This document shows positions 1 through 64,000 of a DNA stretch of 64,000 nt, one piece after another. The stretch is from Dehalococcoidia bacterium. GTDB lineage: Bacteria; Chloroflexota; Dehalococcoidia; Lucifugimonadales; UBA2985. How positions within the stretch are numbered: position 1 is the first letter of the stretch; every line of letters starts with the position of its first letter. The stretch is from NCBI GenBank assembly GCA_965222415.1, contig CBDCTU010000001.1, positions 369,648 through 433,647 of the forward strand. Reading direction: 5' to 3'. Below the pieces are notes generated by a model that was not told the origin of the DNA, made no database searches, and worked only from the letters and a program-made list of their open reading frames with translations. Position numbers and translations under genes: made by a program.

Positions 1-993
1 ACGCCGCGAGAAGACGTACATCTGCATGGCGAATAGCTCGTCAAAAGCCAGGCGCCGCCGCGCCTCCTCCTTGGCGGCTTCATCCGCGGGATAGTGCGCC
101 TGCAAAATGGCCTGGGACAGGTCCAGTATCTCGGCGCGCCTGCGCAGTGACTCCGGCAAATGGTCATCAATGCGAATCCCCCACGTGTTCAAGGTCTCAT
201 TGACGATACGGCGCAGGGTTCGCTGCGGGAGCCCCTCGCTCAGGGGATACACCGGAACCTGCTTGCCGGCATTCCCCGGCTCCTCACCCTCCTGCAGGGT
301 CTCGTACTCCGGGGACTCCATAACCTTTGATCCCATAAACACGCTCACCCTGCCGCTGATGAGCAGCCTGGTCCCCGGCTTGAAGCGCTTCGCCAGGTAT
401 GGCTGGTTGAACCAAACCACCCTCAGGTTCCCGGTATCGTCCCCGGCCACTGCCTCCGTAGCCCTGATGCGCCCGCCCAGCAGCGTCTCTCTGGCTTCCC
501 AGACGTTCACCATCACCGTCTGCTCGGCGTCTATCTCCAACTCGGAGACCTTCAGAAGCTGGCCGAAGTCGTTGTGCCGACGGGGAAACAGGTACAGGAG
601 GTCTCTGATTGTATGTACGCCCAGGCGCTTCAGCTTGCCTTCCACGGTGGGCGTGACCCTGGGTAGCGCCGATACCGGCGAGGCCAGAGAGTGCTCAGGT
701 GAAGGCTCCTGCTTGGGGGAGGACCGCGCTCTGGGAGAAGAGGCCTTCTTTTTGGGTGGGCTTACACCCGTCTCCAACGCCGTCAGCGCATTATCGATCC
801 ACTTGCGCCTCTGAGCCGCCTTCAGGCTAGCGTACTCCTCCGGCAAAGGCTCAATGAGCGAGTCGGCCGCTCGCCCTTCCACCCAACGCGCCAGGAAGCG
901 GTCAAGCCCTCCGACGACGGCGGTGTTCTTGTACCCCTTGCTCTTCTCCAGGGAGAGCACCTTCTTCAGCGTATCCAGCTCAGTCGATGTCAT
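1..993 (-). CDS. recG: ATP-dependent DNA helicase RecG, N-terminal part (continues past window start)
   Basis: Absent from the ORF track because it runs off the edge. Minus-strand translation from the ATG (complement of 991-993) gives MTSTELDTLKKVLSLEKSKGYKNTAVVGGLDRFL...VMVNVWEARETLLGGRIRATEAVAGDDTGNLRVVWFNQPYLAKRFKPGTRLLISGRV, which is RecG wedge/OB-like. Confidence 0.7.
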   Translation of the reverse strand, partial: MTSTELDTLKKVLSLEKSKGYKNTAVVGGLDRFLARWVEGRAADSLIEPLPEEYASLKAAQRRKWIDNALTALETGVSPPKKKASSPRARSSPKQEPSPEHSLASPVSALPRVTPTVEGKLKRLGVHTIRDLLYLFPRRHNDFGQLLKVSELEIDAEQTVMVNVWEARETLLGGRIRATEAVAGDDTGNLRVVWFNQPYLAKRFKPGTRLLISGRVSVFMGSKVMESPEYETLQEGEEPGNAGKQVPVYPLSEGLPQRTLRRIVNETLNTWGIRIDDHLPESLRRRAEILDLSQAILQAHYPADEAAKEEARRRLAFDELFAMQMYVFSRR

Positions 994-1139
994 AACAGAC
1001 CAATGTAAACGCGCCTCGGTTCTGTACCAGACTCCCGCAATGGGAGGTCATTAACACACCAAAATTCCGGTCTTATAGTACCCATTCTCCCGTCTGGAGA
1101 CCACCGTAAAACTCCCGTATCTCCCAATAGAAAAGCAGC

Positions 1140-1330
1140 ATTTCCCATTCCTGCGGAAGGAGACATTTGCGTAACTCATTTGTCGGGACACAGAGCCTCT
1201 TCCCCCTCGAGGGGGAAGATTGAGATGGGGGTGAATCGTGTGTGGACACACCGCTTGTTTGCCCCCATCCTGACCTTCCCCCGCAAACGGGGGAAGGGAT
1301 TTAGGACTATTCAAAGGTCTCTGCCCATTG
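1140..1330. repeat. REP-like composite palindromic element
   Basis: Nested hairpins (cttccccc-tcga-gggggaag; gatggggg...cccccatc; ccttccccc-gcaaac-gggggaagg) are flanked by inverted arms ggagacatttg / caaaggtctc. The same arms occur in repeats at 22.2, 24.2 and 58.9-59.2 kb. Confidence 0.6.
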
Positions 1331-1458
1331 GTGAAGGCCAGGATAGGAGTGAAACTGGGGGCCAATAGATCTACGCACAGGTCACCCGCACTCCCAACTA
1401 GCGCCAGACCTCGACGGAACAATGCCCTTGACAGGCGGGGGCGAGGCAGTTCCTCCAC

Positions 1459-2310
1459 CTAAGGAGCGCCCTCGGACTGCTTCCTGAAGGCCACACCAAG
1501 CACGCCCGGACCCAGATACGTTCCCACAACCGGTCCAACCTGGCTCAGTATCACCTCGCCCTGCGGAAGGAACGACTGAAGGCGCTGGGCCAGGGCCCTG
1601 GCCTCATCCGGCGTAGTAGTATATACCACCGCCAGGTCCTTCAGCGGCATCTCCGTCTGCACCAGCTCGCAAATTCTGTCGACGCCCTTGGCGCGAGTGC
1701 GGGCGCGCTCCAGGGGATGGGCCTCTCCGTCCCGGATGGTCAGCAGGGGCTTGATACGCAGAAGAGACCCCACAAAGGCCTGGGCTTTGCCTATACGCCC
1801 GCCCTTTTCCAGGTACTCCAGTGTGTCCACCAGACCTATGAACCCGACGTTGGGCAAAGCGGCCCTGGTCTCCGTCACCACGTCGTCGAGGCTGCCGCCG
1901 CGACGGGCTGCCTCGGCGGCGGCAATTGCCAACATACCCAGTCCCATCGACCCCTGCAACGAGTCGATTATCTCGATTCGACACTCCCCGCCGTACTCCT
2001 CCCTTGCCTGGGTTGCGGAGTTCATTGTACCGCTCAGCTTGGCGGAGATGTGGACCGAAATAATCTCGTCCGTGGTCTGCCCCATCTCGTCGTAAGCGCT
2101 GAGGAAATCGCCCGGCGTGGGCTGGGACGTGGTGGGCAGCCGGGATGCGGTCACAAGCCGACGGTAGAACTCGTCCGCAGTGATCTCAACTCCGTCCCGG
2201 TACACCTCAGTGCCGAAGTGAACGTTCAGAGGGACAACCGTTATCCCCAGCTCCTCCGCCAGAGCGGGTGGCAGGTCCGCAGTGCTGTCCGTAATAACCT
2301 TTACCGTCAT
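1459..2310 (-). CDS. DegV family fatty-acid-binding protein (FakB-like)
   Basis: MTVKVITDSTADLP...HFGTEVYRDGVEIT is a typical DegV N-terminus. GAGGAG RBS precedes the ATG at 2310, directly downstream of the DAK2 gene. Confidence 0.85.
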   Translation of the reverse strand: MTVKVITDSTADLPPALAEELGITVVPLNVHFGTEVYRDGVEITADEFYRRLVTASRLPTTSQPTPGDFLSAYDEMGQTTDEIISVHISAKLSGTMNSATQAREEYGGECRIEIIDSLQGSMGLGMLAIAAAEAARRGGSLDDVVTETRAALPNVGFIGLVDTLEYLEKGGRIGKAQAFVGSLLRIKPLLTIRDGEAHPLERARTRAKGVDRICELVQTEMPLKDLAVVYTTTPDEARALAQRLQSFLPQGEVILSQVGPVVGTYLGPGVLGVAFRKQSEGAP

Positions 2311-2321
2311 ATTTGAACTCC

Positions 2322-3974
2322 TCACTCCACTGATAGTATGTAGTTATAGTGGGGCTGGCCTCCAAAGACCACTTCCACCTCCACGTCCTGGAAGCGTTCC
2401 CGCAGCTCCTCGCTAGCTCCGTCGGCCTCTGCCTCTTGGGTATCGGCGCCCCAGTATAGTGTAATCAGGGAACCGGAGTCCGGGCCGATCTTCGCCACCA
2501 AGTCGCAAAGCACACCGGTGCGGTCATCTCCGGAAATAATCATGCGGCGCTCCAGAAGGCCCATGACCTGGCCTTCCGCTACCTTGACCCCGCCCAACTC
2601 CGCGTCTCTCTGGGCGTTGCATACTGCGCCGGACACGACCGACGAGATAGACTGCTCCATGTCCCTCACGTTCCCCTCGAAATCCTGCAGCGGGTTGAAG
2701 GACAGCAGAGCGGATATGCCTTGGGGTATGCTCTCCGTGGGAATGACAGTTACCTGCCTGGACGAGAGGGAGAGCGCCTGCTCCGCCGCCGCGACTATGT
2801 TGGGGTTGTTGGGAAGGAGGATAACACGCTCCGCTGCGACACCCTCCACGGCGTCCAGTATCTCGCGGGTGCTGGGGTTCATGGTGTCTCCGCCGGAGAG
2901 CACGGAGGCGGCGCCGGAACCGAGGAAGACCTCCGCGAGACCCTCGCCGGAAGCTATCGCCAGGACTCCCACCGGCTGAAGCTCCTGCTTCCCCCGACGC
3001 GCAGCCATGAACTCCTGGTGCTGCTCATCCATGTTGACGATGCTCACCTGGGACAGAGTGCCCAGAGACACCCCGTAGCTCACAACCGGGCCTGGGTCCT
3101 CGGCGTGGACGTGTATTCTGACCACGCCGTCGCCGCCTATCACCACCGTAGAGCCGGCCAGCGACTCCATCTGCTCTCTGACGTCGTCCGGGTTCAGGTC
3201 TTCCCCCTGGATGAGGAACTGTGTGCAATACCCGTACAGGTCCTCTTCTGTGGCATCAATGAAAGCCTCACTGACTGCCTGGGCGGTCGCTGCACTTACG
3301 TCCAACTCAGGAGCCGTTAGCTCTATGGCCCCAAGCTCCTCTTCGCGAAGTCCCGACAGCGCCCCTTCCATAATGACGGACAGGCCAAGGCCGCCGGCGT
3401 CCACCACTCCTGCTTCTCGCAGCACCGGAAGAAGTGTGGGCGTCTTCGCAACCGATTTCCTTGCAGCCTGGCACACGGCATCCCACATCTCTATAACATC
3501 GACGCCGCGGTCGGCCTCCTGCCGAGCGGCCTCGGCCATCTCGCGAATGACCGTAAGCATGGTGCCCTCCACCGGATTGCCCACCGCTTTGTAGGCGGCT
3601 GCGGAACCTTCCGCAAGGGCTGACGCCAGGTCCTGTGCGCTGAACCGGTCTATGCCATCCAGTCCCCTGGCCAACCCCTGAAAGAACTGGGCAAGTATCA
3701 CGCCGCTGTTTCCACGGGCCCCCAACAGAGCGCCACGGGCCATAGCGGTCACGGATCCCGGAGAGATAGGACCGCCAATATTGGCAGGTTCCTCCTCCAG
3801 CGCCTTCATGGTCAGCAGCATATTGGTGCCCGTGTCGCCGTCCGGCACAGGGAAGACGTTGAGGGCGTTGATGGCTTCCACATTGTCCTCAAGAGCCCTG
3901 CGGCCCTGAACAAGGATACGCCGCAGGTCTTCACTGTCGATGGAGGTAATTGTCGATTCCGCGCCTCTTGCCAT
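2322..3974 (-). CDS. DAK2-domain protein (YloV/FakA-like fatty acid kinase subunit)
   Basis: 550 aa with a DhaL-type N-terminus (FPVPDGDTGTNMLLT). Pairing with degV and proximity to rpmB/recG is the common yloV context. Confidence 0.8.
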   Translation of the reverse strand: MARGAESTITSIDSEDLRRILVQGRRALEDNVEAINALNVFPVPDGDTGTNMLLTMKALEEEPANIGGPISPGSVTAMARGALLGARGNSGVILAQFFQGLARGLDGIDRFSAQDLASALAEGSAAAYKAVGNPVEGTMLTVIREMAEAARQEADRGVDVIEMWDAVCQAARKSVAKTPTLLPVLREAGVVDAGGLGLSVIMEGALSGLREEELGAIELTAPELDVSAATAQAVSEAFIDATEEDLYGYCTQFLIQGEDLNPDDVREQMESLAGSTVVIGGDGVVRIHVHAEDPGPVVSYGVSLGTLSQVSIVNMDEQHQEFMAARRGKQELQPVGVLAIASGEGLAEVFLGSGAASVLSGGDTMNPSTREILDAVEGVAAERVILLPNNPNIVAAAEQALSLSSRQVTVIPTESIPQGISALLSFNPLQDFEGNVRDMEQSISSVVSGAVCNAQRDAELGGVKVAEGQVMGLLERRMIISGDDRTGVLCDLVAKIGPDSGSLITLYWGADTQEAEADGASEELRERFQDVEVEVVFGGQPHYNYILSVE

Positions 3975-4156
3975 GTGAGCAAACCTCGTGGCAACGGCAA
4001 CGCTGGGTTGGGCATTGCCAAATTCGGAAGCATCTGATAGGATTCCTTCTGGATTCTACAGGAACGGCAATATTCCGTCAAACCGCTCCGGGCAGCGAGC
4101 TTTGTCCCCGCTCAGGGGAGCCGAACGCCGCCGGAGAGGAAACAAAGAGGAAAGTC

Positions 4157-4342
4157 ATGGCCAAGTGCGATATGTGCGGCAAGATAGGCCACGCAGGCAA
4201 TAACGTGAGTCACTCCAAGCGGAGAACCAAGACCCGCTTCTTGCCCAACATCCAGCGTACCACTCTGGAGATCAAGGGCAACCGCCGCCGCGCCACCGTA
4301 TGCACCCGCTGCATGCGGACCCAACGCAGGATTCCCGCATAA
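4157..4342 (+). CDS. rpmB: 50S ribosomal protein L28
   Basis: MAKCDMCGKIGHAGNNVSHSKRRTKTRFLPNIQ matches the L28 signature. The track ORF 3950-4342 has a spurious N-terminal extension. Confidence 0.9.
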   Translation: MAKCDMCGKIGHAGNNVSHSKRRTKTRFLPNIQRTTLEIKGNRRRATVCTRCMRTQRRIPA

Positions 4343-4433
4343 GGCCGCGGCCCAATAGAAGCCTCCGGCTGACCTGACTGCGTCGCCGGGGTGCCCTGCG
4401 TCCTGAGACTCCCTTGGCTCCTACTCCAGCGCC

Positions 4434-5078
4434 CTAGACTATACTGCCGCCGGACAGGAACGGGTTGGTCAGCTTCTCCCTCGCTATGCTGGTGTCGGGG
4501 CCATGACCGGGATACACCTTGGTGTCCGCAGGCAGCGTCATTATCTTGGTGAAGATGCCCAGAACGAGCTGCCGCCCATCGCCCTCCGGCGTGTCAAACC
4601 TTCCCACGCTTCCCTGAAACAGGGTGTCGCCGGTGAACACCGCGCCGCCGCCGTAGTAGCAGACACCGCCCTTGGTGTGGCCCGGCGTCTCGATGGCCTT
4701 AAGCTCAACGTCTCCCAGATTGAACACGTCGCCGTCCTTGACGAATATGTCCGGGTCCGGCGGCTCTTTCGAACCCGGTATCATCAGGGACATCCACTGG
4801 CTGTCACGGCTCAGCAGTTCAACGTCCGCTTCGTGGATGCCGTAGCTAGCGCCGGTGGCCTCCTTGAGGTCAGCCACCGCTCCAATGTGATCTCCGTGGC
4901 CGTGGGTGTTCAGAATGTACTTGACCGTCAGCCCCTGGCTCTCCACCTCCTCCAGGATGCGATCAGCCTCCGCGCCGGGATCTATGATCACGCACTCCTT
5001 GGTCTCCTCCGACCCCACAATGTATGTGTTCTCCTGCATGGCACCACCCACCACCAACGGTACAATAAGCATCGGCAT
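4434..5078 (-). CDS. MBL-fold metallohydrolase (glyoxalase II-like)
   Basis: HTHGHGDHIG (HxHxDH) motif and later TPGHT/H residues. The true start may be the ATG at 5072. Confidence 0.8.
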   Translation of the reverse strand: MPMLIVPLVVGGAMQENTYIVGSEETKECVIIDPGAEADRILEEVESQGLTVKYILNTHGHGDHIGAVADLKEATGASYGIHEADVELLSRDSQWMSLMIPGSKEPPDPDIFVKDGDVFNLGDVELKAIETPGHTKGGVCYYGGGAVFTGDTLFQGSVGRFDTPEGDGRQLVLGIFTKIMTLPADTKVYPGHGPDTSIAREKLTNPFLSGGSIV

Positions 5079-5391
5079 CTCCTCTAATGACGTGTATCGG
5101 CGTGGCTACATTCTTGGAAAATAACGTGCTGCTGTCAAGAAGGTTGCACAGGATAGCGTAATTGTTTCTTAAGCTCTCATTGTTGACTCATATCTGAGGT
5201 AGGTCTAAGATGGGCTGTGGCGCAAGTCGCGTCTTTGGCCTCAAACACGCCGCAAGCTCCTGCCAGACCCGGAAGCCAGGCTTTGTGTACAGGCAAGGAA
5301 GGATGTCTCTTTGGCGAATAACGGGGAACATCCACCTCTTCCACCCGACGGGGGAGGCGACCGGGAGGACACAGGTCGCCAGGAGGAAGCG

Positions 5392-6903
5392 ATGCGCGTT
5401 GCGGCCGCCGGCGGCTCCGGACGGCGGGGCCGCGACGAAGACCTGAGCAACGCCACCACTGAAGAGATCCTGGACGTACAGCTGAAGTCGCACGGTGGAG
5501 GCGGCAGAGGAGGAGGAGGAGGAGGGGGCGGCAGACGGCGCTCTGCATACGCCACCCGCGACCTCACCCAGGGCAGCATATCCAGGAACCTGTGGTTCCT
5601 CGCTTGGCCCCAGATGATAGAGGGCACCCTGAACATGTTGGACAGGGTAGCGGACCTCTTCTGGGCCGGGCGTTTCCTTGGCTTCCACGCCGTGGCAGGC
5701 CTCGCCGTTGCCCAGCTGTACACCAACCTTGTCATGACGGGTCGCATGGGCCTGGACACGGGAATGCAGGCGATGATAGCCAGGGCCATCGGGGCGAATC
5801 GCCTGCAACTGGCAAACCACGTAGCGCTCCAGGCCTTCACCATCACCGGCTTATTCTCCATTCTGATGGCAACCGTCGGCTTCCTGTTCACAGACTTCCT
5901 TCTGGGGATAATGGGGGTGAGCCAGGACGTGGTTGAGGTAGCCAGCGCCTATATGCGAATCCAGTTCATAGGCTTTGGGGGCCAGGCCTTCCGCATGATG
6001 ACAGGCAGCGCTCTTCAGGCCGCCGGCGACCCCATGACGCCCATGAAGGCGACTACCATCTCCCGCGTGGCGCACATCATCCTTACACCCGTGCTGTTCC
6101 TGGGCTTGGGCTGGTTCCCGCAGTACGATCTGGCGGGCGCGGCCCTGGCAAACGTGATAGCCCAGGCCCTGGGAGTGGCCTGGAACACTCAAGCCCTCTT
6201 CAGGGGGACATCGAGACTCCATCTGAGCCTGCGTAACTACTACGTGGACTTCCCCCTTCTGGTCCGTCTGGTCCGCATCGGCGCTCCGGCCTCCGGCACG
6301 GGAATGGAGCGCTCCATAGTCCACCTGCTTCTGGCGCGCCTGGTGACGCCATTTGGAGACGTCGCCCTCGCGGCCTACGGTATCACCAGGAACCTGGAGA
6401 TGTTCACCGCTATGGGGAGCATGGGCCTGGGGCGGGCCTCCGGCACCCTGGTAGGCCAGAATCTCGGCGCAGGAAACGTCGACCGAGCCAGGAAGACCAT
6501 CCTGTGGGCCATTTGCTACATAACTGTGATACGAGGATCATTTGCCATCCTGCTCCTGATATTCCCCGCTCTTTTCATATCCATATTCAACAGCGATCCC
6601 GAGCTCATGGAGGTCGCGGTCTGGTGGGTGCGCATTCAAGCGTTATCGGGGTTGGTTATGGGAAGCGGCATGGTGTTCCAGCAGTCCTTTAACGTTGCGG
6701 GTGATACCGTCGCGCCCATGGTCGTTACCTTCATAGCAATGGTGGCAGTGGAGCTTCCCCTGGCCTTTGCCCTGTCCCAGTGGACGCCTATGGGACAATT
6801 CGGAATCCCACTGGCAATCACCGTAGCTATGGTGGTCAGGACCGCCGTCTACTTCCCCTACTTCTTGAAGGGCAGATGGACTCGCGTTAAAGTAATGGAC
6901 TAG
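5392..6903 (+). CDS. MATE family efflux transporter with Gly/Arg-rich N-terminal extension
   Basis: Multi-TM protein with a MATE-like start (RNLWFLAWPQMIEGTLNM). AGGAGG RBS precedes the ATG at 5392. The start could also be 5311. Confidence 0.75.
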   Translation: MRVAAAGGSGRRGRDEDLSNATTEEILDVQLKSHGGGGRGGGGGGGGRRRSAYATRDLTQGSISRNLWFLAWPQMIEGTLNMLDRVADLFWAGRFLGFHAVAGLAVAQLYTNLVMTGRMGLDTGMQAMIARAIGANRLQLANHVALQAFTITGLFSILMATVGFLFTDFLLGIMGVSQDVVEVASAYMRIQFIGFGGQAFRMMTGSALQAAGDPMTPMKATTISRVAHIILTPVLFLGLGWFPQYDLAGAALANVIAQALGVAWNTQALFRGTSRLHLSLRNYYVDFPLLVRLVRIGAPASGTGMERSIVHLLLARLVTPFGDVALAAYGITRNLEMFTAMGSMGLGRASGTLVGQNLGAGNVDRARKTILWAICYITVIRGSFAILLLIFPALFISIFNSDPELMEVAVWWVRIQALSGLVMGSGMVFQQSFNVAGDTVAPMVVTFIAMVAVELPLAFALSQWTPMGQFGIPLAITVAMVVRTAVYFPYFLKGRWTRVKVMD

Positions 6904-6956
6904 GGCGTGCGCCGCGAAGCAATCGCCGTAGCAGTGCGACTTTTGGGAGTGAACGC

Positions 6957-8069
6957 GTGCGTATTCTCGCCATAGACGTAGGCACCGGCACACAGGACAT
7001 CCTGCTATTCGATTCGACCAGGGCCGTTGAGAACTCGGTGCAGATGGTCATGCCCGCCCCAACCGTAATCGCGGCGGGAAGAATCCGCGAGGCTACGACG
7101 GCGCGACGGCCCCTAGTTCTCACTGGGACCAACATGGGAGGCGGCCCTGTCACCGGCGCCGTTCAGGAGCACATCGCGGCGGGCCTTCCGGCATACGTGA
7201 CCCCGGCAGCAGCCGTCACCTTCGACGACGATCCGGAGATGGTGCGGGGCATGGGCCTCACCATAGTGTCGGAGGATGAAATCAGCCGCCTCGACGGGAC
7301 CCGCGTGGCGCTGAGAGACTTGGACCTGGAGATGGTGCGCCAGGCCCTGCGAGCCTTCGAGGTGAAGCCCGACTGGGACGCCATTGCTGTAGCGGTTTTC
7401 GACCACGGGAATTCTCCGCCCGGCTACAGCGACAGGCGGTTCCGCTTCGACCACCTCCGGCAACAGGTGCTGGGCCAGCGCCAGGACGTTTTCTCCTTCA
7501 TCTATATGGCGGAGGATGTGCCGGACTACCTAACGAGGATGCGCGCCGTCGCGGAAACGGCCGGCGGCGATGTCCCACTGCTAATGGTTGACACGGCTGA
7601 GGCTGCGGTGCTCGGCTCCCTGGAGGACGACCACGTCGCGGCGCATCAGTGCAAGGTGGTTGCCAACCTCGGCAACGAACACACACTCGCCTTCCATCTT
7701 CACGGGACCACCATCCTGGGCCTCTTCGAGCACCACACACACATGCTGACCAGGGAGCGCCTTGAGGAGCACCTGCTGGAGCTGGTCAGGGGTGACGTGG
7801 ACGGCGACACCATATGGAGAGAACAGGGGCACGGCGCAATTGTGGTCCAGGGCGGCGAGGAGCTGGGTTTCCTCAGCGTCATTGGCCCCATGCGAGGGTT
7901 GCTGGAGAGATCGCGACTGAAGCCTTATTTCGCAACGCCCCACGGCTCCATGATGCTTGCGGGCTGCTTCGGGCTTGTCCGCGCCTGGGCGGAGCGAATA
8001 CCCTCAAGCCGAGACGAGGTCCTCCACGCCCTGCACACAATGGGCGAGGACATAGGCCACGCGCACTAG
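6957..8069 (+). CDS. ASKHA-fold protein, DUF1786-like
   Basis: MRILAIDVGTGTQDILLFD is an actin/sugar-kinase-type phosphate-1 motif. The family name is from memory, not a search. Confidence 0.45.
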   Translation: MRILAIDVGTGTQDILLFDSTRAVENSVQMVMPAPTVIAAGRIREATTARRPLVLTGTNMGGGPVTGAVQEHIAAGLPAYVTPAAAVTFDDDPEMVRGMGLTIVSEDEISRLDGTRVALRDLDLEMVRQALRAFEVKPDWDAIAVAVFDHGNSPPGYSDRRFRFDHLRQQVLGQRQDVFSFIYMAEDVPDYLTRMRAVAETAGGDVPLLMVDTAEAAVLGSLEDDHVAAHQCKVVANLGNEHTLAFHLHGTTILGLFEHHTHMLTRERLEEHLLELVRGDVDGDTIWREQGHGAIVVQGGEELGFLSVIGPMRGLLERSRLKPYFATPHGSMMLAGCFGLVRAWAERIPSSRDEVLHALHTMGEDIGHAH

Positions 8070-8707
8070 GAGCCCTGTGCCTCCATCGCAGAACGCTGCC
8101 TGACCACCCAATCATCCAGCCAGCGGCGGAACTGGTCCAAGGCCGGCGGCGCGACATAGAACACGTCAACGTCGGCGGGGAACTGCACCTGGTGCCGCTC
8201 GTTAATGATCAGCAGGCCAACCTCGTCCTGCCCAAGGGTTTCGTCAATACGACCGGCTATGTGCTCGTAGCGCCTGCGCACGGAGTCGTTGAACCACTCG
8301 CGGAGCTGAATGGCCACCTTTTCGCTGCTGAACGGCACCATCAGGCACCTCTGGAGGTCCAGAGTCTCCCACAGCCCCTCCGCGTCCTCGGTGGCCTCAA
8401 GAGTTGCCCCCGCCTCGTACCATTCCCGCACAAGGGCTAAGCTCGGCGTCTCACCGGCCTCCAGGCTCCGTATCCCATCTTCGCCGCCCTGGACTACGCT
8501 CTCGTGATAGATGTGCTTTACAGGCCCGAGTCCCGCCTCCAGGGACGAGACTTGGGACCGCGTCTGCTCCCAGAAAGCGTTGAGGATGGCCACGCCCTCT
8601 TCCTCCAGGGTTGGCGGGTGGTACAGCTGAGGCACGAGCAGCAACTTCCTCTTGCCCCGGAAGTCCTCCGCGGATGGCCTCTCGATGCGTCCAAACTCCT
8701 GCGTCAT
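8066..8707 (-). CDS. hypothetical protein
   Basis: 213 aa ORF with an AGGGGA RBS and protein-like composition. Its end overlaps the end of 6957-8069 convergently by 4 nt. Confidence 0.5.
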   Translation of the reverse strand: MTQEFGRIERPSAEDFRGKRKLLLVPQLYHPPTLEEEGVAILNAFWEQTRSQVSSLEAGLGPVKHIYHESVVQGGEDGIRSLEAGETPSLALVREWYEAGATLEATEDAEGLWETLDLQRCLMVPFSSEKVAIQLREWFNDSVRRRYEHIAGRIDETLGQDEVGLLIINERHQVQFPADVDVFYVAPPALDQFRRWLDDWVVRQRSAMEAQGS

Positions 8708-8737
8708 CTGCTTATTCCCCTGAGAACCTGGGCAGCC

Positions 8738-9283
8738 CTACAGTGTGATCGACCCCCGGAGACCCAGGAGTCCCTTGATGTACTCCATCTCGCCCATGTG
8801 ACGGTTGTCATGTCCGTAGATGTGAGTGATTATGAGCTGTCCGCGGCTGAGACCTGTTGTGCGCTCAACGTGGCTCACGGTCTGGGCCATCTCCTCCGGG
8901 TCCAGGCCGGCCACAAAGTCCTCCACCTCTCTCCAAACACGTTGAGCATAGGCAAGGATGTCCTCCTTGGGCGGAAAAACAAGATCTGTCGCCTCCTCGT
9001 CCGAGAGCAGCATACCCGTGCTCTCAGAGTCCATCCCCCAGCGCTCCGCCCATCCCTCCTCGTCCCAAATCTCCGGGCGGCCCTGGACGTGGGCGCGCAG
9101 ATAGTTGTCGTCGCACCTGGCGATGTGCCAAAGGGCGAAGGCCAGGCAGTGTGCGCCGGGCATTGGCGACCAGCGCAACAGCTCGTCGCTTAGGTCGGAA
9201 ACCAATACCTGAAGCCTGTCGTGAAGCTGGCGGAGTCCCCATGTCATCACGAAAGCCGAATCGCCGAGCTGTTGGTCTGCCAA
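8738..9283 (-). CDS. DinB/YfiT-like metal-dependent hydrolase family protein
   Basis: Four-helix DinB-like pattern with conserved His residues (FALWHIARCDDNYL ... ITHIYGHDNRHMGEM). AGGAGG RBS, TTG start. Confidence 0.6.
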   Translation of the reverse strand: MADQQLGDSAFVMTWGLRQLHDRLQVLVSDLSDELLRWSPMPGAHCLAFALWHIARCDDNYLRAHVQGRPEIWDEEGWAERWGMDSESTGMLLSDEEATDLVFPPKEDILAYAQRVWREVEDFVAGLDPEEMAQTVSHVERTTGLSRGQLIITHIYGHDNRHMGEMEYIKGLLGLRGSITL

Positions 9284-9314
9284 GCCAAGGACCTCCTGTT
9301 AGTGGGGCGTCCTG

Positions 9315-10058
9315 CTAGAGTCCCACAATGGGGTCTCGGAACTGCTGGAGTATCTCCTTCAAGTCCCCTCCAGGCGTGGTCCCATGCAGGCTTCTGGCGA
9401 TGGCTTGAATGTCCAGATGGCGGCTGTGCTCAATGGGAGGCTGCCACGCTCCAAGAAGAGGGGCTATGGACTCGAAGTCGTCCAGGTCCCACTGCGGCAG
9501 AATCTCCTCAGCCCAGACCGACCTGTCGATGTGTATGGTAACGTCGTCACTGCGGCGGATGGGACCGAAGGTGTCGCGCGCCAGGCCCAGGGATTTCAGT
9601 GTCTCCCTTCGCCCTTCATCGGGGACGTCGTCAGTCGCCACGCTGCCCACCATGGTTGCCTGGACGTGGAGAATCAACGGCACATCTCCTCCCCGTCTTG
9701 TCCTCTCCATCAGCCGGGCCGACTGAGAGGAAATGGGGATCCTGATGCAGTCCGGCTTGGAGTCCTGCGTGGAGAACTCCGGAAGGGACGGCGCCAGCAA
9801 TCTGGGCCCGCGCTCCTGCGGCATCCACAGCTCAGCGTAAAGGTAGGACAGGTCCCATTTCAGGACGCCCGGCTCTCCCTCCGCCTGGCGGTACTCGAAG
9901 GGTATGCGTATACCCATTTCCTGCGGCGACAGGGCCGACACCCGGTCCTCGCGCAGGTACATATTGTAGTCGATTCCCGATTCGCTGTGAAAGCGCGCAA
10001 TTACCAAGTTGACACCTCTGCATTGTACTGAGGGGTGTGCAGGGAATCGCTCCTGCAC
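9315..10058 (-). CDS. hypothetical protein
   Basis: 247 aa ORF with no motif I recognise. Start uncertain. Confidence 0.45.
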   Translation of the reverse strand: MQERFPAHPSVQCRGVNLVIARFHSESGIDYNMYLREDRVSALSPQEMGIRIPFEYRQAEGEPGVLKWDLSYLYAELWMPQERGPRLLAPSLPEFSTQDSKPDCIRIPISSQSARLMERTRRGGDVPLILHVQATMVGSVATDDVPDEGRRETLKSLGLARDTFGPIRRSDDVTIHIDRSVWAEEILPQWDLDDFESIAPLLGAWQPPIEHSRHLDIQAIARSLHGTTPGGDLKEILQQFRDPIVGL

Positions 10059-10117
10059 ACCCGTCCGTATGGATAACTGAAGTCAGGCAACCATCCCAAA
10101 GGACGGTCGGCCATGAA

Positions 10118-10543
10118 CTACATCTTGAACTCTGCGGGCTCCACGTACTCCCAGGGCTCTCCGGCGCGATACTTCCCGGCGACCTCAAGGACCTTGAGGG
10201 CGTACTGGAAGGCGTAGGGGATGCCAGGTCCACCGGGAACGAAACCGCCGGCGATCATGCCAACGGACACCGCCTCGAAGATCTCCCCGTCGGTTGCGCC
10301 GGCCTCAATGGCCGGAACTACGTGGATAAGGCAAGCGGGGGAGCGATATGCCACGCCAATAGCCGTGAACATCAACTCCTTGATCTTGCGCTCGAGAGCG
10401 CCATCCTGCCAGATGGTGTTGTAGAAGTCGGCGAATCGCTCTCCCGCCTCAGGAGCCACGGTGTTTATGATCTGAAACATCCGAGGCGTAAAGAGCATCT
10501 TCTCCTTCATATAAGCGTTAGCTTCCTCTGCTCTGTCAGCCAT
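10118..10543 (-). CDS. carboxymuconolactone decarboxylase (AhpD-like) family protein
   Basis: CMD-domain pattern (LERKIKELMFTAIGVAYRSPACLIHVVPAIEAGATDGEI). GGGAGG RBS precedes the ATG at 10543, so the track start at 10693 is probably too long. Confidence 0.65.
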   Translation of the reverse strand: MADRAEEANAYMKEKMLFTPRMFQIINTVAPEAGERFADFYNTIWQDGALERKIKELMFTAIGVAYRSPACLIHVVPAIEAGATDGEIFEAVSVGMIAGGFVPGGPGIPYAFQYALKVLEVAGKYRAGEPWEYVEPAEFKM

Positions 10544-11009
10544 GTTTTCCTCCCTTTCTGAAGATGTGTCTACGGTTTCAGTTTCTACAGGCCCGTCAGC
10601 CGCGCCTGCGGTTGAGCCTGTCGCCGGGTCGCCCGCGGGTGTGCCCCTGCGGCCGAATAGCCATCCAAAGAAGTCCGGAGGCACGTCGTCCATGTCATCT
10701 CCTCCTGTTCTTTGCCCTGGATGTTCCAGCTACTGAGGCGATACCGGCCTCTCAGCAGAACGCCCCTAAGCTTTTGAAGGCTTGAGGGGCGCAATACGTG
10801 TCCTTATCGGGGTTGCCCCTCTATAGGCGCGTATACCTACAACAGGACTGGTTATCCATTTCACAACTTATCCTAATGGCGCGGAGATGGTATGTCAAGA
10901 AGTTGCGCAGCCTGTACTTTCTTCAGTGAATCACGTCACATTCTTGCCTTCAACCAATTTCCTATGTATCTTTAGACTATCTGATACTACCAGGCTACAG
11001 GGGGATGTG

Positions 11010-11273
11010 ATGGGAGACACGAAGGCGATGCTGGAAAAACAGAACGCATTCTACGAAACGATACGAGGGGAATTGGAAGCTGAGTCGTTTGGCAAATGGG
11101 CAGTTGTGTCGAACGAGAGTTTGGTAGGTGTGTTCAACTCCAACCGCGAGGCCTCTGAGGTAGCTCTCCGACTAATACCTGAGCAGGTGTGTCTGGTGAA
11201 GCACATAGGATATGTTCTCTCTGTGGCTCAGTTGATGTCCCAGGTGAGGCGTGTACCTGTACGGAATCCATAA
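11010..11273 (+). CDS. small protein resembling DUF5678-type antitoxin-like domains
   Basis: AGGGGGA RBS before the ATG at 11010. The sequence GKWAVVSNESLVGVFNSNREASEVA fits the 'GKWVAI..gevv..g.s..eA' pattern (family name from memory). Lies in an AT-richer stretch. Confidence 0.5.
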   Translation: MGDTKAMLEKQNAFYETIRGELEAESFGKWAVVSNESLVGVFNSNREASEVALRLIPEQVCLVKHIGYVLSVAQLMSQVRRVPVRNP

Positions 11274-11372
11274 CTACCAACCGTTGGTGCATGGTATTGT
11301 TGGGTACATTGACGGCATGGTCGTTCAAGACGCATTGCAGTTAAGTTCTACGAAGAAAACTGGGCTGGCACG

Positions 11373-11699
11373 ATGTTGATTGACACCGGCGCTCAGGTAT
11401 CGGTATTGGACTTGAATTTCGCCCTTTGGTTAGAATTGCCCGAAACCGATAGCGAGACTAAACTACGCGGCGCTGGCGGGGAAGAACTGGAATCTCGACA
11501 ATTCACTGCCTTGTTGCACCTTCCGGCCTGGAACATCACTGTGCCAGCGACTTTTCCGTCGTTCGATTTGAATGTAGGTCACCAAGAGGGTGACCTACAT
11601 ATGATAGCTATCATAGGGATGGACATCTTAAGCGACTACGTTCTCACTATAGATGGTCCAAACGGAACCATTAGATTGTCTTTGCCCGATGCCACATAG
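11373..11699 (+). CDS. retropepsin-like (clan AA) aspartic protease, possibly 5' frameshifted
   Basis: MLIDTGAQVSVL (DTGA catalytic motif) and IIGMDILSDYVL flap/C-terminal motif. Protein-like reading continues upstream in the same frame without a start codon, and also from GTG 11251 in another frame. Confidence 0.6.
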   Translation: MLIDTGAQVSVLDLNFALWLELPETDSETKLRGAGGEELESRQFTALLHLPAWNITVPATFPSFDLNVGHQEGDLHMIAIIGMDILSDYVLTIDGPNGTIRLSLPDAT

Positions 11700-11794
11700 G
11701 AAAGAAATGAGAGCAAAACGCAAGAAGGCTCCCCTAATCACTGGCAAGTCTTGACCCCGCAATTGCACTTCTGACCACTCGTCACCCCATCCCC

Positions 11795-12067
11795 CTACGG
11801 ATCCGCCGGGCGTTTGGTCAACGCGAAAAAGAGCAGCCAGGCGGTCAGGAGACCGGCGCATACCCACATAATCTCCTGATGCTCGATGTGGGGATGCACC
11901 ACCAGGTACAGGACCGCCCACACGAAATGGACGAATGCCAGCCATCGCATAAAGCGCGGAGCGGCTCCGCCGGCAACCCGTATCTCGCCGCCAATGGCGT
12001 CGTCCTGCTCCTGGGGCTGCTGTGGCTCAGACGGCGCTTGTGGTTCCTTGTCGTTTCGTTCAGTCAT
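11795..12067 (-). CDS. small 2-TM membrane protein downstream of the cbb3 oxidase genes
   Basis: MTERNDKEPQ... followed by two hydrophobic helices. Its ATG overlaps the stop of the upstream mini-ORF (ATGACTGA). Confidence 0.5.
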   Translation of the reverse strand: MTERNDKEPQAPSEPQQPQEQDDAIGGEIRVAGGAAPRFMRWLAFVHFVWAVLYLVVHPHIEHQEIMWVCAGLLTAWLLFFALTKRPADP

Positions 12068-12227
12068 TTCCCCTGCCCTGTTCCGGGGTGTCTTCCTCAA
12101 GGGGAAGCTTGCTCATCTCTTTCATTGCCTTGAGCTGACCCGATCGCACCACCCAGACCATGAAGAGCACCCAGAAGAACACAATCGACCCCACCGCGGA
12201 AACAACTATGAGTGTTGACTGGTACAT
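12060..12227 (-). CDS. ccoQ: CcoQ/FixQ-like cbb3 oxidase small subunit (55 aa, below the track cutoff)
   Basis: My translation is MYQSTLIVVSAVGSIVFFWVLFMVWVVRSGQLKAMKEMSKLPLEEDTPEQGRGND: one TM helix plus an acidic tail, positioned right after ccoO. Confidence 0.5.
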   Translation of the reverse strand: MYQSTLIVVSAVGSIVFFWVLFMVWVVRSGQLKAMKEMSKLPLEEDTPEQGRGND

Positions 12228-12246
12228 ACTATATTCCTCAACAAGA

Positions 12247-12729
12247 TTATCTCAGCGCCAGCAGGTACTCCACAAGGGCGTTGAGGTCCGCATCCGACAT
12301 GTGAGCGAAGGATGGCATCAGGCTGCCCTTCACGACAGCTCTCGGGTCCTTCAGGTGGACCAGGTGCCAGGTTGCGTTGGCGTGGGGACGCCGCGAGACA
12401 AAGGAGAGGTCGGGGCCCTGCCGGTTGGTGCCCCACAGCACCGGCTTCTGGTAGACGTAATCCCCCGCCACGGACTCAGGACCGATGTCGCCTGTCTGCA
12501 ATACCGTGCCGATACCCACCTCTACCGACCGCACCTGCTGGGTGTGGCAGTACCAGCACCCCTCTCTTATGTAGATATCGCGGCCCTTGCGCTGGATTTC
12601 GTTGTAGTCCACGGCGTTCTCGGAAGCCTCCGGAGCCTGGATGGCCGGGATTCCCACGGTCACCATCAGTCCCGCGGCCAGTACCAGGAGCGACCCCACA
12701 ATGAGATAGACGATGGTCGGCTGTCTCAT
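12247..12729 (-). CDS. ccoO: cbb3-type cytochrome c oxidase subunit II (mono-haem CcoO)
   Basis: N-terminal TM anchor and CWYCH haem-c site. Adjacent to ccoN with a 2 nt gap. Confidence 0.8.
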   Translation of the reverse strand: MRQPTIVYLIVGSLLVLAAGLMVTVGIPAIQAPEASENAVDYNEIQRKGRDIYIREGCWYCHTQQVRSVEVGIGTVLQTGDIGPESVAGDYVYQKPVLWGTNRQGPDLSFVSRRPHANATWHLVHLKDPRAVVKGSLMPSFAHMSDADLNALVEYLLALR

Positions 12730-12731
12730 GT

Positions 12732-14186
12732 CTACCCCTGGCTGCGCTCCGGCGCAGAGGGCATCGACTCAGTCCGGCGCAGGTTGCTGAGCACGACGTA
12801 GGCAAAGAACGACACGCCTACGCCTATGGCGAGGCCGCTGGCGAGTCGCATGAACATGTACGGCTTCATCGCTTCAACCGTCTTTATGAACGGGATGCCG
12901 CCGCTGAGCCAGTTCTGGCCCTGGATCAGGCCCGCAGCCCACAGCGTCATCATGAACACCGACAGGCCTATGAGCACCAGCCAGTAGTGCCACTCCATCA
13001 TGCGCCTATGGAATGGGTCTCTCCCCAGGATGCGGGGCAGCAGGTGGTAGACCGCGGCAAATGCCATGAAGCTGAAAGCAGCGACAAAGGCCAGGTGGCT
13101 GTGCCCTATCACCCAGTTGGTGAAGTGGACCTGGGCGTTGAAGTTCCGGAAGGACTGGGCCACCCCCTGGAAGCAGGTGAAAATGTAGAAGACGCAGCCG
13201 GTGGCGAGGAAGCGCAGGGGCACATCCTCCTTTACCTTGACCCAAGCTCCCTGCATAGTCTTGTAGAAGTTGTAGGTGAAGGCGATGTTCGGCAGCGCGG
13301 CAATGATGCTGAAGGATACTGAGAGCAGCTCCAGCCACTCAGGGCCCGGCCCATACAGCAGGTGGTGCTGGCCCGTCCACACGCTGAGGAAGCCCCACAC
13401 CGCCAGTCGATAGCTCCATATCGGGTTGCCGGACAGCCTGGGCAGGAGGTAGAGGACCATTCCCAGGAACCCCGTCGTGAACCATACGTTGAACAGGTTG
13501 TGGACGTAGAAGTAGTTGAGTATGGCGTCGTTCATTCCGTACAGGGCGCCGGAGGTGTCCCAGATGACGTTTCCTACGCCGTACACCAGCACGATGAGGG
13601 CACTGGCGGCCATGAAGTTCCACACGCTTACGTAGAGGCGACGCTCTCGCCTCCGCAGCACGGTGCCCCAGACGTTGACGGCCAGGAGCGTGAAGCAGCC
13701 CAACATCATCAGGTCAAGGCCCCATACAAGCTCGGCGTACTCTCGACCCTGGTTGAGGCCCATCAGCAGGGTCACCAGCGCGGCAAGCATGGTGACGTTC
13801 CACAGTCCCAGGTTCACCCAGGCCAGCTTCTCGCTGAAGAGGGTCGTTCGTGTGAGGCGCGGCACTATGAACAGCATGGACCCGGCGTAGACCATGGAGA
13901 GCCACCCGAATAGGGCGAGGTTCACGTGCATTGGCCTCAGGCGGCCGAACTGCAGGTACGGCCGGATAGCCATGGGGATATGGTCTGAGATTACGGGGAA
14001 GAATAGGAAGAAGGCCATGAACAGGCCGGCCAGTCCGGGGATAACCAGCCAGAAGACGGCGGAGCAGAGGAACCAGCGAGCGGCCTGGTCCTGTCGTGTC
14101 CGCGCAGTTTCAGGGGCGGGGGCTTCCGCCACCCTGCCACCGGCGATAGAGCTGCTAAAGGGCCAAGCAAAGTTCCACAAAATCAA
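12732..14186 (-). CDS. ccoN: cbb3-type cytochrome c oxidase subunit I
   Basis: 484 aa polytopic protein with haem-copper oxidase His ligands (TGQHHLLY, NWVIGHSHLAFV). Confidence 0.8.
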   Translation of the reverse strand: MILWNFAWPFSSSIAGGRVAEAPAPETARTRQDQAARWFLCSAVFWLVIPGLAGLFMAFFLFFPVISDHIPMAIRPYLQFGRLRPMHVNLALFGWLSMVYAGSMLFIVPRLTRTTLFSEKLAWVNLGLWNVTMLAALVTLLMGLNQGREYAELVWGLDLMMLGCFTLLAVNVWGTVLRRRERRLYVSVWNFMAASALIVLVYGVGNVIWDTSGALYGMNDAILNYFYVHNLFNVWFTTGFLGMVLYLLPRLSGNPIWSYRLAVWGFLSVWTGQHHLLYGPGPEWLELLSVSFSIIAALPNIAFTYNFYKTMQGAWVKVKEDVPLRFLATGCVFYIFTCFQGVAQSFRNFNAQVHFTNWVIGHSHLAFVAAFSFMAFAAVYHLLPRILGRDPFHRRMMEWHYWLVLIGLSVFMMTLWAAGLIQGQNWLSGGIPFIKTVEAMKPYMFMRLASGLAIGVGVSFFAYVVLSNLRRTESMPSAPERSQG

Positions 14187-14252
14187 ACCGCGTCATCAGC
14201 GATATGGAATGGTGAAAAGATATACTCTTCATTGTAATTCAATCGTCTACAA

Positions 14253-14972
14253 CTAGTTGTCCCAAGTGTACTCTGGAGTAGGTGTTATCTGTATATATTG
14301 AAAACGCCATTTGGCCTTCTGCTTTAGTCGGTCAAGTCCAATCCTTACCCGGAAGGGCTCTCCCCGAGAAGGGGCATTTCTCCCGGCAAGCCAGAAAGTA
14401 TCGTCGACACTTGGATTATAACGTTCTTGCAACATACCGTTTGGTAAGCACGCTATACAGATATTGGCTAGCTCATTCGCAGTATCAGGAGCTACCCTGT
14501 AGTTGTATTTTACAAATACTGTCGTGGTAAGGAAGGAGTTTCCCTCCCGCTCTATAACAACCGGGAGACCGCCAGTTTCCTCAATGCTTGTGCCGCCTCT
14601 TTGCTGCCTGATCTTCATAGAGGTTTGAGCCGTTTGTATAGTGGCCGTTCTCGCTCCTTCAATTTTTTCCGCCTTTGAGTCCACGAACAAGGCCTGCCTT
14701 ATGGAGTGCTCAGGGTGAAAAACATACCTTGCGCGCTTGTAGTCAATTTTGCCAAACAACCGCACGGGAATCGTAGACGTCCCCAGCCTGTCAAGGGCCT
14801 CTCTTGTGATGTCTTCCCCAATGTCTGCTACCAGGTCTAGTTCCCCCAGAAAGATTTGCTCTGCCGTCTCGCGAAAGTCGTAAATCGCCTGCACAACTAG
14901 ACGCAGTGTCGCCTTCTCAATTGTCTCAAGAAGGTCTAGGTCATTTTGAAGCGAGCCCGGGTCAAGAGTCAT
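14253..14972 (-). CDS. putative type II restriction endonuclease (PD-(D/E)XK-like)
   Basis: Overlaps the methylase stop (ATG at 14972, TGA at 14962-14964). Candidate catalytic GKID...FVDSKAEK. AT-richer than the flanks. No family assignment is possible by eye. Confidence 0.5.
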   Translation of the reverse strand: MTLDPGSLQNDLDLLETIEKATLRLVVQAIYDFRETAEQIFLGELDLVADIGEDITREALDRLGTSTIPVRLFGKIDYKRARYVFHPEHSIRQALFVDSKAEKIEGARTATIQTAQTSMKIRQQRGGTSIEETGGLPVVIEREGNSFLTTTVFVKYNYRVAPDTANELANICIACLPNGMLQERYNPSVDDTFWLAGRNAPSRGEPFRVRIGLDRLKQKAKWRFQYIQITPTPEYTWDN

Positions 14973-15948
14973 TCGCAAGGACTGGTTGTGTGGCAGAGCA
15001 GCGCTTTCGGGCTAGCTCCGCATACTGCGGCATCATCTCAAAACCCAGGTATCTACGTCTCTCCTGAATTGCCGCAACTGCCGTTGTTCCGCTGCCAATG
15101 AAACAGTCCAACACAAGGTCTTGAGGAGCAGTCAGAATGCGAATGACGCGGCGAGGTAGCTCTATGGGGAATTGGGCCTCATGATCCTCATTGGCTCGGA
15201 CAGATGGAATGTGCCAGACCCCACGGGACCCCCATTCACTCCACTCTTCTTTCCGAAGCCGGTTTCTATCTACCGTTGTAATCCCTGGTTTCCAAAAGAT
15301 GTAAACATATTCAAACTCATCGACCGAACGATATGACAAGCTGTGCCACTTGTTGTTTTCCCATGAAGGGTCTTTAACCCATACTCTGCGGTCGTACAGA
15401 TAGAAGCCTGCGCGGCTTGCCCATTCCTCCACAAGACCGCCTACCAGCTTCACCTTTCTCTGTACCTCGTACTTCCCTCCCCTTACGTTATTGTGCTTCA
15501 ATCTTCGGTCTATAGTCTGTTCGCTGCACCCCAATAGGGCTGCCAACTGGTCCCGGTTGTAAGTGGGATAAGCCTTCTGGGCTGCCAGCACCTGCTCAGC
15601 AGTAATTTTGACTCGCTTGTTGGTGATGTTATCGGCCTGAATCCTGGGCATCTCCGGATCGGGAAATGCCAGTATGTCGGCGATATTGATAGCCAGGAAT
15701 CCACCCGGCTTGATAATGTCAAAATGAAGGGCAATAACCTCGTCTAGCATGTCTTGCCAATCTTGGTATTTGAGATCCCGCTCGTACGACTTGCCAACGA
15801 AATAAGGAGGCGACCAGAAGCTCAGGTCAACAGTGCTTGGTCGGACTTGCCGAAGGAGATCGCGGGCATCGCCACAATATATGGCGTTGTCTTCCAAAGG
15901 GAGCTTCCCATGTGCAAGTCCCTCGGTGAGCGGTTCGAGTGTTGACAT
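14962..15948 (-). CDS. beta-class N4-cytosine/N6-adenine DNA methyltransferase
   Basis: Motif IV FWSPPYF precedes motif I DCFIGSGTT (beta order). An HTH-like segment (NRDQLAALLGCSEQTIDRRL) is inserted. Start taken at MSTLEPL. Confidence 0.8.
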   Translation of the reverse strand: MSTLEPLTEGLAHGKLPLEDNAIYCGDARDLLRQVRPSTVDLSFWSPPYFVGKSYERDLKYQDWQDMLDEVIALHFDIIKPGGFLAINIADILAFPDPEMPRIQADNITNKRVKITAEQVLAAQKAYPTYNRDQLAALLGCSEQTIDRRLKHNNVRGGKYEVQRKVKLVGGLVEEWASRAGFYLYDRRVWVKDPSWENNKWHSLSYRSVDEFEYVYIFWKPGITTVDRNRLRKEEWSEWGSRGVWHIPSVRANEDHEAQFPIELPRRVIRILTAPQDLVLDCFIGSGTTAVAAIQERRRYLGFEMMPQYAELARKRCSATQPVLANDS

Positions 15949-15973
15949 AGGCTTGAACCTTGTAAGGGATGAC

Positions 15974-16531
15974 CTAACCCACCACGCCAATTTCCGCATG
16001 GATGGGCACTGCGTTGACCATGGAGTTGCCCACTGGCGAGGTCTTTATCGTATCCTCCCAGAGCCGCCGCAGAGTGTCCTCGTCCTCATCCGACTTCACA
16101 AACAGCTTGGCCTTGATCCCGTCGAAGCCGGAGTGTCCCTCGCCGCCCAGGCCCAGGAACGTAAACACGTTGTCCTGGCTGGCGTCCAGCACGACCTCCA
16201 TGTCGTAGATCTCGATCCCCTGCCTGGAGGCGTTGAGCACGAAGCCGGTGGCCAGGCACGCGCCCAGAGCACCGAGGACGTACTCCATGGAGTTGGGCGC
16301 CTCGTCCTCCCCCGTCAGGTGGGCCGGCTCATCTATCAGGAACGTGTGGTTCCTGACCAGGGCGCTGAACTTGAAGCCGCCCTTCCATCGGATCCTGGAT
16401 TTCTTGGGCGCGTGCTGCGCGCCCTGCTGCTCCGCCACCTGGTTGACGGCTTCTTCAAATTCTTTTACGTTCAGGCCATTGACCAGCTTGGGTTCTTCCA
16501 TCGGTTTAGCTAACTCCTCCCAGGTTGACAT
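15974..16531 (-). CDS. OsmC/Ohr family peroxiredoxin-like protein
   Basis: OsmC-like core (NSMEYVLGALGACLATGF ... TSPVGNS). Confidence 0.7.
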   Translation of the reverse strand: MSTWEELAKPMEEPKLVNGLNVKEFEEAVNQVAEQQGAQHAPKKSRIRWKGGFKFSALVRNHTFLIDEPAHLTGEDEAPNSMEYVLGALGACLATGFVLNASRQGIEIYDMEVVLDASQDNVFTFLGLGGEGHSGFDGIKAKLFVKSDEDEDTLRRLWEDTIKTSPVGNSMVNAVPIHAEIGVVG

Positions 16532-16543
16532 CCTATGGCCGAC

Positions 16544-17719
16544 TTAGGAATAGGTCGTGCGCAGCTCCTTGGCCGCCTCAGTAATGATCTGGAGCTTCTT
16601 GAAGGCCATCTCAGCCGAGTTCATCGGGCGCTCCGCAAAGGTGCCGAAGCCGCAGTCCGGGTTGAGATAGATCTGAGTTGGCTCGAAGTACTTCAGGGCT
16701 TCGTTTACCCTCTCCACCACATCTCGCGGGGATTCCAGGTCGTCCGAGCGAGGATTGACAACTCCCAGGCCAATCTCCCGCTTCTTGGCGTACTTCTCGA
16801 AGGCCGCCAACTCGCCTGCCCTTGGTGTTGCGTACTCAAGGACAAGCTGGTCCAACTGCATTGAGGTGAGGTAGGTGAGGAGCGGCTCGTAGGTGCCATT
16901 GAGCAGCGACTCCTCCTTCCGACTCCAGTTGCCCCGGCACACGTGGACTCCCAGGTGCATTCCGTCGATGCCCCTGAGCACCGTGTTCATCAACCGCAAC
17001 GCCCACACCAACTCACGCGTCGGGTCTCCGGATGAGGCGGCCATGGAGGCGCACATGAAGGTGCGCTCCTGCACGTCCGGCTTGAACATCACGTTGGTCA
17101 GGACGGGCTCGTCCATCTGAACGAACTCGACTCCCGCTTCCTGCATCTCCAAGAGCTCCTCCCGAAGCACTTGTACTATGTCATCGGCCAAGCTCTCGAG
17201 GGTCGGGTACACGGCGTCCGAGACGCCCTTCACCCACATTGAGCGGGTGAGCAGGTACGGCCCGGGGAGGGCAATCTTGATGGGCTTGGAGGTGTGCTTG
17301 CGCAGGAACTCGACCTCGTCCATGGCCAGGGACTGGCGGCGGGATATCTTCCCGACAACAGTGGCGTTGTGGATGGCGAACGCCGGCGCGTCCAGGCTCC
17401 TCAGCTGCTCGTCGAAGGATGCCTTGTCCTCCACGTGGTCCATTAGCTCGGCAAGGCTCATGAGCTTCACGCCGTCCATCTTGTCCACCACGAAGGAGTA
17501 GAAGTTGTCCCGGCGCTGCTCGCCGTCGCTGACGATGTCGACCCCTGCGTCGTCCTGGTATTTCAGGCACTCCAGGACCGCCTTGTCTGCGACCACGTTG
17601 AAATCCTCCCAGCTCAGCCGACCGGCCTGTCGCTGCCTGAGCGCCTCCAGTAGGTCAGGAGTCCTGGGCCAGCTTCCTACAACGGTAACTGGGAACAAAG
17701 GCAATCCTTCAATAGTCAT
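16544..17719 (-). CDS. cobalamin-independent methionine synthase, MetE C-terminal-domain type
   Basis: FPVTVVGSWPRTPDL..., DGEQRRDNFYSF, and a Zn-site-like HVCRGN/NPDCGF. AAGGAG RBS. Confidence 0.75.
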   Translation of the reverse strand: MTIEGLPLFPVTVVGSWPRTPDLLEALRQRQAGRLSWEDFNVVADKAVLECLKYQDDAGVDIVSDGEQRRDNFYSFVVDKMDGVKLMSLAELMDHVEDKASFDEQLRSLDAPAFAIHNATVVGKISRRQSLAMDEVEFLRKHTSKPIKIALPGPYLLTRSMWVKGVSDAVYPTLESLADDIVQVLREELLEMQEAGVEFVQMDEPVLTNVMFKPDVQERTFMCASMAASSGDPTRELVWALRLMNTVLRGIDGMHLGVHVCRGNWSRKEESLLNGTYEPLLTYLTSMQLDQLVLEYATPRAGELAAFEKYAKKREIGLGVVNPRSDDLESPRDVVERVNEALKYFEPTQIYLNPDCGFGTFAERPMNSAEMAFKKLQIITEAAKELRTTYS

Positions 17720-17814
17720 CTAGGCATCTCCTTGACTAACATTCCAGAGTGCAGAGACCGTCCGTCCGTATGGCCGAAAGGCGCCTCTGCCTTCAATACC
17801 CGTGTGCAGACCTC

Positions 17815-17843
17815 ATTCTAATTTGAGACCAACGACAGGTCAA
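17815..17843 (-). promoter_or_regulatory. sigma70-like promoter for metE-like gene
   Basis: The minus strand reads TTGACC-17 nt-TAGAAT, about 95 nt upstream of the ATG at 17719. Confidence 0.45.
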
Positions 17844-17867
17844 GCGCGCGTCGAAATTCGACGGAGG

Positions 17868-18398
17868 CTAAATGAGGCCTTCAGGTATGTCCACTGTCAT
17901 GCGACCTCTCTCGATGTCCACGTCCACCACCACATCGCTCAGGGCCGGTACGAGGACCTCTTTATCGCCGAGGCGCACAACGTAGACATCGTTGCTGCCG
18001 GTGGACAGGATGTCCTCCACGGCACCGAGGTACTCGCCCTCGGAGGTCCAGACCTCCATGTCCAGTATCTGGAAGTGATAGTAGGTGTCCTGGGAGAGGA
18101 TTGGCGCTTCCTCAAGAGGCACCTCAAGCCTGGCCCCCTTGAGCCCTTCGGCATCTTCTCGCGTTGGGACGCCGTCCAGCTTGACCAGCGCAAATCCCTG
18201 ATGCCATCGACATTCCGTGATGCGTTGGGACTGTCCTTCCACCAGAAGACGGCTGCCGGGTGAGAACCGTTGAGGGTTGTCCGAGTGAGGCTGCACCCTC
18301 ACCTCTCCTTCAAAGCCCCAAGCTCCTACGACAATACCCACAAGGGCTACGGAAGGAGGGACATACGGATTGCGTGGAGGGAGTGATTCGTCGTTCAC
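17868..18398 (-). CDS. rimM: 16S rRNA processing protein RimM
   Basis: VGIVVGAWGFEGEVRVQP and a PRC-barrel C-terminus, in an rpsP-KH-rimM arrangement. Confidence 0.85.
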   Translation of the reverse strand: MNDESLPPRNPYVPPSVALVGIVVGAWGFEGEVRVQPHSDNPQRFSPGSRLLVEGQSQRITECRWHQGFALVKLDGVPTREDAEGLKGARLEVPLEEAPILSQDTYYHFQILDMEVWTSEGEYLGAVEDILSTGSNDVYVVRLGDKEVLVPALSDVVVDVDIERGRMTVDIPEGLI

Positions 18399-18454
18399 CG
18401 CAGAGAGGAGCTTTTCTTGCTAAGGGGAGACGCAGTGCAGAGATGCCTAAAGGG

Positions 18455-18685
18455 TCAGACTATCTCCAGGCTGGCCCTTGTATCTTCCTTGACTGCCCTT
18501 ACTCGAAGCAGCACACGCATGGCCTGAGCAACCCTTCCCTGCTTGCCGATTATCTTGCCCTTGTCCTCCTCGGCAACCAACAGCTTAAGGACGACCTGGC
18601 CGTCATCATCGGATTCCTCGGTTACCCTTACCTCATCGGGGTTAGAAGCGAGCGACTTAGCGATGTACTCGATCAACTCTTTCAT
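18455..18685 (-). CDS. KH-domain RNA-binding protein (YlqC/UPF0109)
   Basis: 76 aa with KGKIIGKQGR (GxxG KH motif), between rpsP and rimM. Confidence 0.85.
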   Translation of the reverse strand: MKELIEYIAKSLASNPDEVRVTEESDDDGQVVLKLLVAEEDKGKIIGKQGRVAQAMRVLLRVRAVKEDTRASLEIV

Positions 18686-18693
18686 TACCCCTG

Positions 18694-18948
18694 TTACCCC
18701 CTCAGCTTCTCAAATATACCCATCTTTCTCAGCATCATCTCCACCGGCTCTGAGGGCTGTGCTCCGTTGCCAAGCCACTTCACGACCTTGTCCTCATCCA
18801 TGCTTATGGTGGGAGGATCCGTGAGGGGATTGTAGTGGCCAACCTGGTCCACAAAGCTACCGTCTCTGGGCGCTCGCGAATCAGCTACCACTATGCGATA
18901 ACTGGGCTTCTTTTTGGCTCCTACCCTGCGCAATCGAATCCGTAACAT
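18694..18948 (-). CDS. rpsP: 30S ribosomal protein S16
   Basis: MLRIRLRRVGAKKKPSYRIVVADSRAPRDG. The ATG at 18948 is preferred over the track GTG at 18957. Confidence 0.9.
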   Translation of the reverse strand: MLRIRLRRVGAKKKPSYRIVVADSRAPRDGSFVDQVGHYNPLTDPPTISMDEDKVVKWLGNGAQPSEPVEMMLRKMGIFEKLRG

Positions 18949-18995
18949 ATTCCCCACCCATCGTTTGTGCCAGGGAAACCCTGGTTAATGTCGCC

Positions 18996-19024
18996 ATTGT
19001 AGAGACGGGCGTAATCTTTGTCAA
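18996..19024 (-). promoter_or_regulatory. sigma70 consensus promoter for rpsP operon
   Basis: The minus strand reads TTGACA-17 nt-TACAAT, followed by the leader hairpin ccaggg-ttt-ccctgg. Confidence 0.55.
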
Positions 19025-19114
19025 CAAGGATGACACCCCCGCAACGATTCGATAAGGTATGCGCCAGTCGCCAAGTCACCACACTCTCCACTACAGGCAG
19101 TTTGTTCTAAACTA

Positions 19115-19143
19115 TTGACAAAAACGGACACCTGTTCTATTTT
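19115..19143 (+). promoter_or_regulatory. candidate promoter for small ORF 19171
   Basis: TTGACA-17 nt-TATTTT, followed by a GGAGGG RBS. Confidence 0.4.
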
Positions 19144-19170
19144 ATCTTCAACACATCACTGGAGGGAAGA

Positions 19171-19437
19171 ATGTCTGAGATACACTCGGAAGACAGATAT
19201 CAACTGCGCAAGGCGCAGATGGATGCGGACAGAAGGAGCCTGGAGGCCAGAAAAGCCCAGCAGGAGATGGAGAGACTGGTGCTGGAGCTTGAGCACAAGT
19301 ACGGCCTCATAGCCGACGGCAGGACCATTGATCCCAGGAGCGCCACCATACAGGGGACTCCTCAGACGCGCAGGGGCAACGGCAAGGACTCCCAGGAGGC
19401 GCTGGAGACGGCAGAGGTAGAGGCTGCGGCTGCTTAA
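19171..19437 (+). CDS. small hypothetical coiled-coil-like protein
   Basis: 88 aa with a good RBS and promoter. Charged, heptad-like N-terminal half (RKAQMDADRRSLEARKAQQEMERLVLELE). Confidence 0.5.
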   Translation: MSEIHSEDRYQLRKAQMDADRRSLEARKAQQEMERLVLELEHKYGLIADGRTIDPRSATIQGTPQTRRGNGKDSQEALETAEVEAAAA

Positions 19438-19516
19438 GCGGAAGATACTGCTATACATTTCCCTTGGGAGCGGGTGGGCCCGCCTGCCCGCTCCCGCCTG
19501 GCCATCCTTCCAACAA

Positions 19517-20476
19517 TCAACCCGTTTTCAACTGCTGGCTGTGCCTCCTACGACTCACTGCGCGCTGTACTCTTGACCTAAGAGCCCTGAATGGCCCCCC
19601 GCGAACCGCAAGTCGCGACGCCAGGTATTCAGCCGCCTCTGGTCTACCGACCAGCAGCGGCGCGCCCCATCTCCGCAGGGCCTGCGATGTGCCTTCGCCT
19701 GCGACGCTGGTACGGGGTTCAAACACTTGCAACGGCCGCCACTCCCCTCCTCTCCACTCCATTACCACTCCTCCGGCCTCTCGGGCCAGCACAACCCCGG
19801 CGGCCACGTCCCAGATACGCGAGCCTCCGAACACGGAGTACTCGAACACTCCCCTGGCCACCAGAACCATCTCGCACGCAATGCTGCCCATGGTCCGGGT
19901 CTCGCCGGGGACCCTCCCAGACCCCCTTTTCATGGAGAACACCCAGCCAAAGCCCGCAGGCACTCCGGCCAGAGCGGAGGGTTTAGGGAAGGGGCCATCT
20001 GATACCCTCAGCGGCGCGTCCTCCACGAACGCGCCCCCGCCGGCCCACGCGTGGTACACTCCCTCGCCTGCAAAGGAGTGTGGCAGATAGAGGCTTCCCA
20101 CCACCGGCGCTCCGCGATAGAGCAGGCCTATGGACACTGCGTAGAATGGCACGCCTGCGGCGAAGTTGGCCGTCCCGTCCACCGGATCGATAACCCACAC
20201 GTAGTCCGCGTCCTTCGATCCGGCTGATTTCTCGCTTTCCTCACCCACCACGCCGTGGTCCGGGAACTCCCTTGCAACCTCCCCCCGCAGGAACTCTTCG
20301 ATTCTCAGGTCGGCCTCGGTTACGGGGTCGGTCTTCCACTTCCCCTTGTAATCGACACTCGTTGCGCCGGGCTCGTACTGATGCAGGATTTGGCCCGCGC
20401 CGCGCGCCAGGCGGACGGAGGCGTCGTGCAACTCTTTCAGGACCTGCTCGTCCGGTAGATCAATGCTCATATTCAT
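19517..20476 (-). CDS. inositol monophosphatase family protein (SuhB-like)
   Basis: GEESE..., WVIDPVDGTANF, and a WD.AAG-type motif (WDVAAGVVL). GGAGA RBS before the ATG at 20476. Confidence 0.8.
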   Translation of the reverse strand: MNMSIDLPDEQVLKELHDASVRLARGAGQILHQYEPGATSVDYKGKWKTDPVTEADLRIEEFLRGEVAREFPDHGVVGEESEKSAGSKDADYVWVIDPVDGTANFAAGVPFYAVSIGLLYRGAPVVGSLYLPHSFAGEGVYHAWAGGGAFVEDAPLRVSDGPFPKPSALAGVPAGFGWVFSMKRGSGRVPGETRTMGSIACEMVLVARGVFEYSVFGGSRIWDVAAGVVLAREAGGVVMEWRGGEWRPLQVFEPRTSVAGEGTSQALRRWGAPLLVGRPEAAEYLASRLAVRGGPFRALRSRVQRAVSRRRHSQQLKTG

Positions 20477-20543
20477 GGCGTCTCCAGATGCTGGATGCAA
20501 GTCAGCCTACCCGCAACTCAGCAAGTCGGTCAGGTACGGTTTT

Positions 20544-20572
20544 TTGACACCCCAACAGGGGAATGCTATCAT
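20544..20572 (+). promoter_or_regulatory. candidate extended -10 promoter heading a ~300 nt leader of the CNNM/CorC gene
   Basis: TTGACA-17 nt-TATCAT, with TGc immediately upstream of the -10. Confidence 0.45.
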
Positions 20573-20878
20573 TTGCGACACTGGGGGCGTGCATTGTCCA
20601 CAGCAATCAGATTGTACAATTGTGCTCTTCCATCTCCACCCACATCTTGCCACGAAAGGCAGACAAATACCATATTTGTCTTGCGGCAGACGGGCTACTG
20701 CCCAGGTAGCAGTACACACAAGGGAACGCACCGGCGGAGAGCATACGGCAATTCTCTGAGAGACCGTAATCTGTCCGTTGCCCGTCTCGCTCCCGGCCTT
20801 CTCACAACCCAAGGGCTTTATTGTAATGCACACAGCCACACAATAGCCGTTAGACGCTAGCTGTATAGAGGTACGACT

Positions 20879-22147
20879 ATGGACCAAGTATCAACGATTT
20901 ATCTCATCCTTCTAGTCCCGTCCCTACTGCTATCGGCCTTCTTCTCCAGCTCCGAGGCCGCCCTTCTCTCGCTGCGAAAGGTGAGGATGAGGCGTCTCGT
21001 GGAGAGTGGAGCCTCCGGCGCTGACCGGATTGCCCGGATGGTGGACCAGCCGGGAAAGGTGCTTCCCACCATACTCCTGGGAAACAACCTAGTGAACACC
21101 GCTTTCGCCGCGCTAGCCACAGTAATAACTGTGACTCTCATGGGAGAGGGCCGGGGCGTAATTACGGCCACCATAATCAGCACAGTCGTCCTGCTGGTGC
21201 TGGGAGAGACGCTGCCCAAGACAATCGCCATACGACACTCGGAGCCCATCTTCTTCTTTTACTCCAGGATCCTCAAGTGGGTTGAAGTGCTGCTGTGGCC
21301 TCTGGTGGCCCCGCTTAAGCTGATCAACCGCCTGCTGGCGTCTCGGCTCGGGAGCGACCCGCGTGCCCTGTTCACCGAAGAAGAGATCAAGGCGGCCATC
21401 TCCATTGGCATGGAGGCGGGAGCCGTGGAAGAGGAGGAGGCAGAGATGCTTGAGAAGGTATTCCGCTTCGGCGACCGCCACGTCAGGGAGATAATGACTC
21501 CCCGGACCGAGGTGGTCTGGCTGGAGGCGGGTACCGTACTGAGGGATTTCCTGACCATGTACAGAGACCACTCTCACACCCGGTTCCCGGTATTCGAGGA
21601 GCATATGGAGAACGTGACAGGCGTGCTGTCTGTGAAGGACGTCGTCACGGCGATGGCGCGCGGAGGCCTCTCGGAGAGCAGTCCAGTGACGGCTCTACTC
21701 CGGCCCGTGGATTTCGCCCCGGACACCAAGGCGGTCGGACCTCTCTTCCGGGAGATGCAGAAAGTGGGAAGCCAGCTTACCATGATCGTCGATGAGTTCG
21801 GGGGCATTGCCGGCCTGGTGACCCTGACGCAGCTCATGGAGGAGGTGGTCGGTCCCGTTGGTGAAGAGGGAATGGAACCGGAGATGGAGTACGAGACCAT
21901 CGACGAAAACACCTATCACATCGACGGCGGGATGCAGATAGACGAGGCCAACGAGGAGCTGGACCTGGGCCTCCCAACGGGCGACTACGAGACTGTGGCC
22001 GGGTTTATCCTGGAGGCGCTGGGCCACATCCCCGCCGAGGGGGAGCACCTGCACCACAACAGCCTCCGACTGCTTGTGACTCACGTGAGAGGGATGCGGG
22101 TAGAGAAGGTGATGGTCACCAAAGGAAACCCAGACCAGGGACATTGA
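20879..22147 (+). CDS. CNNM/CorC-type transporter (DUF21-CBS pair-CorC_HlyC)
   Basis: N-terminal 4-TM DUF21, a CBS region (VREIMTPR...), and a C-terminal CorC-like domain (GFILEALGHIPAEGE). Confidence 0.8.
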   Translation: MDQVSTIYLILLVPSLLLSAFFSSSEAALLSLRKVRMRRLVESGASGADRIARMVDQPGKVLPTILLGNNLVNTAFAALATVITVTLMGEGRGVITATIISTVVLLVLGETLPKTIAIRHSEPIFFFYSRILKWVEVLLWPLVAPLKLINRLLASRLGSDPRALFTEEEIKAAISIGMEAGAVEEEEAEMLEKVFRFGDRHVREIMTPRTEVVWLEAGTVLRDFLTMYRDHSHTRFPVFEEHMENVTGVLSVKDVVTAMARGGLSESSPVTALLRPVDFAPDTKAVGPLFREMQKVGSQLTMIVDEFGGIAGLVTLTQLMEEVVGPVGEEGMEPEMEYETIDENTYHIDGGMQIDEANEELDLGLPTGDYETVAGFILEALGHIPAEGEHLHHNSLRLLVTHVRGMRVEKVMVTKGNPDQGH

Positions 22148-22235
22148 CGCCCCGGGAATCCAGCAAATACAGCCCATAACAGAGTATCTTGCACAATTAG
22201 GTGTCTTCCCAAAAGAGATCCGCGCTAACGTCTAT

Positions 22236-22319
22236 TTCAGCGGAAGGAGACCTTCGCATAACTGCGTTATCGTCACTCCCGCGCAGGGAGACCTTTGAAT
22301 AACTCCGGTGTATCTCCTA
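22236..22319. repeat. left half of a composite REP-like repeat interrupted by the MITE/IS630 array
   Basis: ...ggagacctttgaataactccggtgtatctccTA matches 58938-58985, where the sequence continues uninterrupted into the segment found here at 24046 onward. Confidence 0.65.
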
Positions 22320-22456
22320 GTGTGGTGTAACCAAAGTACATTGGCAAATAAAGGGGTGATCGATGCTGATCCACTACCCTGGTTTGAGCAAGAATCCGAT
22401 TCTCTGTCCTTTCAGAAAGCCCTCGAATAATGCGAGGAACTACGGATACAGGACAC
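22320..22456 (+). mobile_element. 137 bp MITE derived from the adjacent IS630-family element (copy 1)
   Basis: Its termini gtgtggtgtaaccaaagt ... ggatacaggacac equal the IS ends, while the interior is unrelated. Flanked by TA. Confidence 0.75.
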
Positions 22457-22458
22457 TA

Positions 22459-22600
22459 GCAGCCTGTCCGAGTAACCCCTGAGGCCAACGACTTGCATAG
22501 TTAACGTGGTGATGATATACGAATAACGTTCTGCGCTACCTTACCAATAGTCTAGTTACGTGTACGTTATGACATATATCGTCTTACTCGGACAGGCTGC
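22459..22600. mobile_element. 142 bp AT-rich MITE-like element of a second type, nested at the TA junction between MITE copies
   Basis: Perfect 17 bp terminal inverted repeats gcagcctgtccgagtaa / ttactcggacaggctgc, flanked by TA on both sides. Confidence 0.55.
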
Positions 22601-22602
22601 TA

Positions 22603-22739
22603 GTGTGGTGTAACCAAAGTACATTGGCAAATAAAGGGGTGATCGATGCTGATCCACTACCCTGGTTTGAGCAAGAATCCGATTCTCTGTCCTTTCAGAA
22701 AGCCCTCGAATAATGCGAGGAACTACGGATACAGGACAC
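22603..22739 (+). mobile_element. 137 bp IS630-derived MITE (copy 2)
   Basis: Identical by eye to copy 1. Shares a single TA with copy 3. Confidence 0.75.
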
Positions 22740-22741
22740 TA

Positions 22742-22878
22742 GTGTGGTGTAACCAAAGTACATTGGCAAATAAAGGGGTGATCGATGCTGATCCACTACC
22801 CTGGTTTGAGCAAGAATCCGATTCTCTGTCCTTTCAGAAAGCCCTCGAATAATGCGAGGAACTACGGATACAGGACAC
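22742..22878 (+). mobile_element. 137 bp IS630-derived MITE (copy 3)
   Basis: Identical by eye to copies 1 and 2. Shares a single TA with the full IS. Confidence 0.75.
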
Positions 22879-22880
22879 TA

Positions 22881-24045
22881 GTGTGGTGTAACCAAAGTTA
22901 GTCGCATGTTTGCTGGCTATGGTGTATCCTCCTGATTACCTGGCAAAAGGAGGATGAATATGGGCAGAGGCAGACCAATGGCGCCTTTGGCCCTGGACGG
23001 CGCCGAACGGGAAACCTTGGAACAATGGACCCGCCGGCCCAAAACGGCCCAGGCGTTGGCCCTGCGGTCCAGAATTGTTCTGGCCTGTGCCGATGGCCGG
23101 AGCAACACTGCGGTGGCCGCCGAGTTGCGGGTATGCATTGACACGGTGGGCAAATGGCGGTCCCGGTTCTTGGAGCAACGGCTGGACGGCCTTTTGGACC
23201 AACCGCGCAGCGGTCGCCCCAGGATGATTGACGATGCCGACGTTGAGCGGGTGATTGCGTTGACCTTGGAGACCACCCCCAAGGACGCCACCCACTGGAG
23301 CACCCGGGCCATGGCCCGGCGTTCCGGTCTGAGCCACAACACGGTGAGTCGCATCTGGCGTGCCTTCGCGCTGCAACCTCACCGCACCGAGACCTTCAAG
23401 CTGTCGGCGGATCCCCTCTTCATTGAGAAGGTGCGGGATATTGTGGGGCTCTACCTCAACCCGCCGGACCGGGCGCTGGTCTTGTGCGTAGACGAGAAGT
23501 CCCAGATCCAAGCCCTGGACCGCACCAGACCGCTTTTGCCCCTGCGCCCGGGCCAGGCCGAACGGCGCACCCATGATTACGTGCGCCACGGTACCACGTC
23601 CCTGTTCGCCGCTTTGGACGCCAGGACCGGCCAGGTGATTGGCCAGTGCCACCGCCGCCACCGGGCCTTGGAGTTCCGCAAGTTTCTCGATGCCATCGAG
23701 TCCGCGGTGCCCGCCGAGTTGGACGTTCACCTGATTGCCGACAACTACGCCACCCACAAGACGGCGCTGATCCGGAACTGGTTCGCCAAGCGGCCCCGCT
23801 TCCATATTCATTTCACGCCCACCAGCGCCTCCTGGCTGAACCTAGTGGAGCGCTGGTTCGGTCTGCTCACCGAAAAGCAGTTGCGCCGGGGAGTGCATCA
23901 GAGCAGCGCCGAACTGGAGGCTGCCATCTACCGCTACCTGGACGTCACCAACGAAGACCCCAAGCCCTTGGTATGGACCAAGACCGCTGACCAAATCCTA
24001 GCAAGTGTGGCCCGCTTTTGCCAGCGTACTTTGGATACAGGACAC
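22881..24045 (+). mobile_element. IS630-family insertion sequence (1165 bp) with TA flanks
   Basis: The left inverted repeat (IR) gtgtggtgtaaccaaagt and the complement of the right IR gtgtcctgtatccaaagt match at 15/18 positions. TA on both sides. Single DDE transposase ORF. Confidence 0.85.
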
Positions 24046-24048
24046 TAG
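22954..24048 (+). CDS. IS630-family DDE transposase
   Basis: 364 aa with N-terminal HTH segments, [25 protein letters not shown] and WLNLVERWF, all typical IS630/Tc1-like motifs. Confidence 0.85.
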
Positions 24049-24430
24049 AAGAGGCTGTCTTCTTCGTCATTCCCGTGAAGCTTGCCCCGTACTCCGATAC
24101 GGGGACGGGAATCTAAAGCCCTTCTTCCAAGGCATCGCAGCCTTGCAGACAGCGTTCTTAGATTCCTGCTTGCGCAGGAATGACGGTGAGGGCAATTCTT
24201 GCGGGGTAACGCTATGGGTTATTCAAAGGTCTGCGCAGGCGTGAGTACACACGCCACCCTACCTGGATTCCCGCTCGGAGCCTGCCCCGTACCCCGATAC
24301 GGGGGCGGGAATGACGGGAACACGGTCCCCCAGACCAAGGTTACGCAAAGGCCTCCGGAAGCATGTCCCGTACTACGATACGGGGCAGGGGTCCAGGGCG
24401 TTTCATCCAGAGCAGATGTGAGAGGGCTGG
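24048..24430. repeat. REP-like hairpin cluster (right half of the interrupted composite repeat plus extra modules)
   Basis: Modules include cattcccg...gccccgtac-n-cgatacgggg...cgggaat (three copies) and attcctgc-ttgc-gcaggaat. Positions 24048-24240 parallel 58987-59194. Confidence 0.7.
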
Positions 24431-24436
24431 AGCAGC

Positions 24437-25897
24437 ATGAAGAGCAATCTCGATAGCGGCGCAACCCTGGAGCGCAAGCTCATTAAGGGCGTGGAGCGTC
24501 TTCTGAGGGGTTTGGTCCCGGGCCTGACCCTCTCTCCGGTGGTAGTCGCCGTCTCAGGCGGTCCCGACTCTCTCGCCCTGCTGCTGCTGCTCGCACGCCT
24601 GAAGGAGACCCTGGGACTGACCTTGCACGTGGCCCACCTGGACCACGGACTGCGGGGCAAAGAGTCCGTAAGCGATGCGCTGTTCGTGGATGAGGTTGCC
24701 CGCGATCTCGACCTGCCCGCGACTCTGGGCGAAGAGGACGTTAAGTCGTACATGGCCGGCCGCGGCATGTCGCTAGAGGAGGCGGCCCGGGAGGTGCGAT
24801 ACTCGTTCCTCTCCAGGGTAGCCGCCAGACAGGGAGCCTCGGCAGTCGCCCTGGGTCACACGGCTGACGACCAGGCGGAGACAGTGCTTATGCACATCCT
24901 GCGGGGAAGTGGTATAACCGGCCTTGCGGGAATGTCCGAGCTTTCATACTGGCCTTCGTCCCGGCACAAAGAGCGCATAGCCCTGGTGCGCCCTCTCCTG
25001 GATGTGCCGCGAGAGGAGACAGCAGCATACTGTCGGTGGAAGGGCGTCGCGCCCAGAGAAGACCTGACCAATCGCTCGCTTGAGTTCACCCGGAACAGGA
25101 CGCGCCTTGAGCTTCTGCCGTTCCTGAGAGATTACAACCCCCGCATCCGGGATGCGCTGCTGCGCCTCAGCGCCTCAGCCGCGCATGACCAGGACTACAT
25201 CCTGGGAGAGGCCGTGCAAGCAATGGGCAAACTGGCGACAGCCGACGGAAAGGGCGTTCGTATAGAGCGCAAGGGATTTGCCTCCCTGCACCCCGCCATC
25301 AAACGTCACATGCTCAGGCTTGTCTACGAGGAGATCACCGGCTTGGCAAGCGGGCTGCAACACCGGCACATCGAGGATATGGTGAAGCTGTCCGACCAAG
25401 GAGCCGGCAGGAGCGTAGACCTGCCAAGCGGTCTGGTATTCACCGTGGACTACGATTACCTAATTCTGAGGGTGAACAACAGCGGCGCGTTCGGCCCACC
25501 CGCCCTACACGCCGAGTATCCTCTGTCGATACCCGGAGAGACGCTCATCCCCGGATGGACCATCGCCGCCAGACTGTTGCCATACGGCGAGGGCCATTTG
25601 GATGCGGGCGCCTACACGGCACGGATGGACGCGGAGCGCGTGGGCCGCGGGCTCCACGTGCGCGTAAGAAGACCTGGGGACAGGTTTATCCCGCTGGGCA
25701 TGGACGGGTCGAAGAAGCTGCAGGACTTCATGGTGGACGCCAGGATACCCGCAGACGCCCGGGACAGCGTGCCTCTGGTAGTATCGGAGGAAGGGATTGT
25801 GTGGGTTGTTGGGCGCCGCATTGCCCACTGGGCCAGGGTAAGAGAAAATACCACCAGGATACTGGCGCTAGACTTCTCTCCAGCCGACGCTACATAA
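24437..25897 (+). CDS. tilS: tRNA(Ile)-lysidine synthase
   Basis: PP-loop VAVSGGPDSLALL, HLDHGLRG, and a TilS substrate-binding C-terminus. Confidence 0.85.
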   Translation: MKSNLDSGATLERKLIKGVERLLRGLVPGLTLSPVVVAVSGGPDSLALLLLLARLKETLGLTLHVAHLDHGLRGKESVSDALFVDEVARDLDLPATLGEEDVKSYMAGRGMSLEEAAREVRYSFLSRVAARQGASAVALGHTADDQAETVLMHILRGSGITGLAGMSELSYWPSSRHKERIALVRPLLDVPREETAAYCRWKGVAPREDLTNRSLEFTRNRTRLELLPFLRDYNPRIRDALLRLSASAAHDQDYILGEAVQAMGKLATADGKGVRIERKGFASLHPAIKRHMLRLVYEEITGLASGLQHRHIEDMVKLSDQGAGRSVDLPSGLVFTVDYDYLILRVNNSGAFGPPALHAEYPLSIPGETLIPGWTIAARLLPYGEGHLDAGAYTARMDAERVGRGLHVRVRRPGDRFIPLGMDGSKKLQDFMVDARIPADARDSVPLVVSEEGIVWVVGRRIAHWARVRENTTRILALDFSPADAT

Positions 25898-26888
25898 GCT
25901 CAACAAGCCGGGAGCTGGGCGTCAGGCCCGGGATCCGGCCGCGCTTCGCTACGGGCTTGCCGTCCACCTCATGGATGTCGGCGTTGAACTCACATGGCGG
26001 AGCGCTGCTGATATGGCTCCCCACCTCAAAGGCGTTCACCGGCGCTCTGGCCTCCACAAACTCCTTTATTCGCTTCCCGTTCAGGTCCCCGGTTATGAAT
26101 ATCTCGACGTGGGAGTGGCCTGCCAGATCCAGCCTGGCGCGGACCTCCTTCACAGTGTGGGGATACACCTCGTAGTTGGTCTGGGACGCATCGAGAATTA
26201 CGCCGCGGATGCGATGTCGGAGGCTTCTTGCCAGGCCAATGGACTCCTCAGTCTCGTCCTTCACTATGTTCACGGGGAACACGCGAGAAACCTCAGGTGG
26301 CATGTGCTTGTCAAAGGCCTGCATAGCCTTCAGGGTGTCTCCCATAATCAGAGCTACGTCCGGAGATATGGTGCCCGTGGGAGTCGCGCCGGCCAGCCTG
26401 GCGCCCACGGCGGTCGAGCATGACACGCATCCGCCTATCAAGGCCGAGTAGTCCATGATGCCTGCGACACTGGGATGGACATGCCGCGCTCCTACCGATA
26501 TAACCGGTATTCCGCCTGCCGCTGTTACGCACTCCCTGCTGGCAGTTGCCCATCCGGTGCAGTGAGAGAGGATACCGCTTATTGCGGTCTCGTACAGGCC
26601 GAATGATCCGTAGGGCGCCGTGATTCGCAGGGCGACTTCACCAGCGGCGACCTGGGCTCCCTCCTCCAGGGCCAACGCCTCTCGGTTGCCCTCCGGGAGG
26701 ACCTTCTGGAGCAGCGCCTTCACCTCTCGGATTCCGCAGAGCACACCGCTCCTTGTGGGCGAGAACTCTAGGGAGACCATTGGGTTGATTCCCTCGTTGC
26801 GCAGAACGGTTATTCCACGGTGAAGGCCCACGTCGGCGGTCTCCCCCACTTGGACTGAAGGTCTTACCTCAAAATCTTGATCAGGCAT
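25890..26888 (-). CDS. nicotinate phosphoribosyltransferase-like enzyme (QPRT/NAPRT superfamily)
   Basis: 332 aa of the archaeal-type NAPRTase-like pattern, next to a nicotinamidase gene. Confidence 0.6.
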   Translation of the reverse strand: MPDQDFEVRPSVQVGETADVGLHRGITVLRNEGINPMVSLEFSPTRSGVLCGIREVKALLQKVLPEGNREALALEEGAQVAAGEVALRITAPYGSFGLYETAISGILSHCTGWATASRECVTAAGGIPVISVGARHVHPSVAGIMDYSALIGGCVSCSTAVGARLAGATPTGTISPDVALIMGDTLKAMQAFDKHMPPEVSRVFPVNIVKDETEESIGLARSLRHRIRGVILDASQTNYEVYPHTVKEVRARLDLAGHSHVEIFITGDLNGKRIKEFVEARAPVNAFEVGSHISSAPPCEFNADIHEVDGKPVAKRGRIPGLTPSSRLVELM

Positions 26889-27024
26889 TATGGTCCCTCA
26901 GAACCTCACTTTTTAGATAGGCGTTACAGGACGACAATTCACGATAATACGAACCAAGATGAAAAAGCGATTGCGACGGGAGAGAGGGTACAGTAACAGG
27001 AAACTTCAGTTGCCTGAGCATCTG

Positions 27025-27564
27025 CTAACCGGGCGCAGCCGCCTGGACGGTTACCAGCTTGGCCCCCAGGATTCTTTCTATATGTTGTAGCGCCCACTTA
27101 TGGGCCTCTTCATCGAAGCTCGCCACTGCATCGGATGCGACCTCAACGGCGTAATCCCTGTTTCGGGCGTCGGCGGTGGTGTGCATCACACAGATGTCGG
27201 TGCAGACACCGCACACAACTATCCTGTCGGGACCCAACTCCTTCAGACGCTGCTCCAGATCGGTGTTGAAGAAGGCGCTGTAGCGCTGCTTCTCTATTCG
27301 CTCTCCGGGATACGGAGCCAACTCAGGTATAACCTCCGATTCCGCAGTCCCTTTCACGCAGTGCACGGGGAACATCTGGAATTCCAGGTCGTCAGGCGCG
27401 TGGGTGTCGCATATGTAGAATACCCTGGAGCCGCGGGCAGTCTCCTTCTCCAGGAGGGTCTGCACACTGGGAATGATCCCTCTGGCGTCGTCGCCGCAGT
27501 AGAGGTTGTTGCCCTCTTCAAGGAACCCCCTCAGCATATCCACCACCAGCACTACGTCTGTCAT
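27025..27564 (-). CDS. pncA: isochorismatase-family hydrolase, nicotinamidase-like
   Basis: VVDMLRGF, ICDTH and VCGVCTDICV (catalytic Cys) motifs. Confidence 0.75.
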   Translation of the reverse strand: MTDVVLVVDMLRGFLEEGNNLYCGDDARGIIPSVQTLLEKETARGSRVFYICDTHAPDDLEFQMFPVHCVKGTAESEVIPELAPYPGERIEKQRYSAFFNTDLEQRLKELGPDRIVVCGVCTDICVMHTTADARNRDYAVEVASDAVASFDEEAHKWALQHIERILGAKLVTVQAAAPG

Positions 27565-27667
27565 GCCGTCGCCCCTATCTCTAGAATCTCAGCCGGAAGA
27601 TTGCGGCTATATATTACCCAAGGAGATGTGGAACTTCAAGGAGAGTTTGGCGGGTTTTGGAGGACTT

Positions 27668-28720
27668 TCATTTGATGTAAGACGATTCACCCAGGAACAC
27701 GAGAGGTGGGTGTCCCGGATCAAGGCTCACATCTACTCTGTCCCCAATTTCATACTCGCGGGTGTGAGGCTCCAGGCAGTGGACTATGCCGCCGGACGCC
27801 AGGGATACCCGATACAGAAAGAAGGCTCCCTGAAAGGTGCGCTCCACAATGACACCATCTCCCGATTCAGAAGGCCGCATGGTTACATCGTCAGGCCGCA
27901 CCATCACATCCATGCCATTGCCGGACGGCAGGCCGGGGGGAAGCGGGGCATTGCCCAACTCCGTACACAGGGCGCCGTCGGATGAGTGAGCGGGCAGGAA
28001 GTCGGCCAAGCCCATAAATCGGGCCACGTAACGAGTAGCCGGAGCGTGGTAGATTTGTTCAGGCGTGTCCACCTGCTCCACCCTACCCACATTCATAATC
28101 GCTACCTTATCGCCCAAGACCATAGCCTCATCCCTGGAGTGGGTGACGAACACGGCGGTAGCTCCACTGGCCTTTAGAATGTCCCTGGTCTCCTGTCGCA
28201 CCTGGTTCCGGAGTGCGGAGTCCAGGTTTGAAAACGGCTCGTCCAGAAGGAGCACATCCGGCCATGGCGCAAGGGCGCGAGCCAAGGCTACCCGCTGCTG
28301 CTGGCCCCCCGATAGCTCGTGGGGCATTCGCCCCTCCAGGGCTTCGAGGCTTGCCAGCGACACCATCTCCCTGGTCCGCTCCGCTCTGGCGGGACCCCGC
28401 GGCAGCCCGAAGGCAATATTGTCTCTCACACTCATGTGCGGGAACAGCGCGTACTCCTGGAACACCATTCCCACCTGGCGCTTCTCCGGGGGCACTGCCG
28501 TCCCAGGCCCGGCTACAACTTGTTCGTTGATCTCGATTGTACCGGTGTCGGGCGACTCGAGCCCGGCGATCAGGCGCAGCGCGGTGGTCTTGCCACACCC
28601 GCTGGGACCCAGCAGAGCAAGGATTTCTCCCTCCTCCACGCTCAGATCCAACCCGTCCACTGCCATGACAGCACCGAAAGACTTGGCAATACCTGTGCAT
28701 CGGACCGCTATCCGGTTCAC
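27668..28720 (-). CDS. Fe3+/polyamine-type ABC importer ATP-binding protein
   Basis: Walker A GPSGCGKTT, signature LSGGQQQRVALARAL, Walker B LLLDEP, and a TOBE-like C-terminus. Confidence 0.85.
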   Translation of the reverse strand: MNRIAVRCTGIAKSFGAVMAVDGLDLSVEEGEILALLGPSGCGKTTALRLIAGLESPDTGTIEINEQVVAGPGTAVPPEKRQVGMVFQEYALFPHMSVRDNIAFGLPRGPARAERTREMVSLASLEALEGRMPHELSGGQQQRVALARALAPWPDVLLLDEPFSNLDSALRNQVRQETRDILKASGATAVFVTHSRDEAMVLGDKVAIMNVGRVEQVDTPEQIYHAPATRYVARFMGLADFLPAHSSDGALCTELGNAPLPPGLPSGNGMDVMVRPDDVTMRPSESGDGVIVERTFQGAFFLYRVSLASGGIVHCLEPHTREYEIGDRVDVSLDPGHPPLVFLGESSYIK

Positions 28721-30342
28721 CTGCCACTCCTTTCGCTGCGTAATATCAGGAACGCCATTGGTATGGAAGATGCGAGCACGAGGAGAAGTCCCCCAGTCGC
28801 AGCCTGTGCAAAGAAGCCCTCCTCAGCCGCACCCCATACAGACGTAGCCAGCGCCTTAAAGCCGATGGGGCTGAGTATAAGGGTAGCCGGGAGCTCTTTC
28901 ATGGTCAAGAGGAAAACCAGAGCCGCCCCCGCGAGTATACCTGGACGCGCCAGTGGCACGGTGATTGAAAGCAGGGCAAGGAGAGGCGTGCGTCCAAGGC
29001 TTCTGGCAGCGTCCTCCAGCACGGGATCCACCTGGAGCAGCGAAGACCTGACGGCTCCGACCGCTGTTGGAAGGAACAGCACCATGTAGGCGAAAATGAG
29101 GAGTCCCAGGGTCTGGTACAACGGCGTTGCAAACCTGATTCCGAAGAAGACCAGCGCAAGGGCAACCACAACGCCCGGCAGAGCAAAACCAAGGTAGGTG
29201 AATCGCTCCAGAATACTGCTGAGCCGGCCCGGGTAGCGGACCGTCAGCGTTGCTACAGGCACGGCCGCCAGTATGGTAACGAGGGCAGCAATCCCGGAAA
29301 CGGACAGCGAGTTCCTTGCCTGGCCCCACAATGACAGCAACTCCTCGCCTGCCGAGACGCCCCGGACTACCCAGTATCCCAGGACTGACATGGGCATCAC
29401 GAGGGAGAGCAGCACGATTGTGGAGCACAAGGCCAGAGCGGGCCAGCGCCATCGTCCCAGGCGAACTGTGGGCGCGGGCCGCACGGCCCCAGTGGCGCTT
29501 CTGTGGTAGCCGGCCCTGCCGCGTGCGCTTGCCTCCAGGACCAGTATGGTCAGGGCGAGAGCTACGAGCACAAGGGACAGGGCCGCCGCCAGATCACGAG
29601 CAAGATAGCCGTACTGTACGTATATGGCCCACGTGAAGGTCTCGTATCGCAGCAGCGACACCGCTCCGAAATCGCTGAGGGTGTAAAGAGCCACCAGCAG
29701 GGCGCCGGCCGCTATCGCAGGACGCAGGAGCGGCAGCGTAACCCGGAAGAAGGTGGCCCAGGCGCTCTTCCCCAGGAGACTGGAGGTCTCCTCCAGGGAG
29801 GGGTCAATGTTGCCCAGGGCGGCGCGGACGGGCAGCAGGACATACGGGTAGCTGAGCAGGGTCAGCGTAAACGCCGCCCCGGGGAAGCCGAATATCTCCG
29901 GAAGGCGCTCCACACCCAGAGGAGCCAGCCACCCCTGTAACATTCCCTTGGGCCCCAGCACAATGACCACCAGGAAGCCTGCAACGTAGCTAGGTATCAC
30001 CAGAGGCAACGCAGTGACTACGGACCACACGCCCCGAAATGGAAGGTCGGTTCGAATGGTAAGCCAGGCCAGCGGCACAGCAATTACGACAGAAGCGCCG
30101 GTCACGGTGGCGGCCAAAAGCAGGGAGCGGACCAATATGTCCAGGGTACGCGACCGGAACAGAAGGTCCCAGACCTCGGCGCCCGCTCCCAATGTGCGCA
30201 GAATGAGGTAGGCAAGGGGAATGACCATGCCCATCCCTACAAGGGCCGCGGGCGCCCAGATAGCAGCAGGTGGCCGCGCTCGGCGCGCCCGCTGTCCACC
30301 CATCACATCAGTCTGGAAACCGTCTACTTCCCTAAGCTTCAC
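28717..30342 (-). CDS. iron(III) ABC transporter permease (duplicated MalFG-type domains)
   Basis: 541 aa polytopic protein of two permease halves. Overlaps the ATPase gene by 4 nt. Confidence 0.8.
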   Translation of the reverse strand: MKLREVDGFQTDVMGGQRARRARPPAAIWAPAALVGMGMVIPLAYLILRTLGAGAEVWDLLFRSRTLDILVRSLLLAATVTGASVVIAVPLAWLTIRTDLPFRGVWSVVTALPLVIPSYVAGFLVVIVLGPKGMLQGWLAPLGVERLPEIFGFPGAAFTLTLLSYPYVLLPVRAALGNIDPSLEETSSLLGKSAWATFFRVTLPLLRPAIAAGALLVALYTLSDFGAVSLLRYETFTWAIYVQYGYLARDLAAALSLVLVALALTILVLEASARGRAGYHRSATGAVRPAPTVRLGRWRWPALALCSTIVLLSLVMPMSVLGYWVVRGVSAGEELLSLWGQARNSLSVSGIAALVTILAAVPVATLTVRYPGRLSSILERFTYLGFALPGVVVALALVFFGIRFATPLYQTLGLLIFAYMVLFLPTAVGAVRSSLLQVDPVLEDAARSLGRTPLLALLSITVPLARPGILAGAALVFLLTMKELPATLILSPIGFKALATSVWGAAEEGFFAQAATGGLLLVLASSIPMAFLILRSERSGR

Positions 30343-30370
30343 TCTATCGCAACCCTAGTCATAGGAGCGC

Positions 30371-31453
30371 CTACGGCAGAACGCCGGTCTCCTGGAGCAG
30401 CTTGACCGTGCCTTCAAGGTCGGCAAGGTCTTTCAACGGTACGCTGGGCTGGTTGATCTCATCAAAGGGAACAAGCAGCCTGTCGGTATTGACGCCCTCG
30501 ACGAGTGGGTACTCGAAGGTCTGACCGGCGAAGTATTGTTGGGCAACCTGCGACAGCATGAACTCAAGGAATCTCTCCGCATTCTCTCTGTTTTCACCGG
30601 AGGATAGTATACCCGCTCCGGCAACCATTACCACCGCTCCGGGGCCGCCCGCCCTGGGATGGTAGTTGCGGGCCGGGAAGGAGTCGCCCTCCTCGGCGAG
30701 AAAGCGGAACAGGTAGTAGTGATTCACCAACCCCACGTCGATCTCGCCGGCCGCAACCGCCGCAACCTGGGGGGTGTTCTTCGGGTATATAGTGGGGTCA
30801 TTGGCCTGCACACCCTCCAGCCACTCACGCGTCTTGTCCTCGCCCCACAGGACCCGCATAGCTGTAACCATGGTCTGGAACGAAGCGTTGGTGGGCGCCC
30901 AGCCTATGCGCCCCTTCCACTCGGGGTCAACGAAATCCCAGACGTCGTCCGGCAGGTCCGCCTCAGTCATAGTCTCTGGATTGTAGACGACGGTCCTTGC
31001 CCGACCGGATATGCCCACCCACTTGCCGTCCGGAGAGCGGGCCCACTCCGGCACGAGATTGAGCGTAGAGTCCGGGACACGGACAAACATATCCTCCACT
31101 GCGCCCAACCCTCCAGGGTCCTGGGCGAAGAACACGTCGGCCGGGCTCCTGTCACCCTCCTCTTGCAGAGTTGCGGCCAGCTCGGAGGTGCCGGCATACT
31201 TAACCTTAACGTTGATACCCGTAGCCTTTCCAAACTGCTCGATTATAGGCCCTACCAGGCTTTCACTTCTTCCCACGTACAGCGTGAGGTCTCCGGGCTC
31301 CCTCTCGACTTCTACAACCTGAGCCGTTGGAGTTGGCCCTGTGGTCGGTGTAGGGTCCGGGCTCGTACAAGCAGCGAGTCCGGAAAATGTTAACAATAGC
31401 AAGACTAGCCCTGGAAAAGCCAGTGTCTGTAGCACCATCCTACCGAGTATCAT
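30371..31453 (-). CDS. Fe3+ ABC transporter periplasmic substrate-binding lipoprotein
   Basis: Signal peptide with lipobox LAAC. FbpA/AfuA-like body. AAGGAGGGG RBS. Confidence 0.75.
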   Translation of the reverse strand: MILGRMVLQTLAFPGLVLLLLTFSGLAACTSPDPTPTTGPTPTAQVVEVEREPGDLTLYVGRSESLVGPIIEQFGKATGINVKVKYAGTSELAATLQEEGDRSPADVFFAQDPGGLGAVEDMFVRVPDSTLNLVPEWARSPDGKWVGISGRARTVVYNPETMTEADLPDDVWDFVDPEWKGRIGWAPTNASFQTMVTAMRVLWGEDKTREWLEGVQANDPTIYPKNTPQVAAVAAGEIDVGLVNHYYLFRFLAEEGDSFPARNYHPRAGGPGAVVMVAGAGILSSGENRENAERFLEFMLSQVAQQYFAGQTFEYPLVEGVNTDRLLVPFDEINQPSVPLKDLADLEGTVKLLQETGVLP

Positions 31454-31538
31454 TGTTGGGTTCCCCTCCTTATTCGTTTTGCACAGACTTGCCGTACAAT
31501 ATGTGCCAACTCCTTTAGATTGGGTCGCTACACATAAA

Positions 31539-31562
31539 TACTTAGTAAGTGCATACTAAGTA
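31539..31562. promoter_or_regulatory. perfect inverted repeat TACTTAGTA-N6-TACTAAGTA, candidate DtxR-family operator
   Basis: Lies between the divergent Fe-importer operon and the dtxR-family gene. A third half-site gcatactaa occurs at 31575-31583 inside the importer promoter spacer. Confidence 0.5.
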
Positions 31563-31567
31563 TTGAG

Positions 31568-31596
31568 CTTATAGCATACTAAATTGGCAATGTCAA
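31568..31596 (-). promoter_or_regulatory. candidate promoter of the Fe3+ importer operon
   Basis: The minus strand reads TTGACA-17 nt-TATAAG. The palindrome lies just downstream of the -10. Confidence 0.45.
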
Positions 31597-31659
31597 TCCC
31601 CAAATAATACTGTATATTGACTCAGAATCCCGGGGAGGCTATCTTGAATTAGGTGTGTC

Positions 31660-32403
31660 ATGACCAATCCTCGCAACGATTCCAAAGGCGGACCCGACTC
31701 CGACGTGGCTGCGCCTGAGCGTTTGTCCCAAGTGGCGGAGAACTACCTGCTATCCCTTTACGTGATGGGAGAGGAGGGCCTGCGAGCCACCTCCGGTCAG
31801 CTGGCGGAGTTCATAAGGGCTCTTCCCGCCGGCGAGGGTCTGGGCACTACCCTTCCCTCCATAACCGGTATGCTGCGCAGGATGGCCCGCGAGGGGCTGG
31901 TGGAGATGACTGCTGCGAAGGAGGTCAAGCTGACTCCCAGGGGCGTAGTCCTGGCAGAGGGAATGGTGCGGCGGCATCGCCTGGCGGAGAGGATGGTGGT
32001 CGACCTGCTGGGGCTGGAGCTTCATAAAGCCCACGAGGAGGCCCACAGGCTGGAACACGCCATTTCCCCTGACCTGGAGGTCAAGATCAGGGAGCGGCTG
32101 GGCAATCCCACTACTTGCCCATTTGGCAGACCCATACCCGGCAGCGGGTACACTCCACCCCCCGGCCCTATTTTGGCCTTGGACCAGGCACAGCCGGAAG
32201 TCGGTTACTGCGTCGATCGCGTGCCAGAGGAGGACACGGAGTTGCTCCGTTTCCTGGTGGAGTTGTCCATACTTCCTGACAAGAAAGTCACAGTAGTGGA
32301 CGCCAGCCGACACCGGGGCGTAATCACCGTCAGGACAGAGAGCGGGGAGGACGCCCTGGGCTATAGCGTCGCCGCACGCATCTGGGTGCGCCCCCTGGAG
32401 TAG
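31660..32403 (+). CDS. DtxR/IdeR/MntR-family metal-dependent repressor with FeoA/SH3-like C-terminal domain
   Basis: Winged-helix N-terminus (ENYLLSLYVM...), a metal-site helix (RRHRLAERMVVDLLGLE...AHEEAHRLEH), and a C-terminal FeoA-like domain. Confidence 0.8.
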   Translation: MTNPRNDSKGGPDSDVAAPERLSQVAENYLLSLYVMGEEGLRATSGQLAEFIRALPAGEGLGTTLPSITGMLRRMAREGLVEMTAAKEVKLTPRGVVLAEGMVRRHRLAERMVVDLLGLELHKAHEEAHRLEHAISPDLEVKIRERLGNPTTCPFGRPIPGSGYTPPPGPILALDQAQPEVGYCVDRVPEEDTELLRFLVELSILPDKKVTVVDASRHRGVITVRTESGEDALGYSVAARIWVRPLE

Positions 32404-32449
32404 CGGCTTAAGTCCACCGCGCCGAGCGCAACGCGCCTTCTCACACCGC

Positions 32450-33385
32450 TTGCCGGCCAAGCCTCACTCACGTTGCACCCATTTTCCAATGCCATATATG
32501 CGATATAGTCCCCTGAACCGAGAACCACCCTACACCCGCTGCTACAGATGCGGAGAGCTGCTGGGCATGAGTAGGTCCATGATGTACAGGGTTGACGCCA
32601 GCCCTGTCAAAACCCTAGATTCAGTTTCCCTCGAGCAGCAACTGGAATCGATGCGGAATCAGATTGCGTTGGGCTGGCCTCGCTGGTCAGACGGCAGTCA
32701 GGACTACTGCCAGCGCTGCCGGAAGAAATCCGATTGGAAAGATGATTTGCCATTCAGTGGGCGTCGTCCGGCCCGCGAGGACGCATTGGGCTTTGCCGTC
32801 CTCCCGCGCCTCCTCGCCGAGGCCCCATTCGTGGTCTACGGGTTGAAGGGCAATCCCCTGGGACTGCGCCTGAGCGACCTGGACTGGAGCGCTCGCGGCC
32901 CCGGCCGGGCCATCCTGCGCTACACCACCGGGGAGCCGGACTACCCACAGCGAGCGCTTGACCTGACACAGGACGCGGACCTCTCACGAAAGCCGGGCGA
33001 GGAGCGCATGACGGCGGAGCTGAGGGCCATCATCAGCCTTGTCCTCGGCTGCGCGTCCACGGAGCAAAGGGAGAGCTACGAACGACGGCGCAACGTCCAC
33101 CGGTACTGGAACCTGGACTACGTCAGCCGCGCTCATCGCCGGAACGTGGCCATCCAAATCGACGGCAGCCCCACCGAAGTGGAGCTTGCCCACTGGCAGG
33201 AGCCCCAGCAGATAGCCATAGCCCATCTCACCCTGGACGGCCGCCCGGCTATGGCGGTGTCCCTGGGCGTCTCGCACGTGCAGCTTCTCGGTCTGCTCAA
33301 GAGCCTCGTGTCACTTCAAAGAGACTCAGAAGCCCTTGCAGAGCACGACCGGGACTACAGGACCAGCCGACCCACCTCAGCCTGA
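32450..33385 (+). CDS. hypothetical protein with N-terminal CxxC...CxxC zinc-ribbon-like motif
   Basis: CYRCGE ... CQRCRK. No family recognised. Start uncertain (TTG at 32450, or ATG at 32489/32498). Confidence 0.4.
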   Translation: MPAKPHSRCTHFPMPYMRYSPLNREPPYTRCYRCGELLGMSRSMMYRVDASPVKTLDSVSLEQQLESMRNQIALGWPRWSDGSQDYCQRCRKKSDWKDDLPFSGRRPAREDALGFAVLPRLLAEAPFVVYGLKGNPLGLRLSDLDWSARGPGRAILRYTTGEPDYPQRALDLTQDADLSRKPGEERMTAELRAIISLVLGCASTEQRESYERRRNVHRYWNLDYVSRAHRRNVAIQIDGSPTEVELAHWQEPQQIAIAHLTLDGRPAMAVSLGVSHVQLLGLLKSLVSLQRDSEALAEHDRDYRTSRPTSA

Positions 33386-34189
33386 CAGCCCCAGATCTGG
33401 CAACGGGGTTATGAGGCCAAAGGCAGCGCCCTGCGGATCGATAACGAAGGCCAGCCGCCCGACTTCCTCTATATCCGTGGGGGCCAGAGCCTCGTTTCCT
33501 CCCATGGAAATTGCCTTGTTGTATGTATCATCCACGTCGTCCACGTCGAAGTAGACGCTCCAGTGGGACGGGATGTTCATCCCCTGCAGATGAGCGGGAA
33601 GGGCCATTGTGCCGGCAACCGGGGCATCCCCGGACATGTAGACCGTGTAGTCCGTGCCGTCGGGCATGGTCGCGGTCTCGGACTCCACTCCCAAGAGGCT
33701 CGTGTAGAACTCGATAGCGGCCGGAGGATCTGTGCTGAGAAGCTCGCACCACCCGATAGCGCCGTGCTCGTTCTTCACCCCGGCGCCGGCGTGTGACTTA
33801 CCCTGCCAGAGGTTAACCATCCCTCCCGATGGGTCTGTCACAAAGACCATGCGCCCGTTTTCAAACACGTCGAAGGGTCCCGCGACTACGGTCCCGCCGC
33901 AGTCGGCGACCCTGCCAGCCACTTCGTCCGCATCGTCCACAGCAATGTGTATCATCCAGTGGGGCGGGACTCCCATCTGGTTCTGCTCCTCCGGCTGGGT
34001 ATACATAGCTCCCGTGTAGGAATCCTCCTTCATGGCCATGGAATAGACGACCTCCCCGGCTTCGTCCATCGGATGGTCATCATATGTCCAACCGAACAGC
34101 TCTGCGTAGAACGACTTCGCCGCCTCCTGATCTGTGGTCGAAAGATCGACCCAGCACGGCGTCCCCTGTGTGTATGACTCTATTTTCAT
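33377..34189 (-). CDS. VOC (glyoxalase/bleomycin-resistance) family protein, two tandem domains
   Basis: Two repeats of the VOC pattern (CWVDLSTTD...FYAELFGW and GWCELLSTD...FYTSLLG). Confidence 0.75.
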   Translation of the reverse strand: MKIESYTQGTPCWVDLSTTDQEAAKSFYAELFGWTYDDHPMDEAGEVVYSMAMKEDSYTGAMYTQPEEQNQMGVPPHWMIHIAVDDADEVAGRVADCGGTVVAGPFDVFENGRMVFVTDPSGGMVNLWQGKSHAGAGVKNEHGAIGWCELLSTDPPAAIEFYTSLLGVESETATMPDGTDYTVYMSGDAPVAGTMALPAHLQGMNIPSHWSVYFDVDDVDDTYNKAISMGGNEALAPTDIEEVGRLAFVIDPQGAAFGLITPLPDLGLSG

Positions 34190-34363
34190 TTCAGGCTTTC
34201 ACATTCCCCTTCCATATATTCCTTCCCGATACGGGGCCCGCCCTGAAGCAGGCGCGGCCAGCATTGTACGACAAGCAGACCCGTATGCGAAAGGAGCGGA
34301 TGTCAGCAGGCTGCGCTTGGAGAATCGCCGACTTTGCCTTACAATATGCGCAAGGAGCAGCTT

Positions 34364-35695
34364 ATGTTTGAAGCACTTTCGGAAAAGCTGAACGGAGTCT
34401 TCAGCCGCTTTACCAGCAAAGGCCGTCTCACGGAGAAGGACGTGGAGGAGGGCCTGCGGGAGGTGCGCCTGGCCCTGCTGGAAGCGGACGTCAATTTCAA
34501 AGTCGCCCGGGACTTCATCCAGCGGGTGAGGGAACGGTCCGTAGGCACAGAGGTGCTGGAGAGCCTCAGCCCAGGACAGCAGATAGTTAAGATAGTCCAC
34601 GAGGAGATGACCAGGATCCTGGGAGGAGAGTCCTCCAGGCTGGACATAGCCCCTCAGCCTCCAACGGTGGTGATGCTTGCCGGACTTCAGGGTTCGGGCA
34701 AGACCACCACCGCGGCAAAGTTGGCCCTCAACCTCAAGCGCTCCGGCCAGCGGGCGCTACTGGTGGCCGGAGACCTTCGGCGTCCCGCGGCCATAGAGCA
34801 GTTGGAGACACTTGGTCGACAACTGGAAGTGCCCGTGTACAGCGAGGGGACCGACTCCAACGCAGTCCAGGTGTGCCGCCAGGGGGTGCAGAAGGCCAAA
34901 GATCTGGGCGTCGGATGGGTCATCCTGGATACCGGCGGCCGGCTGCACATTGACGACGAGATGATGGGCGAGCTTGGCGAGGTGGTCAAGGCCACGTCAC
35001 CCACTGAGGTCCTTCTGGTGGTGGACGCCATGACCGGCCAGGACGCGGTGCAATCGGCAGAGGGCTTCCACAGCGGCGTAGGATTGACGGGCCTCATTGT
35101 CACCAAGCTGGACGGAGACGCTCGCGGCGGGGCAGCCCTGTCCATATCCGAGGTGACCGGCCTGCCCATCAAGTACGTCGGGACTGGCGAGAGACCGGAC
35201 GCCCTTGAACCCTTCCATCCGGACCGCATGGCATCCCGCATCCTGGGTATGGGCGACGTTCTGACGCTGGTGGAGAGGGCCCAGGAGAACATCGACCGGG
35301 AGAGCGCCCAGGAGCTGGAGCGAAAGATACGCAAGGCCACCTTCAACCTGGAGGACTTCCTGGAGCAGCTCCACCAGGTGAACCGCATGGGGCCGCTGAG
35401 CCAGGTTATGGAGATGATACCTGGCATGTCCTCCCTGACGCGCAAGATGTCGCCGGAGGACCTGGACGAGAAGCACATGAAGAAGATGGAGGCAATAATG
35501 TACTCCATGACCCTCAAGGAGCGGCGCAACCCCGACATCCTGAACGGCAGTCGGCGGCGGCGCATAGCCAGGGGCAGCGGCACCACGCCCCAGGAGGTGA
35601 ACCAGCTTCTCAACCAGTTCCGCCAGACACAGAAGCTGATGAGGCAGATGTCCTCCGGGAAGCTGCCCCGCAACCTAATGGGGATGTTCCGCTAG
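34364..35695 (+). CDS. ffh: signal recognition particle protein Ffh
   Basis: MFEALSEKLNGVF..., GLQGSGKTTT, DTGGRLH, and a Met-rich M domain. AAGGAG RBS before the ATG at 34364. Confidence 0.9.
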   Translation: MFEALSEKLNGVFSRFTSKGRLTEKDVEEGLREVRLALLEADVNFKVARDFIQRVRERSVGTEVLESLSPGQQIVKIVHEEMTRILGGESSRLDIAPQPPTVVMLAGLQGSGKTTTAAKLALNLKRSGQRALLVAGDLRRPAAIEQLETLGRQLEVPVYSEGTDSNAVQVCRQGVQKAKDLGVGWVILDTGGRLHIDDEMMGELGEVVKATSPTEVLLVVDAMTGQDAVQSAEGFHSGVGLTGLIVTKLDGDARGGAALSISEVTGLPIKYVGTGERPDALEPFHPDRMASRILGMGDVLTLVERAQENIDRESAQELERKIRKATFNLEDFLEQLHQVNRMGPLSQVMEMIPGMSSLTRKMSPEDLDEKHMKKMEAIMYSMTLKERRNPDILNGSRRRRIARGSGTTPQEVNQLLNQFRQTQKLMRQMSSGKLPRNLMGMFR

Positions 35696-35741
35696 GGACT
35701 GCTTCTCCCATCCTTGCCAACGCTGGTTGGGATACCCATCC

Positions 35742-35761
35742 ATTCCTGCCAAAGCAGGAAT
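35742..35761. repeat. REP-type hairpin attcctgc-caaa-gcaggaat
   Basis: Same 8 bp stem as hairpins near 24166 and 59107. Confidence 0.6.
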
Positions 35762-35821
35762 CCAAGACTTCCAATATAGTGCAAGATAGACCCCTGCTCC
35801 CCGTTTACACGAGGACAAGCT

Positions 35822-35926
35822 CCGCAGGGGTGGTTTGGTGGTTGTCCTTACGTTGCGCCTTCACAAAGGCGCGCGTGGGTGTCCTCAGAATCACAAACCG
35901 GAATACCGACACATCCCGGGGATACC
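35822..35926 (+). repeat. left copy of the ~105 bp direct repeat bounding the GNAT-PIN-ASCH island
   Basis: Aligns with 38539-38642 with 2 substitutions and 1 single-nt indel (my alignment). Confidence 0.85.
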
Positions 35927-35941
35927 TAATATGGGCAGATG

Positions 35942-35970
35942 TTGAAAAGTGGCTAAGAAGGTATTATAAG
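35942..35970 (+). promoter_or_regulatory. candidate island promoter
   Basis: TTGAAA-17 nt-TATAAG, immediately inside the left direct repeat and about 40 nt upstream of the ATG at 36010. Confidence 0.45.
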
Positions 35971-36009
35971 CTACTGGAAACACAATCCACTACGCTCCCT
36001 TGCTGCGAT

Positions 36010-38040
36010 ATGGATGAGAATATAGACATCTCAAAACTGACTCCTGCTGACCTAGAAGAGGTGGACACCTTGATGAAAGGCGACAGGCTAACATTAGGGT
36101 TTTTACCTGCCGAAGCCCTCCAAGACTACCTTGCAAAGGGATGGGTTATAGGGGCTAAGGACATTCGTGGGCGACTTCTAGGATACCTTCTATACGGATC
36201 CAATGCCAAAAGATTCCGTATTACTCACCTCTGTGTCTCAGGGGAATATCGAGGTCGGGGTATTGCTAAGCAACTCCTCCAGACACTAAAGGACTCCACC
36301 ACTACTCAGACGTTCATAACTCTAAACTGTCGCCGTGACTTCCCTGCAAACGGTATGTGGCCGAAGTTGGACTTTGTAGCGATCCATGATATGCGCAGTC
36401 GCTCCGCTGCCGATCATACTCTTACAACTTGGCACCTTGACTTACGTCCAGCGAATCAAATGGACTTGGGGTTGTCTCAGGCAAGTACTTTAGACGATAC
36501 CCTTGACGTCGTAATGGATGCTCAAGTGTTCTTTGATCTGATGGAAGAAGACGGTATTATTTCATCAGAACCTTCCAAAGCCCTCCTTTCCGACTTCTTG
36601 GTCGATTCCCTAAATCTCTGGGTTACTGATGAGCTACTTAACGAGATTGATCGCAACAAGGACCCTGAGCGTAGACAGGCGAGTCGAGAAAGAGCTCAGG
36701 GATTCCGACAAGTAAAACATTCCCCACTCGCGGTTGGTGAATACGTGAGCCGTTTGAGGGAAATACTTCCGAATAAAAAGCCAAGTGACGAATCCGACAT
36801 CAGGCAATTGGCTAAGGCCGCGTCTTCTGAAGTAGGCGTTTTTGTTACCCGCGATGAAGTTTTGTTAAAGAAAGCAAAGTCTATTGAAGACATTACCAAC
36901 CTTCAGGTGTTGTCCCCGGTGGCATTGATAATCCAGATTTACGATCTGTTTAAAGGAAATGACTATGAACCAGATCGCGTCTCCGGCCTTAACCTCGGAT
37001 GGCACCGCTTAACTTCTACAGATCTGGCTGGCCTCCCACTTGAATCCTTCCTCAACGAAGGGGAACGTCTGGGAAAATTCAAGGAGGATTTTAATCACCT
37101 TGTTGCCAGACCTAGAGCTTATGATAGCGAGTTGTTGAAGGCAGGAGATAAAGTATCCGCCATTCGTATTCTGGACAGCAGCCAGCCAGAGATAATAAAA
37201 ATACAATTTGCCCGCGTATCAGAGTCTAACCCCAAGTCCCTAATAAGTGGGTTCCTGATTGCAGACGCCATTGCCAAAGCAGTTAGCAGTGCTAGAGATA
37301 TGGTCAGTGTGCCGGCATACGCCGTAACACCTTCTTTGGTTCCTGACCTCCTGAACATGGGATTTACAAGATGCAAAGACGACTTCGTGAGGTTTTGCTT
37401 CTCACGCTGCCTTGATCGTGAAGGGGTTCTGGATAGAATTGCCCAACTATCACCCGAATCAAGAGGCCAATACCAAGATATTACTGACCTTGAACTTGAG
37501 CAATACTGCTCACCATTGAGTTTAGCCGAAGACCAGGAACACTTTCTGATTCCAGTCCGCCCCGGCTACGCGCTCAGCCTCATGGACAGGTATCAATCAT
37601 CCGTAGATTTATTCGGAGGAGACCCGAATACACTACTGCGCTGGGACAACGTCTACTATCGAACCAAGAGTAGGCACCATATACTAAAGCCCCCGGCTCG
37701 GATTCTGTGGTACGTGAGCGGTAAGGGGCATATGCAGATTATAGCCATCTCTCATCTTGATGAGGTTGTTATTGGACCTCCGGACGATCTCCTGAGCCGA
37801 TTCGGAAGACTCGGCGTATTAGGACATGGAGAGCTATACAAAATGTCCAAAGGGGATAAATCAACGGAACTGATGGCACTAAAGTTTTCACGCACCTCTA
37901 CATTCAGGAGTCGCGTACCATTACAGGAAATCCGGCAGGTCTACAAAGAGGAGGGGGAGGGATTTAATCCAATATCCGTGTCTCGGATGTCCCGGGAAAC
38001 GTTTCAGAAGCTGTTTCAGCTAGGTTTTCCCCAAAGCTAA
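36010..38040 (+). CDS. multidomain protein: GNAT acetyltransferase - PIN-like nuclease - degenerate GNAT-like region - C-terminal ASCH/PUA-like domain
   Basis: GNAT motif A (RITHLCVSGEYRGRGIAKQLL). PIN-like acidic pattern (VVMDAQVFFDL / VTDELLNEI / DESDIRQLAKAASSEVGVFVTRDEVLL). C-terminus FLIPVRPGYALSL...ARILWYVSGKGHMQIIAISHLDEV. The track start at 35779 lies in the flanking repeat and was rejected. Confidence 0.6.
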   Translation: MDENIDISKLTPADLEEVDTLMKGDRLTLGFLPAEALQDYLAKGWVIGAKDIRGRLLGYLLYGSNAKRFRITHLCVSGEYRGRGIAKQLLQTLKDSTTTQTFITLNCRRDFPANGMWPKLDFVAIHDMRSRSAADHTLTTWHLDLRPANQMDLGLSQASTLDDTLDVVMDAQVFFDLMEEDGIISSEPSKALLSDFLVDSLNLWVTDELLNEIDRNKDPERRQASRERAQGFRQVKHSPLAVGEYVSRLREILPNKKPSDESDIRQLAKAASSEVGVFVTRDEVLLKKAKSIEDITNLQVLSPVALIIQIYDLFKGNDYEPDRVSGLNLGWHRLTSTDLAGLPLESFLNEGERLGKFKEDFNHLVARPRAYDSELLKAGDKVSAIRILDSSQPEIIKIQFARVSESNPKSLISGFLIADAIAKAVSSARDMVSVPAYAVTPSLVPDLLNMGFTRCKDDFVRFCFSRCLDREGVLDRIAQLSPESRGQYQDITDLELEQYCSPLSLAEDQEHFLIPVRPGYALSLMDRYQSSVDLFGGDPNTLLRWDNVYYRTKSRHHILKPPARILWYVSGKGHMQIIAISHLDEVVIGPPDDLLSRFGRLGVLGHGELYKMSKGDKSTELMALKFSRTSTFRSRVPLQEIRQVYKEEGEGFNPISVSRMSRETFQKLFQLGFPQS

Positions 38041-38501
38041 TGGATGCACTAATGCGGCCACTGCTCATTGCCCTGAAGCCATGCTATGCGGACTTGGTAT
38101 TTAAGGGTATTAAGAAAGTTGAACTCCGAAGGCGCATAGTATCTCAGATAAAAGACCACGAAGTCTTCATCTACGTTTCCAACCCAAGCATGGAACTCCG
38201 AGGTGGCTTCCGCGTTGGAGAGGTTTGGCACGGTACACCAAAGGACGTCTGGCAAATGATATCCCACATTGAGGACGTTGATAAACAGGTGTTTGACGCT
38301 TACTTCGAAGGCCAGAATACAGCGTACGCCCTTGAGATCAGAGATGTCTGGGAGTACAAAGACCCGGTTGGGCTGAGCAGGCTCCGTAACAGCTTCGACA
38401 ACTTTGTTGTTCCACAGTCCTGGCGGTATCTTACCACCGAGGAGCGCGACGCTTTTCCCAAAATGAGAAGGCGCACATACGAGTCTACTCCTAGACTTTA
38501 G
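38040..38501 (+). CDS. ASCH-domain protein
   Basis: LIALKPCYADLVFKGIKKVELRRR...VFIYVSNP...LRGGFRVGEV...YALEIRDVWEYKDPVGL...VVPQSWRYL matches the ASCH (PUA-like) pattern. Its ATG overlaps the upstream stop (TAATG). Confidence 0.65.
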   Translation: MDALMRPLLIALKPCYADLVFKGIKKVELRRRIVSQIKDHEVFIYVSNPSMELRGGFRVGEVWHGTPKDVWQMISHIEDVDKQVFDAYFEGQNTAYALEIRDVWEYKDPVGLSRLRNSFDNFVVPQSWRYLTTEERDAFPKMRRRTYESTPRL

Positions 38502-38538
38502 CTTAAAAGTGACGTATCCATCCTCTGCCACCCTGCTT

Positions 38539-38642
38539 CCGCAGGGGTGGTTTGGTGGTTGTCCTTACGTTGCGCCTTCACAAAGGCGCGGGTGGGTGTC
38601 CTCAGAATCACAAACCGGCATACCGACACTCCCGGGGATACC
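38539..38642 (+). repeat. right copy of the ~105 bp direct repeat bounding the island
   Basis: See 35822-35926. Ends 11 nt from the mutM stop codon. Confidence 0.85.
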
Positions 38643-38653
38643 ACTGTCAGCTG

Positions 38654-39480
38654 TCAGTTGCGCAGGAGCATCCCGGGCTGGCATTGGCGGCAGTAGTTGG
38701 TGAGGCGCTGGTTGGCCCCGATGGTCGTGATGTTTCCGCCGCAGCGCGGGCAGGGCAAGCCGCCCTTGCCGTGCACCTGAAGGAAGTCACGCACCTTCAC
38801 GTGGATGTCCTCATTCATACGCTCCCGCAGCACGTTGATGGCGCTGTGCAGAACTCTGGGGATGGAATCGTGCAGACGGCCCAGGTCGTCCTCTGAGAGG
38901 GCCTTGCGCTTTTTGAACGGGAAGACGCCCGCCTCGAACAGCGCCTCGTCGGCATAGGCGTTGCCAATGCCCGCCAGGAACCGGCCGCGAGTGAGTATGC
39001 CCTTGATCTCACCCTGGAACCGGCGCAGACCGCTACTGAAATCTTCAAGCGAAGGGTATTCATCCAGGACGTCCGGGCCTTGCTCCCCAAGCCTGGGTAT
39101 CTCCTCCAGCTGAGAGGTGTGAATGTAGTAGGCCATTCCCATCTGGGTCTCGTCCAGGTAGCGAAGCTCGGAGCCGTCGGACAGGGACAGCAGGAAGGAC
39201 GTTCTTTTGGCTAATCGCTCCGAGGGGCGGCAGAGCCTGAGTGCGCCGGTGAGCATGGGGTTCACAACCAGCATCCGCTCTCCCGAAAAAGCCATCAGCA
39301 GGAACTTGCCCCTCCTGCTGAAACCCAGGAAGGAACGACCGGCCACGTCCTCAGAAAAGTCGTTGAGGTCAGAACGCGCAACTCCAGGGGTCTGAGCGCC
39401 CGCGCCTGCTCCACTGCGAGGCCCTTGACCCGCCGGGCCAGCGCCTCTTTGATAACCTCCAGGTCAGGGGCTTCCGGCAT
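38654..39480 (-). pseudogene. mutM: formamidopyrimidine-DNA glycosylase (Fpg/MutM) with a single frame disruption
   Basis: The N-terminus MPEAPDLEVIKEAL...RPLELRVLTS is in one frame. NDFSEDVAGRSFLGFSRRGKFLL...CPRCGG...CQRCQ follows in another. The frames switch near 39360-39372. Confidence 0.7.
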
Positions 39481-39492
39481 AGTCCTACCTAG

Positions 39493-40701
39493 GGAATCTC
39501 TGAATAAGTCTGTGGGTTGAGGCATTATAATAGAGGTGAGCAAACAATGGTGATGGAGGAGTGAAGAGATGATGGAGCAGCCGACATTTGCAGACGTGGA
39601 ATACGAGAGCAAGAAGCGGAGGACCCGTCGGGAGGTATTTCTGGAACGGATGGATGGTCTGATTCCCTGGCAGCGTCTGGAGGAGCGTATCCGCCCGTAT
39701 TACCCTAAAGCTGGTCGAGGGCGTCAGCCATATGATTTGTCGGTGATGCTGAGAGTTCACTGCGTGCAGTTGTTCTACAATCTCAGCGATCCTGGGATGG
39801 AGGACCCCCGTTTTCACGGGGGCAGGCTCTGCTCTACGAGGCGGAGTCGGTGCGGCGGTTCGTGGGACTGCGGCTGTCGGAGGCGCTGCCAGACGAGAGC
39901 ACGATACTGCACTTCCGTCATATCCTGGAGAAGCATGAGTTGGGGGAGGGTCTGTTTGAGGAGATCAAAGGTTATCTGGAGTCCCGGGGACTGCGGCTGA
40001 GGGAAGGGACCATAGTGGATGCCACCATCATAGAAGCGCCGTCGTCCACCAAGAACCGGGCTGGGGCGCGAGACCCTGAGATGCGCCAGACCAAGAAGGG
40101 GAACCAATATCACTTTGGGATGAAAGTGCATATAGGGGTGGATGCGGATACGGGTGTGGTGCACAGCTTAGCGACGACCCCGGCCAACGTGCATGACGTG
40201 ACCGAAGCCCACCGGTTGCTGCACGGCGGAGAGTCGCAGGTATGGGGGGATGCTGGGTACGTGGGAGTCGAGAAAAGGTGGGAGAATCGGGAGTTGGCGT
40301 TGGATTGGCAGGTGGCTATGAAGCTGGGGCGGCGGCGGCAACTGGATCCGGGGAGTAATGCTGCCTTGACGGAGAAGCGCAAGGCATCCATTAGGGCCAA
40401 AGTGGAGCATCCCTTCCTGAAGGTGAAGCAGCTGTTCGGTTATGCCAAAGTCCGCTACCGGGGTCTGGCCAAGAACACCCAACGTCTGGCGCTGCTGTTG
40501 GGATTGGGTAACTTGTTGACCGCCGAGAGCCGATTGGCGGCCTGAAGTGGGAGCAGTGGGCTCAACTCCGGCTGGAGACCCCTGGTGGGGCCGGTACAAG
40601 GCCACCAATGTCCCTATGACGCCCCATCTGTGGCGGAACATTTCCGCAAAACAGGCACAGTCAACTTAAACCCGGCTGATGTCCTGTTATTCAGAGATTC
40701 C
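39493..40701 (+). mobile_element. IS5-family insertion sequence (1209 bp) with 4 bp CTAG target duplication
   Basis: Terminal inverted repeats ggaatctctgaataa(g) ... ttattcagagattcc. CTAG at 39489-39492 and 40702-40705. Confidence 0.85.
39569..40545 (+). pseudogene. IS5-family DDE transposase disrupted by a 20 nt hairpin-forming insertion
   Basis: ...FYNLSDPGMED runs in frame 1 and (A)LLYEAESVRRFVGLRLSEALPDESTILHFRH... in another frame. Removing 39806-39825 restores one ORF. Confidence 0.75.
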
Positions 40702-40799
40702 CTAGCTCTTATGCGGAATAGAAGCGGCATTAGCTTTGCGGGGTAGGGTGAGAACGCCGGAGACATCAGGCGCGTCTGGATCGGAAGCTCGAAGACAGG

Positions 40800-41699
40800 T
40801 CAGTTCTGGTTGAACTGGTCCCCCATCTGGTTGAGGAAGTCCTCCACCTCCTGAGAGAGCGGGGTGGCCTCTTCCTGGCTCTGGCCGCCCTCGGCCTTCT
40901 TGAGACGGTCTTCGTACTGGCGCTCCAACTGCTGCACCAGTCCCCTTACCTCCGGACTGCGATTCATGGCCGCCGTCACCTCTTCATACTGCTGCCGCGC
41001 CCGCTCCTTGATCCTGCCCAGGTCCATTGTAAAGTTATACAGATTGGAAAGCAGATTAAGTATGCACAGGCGGCCTGCGTGGTCCGCCTCAAGCTGGGCG
41101 TACTGGGGCAGATGGGCTATCAGCCCCATCGTCTCGATGCCCCTGTTGCTTGCCTCCTGGGAGATCACCGAGGCAATACTGGTGGGTCCTTCGTAGCTGC
41201 TGGCCTGCACATTGAGGCCTCTGACCTCTTTCAGGGTCTGCTCACCCGTGGCGGTCCCGGTCACCAGTATGGGCTTGGTGTGAGGGACCAGGTCGTACAT
41301 GCCGCCAAGCAGGCAATATCTCTGCACGTTGAATTTTTCGAGGAGCTTAATGATGGACTGGATATAGCCCTCGCTGTTCATATGAGGCTCCAGCAGGTGC
41401 AGGAAGATGAAGTCGTTGTCCCCCGGTCCCTTGGCATACCGCACCTGGACGTTGGGCACTGTGACCTGCCGCTGCCCGTCGTTATCGTTGTAGATGGTGG
41501 GGCGATAGCGTGTGAAGTCGAAGAAGATGCCAGGCCTGGTCAGCTTGGCCAAATTCTGGGCCTGGAAGTGGCGCTCCAAGCTGCGGAAGGTGAGCCTGCC
41601 CACACCTCCGACGTCCACCCAAGGGCGGAGGGCGGCAAACGCGTGTGGATTTCTCAACTCCGGCAGCGGTTCCTCTAGCTCGAAAGCCCTGAACTTCAT
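40800..41699 (-). CDS. PAC2 (proteasome assembly chaperone 2-like) family protein
   Basis: 299 aa with a pattern resembling bacterial PAC2/COG1938 proteins (LIAHLPQYA...) and an acidic coiled C-terminus. Assignment from memory. Confidence 0.5.
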   Translation of the reverse strand: MKFRAFELEEPLPELRNPHAFAALRPWVDVGGVGRLTFRSLERHFQAQNLAKLTRPGIFFDFTRYRPTIYNDNDGQRQVTVPNVQVRYAKGPGDNDFIFLHLLEPHMNSEGYIQSIIKLLEKFNVQRYCLLGGMYDLVPHTKPILVTGTATGEQTLKEVRGLNVQASSYEGPTSIASVISQEASNRGIETMGLIAHLPQYAQLEADHAGRLCILNLLSNLYNFTMDLGRIKERARQQYEEVTAAMNRSPEVRGLVQQLERQYEDRLKKAEGGQSQEEATPLSQEVEDFLNQMGDQFNQN

Positions 41700-41964
41700 G
41701 GAAGTATTCTAGCACAATACCGGATAGTCTGCACGAAACCGGCGTGGGAAGGTGGTGTCAAGATAGGTGTGTAGTATAAGAGCGCAGTCCCCCCGGTTAA
41801 TTCATACACTTTACGTTACATTACCACTGCCGGTAGCGGAATTGCGAAGCAAGCCGCGAACCAATATACTCTGGCCGGCTGGAGTCAGTCGCAGGCTGCA
41901 TAGGACAGCCCAATAGCGATTCCCTATCAGTCACATAAGCGCCGGACCGCCGAAAGGAGCCGCA

Positions 41965-42714
41965 GTGACCGACCAATCTATCCTGAAAAACGAGCTGAAG
42001 GCCCAGTGGGAAGCGATGGCAGAGGACTGGATCAGCCAGGCCCAGGACGGCGAGACATCACACCGCGAGGCCATGCTCGACGGGTGGATGCTCGACGCCG
42101 TTGGGGACGTATCGGACCGCAAGGTAATTGACCTCGGCTGCGGCGAGGGTCGGTTCAGTCGGATGCTCGCAGAACGAGGCGCCGTGGTGACCGGCGTAGA
42201 CCTGTGCCGTCCGTTCATAGAGTTCGCCAACGACCATCGGTTTTCCAGCGAGGCTTACCTGATCGGTGATATGGAGGACCTCCATGAGGCGCCCGGCGAC
42301 GAGTTCGACCTCGCCGTTTCATACGTGACGCTTGTCGATGTCCCGGACATACGAAGTGCGGTAGGAGAGGCCTTTCGAGTCGTCAGTCCCGGCGGGCGAT
42401 TCGTAGTCTGCAATCTCCACCCAATGGCCTCAGCAAGTCCAGGCTGGATCAAGCAAGGGAACCGGAAGATCCACTATCCGGTCGATCGCTACTTCGACGA
42501 GGGTGAGCGCGACATCTCCCGGCGGGAGGACCAGCCCTGGACCAATTTCCACCGCACATTGTCGACACATTTTCGCGCGTTCCTGGACGCCGGGTTCACA
42601 GTTGAGGACATCCGCGAGCCGACACCAACTGGGAAACAAGCCGAGCGATACCCGTTTATCAGCGACAATCTACGCGTCCCCGAGTTCATCATCTACATCC
42701 TGCGCAAGCCCTGA
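41965..42714 (+). CDS. class I SAM-dependent methyltransferase
   Basis: Motif I VIDLGCGEGRFS, post-I acidic GVDL, and motif II/III. AGGAG RBS, GTG start. Confidence 0.75.
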   Translation: MTDQSILKNELKAQWEAMAEDWISQAQDGETSHREAMLDGWMLDAVGDVSDRKVIDLGCGEGRFSRMLAERGAVVTGVDLCRPFIEFANDHRFSSEAYLIGDMEDLHEAPGDEFDLAVSYVTLVDVPDIRSAVGEAFRVVSPGGRFVVCNLHPMASASPGWIKQGNRKIHYPVDRYFDEGERDISRREDQPWTNFHRTLSTHFRAFLDAGFTVEDIREPTPTGKQAERYPFISDNLRVPEFIIYILRKP

Positions 42715-43060
42715 TACCCGAAACCCGGCGCCTGCTATTCGCTTAGGACGCTCGGGGGTTCGGACGCCTTTTTGTCTGATGGAGCCCACCAAACTGGACA
42801 CAATCGAGAACCTTCACCACAAGGGGGGGCCAGACTTGTACCCGTCCCGAATCGCCCAGGGACGCTTGATGATTGGCAGCCAATCTGGTTCTACCTCATT
42901 TGCTCGCCTGAACCACTGTATGATAGACTGCGGCGGAGCAAGTGAGGTGAGCCCCATCATGCGGTCATTCAGAAGCCCCAATTTGATTGGCATCGTAGTA
43001 GATGTGCATATCTGCCCATTGTTGGGGAGAACTTAGCTACTCAATCCGGTCGCAGCTTCG

Positions 43061-43094
43061 AGAGCCTCCCCGAAACGGGAGGCTCTTTCAGTTT
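43061..43094 (+). terminator. orphan Rho-independent terminator-like hairpin
   Basis: agagcctccc-cgaaac-gggaggctct followed by ttcagttt. No intact gene lies immediately upstream. Confidence 0.4.
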
Positions 43095-43167
43095 AGAGGG
43101 AGACGATGAATGGCTTGTTGGTAGATGAAGGTGCATAGCATAGCAAATAGACAATAGGAGGATCCGA

Positions 43168-43908
43168 ATGTCAGAGTGGTTTGAGGACGAGAGCTTCTGG
43201 AACGGGCTGTATCCATTTATGTTTTCGGAGCGGAAGTTTGATATCGCGGAGGATGAAGCAAGAGGCATTCTCGACCTTGCAAGTCTAGTGGAGGGAGATG
43301 TCCTGGACCTGGCCTGCGGACCGGGGCGGCATTCAGTGGCGCTGGCGAAGAAGGGGTTCCGGGTGACCGGCGTTGACCTCTCACCCTTCCTACTGCAAAA
43401 GGCTAACAGTCTTGCTCAAGCGGAGGGTGTCGACGTCGAATGGGTACGAGATGACATGCGCCACTTCGTGCGTCCAGAGGCATTCGACCTCGTCGTCAAC
43501 ATATTCACGTCATTCGGTTACTTCGACGACAAGCGCGACGATATGACGGTACTGGAGAACATTCACAAGAGCCTCCGCGATGGAGGAGCACTTGTCATGG
43601 AGATCATGGGCAAGGAGTGGCTGGCAAAGGGATTCCTCCCAACCACCTCAGAAGAGCTAGCCGACGGCAGGCTGCTCGTCCAGAGGCATGAGATATTCGA
43701 CGACTGGACTCGGGTCAAGAATCAGTGGATACTCATCGAGGGTGATAGGGCCACTACATTCCGGTTCCACCATACCGTCTATTCAGGTCAGGAGATAAGG
43801 GACAGCCTGCTAGCCGTTGGGTTCGCTGATGTACAGCTGTTCGGTGGCCTTGATGGTAGCGAGTACGGCCTGAATGCGCGTCGACTGGTGGCTGTCGCTC
43901 GGAAATGA
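43168..43908 (+). CDS. class I SAM-dependent methyltransferase
   Basis: Motif I VLDLACGPGRHS, then GVDLS. AGGAGG RBS. Confidence 0.75.
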   Translation: MSEWFEDESFWNGLYPFMFSERKFDIAEDEARGILDLASLVEGDVLDLACGPGRHSVALAKKGFRVTGVDLSPFLLQKANSLAQAEGVDVEWVRDDMRHFVRPEAFDLVVNIFTSFGYFDDKRDDMTVLENIHKSLRDGGALVMEIMGKEWLAKGFLPTTSEELADGRLLVQRHEIFDDWTRVKNQWILIEGDRATTFRFHHTVYSGQEIRDSLLAVGFADVQLFGGLDGSEYGLNARRLVAVARK

Positions 43909-44260
43909 ACCGAGCCACCAGAGGGTGATCCGCCGCGCTTTGTCCCAGTAGGAATCGTCACTGCGGCCACTTTCGTGACCCCATAGGACCTGGCAGGCCG
44001 AGGGGTGGTCTTGGAGCTCCCAATTCCATATACGGCGTATCGGCGCAGATGCTATACTCAGCCGAGGCAGACTCCCGCAACATGGGATCAATGGTCTCCA
44101 GTGACTCGCTAAAGCAACAGATATCAAGAGGCCGTTCAAGTCGACAGGATACCAGGAGTTGTCCAAATTGGGTGGGACTCCAGCTGATTTGGTGGCCTGA
44201 TTAAGTTTGCTGGCCCTTCAGCCCATGATTGAGCCAGACGAGACGGTCAAGTAGGTGCAC

Positions 44261-44686
44261 ATGATAACCATTAGGCCAGCGACGCAGAACGACATCCCCA
44301 GTATGAGAGATCTAATCTCCCAGTCGGTCGAGATGGGTGAGGTGTTGCCCAGAACACTTCAGGAGATCACCGACCTTCTCCCAACGTTCTTTGTCGCCGA
44401 GTCAACTGAGAACAGAATTGTCGGCACAGCCGCCCTGGAGGTCTACAGCCGGAAACTCGCTGAGATCCGTAGTCTGTGCGTCTCTCCCGATGCCCGAGAC
44501 GAAGGAGTAGGCAAAGCACTGGTTCGCGCCTGTCTGGATTTGGCGAGAGAGAGGGAGATCTTTGAGGTAATGGCCATCACTGATAAGGAATCCTTCTTCC
44601 GCTCCTGTGGCTTCGACTACGTTCTTCCCAACCAGCGGAGAGCGCTATTCATACTGCCGGGGAGCGAAGAATCCAATACAGACTAA
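44261..44686 (+). CDS. GNAT family N-acetyltransferase
   Basis: LCVSPDARDEGVGKALV (motif A). ArgA-like small GNAT. Confidence 0.75.
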   Translation: MITIRPATQNDIPSMRDLISQSVEMGEVLPRTLQEITDLLPTFFVAESTENRIVGTAALEVYSRKLAEIRSLCVSPDARDEGVGKALVRACLDLAREREIFEVMAITDKESFFRSCGFDYVLPNQRRALFILPGSEESNTD

Positions 44687-44692
44687 CTCCGA

Positions 44693-45190
44693 ATGGTCAG
44701 GATGGACTATACGTTTGCGCCAATGACTGAAAGACATGCCCGCACTGCCTTGGCGTGGCGGTATAGATCCCCTTTTGCCTACTACAACAACGACCCGAAC
44801 CACCTTGAGAGAGACCTAAGGGACTGGGTTGATCCTGAGAAAGCCTACTTCTCAATCGTTGGCGATCAAGACGCTCTCATAGGGTATTGCTGTTTTGGAA
44901 CGGAAGCTCAGGTTCCTGGTGGTCTCTATGAGGGTGATGACACCATCGATATTGGGGCGGGAATGCGTCCGGACCTCATGGGCACGGACCTTGCTCCGGC
45001 CATTCTAGAAGCCATTTTTATCTGGGCTAAGTCAGCGTTCTCTCCACTACAATTCCGGGTGACCGTCGCCACCTTCAACCGGACGGTGATAAGGCTATGC
45101 TCATTAGCTGGATTCGAGCCTGAGCTCAGATTCATGAGCAAAGCCGATCAAGATGAACGTGAGTTCCTGATAATGACCCGGAAGGCCTGA
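44693..45190 (+). CDS. GNAT family N-acetyltransferase (RimJ/RimL-like)
   Basis: Acetyltransf_3-like pattern (IGAGMRPDLMGTDLAPAILEAIF...). Lies 6 nt after the preceding GNAT gene. Confidence 0.65.
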   Translation: MVRMDYTFAPMTERHARTALAWRYRSPFAYYNNDPNHLERDLRDWVDPEKAYFSIVGDQDALIGYCCFGTEAQVPGGLYEGDDTIDIGAGMRPDLMGTDLAPAILEAIFIWAKSAFSPLQFRVTVATFNRTVIRLCSLAGFEPELRFMSKADQDEREFLIMTRKA

Positions 45191-45382
45191 CCGGCGCATC
45201 CGCTGCGAAGAACGGGGCCCGGTGTACCCTTGCCACAATACCAAGGCGTGGATGGTGATTATCTACAGCGCAAAGGTTCTTCGCTGTGCTGCGCTCCATT
45301 TGGAGTGACAGTTGACGAGCTTCTTCCGGTATGACTCCTGAGTCTCACCCAAAGGCCTCCGTATGGGGTGGTCGCCAACGGC

Positions 45383-45410
45383 TTGACACAGCGACTACTC
45401 GCTGTAGTAT
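45383..45410 (+). promoter_or_regulatory. candidate promoter with embedded palindromes upstream of the EamA gene
   Basis: TTGACA-16 nt-TAGTAT. The spacer is the palindrome cagcga-ctac-tcgctg. An 11 bp inverted repeat cttgacacagc / gctgtgtcaag brackets the region. Confidence 0.4.
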
Positions 45411-45452
45411 ACATTTCAGTCCTTAGGCTCACGTTCACTCAAGCTGTGTCAA

Positions 45453-46334
45453 GTGCGTCCGATAGTCCTGTATAGCGTAGTCGCCGTCGGCGTACTGGCC
45501 GTCTCCACCGCGGCTGTACTCATCCGTCTGGCCGACGCCCCGGCCTTGGCCATAGCTGCCTACAGGCTGAGCTTGGCCAGCCTGGTGACGCTCCCTCTCG
45601 CCGTGGCGAAAGACCACCAGGGTCTGCGCTCCCTGAGCATGTCCCAACTCCTCTGGTGCATGGCCTCCGCGCTGGCCCTCGCCGTCCACTTCGCAGCGTG
45701 GATTGCCTCCCTGGAGCACACGTCGGTGGCAAGCTCGGTTGTGCTGGTGACCACCAGTCCCCTGCTGATAGCCGCTGTCTCCCACGTGGCTTATCGGGAG
45801 CGACTGACGCCGGCGGTGGCCGGAGGCATAGCCCTGGGCGTGGCGGGCGGATTGGTGCTTGCCCAGGGAGACCGCGCTGCCGGCGGCGGCGAGCTTTACG
45901 GCGACTTCCTGGCGCTAATCGGAGCCGTAGCCGCGGGCACGTACTTCCTGATTGGCCGACGCGTCAGACGAAGCCTCTCCAACGTCAGCTACATAGCCCT
46001 TGTGTACTTCGGGTCGGCGATCGCGCTGATGGCGGCGGTAATCGTTACAGGCACTCCACTCACCGGCTTCAGCGCCGGAACATACTGGATGATACTTCTG
46101 GTAACATTGGCGCCACAACTCATTGGACACTCATCGCTCAACTGGGCCCTGGGGCACCTGAGCGCAACTCTGGTTGCCGTTGCAGTGATGGCCGAGCCGG
46201 TAGGCGCCACGATTCTGGCCTGGCTAATACTTGACGAATCGCCTCCCCTTGCCAGTGTCATTGGGGGGACTCTGGTACTATCCGGTGTGTATCTGGCATT
46301 TCGCAGGCCGGTGGCCGGTTGGGGCGCGACTTGA
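45453..46334 (+). CDS. EamA/DMT superfamily transporter
   Basis: 293 aa, about 10 TM helices in two EamA halves. Confidence 0.75.
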   Translation: MRPIVLYSVVAVGVLAVSTAAVLIRLADAPALAIAAYRLSLASLVTLPLAVAKDHQGLRSLSMSQLLWCMASALALAVHFAAWIASLEHTSVASSVVLVTTSPLLIAAVSHVAYRERLTPAVAGGIALGVAGGLVLAQGDRAAGGGELYGDFLALIGAVAAGTYFLIGRRVRRSLSNVSYIALVYFGSAIALMAAVIVTGTPLTGFSAGTYWMILLVTLAPQLIGHSSLNWALGHLSATLVAVAVMAEPVGATILAWLILDESPPLASVIGGTLVLSGVYLAFRRPVAGWGAT

Positions 46335-46368
46335 CGCGTTCCCCCATATGCCATAAATTCGCGGGGAC

Positions 46369-48375
46369 ATGGACAATGCTATCCTTGGCGTGGACATAGG
46401 GGGCACTTTCACCGACTTTGCTCTGATAGACCGGGGCGAGGTCAGGGTCTTCAAGCTCTCGTCTACACCGGACGACCCAACCAGGGCTTTTCTCGCGGGT
46501 CTGCAGGAGCTTCGGGCGTCGCCGGACACCGACATCTCCCACGGCTCAACGGTGGCCACCAACGCTCTGCTGGAGCACAAGGGCGCGCGAACCGCTCTCC
46601 TGGTCACCGAGGGTTTCGAGGACATGCTGGAGATCGGCAGGCAGAACCGCCCCGCGCTGTACGACTTCGGGGTCGAGCGGCCGCCGCAGCTGGTTCCCCC
46701 TGAGCTGCGAATCGGCGTCAGGGAGCGCCTCGACAGCCAGGGGAGCGCCGTCATCCCCCTGACTGCCGAGGACGCCACGCGCATCGCTCAGCAGGTCCGG
46801 GAAAGCGGCGCCGATGCTGTAGCCGTATCCCTTCTCTTCTCGTTTCGCAATCCTGAGCATGAGCGTCTGCTCAGGGAGGCGCTGGACGGCCAGGGAATCG
46901 ACGCCTTCATCTCAGTCTCCAGCGACCTTCTGCCGGAGTACCGGGAGTACGAGCGCACCAGCACCGTGGTGGTCAACGCTTACGTCGGCCCGCCCATGGC
47001 GCGTTACCTTCAGCATCTGAGCAATGCGGTGGGCAGGCGCCTGCGGATAATGCACTCAGGAGGGGGCAGTCTTTCGCCGGAGAAGGCTTCGCAGGAGCCG
47101 GTCCGCACACTACTGAGCGGCCCCGCCGGAGGAGTGGTGGGAGCCTTCTACCTGGCATCCCAGGCGGGCTTCCCCCAGGTCATCACCCTGGACATGGGCG
47201 GCACCTCGACCGACGTCTCACTTTGCCCCGGCCTAGTACAGGAGACAACCTCGGCGCAGATTGGCGGCTACCCCACCCGTATGCCCACCATAGACATCCA
47301 TACGGTGGGAGCAGGTGGAGGCTCCATAGCGCGAGTCGATCCCGGCGGCGCGCTGCTGGTTGGCCCTCAGTCGGCAGGGGCTGATCCGGGGCCGGCCTGC
47401 TACGGCCGCGGCGAGCGTGTAACGGTAACGGACGCAAACCTGGTCCTGGGCCACCTTGACGAAGGCCGGTTCCTGGACGGAAGGATGACGCTGGATGCGG
47501 AACGGTCGCGCTTCTACCTGGAGATGCTGGCCTCTGAGCTGGGGCAGGACGTCGTAACCACCGCCGAGGGCGTCCTCAGAGTCGCCAACGCAACTATGGA
47601 GCGGGCGCTGCGCACAATCTCCCTGGAGCGGGGCTTTGACCCGCGTGCATTCACCCTTGTGGCCTTTGGCGGAGCCGGCCCCATGCACACCTGCTCCCTC
47701 GCCGAGGGCCTGGGAATACAAAGGGTACTGGTGCCGCCGCACCCCGGCGTGCTCTCGGCGCTGGGGGCCGCTCTTGCCGACGTCGTGAAGGACTACTCAC
47801 GGACCCTGCTGCTCCGTGAGTCCGACGTGGACGCAAACGCACTGAGAAACGCTTTCAAGCCAATGGAGGAGCAGGCGCGTGAGGACCTCGCGCGAGAGGG
47901 GTTCGAAGGGAACCGGCTGCAGTTGCAGCGCTTCCTTGACCTGCGATACGTGGGCCAGTCCTACGAGCTGACCGTCCCCTGCCCTCCCATTGGCGCGAGG
48001 GTTGCGCAGTCCGCGGCCCGCCGCTTCCACCGCGCTCATCGCCGCCGCTACGGCCACAGCGACCCGTCCCAACCGACGGAAGTGGTCGCGGCGCGGCTGA
48101 AGGCGATCGGCCCTGTGGAGAAGCCCGCAATCGCGCCCGCGACTGAGGGAGAGAAAGACCCCACACCGGCTGTCGTGGACGAGCGGCCCGTGGTGTTCGA
48201 TGGCAAGCGCCTGCCTACCCGGTGCTACGACCGGTCGCTCTTGCTCCCGGGAAATGCCCTTGCAGGGCCGGGCCTGGTCTTGCAGATGGACTCCACAACC
48301 GTCATCCCGCCGGGATGGACGGCGCGAGTGGACGGCTATCGCAACCTGATTGTAGAGTCGCTACTGTTAGATTAG
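46369..48375 (+). CDS. hyuA: hydantoinase/oxoprolinase family, A subunit
   Basis: LGVDIGGTFTDF N-terminus, LDMGGTSTD, and 668 aa length. Confidence 0.85.
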   Translation: MDNAILGVDIGGTFTDFALIDRGEVRVFKLSSTPDDPTRAFLAGLQELRASPDTDISHGSTVATNALLEHKGARTALLVTEGFEDMLEIGRQNRPALYDFGVERPPQLVPPELRIGVRERLDSQGSAVIPLTAEDATRIAQQVRESGADAVAVSLLFSFRNPEHERLLREALDGQGIDAFISVSSDLLPEYREYERTSTVVVNAYVGPPMARYLQHLSNAVGRRLRIMHSGGGSLSPEKASQEPVRTLLSGPAGGVVGAFYLASQAGFPQVITLDMGGTSTDVSLCPGLVQETTSAQIGGYPTRMPTIDIHTVGAGGGSIARVDPGGALLVGPQSAGADPGPACYGRGERVTVTDANLVLGHLDEGRFLDGRMTLDAERSRFYLEMLASELGQDVVTTAEGVLRVANATMERALRTISLERGFDPRAFTLVAFGGAGPMHTCSLAEGLGIQRVLVPPHPGVLSALGAALADVVKDYSRTLLLRESDVDANALRNAFKPMEEQAREDLAREGFEGNRLQLQRFLDLRYVGQSYELTVPCPPIGARVAQSAARRFHRAHRRRYGHSDPSQPTEVVAARLKAIGPVEKPAIAPATEGEKDPTPAVVDERPVVFDGKRLPTRCYDRSLLLPGNALAGPGLVLQMDSTTVIPPGWTARVDGYRNLIVESLLLD

Positions 48376-48587
48376 TGGCGTAAGGTGAATCAAATTGTTA
48401 ATACCATATGCTTTGGATGAGCATGGTGAAGTCGTCCACGTAGATGCTATATAGAATGGCAAAGCTACGCCGGGAGCGCAAAGACTGACGGTCACAATCG
48501 TCCGGCAGGATCTCCACAAGTGGCTGTGTGACTCCCGGAATGGCAAGGCCGTAAAAGAAAACGTCAAGAAGCTCTGGTGAGCGTAGA

Positions 48588-49217
48588 ATGGACAGAGACA
48601 GCATTATCAAAGCTTTGCTAGTGGTCATTACCGTTGGGGTCCTGCTCATAGCAATCACATGGGCCTTGGTATGCCTAACCAATACTGGTATCACTGACTC
48701 AGCGAGGGCAGTTCAGGCTTTCGTCACTGCTACTGCCATATGTGCAGGCGGAGTTTTTGCGTACCATAAATTTCAGATATTCAGAGATTTCCAGCCCCAT
48801 CTGACCATCTCCAATGCTGTCTCGCATAGACGCATTGGAGAAAGCTATGTTCACATTGACGTTACAGCGACCCTACACAACAGTTCAAAGGTTAAGATGG
48901 AGTTACGTGAAGGATTCTTTCGATTGCAAAAGCTAGCGCCTGTACTAGACGAAGATGTTGAAAACCTGTATGCCCAGGTATTCTGGGATCAGGAGCACTC
49001 GTACCTTCAATGGCCCACTCTGGATGACGCCAGACGCGATTGGGACAAGGGTATGCTAATTGTGGAACCGGGTGAGTCACATCAAGAGACATACGAATTC
49101 ATAGCATCAATGGATGTTGAGTCGGTTATCATACACACGTATTTCTACAATCCCTATTCTTCAAGCCCGGAAGGTTGGGGAGCGACGACAGTCCATGATA
49201 TAATTCCGAGTAGCTGA
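48588..49217 (+). CDS. hypothetical 2-TM membrane protein with soluble C-terminal domain
   Basis: Two N-terminal hydrophobic helices (ALLVVITVGVLLIAITWALV; AFVTATAICAGGVFAY), then about 140 aa with beta-rich-looking sequence. AT-richer DNA. Confidence 0.55.
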   Translation: MDRDSIIKALLVVITVGVLLIAITWALVCLTNTGITDSARAVQAFVTATAICAGGVFAYHKFQIFRDFQPHLTISNAVSHRRIGESYVHIDVTATLHNSSKVKMELREGFFRLQKLAPVLDEDVENLYAQVFWDQEHSYLQWPTLDDARRDWDKGMLIVEPGESHQETYEFIASMDVESVIIHTYFYNPYSSSPEGWGATTVHDIIPSS

Positions 49218-49245
49218 TAGGTATCAATTCTCTCAGGGAGGTTGT

Positions 49246-49473
49246 ATGCCACACGAGGATACGACTGGCAAAGTGGTTATAAAGGGGACGGGTCCGCGGC
49301 CAGCCCCCCCCAAGACAGAAGACTCGGGCAAACCCCCTGGGGCCGAGCCTGTTACGAGCAGAATGCCTGAGTCTGAGGTTGGTATTCAAGCTGGAGGTAG
49401 TCCAAAGGCGGCACCTCCGAAAGAAACGGTATCGCGTAAGCCCCCTGGAGCCAAGCCTACGGTGAAGTCGTAG
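49246..49473 (+). CDS. small Pro/Lys-rich protein, paralogue 1
   Basis: GGGAGG RBS. Two internal copies of the (A)PPK-x3-S-x-KPPGA motif. Confidence 0.55.
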   Translation: MPHEDTTGKVVIKGTGPRPAPPKTEDSGKPPGAEPVTSRMPESEVGIQAGGSPKAAPPKETVSRKPPGAKPTVKS

Positions 49474-49483
49474 AGGGAGGAAT

Positions 49484-49669
49484 ATGCCAACCGAAGACAT
49501 TCGCAATAAGAGCGGAGAGAATTCAAATACGGATCAGAAGGCGGAGCCTAGGCAAAGCCCTACTTCTGAGCCAAGTGTGCACAAATTCGGGGGGGAGCCA
49601 AGAACGGCACCTCCGAAAATCTCGGTGTCGCGTAAACCCCCAGGAGCCAAGTCGGCGAAGAAGTCCTAA
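49484..49669 (+). CDS. small Pro/Lys-rich protein, paralogue 2
   Basis: GGGAGG RBS. The C-terminus APPKISVSRKPPGAKSAKKS parallels paralogue 1 (APPKETVSRKPPGAKPTVKS). Confidence 0.55.
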   Translation: MPTEDIRNKSGENSNTDQKAEPRQSPTSEPSVHKFGGEPRTAPPKISVSRKPPGAKSAKKS

Positions 49670-49690
49670 GCGAGCTAACTCACGGGTGAA

Positions 49691-49729
49691 GGGCGCTGGA
49701 ATCGTTCCAGTGCCCTTTCTTGCTTGTTT
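49691..49729 (+). terminator. Rho-independent terminator closing the inserted cassette
   Basis: gggcgctggaa-tcg-ttccagtgccc (one G-U pair) followed by tttcttgcttgttt. Confidence 0.65.
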
Positions 49730-49751
49730 GGCTGCAACTTGGTGATAGAAT
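49724..49751 (+). promoter_or_regulatory. candidate extended -10 promoter for hyuB
   Basis: TTGTTT-16 nt-TAGAAT, preceded by TGa. GGAGG RBS before the ATG at 49774. Confidence 0.4.
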
Positions 49752-49773
49752 CACTCAGCACCGGAGGCCAACG

Positions 49774-51357
49774 ATGCCTGACGCGATAAGCCTGCAGGTG
49801 TTCCACAACCTCTTCTCCTCCGTTGCCGAGGAGATGGGCGTCGCGTTGGGACGCAGCGCCTTTTCCGTCAACATCAAGGAGCGCCAGGACTACTCCTGCG
49901 CCCTCTTCGACCCCCAGGCTCGGATGGTGGCCCAGGCAGCCCACATACCTGTTCACCTGGGTTCTATGCCGGCGTCCGTGGAGGCTGCCCTGGAGCGACT
50001 CACCCTCTCGCCCGGAGACGTGGTGGCCCTCAACGATCCATACATGGGCGGCACTCACCTGCCCGACATCACGCTGGTAGCCCCCGTATTCGCACCGATG
50101 GATGACGGTCCCGGCCTCGTGGGGTTCGTGGCCAACAGGGGGCACCATGCCGATATAGGCGGAATGACGCCGGGGTCGCTGCCCCTCTCGACGGAGCTGC
50201 TCCAGGAGGGGCTAATCATACCTCCAATCAAGCTCGTCAGGAGAGGTCGACTGAACGCGGAGGTGGTGGAGTTGATCTGTCGAAACTCCCGCACTCCCAA
50301 CGACCGCCGCGGCGACCTGGCCGCGCAGCTGGCGGCCTGCCGCGTGGGCGAACGACGACTTCAGGACATTGTGTCCAAGTACGGGTGGGAGGAGACCCGT
50401 CTGCACATGGACGGCCTGCTGAACTACTCCGAGCGTCTCACCCGCGCCGCCATAAGAGAGATGCCCGACGGAGAGTTCTCCTTCCTGGACTACCTGGAGG
50501 GCGACGGCTTCAGCGACGAGCCCCTGCCCATCCAGGCCACGGTGCGTGTAAACGGCGAAGAGATGGAGGTCGATTTCACAGGCACGGTCTCCCAGACGGA
50601 GGGGTGTGTAAACGCCCCCTTCGCCATCGCACTATCAGCCGTCCTATACGTGGTGCGGTGCATCGCCGGGGAGCAGGTCCCCGCCAACCAGGGCATCCTG
50701 CGGCCGGTCGCGGTATCGGCGCCGGTGGGGTCATTGGTCAACCCCACTCCTCCTCACGCCGTAGCCGGGGGCAACGTGGAGACCTCCCAGCGGATTGTGG
50801 ACGTGCTCATGGGGGCTCTCGCCCAGGCCATGCCCAACCTCATACCCGCCGCCAGCCAGGGCACAATGAACAACATCCTGGTGGGAGGCCGTCACCGAAA
50901 TTGGGAGGGTTTCGCCTACTACGAGACCATTGCCGGTGGCATGGGCGCCCGCCCGGACAAAGACGGCCTTTCCGGCGTACACACCCACATGACCAACACA
51001 CTGAATACACCTATTGAAGCGCTGGAGTTGCAGTTCCCCATGCGTGTGCGTCGATACGCCCTTCGCAGGGGGTCAGGCGGCGAAGGCGCTTACCGGGGAG
51101 GCGACGGGATCGTCAGGGAGGTGGAGTTCCTTGCGCCTGCCACGGTGACTCTGCTCACGGACCGGCGACGAAGCGCGCCCTACGGCCTCCAGGGCGGCGG
51201 GCCCGGAGCCGCCGGGGAGAACATCCTCTACAGGAACGGCGTAGAGGAGATACTACTCCCGTCCAAGGTAACCTTCAGGGCGGAACCCGGAGACATCCTC
51301 AGGATGCTCACGCCCGGAGGAGGCGGATGGGGAGCCGAAACGGGCCAACGCCCGTAG
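49774..51357 (+). CDS. hyuB: hydantoinase/oxoprolinase family, B subunit
   Basis: [22 protein letters not shown]..., [12 protein letters not shown], and 527 aa from the ATG with an RBS. Confidence 0.85.
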
Positions 51358-51524
51358 GCGCGCGAATGGGTTGACTTGACCCGCTTCCAATGTTAGACTC
51401 CCCACAGTCGCTTTTTGAATGGAATGTCATTACGGCGCTCGGAAAGTCCCCTTGGAGGTTCTGGGCAGATAGTTTGGACATACAGTGTAGCGACCCAGAA
51501 TAGACCTTAGGAGGGCTTCTAGCG

Positions 51525-51809
51525 TTGACTGACAAGAATTTGGTATGCAGGGAGTGTGGAGTTGAGTTCCTATTCACTGAGGGTGAGCAGGAATTCTATC
51601 AGAAGCGCGGGCTCCTGAACGAGCCTAGCCGGTGCCCGGAGTGTCGTTCCGCGAGGCGTCGCGCCCGCAACTACGAGGGGGGATCTCGCCCCATGTACTC
51701 GGTGATTTGTGCAAACTGCGGCAAAGAGGCCGAGGTGCCTTTCCAGCCGCGTCTGGGCAGGCCGGTGTACTGCAACGATTGCTTCGCATCCGAGAGGGCT
51801 GCCGGGTAA
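51525..51809 (+). CDS. zinc-ribbon protein (two CxxC pairs repeated)
   Basis: CRECG...CPEC and CANCG...CNDC. TTG start. Confidence 0.6.
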   Translation: MTDKNLVCRECGVEFLFTEGEQEFYQKRGLLNEPSRCPECRSARRRARNYEGGSRPMYSVICANCGKEAEVPFQPRLGRPVYCNDCFASERAAG

Positions 51810-51886
51810 CATCATCGGCAGCCGGCGTTCGGCTCCACAGCGCGGATTTCAACTCTTACCGGCCCGGTTTCCCTGTGGCGTTGGCG

Positions 51887-51913
51887 TCCCGGATGCTTCG
51901 CAGTCCGGGTTTT
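51887..51913 (+). terminator. Rho-independent terminator
   Basis: cccgga-tgcttcgcag-tccggg followed by ttttt. Confidence 0.55.
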
Positions 51914-51945
51914 TCGTCAATGCCGCTCATTCAGGGTCAGGGCCG

Positions 51946-51975
51946 GTTTACTCCAGAGTAAGGCTGTGCTATAAT
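51946..51975 (+). promoter_or_regulatory. rpsO promoter (extended -10)
   Basis: TTTACT-18 nt-TATAAT, with TGc just upstream of the -10. Confidence 0.5.
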
Positions 51976-52010
51976 CCTGCGCGAAGAGAATAGAGAAAGG
52001 TCATATATAG

Positions 52011-52277
52011 ATGCTGGGGAAGGACAGGAAGCAGGCCCTAATCACGGAGTACCAGCTCAAAGAGGGCGACACCGGGTCTACCGCCGTGCAGATAGCTCTG
52101 CTCACGGATCGAATCAACGGGCTCAGGGACCACCTCAGGGTACACCGCAAGGACTATCATTGCCTACGGGGGCTGCTGAAACTGGTGGGGCAACGTCGCC
52201 GGCTATTGCGCTATCTGAACAAAGAAGATAGCAGTCGCTACAGGGAACTGACAACTAAGCTCCTCATTAGAAGGTAG
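52011..52277 (+). CDS. rpsO: 30S ribosomal protein S15
   Basis: [50 protein letters not shown]. Confidence 0.9.
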
Positions 52278-52310
52278 CACCCTCGCGAGGGTGCTCTTTC
52301 TTTATTCTCC
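52276..52310 (+). terminator. rpsO-pnp intergenic hairpin / attenuator-terminator
   Basis: 20 nt perfect palindrome agcaccctcgcgagggtgct followed by ctttctttattctc. Confidence 0.55.
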
Positions 52311-52345
52311 CTATTTGCTATCGTTAAGAGGAGGATATTGGTATT

Positions 52346-54595
52346 TTGTCACACAGTGTAAGCAGAGAGATCGCAGGGCGGTCTCTCACAATTGAGACGG
52401 GCAAGCTGGCCAACCAGGCCGGCGGCTCGGTGACCGTCAGGTATGGAGACTCCATACTTCTGGTCACCGCCTGCGCTTCACCCAACGCCAGAGAGGGAAT
52501 AGACTTCCTGCCATTGACTATAGACTATGAAGAGAGGCTCTACGCAGCCGGGAAGATCCCGGGGAGCTTCTTCCGAAGAGAGGGCAGGCCCACAGAGAAC
52601 GCAACCCTGGCCGCCCGCCTGACGGACCGACCCCTGAGACCCCTGTTCCCCAAAGGACTGCACAACGAGATACAGGTGGTCGTAACCGTTCTCTCCGCAG
52701 ACCAGGAGAACGACCCCGACATCCTCGGCATAATCGGGGCGTCCGCGTCCCTGTGCCTGTCCGAAATCCCCTTTGACGGGCCCGTTAGCGCTACAAGGCT
52801 CGGCTATATCGATGGCGAGATTGTAGTCAACCCCACCTTCGCACAGTTGGTTGACAGCAGCCTGGACCTGGTTGTGGCCGGCACCAAGGACGCCATAGCA
52901 ATGGTGGAGGCCGGAGCTACAGAGGTGTCCGAAGATGTGATCATAGAGGCGGTCAGGAAGGGTCAGGAGACGAATCAGCAGATCATCGCGATGCAGGAGG
53001 AGTTGATTGGCCCGGCGGCAAAGGCCAAGATGAACCTCTCTATGAACGGAGCAGCCGGCGCTGACCTGAAGGAGAAAGCCGGTCTGATATTGGGAGAGCG
53101 CCTGCACTCAACCGTCTTCACCGACCACGAGAAGGGGGAGAGGGACGGCGATCTGGACTTGCTCCGCGCAGAGGTGAAGGAGCAGCTAGGTCAGGAATAC
53201 ACTTCCAACGAAACCTCAGAGGCCTTTGAGGCCCTAATGAAACAGACGGTGCGCTCCGGCATAATCGAACGCAGCCTGCGTCCCGACGGACGGGGTTACA
53301 AAGAGATACGCCCCATAAATTGTGAGGTATCGTTCCTGCCCAGGGCCCACGGCACCGGGCTCTTCTCTCGAGGCCAGACCCAGGTCCTCACAATTGCCAC
53401 CCTGGGTTCCATGGCGGAGAAGCAGAACCTGGATACAATCAGCCCTGAGGACAGCAAGCGGTACATGCACCACTACAACTTCCCGCCCTACTCCGTCGGA
53501 GAGGTGCGGCGAGTGGGCGGCCCGGGCCGGCGAGAGGTGGGACACGGCGCTCTGGCTGAGAGAGCCCTCCTTCCCGTTATCCCGGACGAGGACGAATTCC
53601 CGTACACCCTTCGACTGGTGTCGGAGGCGATCAGCTCCAACGGCAGCACGTCGATGGCTAGCGTTTGCGGCAGCAGCCTGGCTCTGATGGATGCGGGGGT
53701 GCCCATCAAGGCCCCGGTAGCCGGAGTGGCTATGGGTCTTGTCATGGCAGACGACGGCCGCTACGCCATCCTGACGGACATCCAGGGAGTCGAGGACTTC
53801 ATGGGTGACATGGACTTCAAGGTAGCAGGCACGTCCGATGGCATTACCGCGCTTCAGATGGACATAAAGGTCAAGGGCATAACCTACGCAATAATGGAGG
53901 AGGCCCTTCAACAGGCCAAGGAGGCCCGGTTCTTCGTGCTGGACAAGATTAAGGCGACTATGGGTCAGCCCAGGGACGACCTGAGCCCCTACGCGCCGCG
54001 GATGCTCCGGATTAGCATTCCAGTGGACAAGATCGGAGCGGTGATTGGGCCCGGTGGCAAGACCATTCGCTCCATCATCGAAGAGACCAAGGCTACCATC
54101 AACGTTGAGAACGACGGAACTGTGATCATCGGCTCCGTCAGCGGGGAGGCCGCCCAGAGGGCCGTCGAGCGGATTGAGGCCCTGACCAAAGAGGCGGAGG
54201 TAGGGGCCATTTACACTGGTAAGGTCACCCGCCTTATGAACTTCGGCGCTTTTGTGGAGATACTTCCCGGCAAGGACGGACTGGTCCACATTAGCGAGCT
54301 CGCGGAGGAGAGGGTTGAATCGGTGGAGGACGTGGTCAGCGTCGGGGACGAGCTCACGGTGCTGGTGACGGAGATAGACGCTATGGGACGCATCAATCTC
54401 TCACGCCGCGCTCTGCTCCGGGACCCCAACGACCCGGCTCCGGCGCCAACGCCCAGGCCCGCTCCTTCGAGCAACGGTCCGCGGTTCGACAGGGGAAGAC
54501 CACCAAGGAGCAACGACGACCGTCCCAGGGGGCCGCGCCCTTCAGGATCGCGTCCTCCCCCCCAGGGAAACCGGAGGCCACCTCCCAGGGGATAG
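52346..54595 (+). CDS. pnp: polyribonucleotide nucleotidyltransferase (PNPase) with Pro/Arg-rich C-terminal tail
   Basis: Two RNase PH domains, then KH (GPGGKTIRSI) and S1 (GKVTRLMNFGAFVE). The tail is PRPAPSSNGPRFDRGRPPRSNDDRPRGPRP... Confidence 0.9.
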   Translation: MSHSVSREIAGRSLTIETGKLANQAGGSVTVRYGDSILLVTACASPNAREGIDFLPLTIDYEERLYAAGKIPGSFFRREGRPTENATLAARLTDRPLRPLFPKGLHNEIQVVVTVLSADQENDPDILGIIGASASLCLSEIPFDGPVSATRLGYIDGEIVVNPTFAQLVDSSLDLVVAGTKDAIAMVEAGATEVSEDVIIEAVRKGQETNQQIIAMQEELIGPAAKAKMNLSMNGAAGADLKEKAGLILGERLHSTVFTDHEKGERDGDLDLLRAEVKEQLGQEYTSNETSEAFEALMKQTVRSGIIERSLRPDGRGYKEIRPINCEVSFLPRAHGTGLFSRGQTQVLTIATLGSMAEKQNLDTISPEDSKRYMHHYNFPPYSVGEVRRVGGPGRREVGHGALAERALLPVIPDEDEFPYTLRLVSEAISSNGSTSMASVCGSSLALMDAGVPIKAPVAGVAMGLVMADDGRYAILTDIQGVEDFMGDMDFKVAGTSDGITALQMDIKVKGITYAIMEEALQQAKEARFFVLDKIKATMGQPRDDLSPYAPRMLRISIPVDKIGAVIGPGGKTIRSIIEETKATINVENDGTVIIGSVSGEAAQRAVERIEALTKEAEVGAIYTGKVTRLMNFGAFVEILPGKDGLVHISELAEERVESVEDVVSVGDELTVLVTEIDAMGRINLSRRALLRDPNDPAPAPTPRPAPSSNGPRFDRGRPPRSNDDRPRGPRPSGSRPPPQGNRRPPPRG

Positions 54596-54635
54596 GTCAG
54601 TAGATAATACACACTTCGGCGACAAGGCGAAGAAG

Positions 54636-55427
54636 ATGACGAGAGTTCTGATACACGGAGTCCTGGGCAGAATGGGGCGAGAGGTGCTGAACGCCGTCTG
54701 CCGGGAGCCGGACCTGGAGCCGACCTGCGGCGTTGATAGCGGGGCCACCGAGGGCGCTATTGCCCTGCCGGACGGCTCCGGCGATATGCCCATCTCACCG
54801 GACCTGAGTGGCATCATAGACAGATGCCGGCCACAGGTGATGGTGGATTTCACCAACGCCGGAGCCGCTATGGAGGCGTCCCGCGTGGCGGCCGCCCAGG
54901 GCGTCAACCTTGTGGTCGGCACCACAGGGCTTACTGAGGACAACCTGAAGGAGTTGGATGGGCTGGCAAACGAGCACCAGATAGGGGCGTTTGTTGCCCC
55001 CAACTTCGCCTTGGGAGCGGTGCTGCTGATACATCTGGCCCGCGGCCTGGGCAAATACTTCGACTACGCCGACATCGTTGAGATGCACCACGAGACCAAG
55101 ATAGACTCGCCGTCGGGGACGGCTATGGCCCTCGCCAGAAGCCTGGGAGAGGACAGGGATAACCCATTTCACAGGCCCATCCCGGAGAGGGAGACTATCG
55201 AAGACACCCGCGGCGGAGACCTGGGGGGCGTGTCCATTCACAGCGTGCGTATGCCGGGCAGGATGGCCCACCACGAGATCATCCTGGGCACGGCGGGACA
55301 GACCCTCAGCCTCAAGCACGATACAATCAACCGCGAATGCTATATGCCCGGCGTTGTCTTGGCCGCAAGGGAAGTATCGAACTGGAAGGGACTGGTGGTG
55401 GGTCTGGATAAGTTGCTTGGACTCTAG
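54636..55427 (+). CDS. dapB: 4-hydroxy-tetrahydrodipicolinate reductase
   Basis: VLIHGVLGRMG NAD-binding motif and EMHHETKIDSPSGTA. Confidence 0.85.
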   Translation: MTRVLIHGVLGRMGREVLNAVCREPDLEPTCGVDSGATEGAIALPDGSGDMPISPDLSGIIDRCRPQVMVDFTNAGAAMEASRVAAAQGVNLVVGTTGLTEDNLKELDGLANEHQIGAFVAPNFALGAVLLIHLARGLGKYFDYADIVEMHHETKIDSPSGTAMALARSLGEDRDNPFHRPIPERETIEDTRGGDLGGVSIHSVRMPGRMAHHEIILGTAGQTLSLKHDTINRECYMPGVVLAAREVSNWKGLVVGLDKLLGL

Positions 55428-55477
55428 CGTTTAATGTATAAAGAAAGGCGTTACTTTAACAGATCAGGTGGAGGAAA

Positions 55478-56506
<1,029 letters not shown>

Positions 56507-56518
56507 GAGGTAGGTACT

Positions 56519-57421
56519 ATGGTTTCCGTGGGCAGACTGATAACGGCAATGGTTACCCCCTTCGACGAGCAGGGGCAGGTAGACTACGCCCAGGCTAAGC
56601 GCCTCGCCTCCTCCCTGCTTGAGTCCGGAAGCGACGGGCTGGTAGTCTCCGGCACCACCGGCGAGTCGCCTACCCTGACCACTGAGGAGAAGCTGAGACT
56701 TTTCAGGGAGATCAAGTCCGAGTTGGGCGACCGCGGAGCCGTGGTTGCCGGCACCGGGAACTACAGCACCGCGGAGAGCATCGAGCTGACCCAGGAGGCA
56801 GAGCGCGCGGGCGCCGACGCCTGCCTGCTTGTTGTACCCTACTACAACAAGCCCACGCAGGAGGGCCTGTACCAGCACTTCAAAGCCATCGCAGAGAGCA
56901 CGAGGCTGCCCTGCATCCTGTACAACGTGCCCAGCCGCACAATCACCAGCCTGGCCTGGGAGACCACCGTAAAGCTTGCCCAGGTGGACAACATCATCGG
57001 CGTCAAGGAGGCCAGCGGGGACCTAGACCAGATTGCCCGCATAATCTCCGGCTCGCCTGCGGACTTCCGGGTTTGGAGCGGCAACGACAACGACACATTC
57101 GGGATCATGTGCATGGGCGGATACGGCGTGGTGAGCGTGGCGTCTCACCTGGTGGGACGACAGATCAAAGGAATGATGGATCTCGTCCTTGCGGGCAAGA
57201 CGTCGGAGGCGGCTGCTGAGCACCTTCGCATGATGTCGATATTCAAGGGCCTGTTCATCGTGTCCAACCCGATTCCTGTGAAGTACAGCCTGAATCACGT
57301 AGGCTTCGCGGTGGGCAAGCCCCGGCTGCCTCTCACGGAGCCTGACGAGAAGACGGCGGAGCAGCTCCAGGCCATGCTGAAGGACTACCGGATAGACATC
57401 CCGGTGGCGGCCGGGGCTTAA
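56519..57421 (+). CDS. dapA: 4-hydroxy-tetrahydrodipicolinate synthase
   Basis: GLVVSGTTGESPTL, YNVPSRT, and GVKEASG (catalytic Lys). Confidence 0.9.
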   Translation: MVSVGRLITAMVTPFDEQGQVDYAQAKRLASSLLESGSDGLVVSGTTGESPTLTTEEKLRLFREIKSELGDRGAVVAGTGNYSTAESIELTQEAERAGADACLLVVPYYNKPTQEGLYQHFKAIAESTRLPCILYNVPSRTITSLAWETTVKLAQVDNIIGVKEASGDLDQIARIISGSPADFRVWSGNDNDTFGIMCMGGYGVVSVASHLVGRQIKGMMDLVLAGKTSEAAAEHLRMMSIFKGLFIVSNPIPVKYSLNHVGFAVGKPRLPLTEPDEKTAEQLQAMLKDYRIDIPVAAGA

Positions 57422-57536
57422 AGCCTCTACCACCACATTACCCCCGCCAACGGCTTCAGAGCAGGGCGCTTCCCTACGGAGAAGACCCTGCTCCCCATAG
57501 GCAAATGAACAGTCGAAGATTGGCTGGCAGACACCA

Positions 57537-58745
57537 ATGAGCTACCCGCACAACTCCGTAATCGTTCGCGTCCACGAGATAGCTCTCAAGGGCAAGAACC
57601 GCCCCACCTTCTTCAACCAGCTTGCGCACAACATCAAGGAGGCGCTGCACGGGCTGCCAGTGAGCCGCGTTGCCAAGCGGCACATGGGCGTTGAGATAAC
57701 CCTGCCGCCTGAAGCGCCGTGGGACGAGGTGAGCGAAAGGCTGAGCCAGGTGTTCGGCGTAGTCAAGTTCTATCGCTGCTACAAGCTGCCTCCGTCCCTG
57801 GAAGCCATCAGAGAGTTCATCACCGAGGAGATACCCAAGCTCACCTTCAACACCTTTCGCATCACGTCAAAGCGCGGGAACAAGTCCTTTGACCTGACCT
57901 CGCCCGAGCTTAATCGCGAGTTGGGCGCTCACGTCCAGCAGCTTACCGGCGCGGAGGTCAGCCTTAAGGACCCGGAGGTCAACATCTTCGTGGAGATACT
58001 GCCCAGGGAGGCCCTGGTGTACTTCCAGGAGTTCCGCGGCCCCGGTGGGCTGCCGGTGGGAGTCGGCGGTAAACTAGTTGTCCTCATGTCCGGGGGCATT
58101 GACTCGCCGGTGGCTGCGTGGCGAATGATGAAGCGCGGATGCGAGGTGACCTTCGTTCACTTTCACAGCTTTCCCCTGGTCGATGGGACCTCACGCGAGA
58201 AAGCCCGGGAGATAGTAGATCTGCTGAACAGGCACCAGTTCCGCTCAAGGCTGCTGCTGGTGCCTTTTGCGGACGTGCAGAGGGACATCATCCTCTCGGT
58301 CCCTCCCGCATACAGGGTCGTGGTATACCGTCGTTTCATGGCCAGGATAGCCCAGCGGATAGCCCGGGATCACGGCGTCAAGGCCCTGGTGACGGGCGAG
58401 AGCCTGGGGCAGGTGGGATCCCAGACCCTGGAGAACATGGTGACTGTCAGGAGTGTGCTCGACCTCCCGGTGTTCAGCCCGCTGATCGGGATGGACAAGG
58501 AGGAGATCGTAAACGAGGCGCGGAGCATCGGCACATACCCCATCTCCATCATCCCGGACGAGGATTGCTGCACCCTCTTCGTTCCCCGCCATCCCGTGAC
58601 CCACACCACCGCCGAAGAGGTGGAGCGGCTGGAGTCCGCCCTGGACATCGACGCCCTAGTGGAGACCGCCGCAGCCAATGCCGAGGTCGTGGACTTCACA
58701 ACCAAGAGTCCAACCCCAAGACCCGGCTCACTGGTCGCAGGGTAG
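57537..58745 (+). CDS. thiI: tRNA 4-thiouridine synthase ThiI (THUMP + PP-loop)
   Basis: EIALKGKNR, LMSGGIDSPVAA, and the catalytic DEDCCTLF. Confidence 0.85.
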   Translation: MSYPHNSVIVRVHEIALKGKNRPTFFNQLAHNIKEALHGLPVSRVAKRHMGVEITLPPEAPWDEVSERLSQVFGVVKFYRCYKLPPSLEAIREFITEEIPKLTFNTFRITSKRGNKSFDLTSPELNRELGAHVQQLTGAEVSLKDPEVNIFVEILPREALVYFQEFRGPGGLPVGVGGKLVVLMSGGIDSPVAAWRMMKRGCEVTFVHFHSFPLVDGTSREKAREIVDLLNRHQFRSRLLLVPFADVQRDIILSVPPAYRVVVYRRFMARIAQRIARDHGVKALVTGESLGQVGSQTLENMVTVRSVLDLPVFSPLIGMDKEEIVNEARSIGTYPISIIPDEDCCTLFVPRHPVTHTTAEEVERLESALDIDALVETAAANAEVVDFTTKSPTPRPGSLVAG

Positions 58746-58927
58746 CGACTGGGCTGGACCGAAGAGCGGGGGTATTCTTCCGTGCTCACATATCGTTAGA
58801 GCCCCCTGGCATTGCCTAATGGTGTAAACTGGTAGAGAAGGTGCAGCCTGGTATACCAGACTTAGTACCGCTTAGAGAGTACTGGGAAAGCTAAAGACTT
58901 GCTGAGAATGAAGTTGCTCAAAGGAGG

Positions 58928-59200
58928 CCTCCATTCTGTCATTCCTGCAAAAGGAGACCTTTGCAAAACTCCGGTGTATCTCCTAGAAGAGGCTGAAGAG
59001 GCTACCTTCTTCGTCATTCCCGTGAAGCTTGCCCCGTACTACGATACGTGGACGGGAATCTAAAGCCCCTCTTCCAAGGCATCGCAGCCTTGCAGACAGC
59101 GTTCTTAGATTCCTGCTTCCGCAGGAATGACGGTGAGGGCAATTCTTGCGGGATGACGCTATGGGTTATTCAAATGTCTCCGAAAGCAGGAATCTTGTGA
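58928..59200. repeat. uninterrupted paralogue of the composite REP-like repeat found split at 22.3/24.05 kb
   Basis: 58938-58986 parallels 22271-22320 and 58987-59194 parallels 24048-24240. They are contiguous here through ...tatctccTAGaagaggctg... Confidence 0.7.
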
Positions 59201-59233
59201 ACTAGCTCGAGGCTTACTAAAGGAATCTCTGCC

Positions 59234-61765
59234 ATGACCATCAAAGACCTCAAAAGCATCACCCTGCCCGTAGCGGGAATGACCTGTGCCGCCTGCGTCT
59301 CTCACGTGGGCAACGCCCTCCGAGAGGTGGACGGCGTAACCTCCGCAGAGGTCAATCTGGCAATGGAGCAGGCCACCGTTGAGTTCGATCCTGAGCAAGC
59401 CACCATCCCCGAACTCGTCGAGGCGGTTGACGACGCCGGGTACAAGGCCGGTGTGTCTCGCGTCACGCTGAACATCGGCGGAATGACATGCGCCGCCTGC
59501 GTCTCCCACGTGGGCAACGCCCTCAGAGAGGTGGACGGCGTACTCTCCGCCAGCGTCAACCTCGCCACGGAGCAGGCAACGGTCGAGTACATCTCCGGGC
59601 AGGCCTCCCTGCCCGACATGAAGGCCATGGTGAACGACGCCGGTTACACGGTGGATGGGGTCGACGACGATGGAGCCGAAGAGGGCGAGGAGCGCCTGGC
59701 CCGCACCCGTGAGGTCAGGTCACTGGCTCGCAAGGTCATCATTGCCGGCGCGGTAGGCGCTGTGATGATGGTCACCATGTACATCCCCCTTGAGACCTTG
59801 GGACTGACCTCGTTCCAGCTCAACTTCATACTCTGGACGCTGGCCACGCCGGTGCAGTTCTGGATTGGGGCGACCTTTTACCAGAGCGCCTGGGGCGCAC
59901 TGAAGCACCGCACCTCCAATATGAACACCCTCATCGCCATTGGGACCAGCGTGGCGTACGGCTACAGCACATTCCTGACCTTCTTCGAAGGATACTTCGC
60001 CGACGCGCATCTGGTCCACGCCAACAGCGCGCTCAGCCACAGCACCGGCACATACTTCGACGCCTCCACCATCGTCATCTCTCTGGTGCTGCTGGGGCGG
60101 CTGCTTGAGGCCCGCGCCAAGGGGCAGACCTCCGAGGCCATTCGCAGTCTCATGGTCCTGCAGCCGAAGACTGCCACGGTAGTGAGGGACAGCTTGGAAA
60201 TCGACGTGCCCATTGATGAGGTCGATCTTGGTGACATCCTGGTGGTGCGCCCGGGCGAGAGGATAGCCGTAGACGGCGAGGTGACGGAGGGCACATCCGC
60301 GGTAGACGAGTCCATGCTCACCGGAGAGAGTCTGCCAGTGGAGAAGAGCGTAGGCTCCCCGGTTTACGGCGCCACCATGAACAAGGTCGGGAGCTTCCAC
60401 TTCCGCGCTACAAGGATAGGCAAGGACACCGCCTTAGCCAACATCATCCGGCTGGTACAGGAAGCCCAGGGGTCGCAGGCGCCAATACAGCGCTTGGTGG
60501 ACCGGGTAGCCAGCAGATTCGTACCCGCAGTGCTGGGTATAGCCCTCATCACCTTTGTGGGATGGTTAATATGGGCCCCGGTCTCGCCGGTGGTACCCAT
60601 TGCTATTCTAAACCTCGTTGCCGTGCTGGTTATCGCATGTCCCTGCGCCCTTGGCCTGGCAACGCCAACGGCCATCGTCGTGGGCATGGGCAAGGGAGCG
60701 GAGCGCGGCATCCTGATACGCAATGCGGAGGCGCTGGAGCGGGCATACAGGCTCCAGACGGTGGTGCTGGACAAGACCGGCACCCTCACCATAGGCAAGC
60801 CTGCGGTTACCGATGTAGTATCCCTCAATATGCCTGATGACGACCTGCTTCGACTGGCGGCGTCTGCCGAGCGCGGCTCCGAGCACCCTCTGGGCAAGGC
60901 TCTGATAGAGGCGGTCAACGACAGGTCACTGCCCCTTGACGAGGACTCCGATTTCCGGGCTCTGCCGGGCCACGGCGTTGAGGCCCAAGTCAATGGCTCT
61001 ACGGTAATCCTGGGTAATCCGGCCCTGATGAAGGATATAGGCGTCTCTCTGGACAGCCTGGAGAGTCGAGGGCGCGAGCTTTCGGAGCAGGGCAAGACGC
61101 CTGTCTTTGTGGCGGTGGACGGCCACGCGGCCGGCGTAATCGCTGTGGCCGACACGCTCAGGCCGGAGTCCCTCGAGGCGGTGGAGGCGATGCACAGGCT
61201 GGGGCTGGAGGTCATCATGCTCACCGGCGACGACCGGCGCACCGCCGAAGCCATAGCCGCGCAGGTGGGCATTGACCGGGTCATCGCCGAGGTGCTGCCG
61301 GACCAGAAGGCCGATAAGATACACTCGCTTCAGGAGGAGGGCAAGACCGTGGCTATGGTGGGCGACGGCATCAACGACGCCCCGGCCCTCACAAGAGCGG
61401 ATGTCGGGATTGCCCTGGGCACCGGCACCGACGTCGCCATCGCGGCTGCCGACGTCACTCTCATGCGCGGCGACCTGCGGGGTGTGCCACAAGCCATCGC
61501 CCTGTCCAAAGCCACCACAAGGACTATATGGCAGAACCTGTTCTGGGCATTTGGCTACAACACTGTCCTGATACCCGTCGCCGCAGGCCTTTTCTTTGTG
61601 CTGTTCTTTGAAGTCTTCAACACCGGCGTTCCGGACGGCCCTCTGCGGTACATCCTGGGAGACTACGGCTTCCTCAATCCCGTCATGGCCGCGGGTGCGA
61701 TGGCGCTTAGCTCCGTCTCAGTGGTCACCAACTCGCTGCGACTGCGCAAGATCCGGCTAAATTAG
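59234..61765 (+). CDS. copA: copper-translocating P1B-type ATPase with two N-terminal HMA domains
   Basis: Two copies of [14 protein letters not shown] in TM6, [15 protein letters not shown]. Confidence 0.9.
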
Positions 61766-61793
61766 CCAAATCAGAGTGCGAGAGGAGAGGCAA

Positions 61794-62000
61794 ATGCTGC
61801 GTATACCATTCCTGAGCGGACGTGGCGGCGAGACCGCCATCGACCCCGTTTGCAAGATGGAGGTCAACGTCAAGAACCCAAACGGCGGCACCCACGAGCA
61901 CGAGGGGCAGACCTACTACTTCTGCGGCCCAGGCTGTCGGGTTGCCTTCTCCAAGGAGCCTGAGGCGTACCTGTCCGGCGAGAAGAGCGTAGAGATGTGA
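61794..62000 (+). CDS. YHS/TRASH-domain metal-binding protein
   Basis: IDPVCKMEV...YYFCGPGCRVAF. GAGGAGAGG RBS before the ATG at 61794. Confidence 0.7.
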   Translation: MLRIPFLSGRGGETAIDPVCKMEVNVKNPNGGTHEHEGQTYYFCGPGCRVAFSKEPEAYLSGEKSVEM

Positions 62001-62044
62001 GATGCCCGTTGCCGGGCATCGCCAAGTCCGGTTAGTTCGCTGAA

Positions 62045-62356
62045 GTGAACATAGAGCTGCTGTATTACGATGGATGCTCCCATTGGGAGACCCCCCTAGA
62101 GGAGTTGCGCGACCTGCTGGCAGGGATGAGCGTTGACGACGAGGTAAGCCTGATTGAGATAACCTCCAGGGAGGAGGCGGAGGATATGTGGTTTCCCGGA
62201 TCACCCACCATACGCATCAACGACGAGGACATCGACCCTGAAATGCCTGATTCCGGCTTCAGTCTCGAGTGCCGTATCTACGACGTGGAAGGCGAACCCT
62301 CAGAAACACCGCCAAGGGAGTGGATAGCCGCGGCCATTGAGGCGGCCGCGGGTTAG
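62045..62356 (+). CDS. small thioredoxin-fold-like protein
   Basis: LLYYDGCSHWE...FPGSPTIRIN resembles glutaredoxin-like or DUF-type small proteins seen in metal-resistance operons. GTG start. Assignment is weak. Confidence 0.4.
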   Translation: MNIELLYYDGCSHWETPLEELRDLLAGMSVDDEVSLIEITSREEAEDMWFPGSPTIRINDEDIDPEMPDSGFSLECRIYDVEGEPSETPPREWIAAAIEAAAG

Positions 62357-62473
62357 GATGTCTTAATCCACATGTAGACCACTTCCCTGCCATGCCGTAC
62401 CCAGATGCATCATTCTTCCAACCCGCTCATGGTGAGCTTGTCGAACCATATAAGCGACATCCCAAGACTACCC

Positions 62474-62535
62474 TGTTCATTCCCTTCGACGACCCCAGAG
62501 CCTGCTCCGTACTTGATACGGAAGTGAGCGGGTCA
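62474..62535. repeat. degenerate REP-like hairpin module
   Basis: cattccc...agagcctgctccgtacttgatacggaag resembles the module near 24268-24318. Confidence 0.4.
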
Positions 62536-62596
62536 AGTGATCAATGCAGCCTTGCGATTCACCACTGCGCCAGCTATCATGGATTTATAGAATCCA

Positions 62597-63064
62597 ATGA
62601 CTAGCACGCTATTTTCAATGAAGCCACGTCCCTTCTCGATCCTCGCGCCCCTGTTTCTGGCCGCGGTCATGCTCCTCGCCCCGCTCGCTGCGGGCTACGC
62701 CTGGGTGTCGGGGGGCCACGCAGGCGAGAGCCACGTTCACCGGCACCACCTCCTGGAGAAGCTGATTCCAAACTCCTATCACCACCCGGCGGAGCTCCCA
62801 CCCGCCGGGGAGGACTCGACATCCGGAGGGGTCGGTCTGGACAGCAGCGTTGTCCTGCACGGCGTCTCAGCCTTTGCGCTGCCGGCCGTAGTGGCGCCCG
62901 CATTCCTGCCCGAGCTTGTCAGTTACTTCGAGGGGGCTACGGCGGCGCTGCTCACGGCTGCGGTCGCAGCCCTGCTCCTCACACGTCACGTCATGCCGTT
63001 CTACATTCACTCCACGCGTCCTCAGACACAGCCAACCCCACTAGAGAGACCTCCCGCCGCCTAG
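62597..63064 (+). CDS. hypothetical membrane protein with His-rich segment
   Basis: N-terminal TM helix, GGHAGESHVHRHH...SYHH, and a second TM helix. Copper-cluster context. Confidence 0.4.
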   Translation: MTSTLFSMKPRPFSILAPLFLAAVMLLAPLAAGYAWVSGGHAGESHVHRHHLLEKLIPNSYHHPAELPPAGEDSTSGGVGLDSSVVLHGVSAFALPAVVAPAFLPELVSYFEGATAALLTAAVAALLLTRHVMPFYIHSTRPQTQPTPLERPPAA

Positions 63065-63134
63065 CTGGATAGCCCCATTCATCCATTCTTCTCTCTTAAC
63101 AGTGGGAGGGTTTTACCCTTCTCCGGTAAGCCAA

Positions 63135-63701
63135 ATGGGGAGTGTAGTGACGCATCTGATCAGGTCTCTCTTCATAGCCGCCTTGACGTTGCCTGCATTG
63201 GCCCTCTGGACCACCATCGACCCCTCCGTTGCGGAGGCCAACGGGCAGACGGTGTCCATCCTGGAGACCACCCAGGGCGCATACCGAGTGGATGTTCGGG
63301 TATCGCCGCCAAGTCCAAGGGTGGGCAGCCTCCACATGTCCATTGTGCTGTTGACAGCCGACGGAGGAGAGCCGGTAACGGATGCCTCCGTCAGTGTTAG
63401 AGCGGTTGGCCCTCTGCCGGACTCCGTTATGCTGGGGCCATTGGACACCTACACCACTCCCCCAACCTACAACTGGTACGACCTGAACGTGGCGCTGCTT
63501 CAGGAGGGAGAATGGGGCTTCATTGTCGACATCGCTCAGGGCGACCGGCAGACCGTGCTGGAGTTCCCTCTGAGCGTCAGCTACGCAAGGGTGAACTGGG
63601 GGGTAATCATCGTGCTGATCTCAGCCATACCCCTTCTGGTTGCCGTAGCATGGTACCTGCGACAGTCCACGGGAAGAGGACGGTCGAGACGGAGAACGTA
63701 G
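63135..63701 (+). CDS. FixH/YtkA-like Ig-fold membrane-anchored protein
   Basis: Signal/anchor, RVDVRVSPPSPRVGSLHMSIVLLTADGGEPVTDASVSV, and a C-terminal TM helix with an RRR tail. Start uncertain (63102/63135/63147). Confidence 0.45.
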   Translation: MGSVVTHLIRSLFIAALTLPALALWTTIDPSVAEANGQTVSILETTQGAYRVDVRVSPPSPRVGSLHMSIVLLTADGGEPVTDASVSVRAVGPLPDSVMLGPLDTYTTPPTYNWYDLNVALLQEGEWGFIVDIAQGDRQTVLEFPLSVSYARVNWGVIIVLISAIPLLVAVAWYLRQSTGRGRSRRRT

Positions 63702-63722
63702 ACTAAACAAGGATTTAATCTA

Positions 63723-64000
63723 ATGAATAAGTCAAAGGCTTTGCTGGCTACACTGATAGCCGCCCTGGCCCTGACCGCCCTCATCGCGGCTTGCGGCGGA
63801 GGCGAGCCGGAGGAGCTGACCTTCAACCTGGAGATCAAGAACGGCGCACTTGTAGGCGAGGATTCGACCCTGGAGGTGAAACAAGACGACAAGATAACCA
63901 TCGAGTTGACGTCTGACGAGCTTGTGAACTACCACCTGCACGGGTACGACCTGGAAGGGGACGTTGGACCCGATATGCCCGTAACCGTGGAGTTCGACGC
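63723..64000 (+). CDS. lipoprotein, partial (runs off window end)
   Basis: MNKSKALLATLIAALALTALIAACGG is a lipobox signal peptide. A cupredoxin/EfeO-like beta sequence follows. Not in the track because no stop lies within the window. Confidence 0.5.
   Translation, partial: MNKSKALLATLIAALALTALIAACGGGEPEELTFNLEIKNGALVGEDSTLEVKQDDKITIELTSDELVNYHLHGYDLEGDVGPDMPVTVEFD

Follow-up and report, generated by a model that had tools for sequence, protein, structure and literature searches.

The 64,000-nucleotide stretch of DNA analysed here (the window) holds a 1.4-kb gap between hyuA and hyuB, occupied by the gene for a 209-aa membrane-anchored protein and by two small open reading frames that encode Pro/Lys-rich mini-proteins (Table 1). 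The genes for the A and B subunits of hydantoinase/oxoprolinase are adjacent or overlapping as a rule. Pfam identified both flanking genes, in agreement with the original prediction, which had hyuA ending at 48375 and hyuB starting at 49774. The intervening stretch had also been called AT-richer, and measurement bore this out: GC content is 0.47–0.57 in the gap versus 0.65–0.68 in the flanks, and GC3 is 0.49 for the membrane gene and 0.54 and 0.57 for the peptide genes, compared with 0.78 and 0.79 for hyuA and hyuB.

Table 1. Genes and sequence elements at the hyuA–hyuB gap (positions are those of the window).
Feature	Position	Strand	Remarks
hyuA, hydantoinase/oxoprolinase A	46369..48375	+	Pfam Hydantoinase_A, E 3e-100; left flank
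Cassette leader	48376..48587	+	AT-richer, GC 0.50
Candidate extended -10-like TGCTATATA/TATAGAAT in leader	48445-48457	+	candidate promoter only
209-aa membrane-anchored protein gene	48588..49217	+	ORF; homologues, AF2 model
GGGAGG RBS of mini-protein 1	49236..49241	+	
Mini-protein 1	49246..49473	+	75 aa, 20% Pro, net charge +4; repeat units 49246-49362, 49360-49470
GGGAGG RBS of mini-protein 2	49475..49480	+	
Mini-protein 2	49484..49669	+	61 aa, net charge +5; one repeat unit, 49559-49666
Intrinsic-terminator-like hairpin and T-rich tail	49688..49729	+	hairpin 49688-49718, 14 pairs
Candidate extended -10 TGATAGAAT before hyuB	49743-49751	+	
GGAGG RBS before hyuB	49763-49767	+	
hyuB, hydantoinase/oxoprolinase B	49774..51357	+	Pfam Hydantoinase_B, E 5e-213; right flank, intact

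Comparison with related genomes revealed contiguous hyuA–hyuB pairs. More distant syntenic relatives have no cassette between the two genes, and empty sites were found in the syntenic relatives L033, with an 8-nt overlap of the two genes, and L034, with a spacing of 2 nt between them. Close relatives do carry the cassette, but at non-native GC and as divergent alleles. In L027, the cassette is bordered on its left by a 212-bp, 96%-identical copy of the hyuB 5' end (codons 1–76); a shorter hyuB' remnant lies beside the cassette in L006. Unlike these two, the window's own cassette has no hyuB' remnant in its leader; no convincing direct repeats or target-site duplication were found around it, and the gap holds no integrase or transposase ORF, its minus-strand ORFs being without Pfam match at E ≤ 10. 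The window's hyuB is 96% identical to the L027 and L001 copies. The hyuA product ends in VESLLLD in the window versus VESSQS and LELSHA in relatives, and since its last ~4 codons differ from theirs, the foreign DNA begins near 48362. The empty sites, the hyuB 5' duplicate in L027, the L006 remnant and the foreign codon usage (GC3), together with occurrence in at least seven contexts, mark the cassette as an insertion, as had been proposed. We conclude from composition and synteny that the gap is horizontally acquired foreign DNA, inserted as a self-contained operon.

Within the cassette, the genes are separated by only 28 nt and 10 nt, and a single terminator follows the last one. The Rho-independent terminator that had been read from the sequence proved sound: its hairpin has a folding energy of -27.7 kcal/mol (z = -4.5; none of 200 shuffled sequences folds as well), and the stem is retained in L027 and L006 through compensatory changes. 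A promoter that would restart hyuB fared less well. The extended -10-like element TGATAGAAT is present and is kept in L001 and L027, but it is a candidate only, is absent from L006 and was not called by the consensus promoter scan. The same scan called no plus-strand promoter in the leader (48376–48587). The terminator and right end of the cassette give the displaced hyuB a new RBS and possibly a promoter. The RBS of the membrane gene is weak in the window; weakness as a conserved trait that provides excess antitoxin was considered and rejected, since L005 and L007 have G-rich, SD-like sequence upstream of this gene.

The 209-aa protein had been predicted to carry two N-terminal transmembrane (TM) helices, and its AF2 model (pLDDT 74) agrees, with helices at residues 3–31 and 35–67 that precede a beta-sandwich. 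Helix 1 is clearly hydrophobic, with 19-residue Kyte–Doolittle windows that reach at least 2.75; helix 2 is only marginally to moderately so, at ~1.3 by hand sum, under the 1.6 cut-off. Mean charges across the family are +2.0 for the N-terminus, -0.8 for the loop and +2.1 after TM2, a pattern from which we predict a two-helix hairpin with N-in/C-in topology and a cytoplasmic beta-sandwich. The C-domain (residues 68–209) is acidic and is modelled as an Ig-like beta-sandwich into which a helix is inserted; H71, H89, E160 and E167 of the sandwich are invariant, and so are R66 and R81. Searches gave 429 homologues at E ≤ 0.01 and 1,546 clusters (50% identity) at E ≤ 1e-3, mostly from Dehalococcoidia. 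By homology, the 209-aa protein is a member of a large family without a name. Foldseek offered no functional lead: the 50 best PDB matches listed are generic Ig-like sandwiches with E about 1e-3, and the best target-normalised matches (TM-scores 0.4–0.58) are ApaG/DUF525, the LEA14-like archaeal protein 3BUT, TRAP-beta and the luminal domain of TMEM106B.

The two small ORFs, each preceded by a strong GGGAGG RBS as originally noted (4–5 nt upstream of both start codons), are built from one repeat unit. This unit is ~35 aa long, basic and Pro/Lys-rich, with the pattern [VI]x[IV]KGTGP[RK]xAPPKxxxSxKPPGA (in short form, G..P[RK].APPK...S.KPPGA). It occurs in one to three copies per locus, either spread over separate mini-ORFs or repeated in tandem within one ORF; L025 has three tandem units in a single ORF. 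The unit profile matches 78 gene-called mini-proteins, and P17, P21, P30, P31 and G32 are invariant over 42 peptides. Conservation also spans ~22 residues outside the prolines, with G14, K23, the serine and K29 as examples. Every unit has the invariant KPPG and a conserved APPK; KPPG sits 8–12 residues before the stop codon, two of the three units in the window read RKPP, and RAPP or RGPP occurs in none of the units. The mini-proteins are strongly hydrophilic, with no signal peptide, leader, double-glycine motif or N-terminal TM or hydrophobic segment. When modelled alone, the peptide had no secondary structure (pTM 0.19), and the model indicates that the unit is intrinsically disordered. The predicted three genes are therefore present, yet they amount to only two components, a membrane protein and a repeated peptide unit, and not to three unrelated genes.

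The two components, compared at ~30 loci, are found together from either side. Nearly all loci found via the membrane protein that had enough downstream DNA carry units directly 3' of it; the exception is L022, where a divergent small ORF is all that follows the membrane gene. Conversely, the three loci found via the peptide all have a membrane gene directly 5'. Strong unit matches lie directly 3' of the membrane gene in 52 of 52 cases, and none was found elsewhere in 414 kb searched in six frames. The linkage of membrane gene and peptide unit is reciprocal and specific. Judged from these comparisons, the cassette is one copy of a recurrent two-component module without a name, found mainly in Dehalococcoidia.

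At least seven unrelated genomic contexts harbour this cassette, and the genes beyond its mini-ORFs vary between loci. In five of the seven, its neighbours are ordinary metabolic genes and no defence gene adjoins; known defence genes are adjacent in the other two. A type IIG restriction–modification (R-M) gene lies directly upstream of the cassette in L007 and L025, and L025 has an LmuB-like gene nearby. At L006, the same hyuA–hyuB gap also holds a Pycsar system (PycC, 5e-69; PycTM, 5e-30) with its own PycTM, and the hyuB' remnant between Pycsar and cassette argues for independent insertions. Alleles turn over quickly at this site: L027 and the window are 92–97% identical in the flanks and only 51% identical in the membrane protein. 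Parts are shuffled as well: L006 and L027 share 47% identity in the membrane protein and 82% in the peptide unit. A search of IMG/VR viral contigs yielded no relatives and so no direct phage link; with BFVD fold matches that were generic too, a phage origin was rejected.

None of the three proteins had been assigned to a recognised family, and none matched Pfam, PADLOC, NCBIfam or PHROGs; the 209-aa protein also had no PDB sequence match, by profile or single sequence. Homology to described toxin, antitoxin or defence families was absent in Pfam, NCBIfam and PADLOC. Our literature search on the KPPGA motif, on small proline-rich proteins of anti-phage systems and on Dehalococcoidia defence returned nothing relevant. 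Two further candidates in the gap were dismissed. A minus-strand ORF at 48398–48694 with the string SIYVDDF, suggestive of a reverse-transcriptase remnant, has no Pfam match at E ≤ 10, overlaps the membrane gene in antisense and was taken as a chance ORF; a structured RNA was rejected on two sub-threshold Rfam matches (E 0.34 and 0.94). Apart from this absence of database annotation, nothing favours the view that the gap is a non-coding spacer whose ORFs arose by chance. The ORFs recur in many genomes as conserved proteins, with hundreds of protein-level homologues and invariant residues; their frame is maintained over 42–95% protein identity, and differences between the window and L027 inside the motif are mostly synonymous. 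Homologues, gene-called peptides and linkage already refute the spacer reading, which we regard as next to impossible.

We infer that the most likely function of the cassette is that of a toxin–antitoxin or abortive-infection-like conflict module, in which peptide ligands restrain the membrane protein, and give this reading a probability of about 0.4; a role in defence or addiction is plausible but unproven. Signs of a conflict system are the recurrence in at least seven contexts, Pycsar in the same gap, the R-M and LmuB-like neighbours, allele turnover and the shuffled parts. Like toxin–antitoxin and abortive-infection cassettes, this one is compact, mobile and located between core genes, consists of small genes in presumed co-transcription with their own RBSs and terminator, shows fast allele turnover and sometimes lies in defence islands. 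As in such cassettes, a structured protein is joined by a disordered partner that is small and opposite in charge, the C-domain carrying about -12 to -12.8 versus +4 and +5 for the peptides. The peptides would be putative cytoplasmic ligands of the beta-sandwich that keep the membrane protein inactive. If peptide supply fell, through translation shut-off, phage takeover or loss of the cassette, the membrane protein might be released, form oligomers via its hairpin and injure the membrane. The KPPG and APPK of each unit may make peptide supply unusually translation-sensitive: consecutive-proline motifs (PPG, APP) are presented in PMC12992588, which cites Ude, Doerfel and Peil (2013), as requiring EF-P for efficient translation. 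Membrane disruption is how two-TM effectors with a beta-rich soluble domain act, and the proposed logic would resemble that of Panoptes, whose effector OptE is restrained by a constitutively made ligand (PMC12657218), here with a peptide as the ligand.

Several observations speak against a conflict module. Homology to toxins, antitoxins or defence proteins is lacking, the metabolic settings predominate, helix 2 is marginal in hydrophobicity and the fold matches are generic. An 82%-identical peptide in the company of 47%-identical membrane proteins argues against the tight cognate pairing seen in many toxin–antitoxin pairs. Antitoxin genes usually lie 5' of toxin genes; here the putative antitoxin genes are 3' of the putative toxin, which counts against a toxin–antitoxin system, and they vary in copy number and form tandem repeats. 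Also unlike toxin–antitoxin systems, the cassette has no DNA-binding domain for autoregulation.

The generic fold could instead reflect accessory physiology outside any conflict, with a membrane-tethered beta-sandwich of LEA-2/WHy, TMEM106B or ApaG-like fold and hydrophilin-like partners acting in envelope or stress protection. The best Foldseek matches are of this kind, the disordered partners are small and charged, and the contexts are mostly metabolic. The likeness is at fold level only, a 7–8-stranded sandwich on an N-terminal membrane anchor, and the 209-aa protein belongs to none of these sequence families, with no Pfam LEA_2 or DUF525 match even at E ≤ 1. Moreover, the domains of this group are mostly extracytoplasmic, whereas the sandwich here is predicted to be cytoplasmic. 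A patchy, mobile module with empty sites, foreign GC3 and allele replacement between near-identical strains fits a simple stress function poorly, as does its recurrence beside R-M and Pycsar genes, and we hold this accessory role to be rather unlikely. Somewhat more doubtful is a reversal of roles, in which the Pro/Lys-rich units would be peptide toxins or a multi-core precursor, and the membrane protein an immunity, processing or export partner. One to three unit copies, near-identical within one ORF in L025 and L006, recall multi-core peptide precursors, and also bacteriocin clusters in which immunity is conferred by a small membrane protein; the peptide genes have strong RBSs, and the four invariant His and Glu residues of the sandwich could constitute a metal or catalytic site. 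Against this, the peptides lack a signal peptide, leader or double-glycine motif and are very hydrophilic, the sandwich is predicted to face the cytoplasm, and the cassette includes no transporter or recognisable modifying enzyme.

The conserved prolines also bear on whether the mini-ORFs make working proteins at all. As cis-acting ribosome-stalling elements, their APPK and KPPG motifs might modulate mRNA stability, hairpin-dependent termination or read-through into hyuB. Invariant P-P-G and conserved A-P-P-K in all units fit such a role, as does the 19-nt distance from the end of the last unit to the terminator hairpin, and the placement of the motif near the C-terminus of small ORFs is as in RAPP-like arrest peptides, whose RxPP-type motifs are generally avoided in the proteomes of bacteria (PMC12992588). 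However, the motif here is [RK]xAPPK...KPPGA and not RAPP or RGPP. RAPP-type arrest peptides lie 5' of the gene they regulate and bear an N-terminal membrane or secretion signal of the kind found in monitoring substrates, whereas the mini-ORFs lie 3' of their conserved partner, before a terminator, lack any such signal and are followed by genes that vary by locus. Conservation over ~22 residues outside the prolines and the variable unit valency also argue for working proteins, so a purely cis-acting role is quite improbable. The original prediction had drawn attention to two-TM effectors of retron, CBASS and Pycsar systems, and in architecture the likeness holds. The S-2TM-beta proteins Cap15 and OptE have ~200 aa, an N-terminal two-pass TM region and a small beta-rich cytoplasmic domain, and are found in accessory or defence neighbourhoods; the beta-rich domain starts at about residue 68 here and at S73 in OptE (PMC12657218). 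PycTM, too, is a small two-TM membrane protein, and Pycsar shares the gap in L006. The 209-aa protein could accordingly be imagined as an orphan effector that responds to a nucleotide second messenger, a divergent protein of the Cap15/OptE/PycTM type whose cyclase is encoded elsewhere. Homology was sought and not found: no S_2TMBeta, PycTM or PADLOC 2TM effector model matched (Pfam and PADLOC at E ≤ 1), nor any PDB sequence, and hhalign against the neighbouring L006 PycTM gave a probability of 0.1%, so kinship with that protein was rejected. The S-2TM-beta soluble domain is a minimal beta-barrel, in contrast to the Ig-like sandwich with inserted helix predicted here, and the 50 best Foldseek matches listed include no chain of Cap15 or OptE. 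The operon partner of S-2TM-beta proteins is a nucleotide synthase (CD-NTase or mCpol) and that of the Pycsar effector an adjoining PycC cyclase. Neither is present in the window gap, a cyclase is absent from six of seven contexts, and the only bona fide Pycsar, in L006, has its own PycTM and apparently inserted independently. With a peptide and not a cyclase as the obligate partner, an orphan effector is very improbable.

Within the preferred conflict reading, a more specific version is a long shot: the system might turn on the KPPG and APPK motifs themselves, with mini-proteins that are short-lived, difficult to translate by design and report on elongation capacity (EF-P or ribosome status), their steady supply restraining the membrane effector, a 'translation guard' in which a phage- or stress-caused disturbance of translation would lead to membrane disruption. 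To our knowledge, this sensing principle has not been described for defence or toxin–antitoxin systems; were it true, the effector would represent a new fold family, about 1,500 clusters in size. As far as we know, the defence repertoire of Chloroflexota is almost unstudied, and a conflict system at this locus would add a new effector family and, in the repeated polyproline mini-protein, a new kind of regulator for this phylum.

The strict linkage provides a testable functional hypothesis for ~1,500 unannotated clusters and for ORFs of 40–80 aa that usually go uncalled. The locus also offers a clean natural case of a hotspot for insertion, lying between two metabolic genes whose translation is coupled: the site is empty in some relatives, shows possible target duplication and replacement of the cassette, and has received a second system (Pycsar) as well. 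The inserted DNA restores the RBS, and possibly a promoter, of the displaced gene.

The DNA between hyuA and hyuB carries one copy of a widespread, hitherto undescribed module made of two components, whose likeliest identity is a conflict module of the toxin-antitoxin or defence kind. Pfam domains place the gap boundaries where they were originally predicted, and the 1.4 kb between them are indeed AT-richer (GC 0.47-0.57, against 0.65-0.68 in the flanks); third-position GC agrees, at 0.49 for the membrane gene and 0.54 and 0.57 for the small ORFs, compared with 0.78 and 0.79 for hyuA and hyuB. The three cassette ORFs are spaced by 28 and then 10 nt, and the ATG of both small ORFs is preceded at 4-5 nt by GGGAGG, in keeping with the strong ribosome binding sites claimed for them. 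The predicted terminator was also borne out, with a hairpin of -27.7 kcal/mol (z = -4.5) whose pairing is preserved by compensatory changes in two relatives. The element proposed as hyuB promoter is present, but it was not called by a consensus scan and is absent from L006, a relative with the cassette in the same gap. An antisense ORF (48398-48694, minus strand, 98 aa, ending ...SFAILYSIYVDDFTMLIQS) bears a superficial likeness to the reverse-transcriptase YxDD; it has no Pfam match at E<=10, and the likeness was judged to be chance. EamA copy number differs beside this locus: the window has a single transporter gene 5' of hyuA (45453-46334), and L001-L004 and L027, all near-identical strains, carry a tandem pair of paralogues that match it at 96% and 69% identity.

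Features of the hyuA-hyuB region (window coordinates)
Feature	Position	Basis
hyuA, Hydantoinase_A	46369-48375	Pfam
Membrane gene, 209 aa	48588-49217	ORF
Small ORF 1	49246-49473	ORF
Small ORF 2	49484-49669	ORF
Hairpin, 14 pairs, then T-rich tail	49688-49718	fold energy
Candidate hyuB promoter, extended -10-like TGATAGAAT	49743-49751	similarity only
hyuB RBS GGAGG	49763-49767	
hyuB, Hydantoinase_B	49774-51357	Pfam

Comparison with relatives supports the view that the cassette is an insertion between hyuA and hyuB. Empty sites were found in two syntenic relatives: in L033, which has the same gene order as the window (EamA-hyuA-hyuB-zf-S15-PNPase) and a hyuA 87% identical to it, the two genes overlap by 8 nt, and in L034 (78% identical) they are separated by 2 nt. 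L027, a cassette-bearing relative with flanks of 92-97% identity to the window, carries a 212-bp copy of hyuB codons 1-76 (6057-6284, 96% identical) directly 3' of hyuA, left of the cassette. A shorter hyuB remnant stands in L006 (5883-5999), where codons 1-22 are joined to about 71-76 through an internal deletion, leaving 38 codons. These 5' duplicates are what would be expected if DNA with a 5' piece of hyuB had integrated by a single (Campbell-type) crossover; no integrase was found among the ORFs of the gap, including those on the minus strand. No such duplicate flanks the cassette in the window, where it has presumably been lost, and the last ~4 codons of the window's hyuA have been replaced.

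The same gap in L006 also holds a complete Pycsar system (4459-5777; PADLOC: PycC, 278 aa, 5e-69; PycTM, 160 aa, 5e-30). It starts right behind the ATGCCT of the original hyuB, and the hyuB remnant stands between it and the cassette. Accessory genes have thus entered this gap repeatedly, which marks it as an insertion hotspot. In L027, hyuA is called as three successive ORFs (4041-6048; 227, 124 and 295 aa) that together align with the window HyuA over its full length (92-95% identity), reflecting either long-read frameshift errors or a decaying gene beside the insertion.

The three ORFs of the original prediction amount to two components, as the two mini-proteins are related: between them they hold one ~35-residue unit three times (G-x-x-P-[RK]-x-A-P-P-K-x3-S-x-K-P-P-G-A, with V-V-I-K added in front of first units). 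Almost all related loci that extend far enough have this unit directly 3' of the membrane gene, either in one to three ORFs of its own or repeated two or three times in tandem within one ORF (L006, L025); the exception is L022, where a divergent small ORF alone occupies that position. A unit-profile search returned 78 gene-called proteins of 40-86 aa, and all three matches looked up were directly 3' of a membrane-family member. When 414 kb of fetched DNA was scanned in all six frames, 52 of 52 strong matches lay directly downstream of the membrane gene and none elsewhere. Among 42 peptides compared, P17, P21, P30, P31 and G32 do not vary at all, M1, G14, A20, K23 and K29 hardly do, and within the motif substitutions between the window and L027 are mostly synonymous. 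Since these small ORFs are conserved, linked and changing mostly synonymously, they are real genes, which refutes a non-coding spacer. We conclude that the functional unit is a pair of one membrane protein and n peptide units. Peptides 1 and 2 carry net charges of +4 and +5 and 15-20% proline; neither has a hydrophobic segment, and AF2 modelled the peptide at pTM 0.19 with no predicted secondary structure.

As the original prediction had it, the 209-aa protein stands outside recognised families, with profile searches of Pfam, NCBIfam, PADLOC, PHROG and PDB empty. A word-indexed search found 429 proteins at E<=0.01 (the best 120 of 429 being 52-95% identical), and an exhaustive profile search 1,546 clusters (50% identity) at E<=1e-3, 895 of them at <=1e-10, which by sequence similarity places the protein in a large family. 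All seven reference-genome matches are Dehalococcoidia MAGs, and a distant branch extends to a Blastocatellia MAG. The membrane-protein family is new, as is the peptide that partners it. The two predicted N-terminal helices are reproduced by an AF2 model (pLDDT 74; residues 3-31 and 35-67), followed by a beta-sandwich of 7-8 strands into which a further helix (121-134) is inserted. Family-wide charges (N-terminus +2.0, inter-helix loop -0.8, post-helix-2 +2.1) indicate a predicted N-in/C-in topology. Distant members would have helix 1 swapped for a lipoprotein-type signal peptide and a linker before one TM helix; the basic residues read after that helix would fit a cytoplasmic sandwich domain. 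This domain is acidic (mean charge -12.8), with R66, H71, R81, Y87, H89, N98, S100, W142, E160, P161, E167, G196 and W197 invariant. Foldseek returned only generic Ig-like sandwiches at E ~1e-3 (ApaG/DUF525, LEA14-like protein, TRAP-beta, TMEM106B, GH2 linker domains), and a BFVD fold search nothing further. The distant member P0264 (L026 274-1197, 307 aa) ends in a Pro/Lys-rich segment, ...GLPRPRPPAPPRPPQRPPDTKQQPPKPPPPPKK, fused to the membrane protein; this could hint at the partnership, but the tail is low-complexity and the contig only 1.5 kb long.

At least seven genomic contexts hold the cassette. Besides occupying the hyuA-hyuB gap, it follows a type IIG R-M gene directly (two genomes) or comes after an ABC2 transporter, neighbours either terminase and portal genes or TPP-enzyme genes, and separates ApbA from an amidohydrolase or MR_MLE from an ABC transporter. 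The type IIG restriction-methyltransferases end directly before the membrane gene (L007 3486-5999, L025 3831-6965; PADLOC 3e-63 and 3e-62) and are 67% identical, compared with 52% for the membrane proteins; ~215 residues are missing from the N-terminus of the L007 copy. An LmuB-like SMC ATPase lies ~5.5 kb upstream in L025. The arrangement may be a recurrent one of three parts. At the ABC2 site, two additional genes are inserted immediately 3' of the cassette in one strain (L030 7363-9402), a 63-aa ORF and one for a 546-aa TPR/HEPN_LA2681 protein, for which a PADLOC search was empty; the otherwise syntenic L028, L029 and L031 lack both. Window and L027 share 96% identity in hyuB, 51% in the membrane protein, 59% in peptide 1 and 77% in peptide 2, and L027 keeps a scar of the window-type membrane-gene start, ATGGACAGG, ahead of its different allele; alleles at this site are replaced. 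Parts are also shuffled, given membrane proteins of 47% and first peptide units of 82% identity between L006 and L027. No relatives were found in IMG/VR.

The cassette is an autonomous, horizontally mobile operon. It encodes an acidic cytoplasmic domain tethered to the membrane, together with peptides that are basic, disordered, multivalent and obligately linked to it. We tentatively propose (probability about 0.4) that peptides bound to the sandwich domain would hold the membrane protein in check and that a falling supply would release a membrane-damaging state, giving toxin-antitoxin or abortive-infection behaviour. Similar logic operates in Panoptes, where the two-TM effector OptE is kept off by a constitutively made ligand (PMC12657218). 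The operon has a toxin-antitoxin organisation but no match among known families; its gene order is unusual for an antitoxin, and peptide-partner specificity is loose, judging from L006 and L027. Both points count against peptide restraint. It is unlikely that the peptides are instead active or processed agents, with the membrane protein as immunity or processing partner. Most contexts are metabolic, which also speaks against restraint; an envelope or stress role without conflict function is a minority possibility.

Two consecutive-proline motifs, APP and PPG, occur in every unit; motifs of this kind require EF-P (PMC12992588 and references therein). Because of these motifs, peptide supply may track the state of translation unusually closely; that this amounts to a categorically new translation-sensing mechanism is improbable. 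It is similarly doubtful that the mini-ORFs stall ribosomes in cis: they resemble polyproline/RAPP-type arrest peptides in composition only, and differ in position, in the missing N-terminal signal and apparently in motif register. An orphan nucleotide-responsive effector is very improbable; the membrane protein is built like S-2TM-beta/PycTM effectors, its two-pass anchor joined to a small cytoplasmic domain rich in beta structure, but departs from them in homology, fold and partner gene.

After the most divergent members (42-43% identical), a different small ORF comes first (L021 2706-2900, L022 8581-8787), with the pattern MSIVIKRTGR[KR]DNRE...KWRLT..R[EK]YPT.P.IV; its only overlap with the usual unit is the 'IVIK.TG' start, and it may represent a second type of peptide. 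A GC-rich repeated element surrounds the cassette in L005 (~5270-5890 and 7650-8400) and L007 (~1300 and 7000-7400), reading ...GVQGAQPPPGVQRVPLFP... in one frame and ...LYPRRGLRPLHPAWG... in another; a small element of repetitive or mobile nature is a possible reading.
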